Source: a virus (lineage: Duplodnaviria > Heunggongvirae > Uroviricota > Caudoviricetes). From it: DNA of 5,910 nt. Positions within the stretch are counted from its first letter, which is position 1. The number at the start of each line of letters is the position of its first letter. Location: the IMG/VR virus record IMGVR_UViG_2690316166_000002; one strand, 5' to 3'. Below are positions 1 through 5,910 of this stretch, in pieces. A model generated the notes under the pieces. It saw only the letters and a list, made by a program, of their open reading frames with translations. It was not told the origin of the DNA and did no database searches. A program made the position numbers and the translations under genes.

Positions 1-1354
<1,354 letters not shown>

Positions 1355-1405
1355 TAAATAATTCAGGGATTATTAACTGTAACCTCATTTCAAAAGGATA
1401 CATAA

Positions 1406-1570
1406 ATGAAATCTAATGAACGTACTTTCAATAGTACCAGTACTAACCCATTCAGTATTAGCGGAAAAGAAACAATTGGAATGAAGAAAAGGATTTACAG
1501 GAGTAAGAGCTATGGCACAGGGATTACAATGTTGGAATGCAGCGGGTGTATTAGTAGTAGATCTGACTGA
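1406..1570 (+). CDS. Possible small ORF (54 aa) overlapping the start of the next gene; doubtful
   Basis: ATG at 1406 is preceded by AAGGA (1393..1397) at good spacing and runs to TGA 1568..1570 (MKSNERTFNSTSTNPFSISGKETIGMKKRIYRSKSYGTGITMLECSGCISSRSD). It overlaps the 1512 gene by 59 nt in another frame and has no recognisable motif, so it may simply be leader sequence. Confidence 0.2.
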   Translation: MKSNERTFNSTSTNPFSISGKETIGMKKRIYRSKSYGTGITMLECSGCISSRSD

Positions 1571-1808
1571 TTATAACATACGTTTTATGGGTACTTATAC
1601 TGTCAAGGCTACTTCTGCACAGACCTATACTGTATCAGTACCAAATATGAAAACTACAGGCTGGTTTGTACACTATGCCCCCGCCAGTGATACCTTTAAT
1701 GAGTGGTCAGCCTTTTGTAATAATGGGTCATTTACTGCGGTTTATTTGCCAACATATGCACCGTTAGCTGGTAACTACACTTTTAACGTATATAAGTGGA
1801 CGGCGTAA
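1512..1808 (+). CDS. Hypothetical protein (98 aa), paralogue of the next gene, in the tail-fibre region
   Basis: ATG 1512 is preceded by AGGAG (1499..1503) at about 8 nt, and there is an in-frame stop upstream at 1482..1484. Stop is TAA 1806..1808. The N-terminus MAQGLQCWNAAGVLVVDLTD matches the N-terminus of the 1810 gene, MAGFEVYNSAGALTIDSTN. Confidence 0.7.
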   Translation: MAQGLQCWNAAGVLVVDLTDYNIRFMGTYTVKATSAQTYTVSVPNMKTTGWFVHYAPASDTFNEWSAFCNNGSFTAVYLPTYAPLAGNYTFNVYKWTA

Positions 1809-1809
1809 G

Positions 1810-2466
1810 ATGGCAGGTTTCGAGGTATATAATTCAGCGGGTGCACTGACTATAGATAGTACTAACAAGTCGATAATGACGGGTGCAGTAAAGGCCATGG
1901 GAAATCTAACTGATACGGGATACTACACAGGCTTTACCTGTGCCTTCGGTAATGGTGGATCGCTCGGTTTCGTTATGCCATCAGTAGTAGCTAACAGGAA
2001 CACAACACAGTACTGGTTCCAGATACAGAAAGACGGGGCATGGTGTTTCCCTGGTGCCTATATGTTCCAGCCTGGCATGGGCAGGTTCATGACAAGTAGT
2101 CACACGGCTACCCCCACATCTGGTTTTCTTGATGTGTTCAGTGAAGAAGGTACTTTAATCTGGTCTGCTGCATCAGCGGCAACAATGCCACGTATCAGGG
2201 GATTTTTGACAGCACCTGCGGCTACCGATCTCAGTACTGCCATTACGGTAACGTCTCCAGTAGCTGATCCCTGGTTCTGCTGGTCACAATGTCCGGGGAA
2301 CATATCAGATGATGGTACAGTAATTGGGTACTCTGGTCTGGTTATCAGGCGTAATTCCAGTACTTCATTCAGTCTACAGTACGTTTCAAAGAACCAGAAA
2401 ACCTACCGCCAGGCAATGGGGAATAATGGTATCCAGATAGCATTGGCGACATTTACAGGGTATTAA
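1810..2466 (+). CDS. Hypothetical protein (218 aa), paralogue of the previous gene with an internal repeat of the shared motif
   Basis: ATG 1810 lies one base after the upstream stop, suggesting translational coupling. Stop is TAA 2464..2466. The N-terminal motif G-F-E-V-Y-N-S-A-G-A-L-T-I-D recurs internally as GFLDVFSEEGTLIWS (about 2122..2166). At the DNA level the 9-mer cagcgggtg sits at the equivalent position in both genes (1541..1549 and 1836..1844). No signal peptide or transmembrane segment is apparent. Confidence 0.75.
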   Translation: MAGFEVYNSAGALTIDSTNKSIMTGAVKAMGNLTDTGYYTGFTCAFGNGGSLGFVMPSVVANRNTTQYWFQIQKDGAWCFPGAYMFQPGMGRFMTSSHTATPTSGFLDVFSEEGTLIWSAASAATMPRIRGFLTAPAATDLSTAITVTSPVADPWFCWSQCPGNISDDGTVIGYSGLVIRRNSSTSFSLQYVSKNQKTYRQAMGNNGIQIALATFTGY

Positions 2467-2467
2467 T

Positions 2468-2491
2468 ACAATAACAATAACAATAACAACA
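2468..2491. repeat. Short hexanucleotide tandem repeat (ACAATA)x3 plus ACAACA in the intergenic spacer
   Basis: Read directly: acaataacaataacaataacaaca, between the stop at 2466 and the RBS/ATG at 2505. Confidence 0.4.
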
Positions 2492-2504
2492 AAGGGATTT
2501 CAGT

Positions 2505-2566
2505 ATGGATATCGGTGCTATTTTAGCTCTTGTTATTTCTGGATGCGTATTCCTTTATACTATCTT
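2505..2566 (+). CDS. Start of a gene with a hydrophobic N-terminal segment (candidate membrane protein; holin-like is speculative); rest masked
   Basis: ATG 2505 is preceded by AAGGGA (about 2492..2497). The visible N-terminus MDIGAILALVISGCVFLYTI is hydrophobic and consistent with a transmembrane helix or signal anchor. The remainder falls in N block 2567..2977, so length and stop are unknown; the track's 203-aa ORF is inflated by N-to-X translation. Confidence 0.4.
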
Positions 2567-2977
2567 NNNNNNNNNNNNNNNNNNNNNNNNNNNNNNNNNN
2601 NNNNNNNNNNNNNNNNNNNNNNNNNNNNNNNNNNNNNNNNNNNNNNNNNNNNNNNNNNNNNNNNNNNNNNNNNNNNNNNNNNNNNNNNNNNNNNNNNNNN
2701 NNNNNNNNNNNNNNNNNNNNNNNNNNNNNNNNNNNNNNNNNNNNNNNNNNNNNNNNNNNNNNNNNNNNNNNNNNNNNNNNNNNNNNNNNNNNNNNNNNNN
2801 NNNNNNNNNNNNNNNNNNNNNNNNNNNNNNNNNNNNNNNNNNNNNNNNNNNNNNNNNNNNNNNNNNNNNNNNNNNNNNNNNNNNNNNNNNNNNNNNNNNN
2901 NNNNNNNNNNNNNNNNNNNNNNNNNNNNNNNNNNNNNNNNNNNNNNNNNNNNNNNNNNNNNNNNNNNNNNNNNNNNN

Positions 2978-3112
2978 ATGTGCTTTCAGGGCTGCTAACA
3001 TCTTACGGAATTTCTTCACCCCGCCAATACCTAACTGGAAGGTCATGATAATAATAAAATCATNNNNNNNNNNNNNNNNNNNNNNNNNNNNNNNNNNNNN
3101 NATCGGGAAGAT
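2978..3112 (-). CDS. Continuation of the lysozyme (C-terminal lobe) in a different minus-strand frame; true 3' end hidden in N block 2567..2977
   Basis: The minus-strand frame with codon 3046..3044 is open from 3112 down into the mask and reads ...DFIIIMTFQLGIGGVKKFRKMLAALKAH, which aligns with T4 lysozyme ...[30 protein letters not shown]. It is offset by one nucleotide from the N-terminal frame; the change of frame must occur in or beside the 38-nt N block 3064..3101. Confidence 0.55.
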
Positions 3113-3359
3113 TTAACCCTAATGTCTGTACCTGCATAATTGTTTTGGCTAAATCGCGAGATAGTAACTTGTCTGCTTCGCTTTCAGTAATGCCAGTACT
3201 AAAATCTTCTCCCGCCTGAATTAAGTGACCATATCCAATAGTACTACATCCTAAACTATCAGCATATGGATAGAATTTCCCATTTCTGAAGTACTTCAAA
3301 TTTGCCTGATACTCTTTAGTACCTTCATATTCTTTTAATCGTGTTTTTAAATCGCTCAT
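3060..3359 (-). CDS. T4-type lysozyme (GH24 endolysin), N-terminal catalytic portion
   Basis: Minus-strand ORF from ATG (3359..3357) reads MSDLKTRLKEYEGTKEYQANLKYFRNGKFYPYADSLGCSTIGYGHLIQAGEDFSTGITESEADKLLSRDLAKTIMQVQTLGLNLPD. This carries the GH24 signature: Glu in LKEYEG, Asp in YAD and Thr in STIGYGH, corresponding to T4 lysozyme E11/D20/T26, and ITESEADKLLSRDL parallels T4 ITKDEAEKLFNQDV. In this frame a TGA stop falls at 3062..3060 right after the N block, giving only about 99 aa, which is too short for a complete GH24 enzyme. Confidence 0.8.
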   Translation of the reverse strand: MSDLKTRLKEYEGTKEYQANLKYFRNGKFYPYADSLGCSTIGYGHLIQAGEDFSTGITESEADKLLSRDLAKTIMQVQTLGLNLPDXXXXXXXXXXXXX

Positions 3360-3369
3360 TTACTAAATA

Positions 3370-3388
3370 CCTATAATGAATTTATAGG
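3370..3388. promoter_or_regulatory. Inverted repeat with an embedded TATAAT in the divergent intergenic region; candidate bidirectional promoter or operator
   Basis: cctataa-tgaat-ttatagg is a 7-bp perfect inverted repeat with a 5-nt spacer. TATAAT lies at 3372..3377 on the + strand, about 19 nt upstream of ATG 3396; on the - strand the same region reads TATAAAT upstream of the lysozyme ATG at 3359. No clear -35 was found. Confidence 0.3.
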
Positions 3389-3395
3389 AATATTT

Positions 3396-3830
3396 ATGAT
3401 GAGTGAATGGAAATACTCGGATGATTGGAGCGAGGAGGAAATGTTATCCGGTGAATATGCTGGTTTCGTTTATATCTTTCAGTTTGAGGATGGTTCTAAT
3501 TATGTCGGTGCTAAGCAAATCTATCAGCGGGTTAAGGATGCGAGAAAGCTAAAGCCCACTTCAAAGGAAAATGGCTGGCGTGAGTACCTCAGTAGTTCCA
3601 ATGTCGTTAAAAACAAAATTGAAAATGGTGAACAGTACTCAAAAACGATTCTATGGTGCTTCGCAACTATGCGAGAGGTAATGATTGTAGAGGCAATACT
3701 GATCCTTCATCAGATGCTTAAACCGGAATGTTTGAATCTGGCAATGATGAGTAAGATTAGATCACCAAATGCAAAGGATAAAAAAAGACTACTCGGAATA
3801 GTACAGGAACTATTGGAGTACTTGAATTGA
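3396..3830 (+). CDS. GIY-YIG-like nuclease-domain protein (144 aa), possibly a homing-endonuclease relative lacking a DNA-binding domain
   Basis: ATG 3396 is preceded by AGGAA (3386..3390). Residues GFVYIFQFEDGSNYVGAKQIYQR fit the GIY...(10-11 aa)...YIG pattern with a following Arg at about +7, comparable to I-TevI GIYQIK...KVYVGSAKDFEKR. Downstream, MREVMIVEA and LN could correspond to the catalytic Glu and Asn. This is motif-level recognition only. Stop is TGA 3828..3830. Confidence 0.6.
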   Translation: MMSEWKYSDDWSEEEMLSGEYAGFVYIFQFEDGSNYVGAKQIYQRVKDARKLKPTSKENGWREYLSSSNVVKNKIENGEQYSKTILWCFATMREVMIVEAILILHQMLKPECLNLAMMSKIRSPNAKDKKRLLGIVQELLEYLN

Positions 3831-3839
3831 GGTAAATAT

Positions 3840-4418
3840 ATGGCAAGTGGAATAAATGGGATTGGTAGTATAAGGAACTATATACAAACGCAGGGAGTTA
3901 GATTAAATAATCAATTCCAGAATGAAATAATTAAACGTTCCAAGCTACTATCCCAAAGAATGCAGGGTGATTTGAATAATAGCGTTGACCGTGGGGCAGT
4001 GGGCTTTACTCAACGTTCCATCCTTTTCTTCTATAGAAAGGTTGGGAGAAATTCAGTTACATCGACCATCATGGTTAAAGATATTCAGGCTAAGTACCTT
4101 TATCAAGTACTGGTACAGCCAAAGGCAATTGATAAGTTTATACCTACTTCATCTACAAGATTAACTAAGCAGGGCAACATTTCAGGACTGAAAAAGAATC
4201 TTTTAAGTGAACGATATAAGGTAGTGAAGGGTAAGAATGGTAAAGAACGATTAATTGATACCGCAAAGAAAGATACCAAGAAGAAAACCAAACGTGTAAT
4301 TGGCTTACGTGAGAAGAAACAACGTCGCCTTATCTATGACTTCTATAAGGAAGCCAATGATGGTGTAAGGGTAATTATGAGCGGTATTCAGGGAACATTC
4401 AGGATAAGTAGACAATGA
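3840..4418 (+). CDS. Hypothetical protein (192 aa) with a Lys/Arg-rich C-terminal half; function unknown, possibly nucleic-acid binding
   Basis: ATG 3840 is preceded by GAGG (about 3829..3832). The ORF is clean; the C-terminal half is strongly basic (KGKNGKERLIDTAKKDTKKKTKRVIGLREKKQRRL). Stop TGA 4416..4418 overlaps the next start (ATGA). Confidence 0.7.
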   Translation: MASGINGIGSIRNYIQTQGVRLNNQFQNEIIKRSKLLSQRMQGDLNNSVDRGAVGFTQRSILFFYRKVGRNSVTSTIMVKDIQAKYLYQVLVQPKAIDKFIPTSSTRLTKQGNISGLKKNLLSERYKVVKGKNGKERLIDTAKKDTKKKTKRVIGLREKKQRRLIYDFYKEANDGVRVIMSGIQGTFRISRQ

Positions 4419-4726
4419 ATTTTGAGCAACATTATGGTGATTTAATAAGCAAGATTAAGCTAAATGGCATGACACCAGATGGTAATAGTATGCCAATTAA
4501 CAAATGTTTTCTTGATAAGAAATTTCAAAAGGTCGTTAAGAAAAGTAATTATCAGATTGATAGCTATATGAACGTTATTTATGAGAAGAAGAAAGATTTC
4601 AAAGTTGGTGAAGTACTTGAATGGGAATTACAGGGTGAAAAGATGCCTGTATTTCTAATTGAGAGTAAAAAGCTCTTTGTGAAGGGTAAACATTTTTGGG
4701 TATATGCCGTGGGGATTATTGAATGA
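4415..4726 (+). CDS. Hypothetical protein (103 aa), translationally coupled to the upstream gene
   Basis: ATG 4415 overlaps the upstream stop as ATGA (4415..4418). The ORF runs to TGA 4724..4726. No recognisable motif. Confidence 0.7.
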   Translation: MNFEQHYGDLISKIKLNGMTPDGNSMPINKCFLDKKFQKVVKKSNYQIDSYMNVIYEKKKDFKVGEVLEWELQGEKMPVFLIESKKLFVKGKHFWVYAVGIIE

Positions 4727-4768
4727 TTAGTATATTGATTGAGTTTCTGAAGTCAGGATTGGATTTTT
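4723..4768 (+). CDS. Possible start of a further coupled gene (MISILIEFLKSGLDF...), running into an N block
   Basis: ATG 4723 overlaps the previous stop as ATGA (4723..4726), the same arrangement as at 4415. Only 15 codons are visible before N block 4769..4802. Confidence 0.3.
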
Positions 4769-4804
4769 NNNNNNNNNNNNNNNNNNNNNNNNNNNNNNNN
4801 NNTT

Positions 4805-4921
4805 TTCATTAAGAAGAAAACTATTGAACAGGAAGTAAAGAAAACGAATGTAGAAGGGCAGATTGAAACGAATAAAGAAGAGATTGAAAAGGTAACATTC
4901 CACTGGCGTAATGCCCTCGGT
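4805..4921 (+). CDS. Internal fragment of a + strand coding region between two N blocks (Lys/Glu-rich peptide)
   Basis: Frame 2 is open across the whole unmasked island and reads FIKKKTIEQEVKKTNVEGQIETNKEEIEKVTFHWRNALG on the purine-rich strand. The other two + frames stop inside the island. The two - frames that are open here give Phe/Leu-rich antisense-like peptides. Its relationship to the ATG at 4723 is unknown because the frame differs across the 34-nt mask. Confidence 0.4.
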
Positions 4922-5774
4922 NNNNNNNNNNNNNNNNNNNNNNNNNNNNNNNNNNNNNNNNNNNNNNNNNNNNNNNNNNNNNNNNNNNNNNNNNNNNNNN
5001 NNNNNNNNNNNNNNNNNNNNNNNNNNNNNNNNNNNNNNNNNNNNNNNNNNNNNNNNNNNNNNNNNNNNNNNNNNNNNNNNNNNNNNNNNNNNNNNNNNNN
5101 NNNNNNNNNNNNNNNNNNNNNNNNNNNNNNNNNNNNNNNNNNNNNNNNNNNNNNNNNNNNNNNNNNNNNNNNNNNNNNNNNNNNNNNNNNNNNNNNNNNN
5201 NNNNNNNNNNNNNNNNNNNNNNNNNNNNNNNNNNNNNNNNNNNNNNNNNNNNNNNNNNNNNNNNNNNNNNNNNNNNNNNNNNNNNNNNNNNNNNNNNNNN
5301 NNNNNNNNNNNNNNNNNNNNNNNNNNNNNNNNNNNNNNNNNNNNNNNANNNNNNNNNNNNNNNNNNNNNNNNNNNNNNNNNNNNNNNNNNNNNNNNNNNN
5401 NNNNNNNNNNNNNNNNNNNNNNNNNNNNNNNNNNNNNNNNNNNNNNNNNNNNNNNNNNNNNNNNNNNNNNNNNNNNNNNNNNNNNNNNNNNNNNNNNNNN
5501 NNNNNNNNNNNNNNNNNNNNNNNNNNNNNNNNNNNNNNNNNNNNNNNNNNNNNNNNNNNNNNNNNNNNNNNNNNNNNNNNNNNNNNNNNNNNNNNNNNNN
5601 NNNNNNNNNNNNNNNNNNNNNNNNNNNNNNNNNNNNNNNNNNNNNNNNNNNNNNNNNNNNNNNNNNNNNNNNNNNNNNNNNNNNNNNNNNNNNNNNNNNN
5701 NNNNNNNNNNNNNNNNNNNNNNNNNNNNNNNNNNNNNNNNNNNNNNNNNNNNNNNNNNNNNNNNNNNNNNNNNN

Positions 5775-5910
5775 GATTCGTATAAAAATATTGATTTTAT
5801 CATATCTGGACATTTGCCGATTTCCGATAATAGAAACATTCAGGTGTTTGGTGGTGCGAATCATAATCTTCTTTGTCATTTCAATTATGATGAGCTACCA
5901 TCCGATAAAG
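5775..5910. other. Coding-like unmasked island at the right edge; strand and frame unresolved
   Basis: Four of six frames are open across this 136-nt island. The + frame gives DSYKNIDFIISGHLPISDNRNIQVFGGANHNLLCHFNYDELPSDK; the - strand has ATG at 5879 (MTKKIMIRTTKHLNVSIIGNRQ...) with no convincing RBS. The island is too short and AT-rich to decide between them. Confidence 0.25.

Follow-up and report, generated by a model that had tools for sequence, protein, structure and literature searches.

A coupled small and large gene pair beside the central tail fibre gene of a siphovirus prophage: a probable adaptor and receptor-binding protein

What do two small, tightly coupled genes contribute to a phage when they lie directly beyond its central tail fibre gene? 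The question is raised by a window of 5,910 nucleotides (the whole stretch of DNA analysed here; Caudoviricetes, IMG/VR record IMGVR_UViG_2690316166_000002). A sequence-only reading had described the two genes as tandem paralogues of an unrecognised family and had suggested, from their position, that they could form a host-range module. Our analysis indicates that the first product (ORF1) is probably an adaptor and the second (ORF2) a receptor-binding protein (RBP), both seated on the tip of the J trimer as the terminal receptor-binding complex of a siphovirus prophage. Modules of this type have been described in other phages since 2021, and the window adds a further member.

Gene order beyond the central tail fibre gene

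The window begins with the 3' part of a lambda J-like central tail fibre gene (1..1354, + strand, as for all features below), which matches Pfam Phage_Tail_Tip (E=8e-23) and the PHROG category central tail fibre J. The intact gene, found in identical prophage copies, encodes 1100 aa. In the window, J can be read as a single frame only in its last ORF segment (791-1354) because of runs of N. IS elements break J in several S. sonnei genomes, hence the ORF1/ORF2 module may be inactive in the S. sonnei host. DNA near-identical to positions 700-2560 was not found in the phage collection.

The last 26 residues of J (1274..1351), referred to here as the tip peptide, are its best-conserved part, with a mean pairwise identity of 75% compared to 40-50% for the body of the protein (60 loci). 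The peptide, a putative docking site for ORF1 and ORF2, is kept in all pair-bearing phages and differs in Rtp43 and lambda J. Among 102 evaluable loci that were found via the tip peptide alone, 96 carry a small and a large gene directly downstream. The tip peptide and both families strictly co-occur.

ORF1 (98 aa) spans 1512-1808 and ORF2 (218 aa) spans 1810-2466, exactly as first read. The described tight coupling was also confirmed: the TAA stop codon of ORF1 lies at 1806-1808 and the ATG of ORF2 follows one base later at 1810. An AGGAG Shine-Dalgarno sequence, as read from the DNA, is located at 1499..1503, 8 nt before the ATG of ORF1. The stop codon of J and the start of ORF1 are 157 nt apart in the window; the two genes overlap in HK639. 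Neither a terminator-like site nor promoter-like sites above chance were detected in the region 1250-2560, which is consistent with co-transcription of ORF1 and ORF2 with J.

The arrangement is widely conserved. A gene of the ORF1 family was found directly upstream of the ORF2-family gene in 90 of 91 loci, with a gap of -4 to +12 nt where ORF starts were called correctly. The pair is old and not the product of a recent duplication; 'duplicated and diverging' is only partly right, since the two have just the N-terminal motif described below in common. A J-like gene adjoins the pair in 81 of the 91 loci. In the other ten, on Enterobacter/Cronobacter plasmids of about 110 kb, the pair occurs without a J-like gene within 6 kb, which speaks against a role at the J tip. 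Outside the module, a downstream 90-aa gene adjoining a lysozyme gene encodes a coiled-coil protein that is anchored in the membrane and weakly matches DUF2730. On these features its product, which had been considered as an exclusion lipoprotein for 'ISGC', was rejected as such.

Two families with a common hairpin motif

ORF1 matches phrog_7961 (E=9e-16) and belongs to a family of 111 clusters, nearly all of them stand-alone proteins of 90-108 aa. Its AlphaFold2 model (pLDDT 84) consists of an N-terminal beta-hairpin followed by a six-strand beta-sandwich, a fold that resembles carbohydrate-binding domains and the receptor-binding domains of tailspikes. When the family profile was compared with PDB sequences, only weak matches to antibody VH domains were obtained, which were regarded as noise. 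Residues 1-27 are nearly invariant in the family (69% mean pairwise identity, compared to 39% for the body). No other part of the module varies as much as this body, which is 16% identical between the window and Bas11.

ORF2 proved to belong to a recognised family, contrary to the first impression: the identical 218-aa protein carries a precomputed annotation as Pfam DUF8377 (PF28254), as do all 77 homologues, although this name conveys no function. No mention of PF28254 was found in the literature. The protein is built of two hairpin-led all-beta domains. Mean pairwise identity amounts to 73% for residues 1-20 and to 69% for the block 101-130, while the lowest-entropy block of the C-terminal domain is CPGNISDDG (residues 161-169, 2290..2316). 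The only clear structural neighbour of the ORF2 model is a solved phage RBP; a Foldseek comparison of the model with the PDB gave nothing significant, and nothing was found among PDB sequences with the family profile. In Acinetobacter phage XC38 the family match stops just past the internal hairpin block and a different C-terminal domain follows. This phage keeps the J tip, ORF1 and the N-terminal half of ORF2, with the C-terminal domain replaced.

The relationship between the two proteins is confined to a short motif. It comprises GLQCWNAAGVLVVDLT in ORF1 (residues 4-19, 1521..1568) and GFEVYNSAGALTIDST at the N-terminus of ORF2 (residues 3-18, 1816..1863), and both genes contain the 9-mer cagcgggtg at equivalent codons (N-x-A-G-x), as noted before. 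Pairwise BLASTP was not significant (E=5.4), whereas residues 1-19 aligned in the profile-profile comparison of the families (E=1.1e-5, probability 82%). With the N-terminal half of ORF2 alone, the ORF1 motif aligned at E=4.6e-6. The family profile alignment contained nothing beyond about 19 residues. Demonstrably, only a motif of about 17-19 residues is common to the two, and 'paralogous genes' is therefore an overstatement, even though the repeated N-terminal motif itself was correctly seen.

A third copy, GFLDVFSEEGTLIWSA (residues 105-120, 2122..2169), opens the second domain of ORF2, in agreement with the internal copy proposed earlier for residues 105-119 (nt 2122-2166). By sequence this copy is weak (hhalign E=0.003), and that of the window itself scores poorly against a PSSM built from the N-termini. 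In six of eight large proteins, however, the best internal PSSM match lies at residue 102-115, with p<=0.006 in four, and the corresponding column block is among the most conserved of the ORF2 family. AlphaFold2 predicts the same beta-hairpin at residues 5-7/13-16 and 108-110/116-119 of ORF2 and at 6-8/14-17 of ORF1. Judged from the family columns and the PSSM, the internal copy is real at the family level, and the modelled hairpin agrees with it.

Conservation is concentrated in islands (69-75% identity), at the J tip and at each of the three hairpin motifs, amid variable bodies (39-55%), as expected for a common interface flanked by diversifying surfaces. Two points are possibly new: conservation is highest in the motifs and the J tip, and three motif-led modules (one in ORF1, two in ORF2) would meet one trimeric tip. 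The J tip itself may resemble the hairpin motif: a PSSM match fell at the right position in six of nine fibres. This likeness is suggestive only, since the matches score weakly (p=0.02-0.44) and the tips are themselves homologues.

Comparison with receptor-binding loci of other phages

Two studies of coliphages tie the locus beside gpJ to terminal-receptor specificity and report that Bas10, Bas11 and IME347 need YncD (PMC8594841; bioRxiv 10.64898/2026.04.02.716166). [quoted passage not shown] ORF2 homologues were found specifically in the YncD-dependent phages Bas10, Bas11 and IME347 and in temperate phages for which YncD is the predicted receptor. Among those that align over the full length are bas11_0024 of JohannLBurckhardt and its equivalents in Henu7 and IME347 (36-37% identity, 100% coverage). 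Relative to J, these genes are located where Rtp carries rtp44/rtp45. Eeyore and LMessi also carry homologues (40-41.5% identity).

ORF1 and ORF2 are placed directly beyond the 3' end of gpJ, as is the YncD-type RBP locus. In Drexlerviridae and Hendrixvirinae, this locus contains true homologues with an ORF1-family partner directly upstream and the same conserved J tip. Its temperate members show the orientation after J seen in the window, whereas the Drexlerviridae cassette runs convergently to J and includes a third gene with a signal peptide. On the basis of this homology, YncD is possibly the receptor of the family and our best guess. The receptor of this prophage may differ from it, because in this allele the domain bodies share only 16-33% identity with their counterparts in Bas11, a proven YncD phage.

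A second counterpart is the gp56-gp55-gp54 module of the Pseudomonas phage DEV (Schitoviridae), whose genes are co-transcribed and each essential (PMC12892993). Genetic evidence, together with cryo-EM at low resolution and AlphaFold3 modelling, has shown that it is a receptor-binding fibre (PMC12892993). There, gp54 is the RBP for an outer-membrane protein and gp55 an essential adaptor; suppressor mutations in gp54 rescue growth on an lptD mutant, and the LIT1 orthologues are reported as structural (virion) proteins (PMC12892993). In focused cryo-EM at 8.5 A, an elongated density was seen alongside the tail tube; the AF3 model of the complex (3 gp56 : 1 gp55 : 1 gp54, ipTM 0.8) was docked into it, with the gp54/gp55 end largely disordered (PMC12892993).

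As in the window, a gpJ-like trimeric fibre is followed in DEV and LIT1 by tightly coupled proteins of about 99 and about 220 aa. The sizes are nearly identical (98/218 aa in the window, 99/223 aa in LIT1/DEV), and ORF1 takes the position of gp55. Residues 846-1098 of J align with residues 179-425 of LIT1 gp56 (27% identity, E=3e-21), and the match extends into the tip peptide. In DEV and LIT1, too, the hairpin motif opens both the small and the large protein, and the large protein holds an internal copy around residue 105-115 (at residue 115, compared to 105 in ORF2). The hhalign scores are weak: gp55 matches the ORF1 family in register (E=0.016) and gp54 matches the ORF2 family in the motif only (E=0.018). 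Beyond the motif, no similarity was detectable between ORF1 and gp55 or between ORF2 and gp54. The systems also differ in that DEV, a podovirus, has its short fibre beside the tail plug, while the J of the window is that of a siphovirus. The DEV genes overlap, in contrast to the spacer between J and ORF1, and the DEV receptor is LptD, whereas that of the window is only guessed.

The same logic is known from T5, in which the monomeric RBP pb5 is held non-covalently at the end of the trimeric straight central fibre pb4 and binds an outer-membrane transporter, leading to irreversible adsorption. pb5 is a much larger single protein of about 640 aa and is not known to have a small adaptor partner. 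No sequence or fold match between pb5 and ORF1 or ORF2 was found.

In small siphophages, the LptD-binding RBP Rtp44/Oekolampad (DUF6453, PDB 9rpt, PMC12685063) is a single chain of a different Pfam family, paired with the lipoprotein exclusion factor Rtp45, and the J tip of Rtp differs from that of the window. Profile comparisons did not place ORF1 or ORF2 in DUF6453 (E=0.025-0.07, not significant), and the view of the pair as a split DUF6453 protein was kept as a speculative reading only. Two further candidates were dismissed. P0224 (313 aa) was considered as a naturally fused ORF1-ORF2, but it has only the N-terminal motif in common with the pair and is assigned to no Pfam family. In Vibrio pVa-3 gp86, no more than two of the three proposed motif copies are supported by the PSSM.

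Proposed role and competing explanations

The host-range role first proposed from position is supported by the homologues in YncD phages, the fold match to a solved RBP and the DEV module. In the mechanism that we consider probable, ORF1 and ORF2 would be late structural proteins of the tail tip, complexed with the C-terminal tip of trimeric J. ORF2 would contact the outer-membrane protein and so bring about irreversible adsorption, and the small ORF1 would attach ORF2 to J, perhaps with a receptor contact of its own. As modelled for DEV, each J trimer would carry one copy of each. The conserved hairpin motifs are the putative docking elements, and their co-conservation with the J tip lends indirect support only to a putative 3:1:1 tip complex in virions.

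It is unlikely that the roles are reversed or common, with ORF1 as the main receptor contact and ORF2 mainly as a scaffold, or with both contributing to one composite surface. Such a division would fit the variability of the ORF1 body, as expected for a receptor-facing surface, and its likeness to carbohydrate-binding and tailspike domains; in DEV, gp55 is predicted near loop 9 of LptD, the deletion of which causes thermosensitive plating (PMC12892993). We regard it as quite improbable that the pair serves to anchor or assemble lateral tail fibres on the tail tip instead of binding the terminal receptor. A tail-fibre gene adjoins the pair in HK639, KW1E_UTAR, LIT1, MK21 and pVa-3, but none follows it in this prophage, Psymv2, BcepGomr or XC38, and in Drexlerviridae the lateral fibre gene lies past the recombination genes. 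Moreover, DEV can do without its long fibre gp53, whereas gp54 and gp55 are both essential and show a genetic link to LptD (PMC12892993).

The sequence-only reading had also named fibre chaperones, for which a place 3' of a fibre gene is typical, and the detection of DEV gp55 in virions by mass spectrometry is uncertain (PMC12892993). Nevertheless, non-structural assembly factors of J, comparable to tail-fibre assembly proteins, are very unlikely: no similarity to Tfa-type or other chaperone families was found in Pfam, PHROGs or NCBIfam (the last without any match to ORF1 or ORF2), and both models are stable all-beta domains with an RBP-like fold. Hardly any weight is given to prophage-expressed genes for lysogenic conversion or superinfection exclusion. 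RBP loci commonly hold an exclusion gene, such as Rtp45 or Cor, and the third gene of the Bas11 locus encodes a signal peptide; this exclusion candidate, however, is a separate gene that is absent from the window. By inspection, ORF1 and ORF2 have no signal peptide or membrane segment, as originally stated, and no lipobox. They are coupled to the late tail operon without a promoter-like site above chance, and PADLOC gave no match.

Going beyond the probable adaptor and RBP roles, the tail tip may be capped by exactly three hairpin-led beta-sandwich modules, one from ORF1 and two from ORF2, with each conserved hairpin on the C-terminal tip peptide of one J chain, so that three-fold symmetry would be converted into a single asymmetric receptor-binding head. 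The RBPs that occupy the same genomic slot as one chain of about 310-360 aa (Rtp44/Oekolampad DUF6453, pVa-3 gp86, the metagenomic P0224) would then be fused three-module versions. We put this forward tentatively and consider it rather doubtful as a whole. If true, RBP families now seen as 'unrelated' would represent one ancestral architecture, and the docking rule could serve to engineer receptor swaps.

Taken together, the findings on the pair do not overturn the current understanding. They connect three literatures that have been treated separately, namely the BASEL RBP loci, DUF8377 and the receptor-binding fibre of DEV, and a label as tail-tip RBP and adaptor would be better founded for DUF8377 proteins and their partners of about 100 aa than 'hypothetical protein'. 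If the tip peptide and the hairpins do dock, they would mark the point at which receptor-binding heads can be exchanged between siphoviruses and N4-like podoviruses, a help in predicting host range and in engineering phages. For the widespread Shigella/E. coli prophage family represented by the window, the pair is the probable determinant of the outer-membrane protein that is used.

The gene pair and its shared hairpin motif

The 98-aa ORF1 (1512-1808, + strand) and the 218-aa ORF2 (1810-2466, + strand) were confirmed at the positions assigned by the sequence-only reading, which had also correctly described the one-base spacer between the ORF1 stop and the ORF2 start and the 9-mer cagcgggtg common to both genes. 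The sequence AGGAG is located 8 nt upstream of the ORF1 start. ORF1 belongs to phrog_7961 and was not assigned to any Pfam family, while ORF2 is a member of Pfam DUF8377 (PF28254) and phrog_4524.

The N-termini had been regarded as clearly related. Pairwise BLAST of ORF1 against ORF2 did not detect the resemblance (E = 5.4), but hhalign comparison of the family alignments (16 sequences for ORF1, 30 for ORF2) aligned residues 1-19 with E = 1.1e-5, and with E = 4.6e-6 when the N-terminal half of ORF2 was used alone. No alignment of the two profiles was obtained outside residues 1-19, and therefore this motif is the only part demonstrably common to ORF1 and ORF2. The third copy proposed within ORF2 is weak by sequence (E = 0.003), but is supported by its position in a block that ranks among the best conserved of the family and by the prediction of a beta-hairpin corresponding to those at the N-termini. 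In the AlphaFold2 models, ORF2 (pLDDT 86.8) has hairpins at residues 5-7/13-16 and 108-110/116-119, and ORF1 (pLDDT 84.3) has one at 6-8/14-17, followed by a six-strand sandwich.

The ORF1 profile also gives several tandem matches within giant proteins (up to 3878 aa, 11 stretches; P0171, P0175, P0196, P0222 and others), and antibody VH domains in the PDB are weak matches to it. The region behind these matches comprises ORF1 residues from about 27 to 97. This suggests either a likeness of the ORF1 body to an Ig-like adhesin repeat or a compositional origin of the matches.

Prophage context

The 3' part of J, the lambda J-like central tail fibre gene, spans positions 1-1354 (+ strand; Pfam Phage_Tail_Tip, E = 8e-23), and intact copies encode 1100 aa. 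Length is not preserved by the N-runs in the window (229-314, 465-488, 2567-2977, 3064-3101, 4769-4802, 4922-5347 and 5349-5774) when it is compared with L004, an identical copy of the prophage. For this reason, J appears to be split into two frames (96-509 and 791-1354); as its frame spans the runs, the apparent split carries no information on J integrity in the source genome. Between J and ORF2, no terminator-like site and no promoter-like sites above chance were found. A 54-aa ORF in the J-ORF1 spacer (1406-1570), overlapping the ORF1 start, is probably spurious; some assemblies (L005, L007, L008) include it among their genes. N-terminal extensions are sometimes annotated on ORF2 homologues (P0003, 255 aa).

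Three genes lie 3' of the pair: one for a membrane-anchored coiled-coil protein of 90 aa, one for a lysozyme (opposite strand) and one of the SegE-like GIY-YIG type. The 90-aa protein, encoded between the pair and the lysozyme gene of the other strand (2505-2777, masked from 2567; 10720-10992 in L004), has an N-terminal membrane segment (MDIGAILALVISGCVFLYTI), a long coiled coil and a weak DUF2730 match, and may be lysis-related. Its 'ISGC' resembles a lipobox, but is located within the membrane segment. The SegE-like endonuclease gene (3396-3830; Pfam PF19835, E = 2e-16) adjoins a lysozyme fragment, the top PHROG match of which is phrog_13211 (baseplate hub/tail lysozyme). Such a pairing with a tail-lysozyme-like fragment in a temperate siphovirus is unusual for a lambdoid prophage.

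Many Shigella sonnei and E. coli genomes carry a matching prophage adjoining mipA and gapA, and the 218-aa ORF2 protein is identical in HE616528.1, CP026802.1 and others. In several S. sonnei genomes (L005, L006, L008, L009), IS elements (HTH_Tnp_1/rve) disrupt either J or the tape-measure gene, and the module may therefore be inactive where J is broken. ORF1 and ORF2 are intact and identical in the affected chromosomes. The prophage is probably decaying in S. sonnei.

Co-inheritance of the pair and association of the locus with receptor specificity

Full-length ORF2 homologues were found by tblastn in 55 phage records, with identities of roughly 30-45%. The hosts include Escherichia, Klebsiella, Cronobacter and Enterobacter, and the phages include Drexlerviridae and lambdoid or Hendrixvirinae temperate phages. 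Among 91 loci from phage records, prophages and viral contigs, the two genes are co-inherited: in 90 of them, the DUF8377 gene has an ORF1-family gene as its immediate upstream neighbour, the sole exception being a decayed remnant. Where the ORF starts are correctly called, the two genes are separated by -4 to +12 nt. In 78 of the 91 loci, a J-like gene is located upstream on the same strand (as in HK639 and KW1E_UTAR), and in three it is convergent (as in NBD2 and JohannLBurckhardt, Bas11). Ten pair loci on plasmids of about 110 kb from Enterobacter and Cronobacter have no J-like gene within 6 kb. These pairs are intact and flanked by a DUF4942 gene and umuC; the plasmids (L073-L077, L083, L085, L087, L090; NZ_CP104015.1, NZ_CP017663.1) are non-mobilizable and are possibly phage-plasmids.

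In NBD2 and Bas11, the pair occupies the exact place of rtp45 and rtp44 in phage Rtp, which encode an exclusion factor and an LptD-binding receptor-binding protein (RBP), respectively. Rtp44 and its relatives constitute Pfam DUF6453. Neither the DUF8377 profile nor the ORF1-family profile matched DUF6453 significantly, and hence it is similarity of fold that links the families. The Drexlerviridae locus differs from the window in a third gene of about 110 aa (bas11_0023, L010 6726-7058; NBD2 gp64, L002 5729-6061) with a cleavable-looking signal peptide (MKKIMLAMALVAPLNAMA). Its product is a candidate superinfection-exclusion factor, and a counterpart is absent from the window.

Cassettes adjacent to gpJ were defined as 'bona fide RBP loci', with alleles matching the terminal receptor (PMC8594841). 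YncD is required by Bas10 and Bas11 and likewise by IME347; all three carry the cassette or are close relatives of phages with ORF2 homologues. CDS_0024 is listed as the RBP of Bas10 and Bas11, and YncD is predicted for the temperate phages Eeyore and LMessi (bioRxiv 10.64898/2026.04.02.716166), whose ORF2 homologues share 40-41% identity with ORF2 of the window. The locus is thus associated with receptor specificity, which supports the host-range module that had been proposed from its position 3' of the fibre gene. Since the domain bodies of the window and Bas11 are only 16-33% identical, the receptor of this allele may be one other than YncD.

Conserved fibre tip and the wider module

Mean pairwise identities in 60 loci with full-length J are 75% for the J tip (last 26 residues) and 40-50% for the J body, 69% for ORF1 residues 1-27 and 39% for the ORF1 body, and 73% for ORF2 residues 1-20, 69% for residues 101-130 and 49-55% for the ORF2 domain bodies. 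Taken as a whole, the pair does not exceed the J body in variability, and 'hypervariable' therefore describes only the domain bodies, above all that of ORF1. Conserved islands are formed by the J tip and the three hairpin motifs, a sequence pattern which fits a common docking interface amid diversifying surfaces. The last 26 residues of J are nearly unchanged across every pair-bearing phage, while Rtp43 and lambda J have a different tip.

The 2479-aa tail protein of the Acinetobacter podovirus XC38 (NC_055823.1, L093 1-5657) ends in the same tip, and genes resembling ORF1 (E = 2.7e-9) and ORF2 (E = 3e-27) come next. The match to ORF2 ends at residue 135, just past the internal copy of the motif, beyond which the C-terminal domain is a different one. 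As annotated, the product of the ORF1-like gene starts with about 28 additional hydrophobic residues, possibly owing to a miscalled start.

Across many Proteobacteria, 362 phage records contain the tip peptide; besides XC38, six of these records were inspected. A small and a large protein are encoded directly 3' of J in Burkholderia phage BcepGomr (94 and 220 aa) and Psychrobacter phage Psymv2 (97 and 239 aa), and after the fibre in the Pseudomonas podovirus LIT1 (99 and 223 aa; L097 1798-4051). In Xanthomonas phage MK21 (99 and 228 aa), the pair is separated from J by a homing endonuclease gene and a fibre-domain gene. The record of Ralstonia phage YO089_1 lacks annotation. In the N4-like podoviruses XC38 and LIT1, tip peptide, small protein and large protein succeed one another as they do at the J locus of siphoviruses. 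In BcepGomr, LIT1, Psymv2 and MK21, both proteins begin with G-φ-x-φ-aromatic-[D/N]-x-x-G-x-φ-x-φ-D (φ = hydrophobic residue). With a PSSM trained on N-termini only, the best internal match within the large protein fell at residue 102-115 for six of eight phages, with significance (p ≤ 0.006) in XC38, LIT1, Psymv2 and MK21. When searching with the DNA pattern of the tip peptide alone, a small and large pair was found directly downstream in 96 of 102 evaluable viral loci.

In Vibrio phage pVa-3, a single 364-aa gene (gp86, L099 3081-4175) fills the slot after the tip-ending fibre, without a separate small gene; in its product, at most two motif copies are supported statistically. The 313-aa protein P0224 from a metagenomic phage-like contig (L094 5120-6061) begins with the hairpin motif, and possible further copies were observed. 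Both proteins could be fused versions of the pair.

In the Pseudomonas phage DEV, a close relative of LIT1, gp56, gp55 and gp54 are transcribed together and none is dispensable; gp56 is a gpJ-like short fibre, and suppressor mutations in gp54 rescue growth on an lptD mutant (PMC12892993). AlphaFold3 predicted a gp56 trimer with one gp55 and one gp54 (ipTM 0.8), and the model was docked into an elongated density beside the tail tube in a focused cryo-EM map at 8.5 Å, in which the gp54/gp55 end is largely disordered (PMC12892993). Both gp54 and gp55 have LIT1 orthologues reported to be structural (virion) proteins, and the three genes were proposed to be a module spread by horizontal transfer (PMC12892993). 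The fibres are homologous: LIT1 gp56 residues 179-425 align to residues 846-1098 of the window's J up to the tip (E = 3e-21). Outside the motif, gp55 and gp54 are not significantly similar to the families of ORF1 and ORF2, and equivalence of the pairs is therefore argued from homology of the fibre tip, the order of the genes, their sizes and the layout of the motifs.

By analogy, we infer that ORF1 and ORF2 would be made together with the late tail genes and that a single copy of each would attach to the J trimer at its tip, docking via the hairpins. ORF2 would offer the receptor-binding surface to an outer-membrane protein, and ORF1 would fix ORF2 onto J, perhaps touching the receptor too. 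That the repeated motif serves for docking is a new and unproven interpretation; the pair itself is a member of the already known gpJ-tip receptor-binding module.

Follow-up and report, generated by a model that had tools for sequence, protein, structure and literature searches.

A domain-only GIY-YIG nuclease gene at a fixed position in lambda-like prophages of Enterobacterales, and its possible role in cutting branched DNA

Short phage genes encoding GIY-YIG proteins are routinely annotated as homing endonucleases and then ignored. The stretch of DNA under study (5,910 nucleotides of the Caudoviricetes record IMGVR_UViG_2690316166_000002 in IMG/VR, hereafter the window) carries at positions 3396..3830 of the + strand a gene that starts with ATGATG and encodes a domain-only protein of 144 aa with the motif GFVYIFQFEDGSNYVGAKQIYQR. 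The original prediction, made from the letters alone, had placed this reading frame, its GIY-YIG signature and its divergence from the lysozyme gene correctly at every coordinate; it had considered a degenerate or domain-only nuclease of the homing type, or a defence or anti-defence nuclease, located at a mosaic junction and preceded by a palindromic spacer. The window contains N-masked stretches, including most of the 3' half of the lysozyme gene and most of the region downstream of 4769, and it maps at 100% identity to IMGVR_UViG_2671180405_000018 (L089), relative to which its N runs are not length-preserving.

The profile search and the structure prediction that had been proposed as checks both placed the protein in the GIY-YIG superfamily. 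Residues 5-104 match profile positions 1-102 of the 123 positions of PF19835 (Pfam SegE_GIY-YIG) with E=2.1e-16 and a score of 60.7 bits, compared to a cut-off of 25 bits, and two PHROG families match at ~1e-14, one of them annotated as homing endonuclease. In the AlphaFold2 model (pLDDT 84, pTM 0.79, with 14 family members in the alignment), the elements follow the order beta(23-30), beta(35-41), alpha(69-76), beta(81-89), alpha(92-106) and alpha(126-143), and the predicted fold comprises a three-stranded sheet with flanking helices, that is, a beta-beta-alpha...beta-alpha core. A profile search of PDB sequences with the family alignment gave no meaningful match, and the hhalign comparison of the family with the I-TevI catalytic domain was not significant (E=0.88); its sole aligned segment sets the SSS motif beside Y64 against the residues after I-TevI H40, which is the structurally expected match. 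The distances from Y64 to E99 (35 residues) and from E99 to N114 (15 residues) are the same as those of H40-E75-N90 in I-TevI. Overall, the 144-aa protein is a GIY-YIG nuclease domain.

The idea of a degenerate protein does not stand up to the pattern of residue conservation. Predicted catalytic residues are Y26, Y36, (R45/K47), Y64, E99 and N114, and among 72 distinct full-length variants from the fetched loci (39-100% identity), Y26, Y36, G38, K40, W61, Y64, S67, S68, E99, I103, N114 and K120 are invariant in 72/72. The canonical arginine is not strictly kept, position 45 being R in 60 variants, G in seven, K in four and H in one, and position 47 is K in 70 and R in two. Together with a dN/dS of 0.06-0.07 (pairs with unsaturated dS), which indicates strong purifying selection, this conservation argues that the protein is neither degenerate nor decaying. 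Within the C-terminal helix 126-143, L132, Q137, L140 and L143 are invariant in the 14-sequence alignment, and this helix is a candidate interface that may serve dimerisation or the binding of a partner.

The suggestion that the protein consists of the nuclease domain only and lacks a C-terminal DNA-binding region held up well. No second Pfam domain was found in it, a single predicted helix follows the core, and the nearest named relatives, the Seg-type free-standing homing endonucleases of T4-like phages (RB16p243, 359 aa; Bp7 gp184, 271 aa), are matched at residues ~14-128 only. Their catalytic domains are homologous to it, with 32-47% identity over ~60-110 residues and the same GIY...YIG motifs, Glu and Asn. 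In contrast, Seg proteins are 271-359 aa long, carry C-terminal DNA-binding regions and occur sporadically between conserved genes, whereas the protein analyzed here has 144 aa, a fixed position, coupling to a structural gene and a history of strong purifying selection. The protein probably goes back to a Seg-type homing endonuclease that kept its catalytic domain and lost its DNA-binding tail, or to an ancestor common to the two. Library proteins of 300-305 aa were considered as lysozyme-GIY fusions and discarded; their N-terminal halves contain no lysozyme domain and they are probably over-extended gene calls.

A comparison with related genomes had been named as the means of recognizing the presence/absence pattern of a homing endonuclease, and what it revealed instead was conserved synteny. 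The close cluster representatives of the protein (24 of 142-148 aa, plus one 99-aa fragment) come from E. coli, Enterobacter, Phytobacter, Lelliottia, Rahnella and metagenomes, and PF19835 is present in 24/24 close homologues; in all, the family comprises more than 100 syntenic homologues, with 63 IMG/VR loci. In a first set of 80 loci, the gene occupies the same position in 80/80. As this set had been ascertained via the GIY-YIG protein itself, we repeated the distribution test via the downstream neighbour p192, and a full GIY-YIG gene lies immediately upstream in 49/51 of the IMG/VR loci found in this way. Genomic loci retrieved via p192 (Pluralibacter, Phytobacter, Kluyvera, E. kobei, the E. 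cloacae complex and Serratia) all have it directly upstream as well. In the other two of the 51, L096 and L109 (recovered a second time as L194 and L195), an internal deletion has fused residue 16 to residue ~111 and so removed the whole catalytic core, in frame in L109; no clean gene-less allele was found in this prophage family. The loss of the core in one lineage implies that the nuclease is not indispensable for prophage maintenance.

Alleles of the gene have also been reshuffled relative to their neighbours, as exemplified by L094, L097 and L173, in which the GIY-YIG protein is 39% identical and p192 71%. This reshuffling of alleles, together with the Seg-type nearest homologues and with PADLOC and PHROG matches to homing-endonuclease models, would speak for a selfish or formerly selfish gene. 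The near-complete occupancy, the deletion origin of the only 'empty' alleles, the small size without a DNA-binding domain and the low dN/dS all speak against it. Taken together, these results show that the gene is not a roving homing endonuclease but a conserved, strongly selected gene of lambda-like enterobacterial prophages. The GIY-YIG superfamily and PF19835 are already known; the member described here lacks both the DNA-binding domain and the sporadic distribution that characterize homing endonucleases.

The carriers of the gene form an uncultured family of lambda-like siphovirus prophages of ~32-38 kb in Enterobacterales. When the region was compared by megablast with INPHARED phages and with complete E. 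coli genomes, no match was returned; neither set thus contains a cultured phage or a complete genome close to the family. The layout, read along IMGVR_UViG_3300048924_000240 (35.6 kb; L110, L091, L019), begins with a short early region (proteins of 235, 61 and 102 aa, a 175-aa HNH_3+NUMOD4 protein, a 510-aa P-loop protein and a DUF6998 protein), continues with membrane-protein morons, a Nu1-like small terminase and a gpA-type large terminase, and then with a head-tail joining protein, a lambda-family portal and an HK97-type protease-capsid fusion, followed by the tail genes up to an 1100-aa tail tip and, finally, by the block containing lysozyme, the GIY-YIG gene and p192. The prophage ends with this block, and what follows within 0.1-3 kb is either a variable region or host genes, the chromosomal site differing between members. 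A transposable (Mu-like) lifestyle was considered for these varied insertion sites and set aside, no transposase being present in the parts read (the best contig minus its left 1.3 kb). Large serine recombinases flank some family members.

Gene order in the first 80 loci is tail tip, p98, DUF8377, DUF2730, lysozyme, GIY-YIG gene, p192, p103 and p97. The T4-lysozyme-type endolysin is readable in the window at 2978..3359 on the - strand, its start codon ending at 3359; the unmasked part matches Pfam Phage_lysozyme (1.8e-7) as well as PHROG lysozyme families, and the full gene encodes 149 aa in relatives (L001:9515-9964). Downstream of the nuclease gene, p192 (3840..4418, + strand) encodes a probable tail completion protein of the HK97 gp10 / lambda gpZ / 80alpha gp51 class. 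Its predicted structure has an HK97-gp10/lambda-gpZ tail completion protein as best match and its hhalign alignment with lambda gpZ is weak (E=0.09) and colinear, while a profile search of PDB sequences with the p192 alignment gave no meaningful match. The start of p192 in the window lies 9 nt past the stop codon of the GIY-YIG gene, with a GAGG that overlaps this stop codon, and in many relatives the stop overlaps the p192 start or is separated from it by a short gap; the two genes are translationally coupled.

The + strand cassette continues with p103 (4415..4726), a conserved partner of p192 whose start overlaps the p192 stop (ATGA), and with the N-interrupted p97 (readable part 4723..4921), a holin-like membrane protein with its membrane region at the C-terminus; the p97 homologue at L001:11328-11621 falls narrowly short of the cut-off in its match to Pfam GTA_holin_3TM (5e-5). 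NCBIfam holds no model for the GIY-YIG protein, p192, p103 or p97. Beyond p97 begins the variable region, which contains p264, an HNH protein like CBASS, Shedu or PDC-M68A effectors, and the methyltransferase-like p241. Between the tail operon and the block lies a strong bidirectional terminator (L001:9476-9515), beyond the 3' end of the lysozyme gene, and relatives with co-oriented lysozyme have a terminator there too, which marks the block as a transcription unit of its own. As p192 resembles a tail completion gene, p97 resembles a holin gene and a terminator precedes the block, the GIY-YIG gene is placed among late functions, and its expression would be expected to be late from these neighbours. 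The arrangement puts tail-completion genes together with lysis genes at the prophage end in this uncultured lambda-like family of Enterobacterales.

Lysozyme alone is inverted in most family members, the window included, and is on the + strand, 3-6 nt from the start of the GIY-YIG gene, in L035, L064, L067, L079, L082/83 and L086/87. The proposal of a mosaic junction therefore survives only in the limited sense that the orientation of one gene varies; gene order is conserved and there is no GC discontinuity.

Between the start codons of the two divergent genes lies an AT-rich spacer of 36 nt (3360..3395), which probably includes, at least in part, the start signals of both. The perfect 7-bp inverted repeat described for it exists (3370..3388; CCTATAA at 3370-3376, loop TGAAT, TTATAGG at 3382-3388), includes TATAAT at 3372-3377 and forms a hairpin with a predicted energy of -6.6 kcal/mol. 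One interpretation would be that of a functional operator or bidirectional promoter serving lysozyme and nuclease. As the terminator lies beyond the lysozyme 3' end, the + strand cassette would indeed need a promoter of its own between the terminator and 3396, and a -10-like TATAnT is kept at the same place in 5/6 spacer types.

The repeat itself, however, is neither above chance nor conserved. Counting perfect 7-bp arms with loops of 3-12 nt, we found two inverted repeats in the readable part of the window compared to 3.7 +/- 2.2 in first-order Markov simulations, and 8.5% of shuffled versions of the AT-rich spacer hold such a repeat. In a relative with 97% identity, an A-to-G change yields CCTATGA and TATGAT and breaks both the repeat and the TATAAT, while the spacers of other relatives have TATATT, TATAGT or TATAAG with different or absent pairing, and the spacer is missing altogether where lysozyme is co-oriented. 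In a sigma-70 scan, the TATAAT had no -35 element to pair with, and promoter counts equalled those of shuffles. What all spacer types have kept is an AGG/GGA at a distance of 6-10 nt from either start codon, with AT-rich sequence after it; for the GIY-YIG gene, the likely ribosome-binding site read from the sequence is the AGGA at 3386..3389 on the + strand, 6 nt before the ATG. Each arm of the palindrome thus holds one of the mirrored Shine-Dalgarno (AGG) regions of two divergent genes, which alone explains its symmetry, and a dedicated operator or bidirectional promoter appears doubtful to us. The palindrome would rather represent two mirrored translation-initiation regions, possibly overlapping with activator-dependent divergent late promoters.

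Only one cultured-phage record, PQ671644 (DCP80), contains a p192 homologue (30% identity, 1e-13). There, a related tail tip (30% identity) is followed by a 155-aa protein and by homologues of p192 and p103, and this 155-aa protein carries Pfam Endonuclease_7 together with the T4 endonuclease VII dimerisation domain. With the p192 homologue of DCP80 as query, we recovered a sister prophage clade from Klebsiella, E. coli, Kluyvera, Serratia and metagenomes, whose p192 homologues are 26-30% identical to p192 and are likewise followed by a p103 homologue. In the five contexts examined (DCP80, Klebsiella, E. coli and a metagenome contig among them), the p192 homologue is preceded by an endonuclease VII of 151-165 aa, either immediately or with a single ORF of 61-70 aa in between, and both the catalytic and the dimerisation domain are present in 4/4 sister loci scanned. 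The IMG/VR loci retrieved via the sister-clade p192 homologue give the same picture: endonuclease VII is found in 16/17, inverted in two of those, with no nuclease at that place in the remaining locus, L250. Two much more divergent p192 homologues, L253 and L254, also lack a neighbouring nuclease.

Two unrelated nuclease folds thus stand upstream of one tail-completion gene, the slot being filled almost throughout in both clades, and the simplest reading of these gene orders would be a non-orthologous displacement within a single late nuclease function. T4 gp49 (endonuclease VII), the classic enzyme that resolves junctions and removes branches and on which packaging depends, shares with the GIY-YIG protein its small size (~150 aa), its late context and, in the sister clade, the slot upstream of the p192 homologue. 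The folds are unrelated (beta-beta-alpha-Me/HNH versus GIY-YIG), and it is by position only that a known resolvase occupies the same place in related genomes. The presence of endonuclease VII in this slot suggests that the GIY-YIG protein, too, may cut branched DNA, an activity within the reach of its fold, as GIY-YIG proteins resolve junctions in Slx1 and HIGLE (PMC9071465).

We therefore propose, with a probability of roughly 0.4 and from comparative sequence data, that the gene encodes a non-mobile, domain-only GIY-YIG endonuclease, predicted to be active, which as a fixed late gene would act as a branch or junction cutter for packaging. By a structure-specific cut of branched or junction DNA late in infection, it would render concatemers packageable; its late timing, its substrate and its part in packaging are all points that we infer. 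Support for a resolvase comes from the swap at this position in a single sister clade. The branch-cutting reading is weakened by the deletion alleles, by the nuclease-less locus L250 and by the existence of homing enzymes with an endonuclease VII motif.

This last point also bears on homing, since proteins with an endonuclease VII motif can be homing endonucleases, as in F-CphI (PMC6083498), and the slot upstream of p192 could then be an insertion hot spot for selfish nucleases in both clades. The 144-aa protein would under such a scenario be a domesticated remnant, or it would home by means of another DNA-binding protein. The sister-clade enzymes, however, possess the T4 endonuclease VII dimerisation domain typical of a resolvase, their slot is filled in 16/17 loci rather than sporadically, and the GIY-YIG gene is coupled in translation to p192; that it is a selfish or formerly selfish homing endonuclease gene is, in our estimate, very improbable.

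A role nearer to the virion DNA end can also be conceived, in which the nuclease would assist the terminase in cutting cos or act with the tail completion protein in the neck. A precedent exists in HK97, where the HNH protein gp74 helps the terminase to cut cos. The large terminase of the present family, however, is lambda gpA-like and carries its own GpA_nuclease domain (4.5e-43), which makes a terminase-helper role unlikely, and lambda-type terminases are not known to need an HNH partner for cutting cos. Moreover, ~20 kb separate the GIY-YIG gene from the terminase genes, circularization of the map does not bring them side by side, and both deletion alleles and a nuclease-less sister locus exist. 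We accordingly rate such a packaging or DNA-end accessory as quite unlikely.

A nuclease directed against other DNA, be it host DNA to be degraded or the DNA of competing phages in exclusion, defence or anti-defence, has its models in two known enzymes. T4 endonuclease II (DenA), a domain-only GIY-YIG protein of 136 aa, is the product of an early gene and nicks host cytosine-containing DNA; the present protein has no sequence-level match to it and a different genomic context. PD-T4-3, the GIY-YIG defence nuclease borne by prophages (PDB 9u75), has 248 aa with an extra domain, whereas the protein studied here matches no PADLOC defence family, lacks a domain for sensing or for reading modifications like that of PD-T4-3, and is encoded alongside lysis and tail-completion genes in a conserved late block rather than in a defence island or in the variable region. 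The defence or anti-defence nuclease considered in the original prediction thus finds in PADLOC only a weak match to a generic homing model ('HEase', 4.4e-5), and action on foreign or host DNA fits poorly with the junction-resolving endonuclease VII that takes the place of the protein in the sister clade. On this evidence, a nuclease against other DNA is unlikely.

Cutting of branched DNA during packaging remains the reading that we prefer, and a wider version of it can be formulated, which we regard as a tentative and rather doubtful generalization: domain-only SegE-like GIY-YIG proteins might constitute an unrecognised class of phage junction-resolving or debranching enzymes, a viral counterpart of Slx1 that is interchangeable with endonuclease VII and that here would act late, jointly with the tail-completion protein contacting the DNA end. 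Slx1 and At-HIGLE are eukaryotic GIY-YIG resolvers of Holliday junctions, and their similarity to the protein described here is distant, with no homology outside the core. Slx1 has a RING/PHD domain and usually needs Slx4.

Among 1.84 billion cluster representatives, 430 match the profile at E<=1e-3 and only 10 at <=1e-30, so that the family itself is narrow. Many of the weaker matches among those listed, however, are 125-160 aa long, and the short ones that were scanned contain PF19835 and no other Pfam family; domain-only forms of PF19835 appear to be common and unstudied.

In the prophages described here, the short GIY-YIG gene behaves as a vertically inherited, strongly selected core late gene. 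If the proposed cutting of branches is true, the set of folds by which phages resolve junctions would grow to include GIY-YIG, a testable function would be at hand for the numerous domain-only proteins of the PF19835 type within the 430 library matches, and the family would provide an example of the catalytic domain of a homing endonuclease that has been domesticated, or of the reverse. Demonstration of the activity would assign a function to a large set of genes now annotated as 'hypothetical' or 'homing endonuclease'.

The window contains N-masked runs (229-314, 465-488, 2567-2977, 3064-3101, 4769-4802 and 4922-5774), and its alignment to the 100%-identical contig IMGVR_UViG_2671180405_000018 (L089) revealed that the length of these runs differs from that of the underlying sequence: one run of 38 N replaces only 7 nt, and another of 411 N replaces 348 nt. 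Open reading frames of the window that span N runs are therefore artefacts of the masking.

In most members of the family of lambda-like prophages carrying the GIY-YIG gene, including the window (2978-3359), the lysozyme gene is inverted, whereas it lies on the + strand, abutting the GIY-YIG gene, in the relative loci L035, L064, L067, L079, L082/L083 and L086/L087. This difference in orientation is a single-gene inversion of ~0.45 kb within an otherwise fixed gene order. In the relative L001, a strong bidirectional intrinsic terminator (L001:9476-9515; aaaaaaaGGCATAGTA...TACTATGCCtttttttt) separates the DUF2730 gene from the 3' end of the lysozyme gene; the corresponding site in the window, near 2870-2910, is masked. 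Comparable terminators are found ahead of the block in relatives with a co-oriented lysozyme gene.

Natural alleles of the GIY-YIG gene with residues about 17-110 deleted, and hence devoid of the entire catalytic core, were encountered in IMGVR_UViG_3300011818_000026 (L096:13760-13925) and 3300011848_000032 (L109:18920-19075). In the latter, the deletion is in frame, and the remaining 49-aa open reading frame joins the first 16 residues to the C-terminal helix. In two cluster representatives among the library proteins, P0130 and P0132 (300-305 aa), the GIY-YIG domain is C-terminal and follows ~160 residues that match no Pfam family and are not a lysozyme. These two proteins are probably gene calls that run on too far, across the lysozyme gene in antisense.

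A better candidate than the GIY-YIG gene for a truly mobile homing endonuclease would be a protein of 175 aa in which HNH_3 (4e-10) and NUMOD4 (9.5e-9) domains are recognised, encoded in the early region of IMGVR_UViG_3300048924_000240 (L110:1932-2459) between small early genes on one side and a 510-aa P-loop protein on the other. The same viral genome encodes a 1016-aa protein (L091:5689-8739), of which the N-terminal 150 residues resemble major tail proteins (PHROG 158), whereas matches in the remainder are to tail-fibre repeat families. Since its gene directly precedes that of the ordinary 157-aa major tail protein, the protein may represent a decorated tail-tube variant.

Among the sister-clade prophages, which carry a T4-type endonuclease VII gene just upstream of the p192 (probable tail-completion) homologue, this gene is inverted in two loci (L247/L248:2953-3417), and in one locus (L250:2653-3682) no nuclease gene precedes the one for tail completion. 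PQ671644.1 (Escherichia phage DCP80) is filed under Straboviridae/Tevenvirinae, yet its 18.6-26.3 kb segment (L081) holds a lambda-like siphovirus block comprising tail tip, endonuclease VII, tail-completion homologue, endolysin and Nu1-like protein, and the p192 homologue encoded there shares 99% identity with P0109, which comes from a 30-kb metagenome contig. This suggests that PQ671644.1 was either misfiled or assembled as a chimera.

The holin-like gene is followed by a variable region (about 5077-5870 in the window, where it is mostly masked; L001:11682-12476 and L001:12992-13717). It encodes p264, whose N-terminal HNH domain matches PADLOC models of the CBASS SAVED-HNH, PDC-M68A and Shedu effectors (down to 4e-23), and, in relatives, additionally the N6-adenine-methyltransferase-like protein p241. 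This variable region at the prophage end has the appearance of a hotspot for defence genes or morons.
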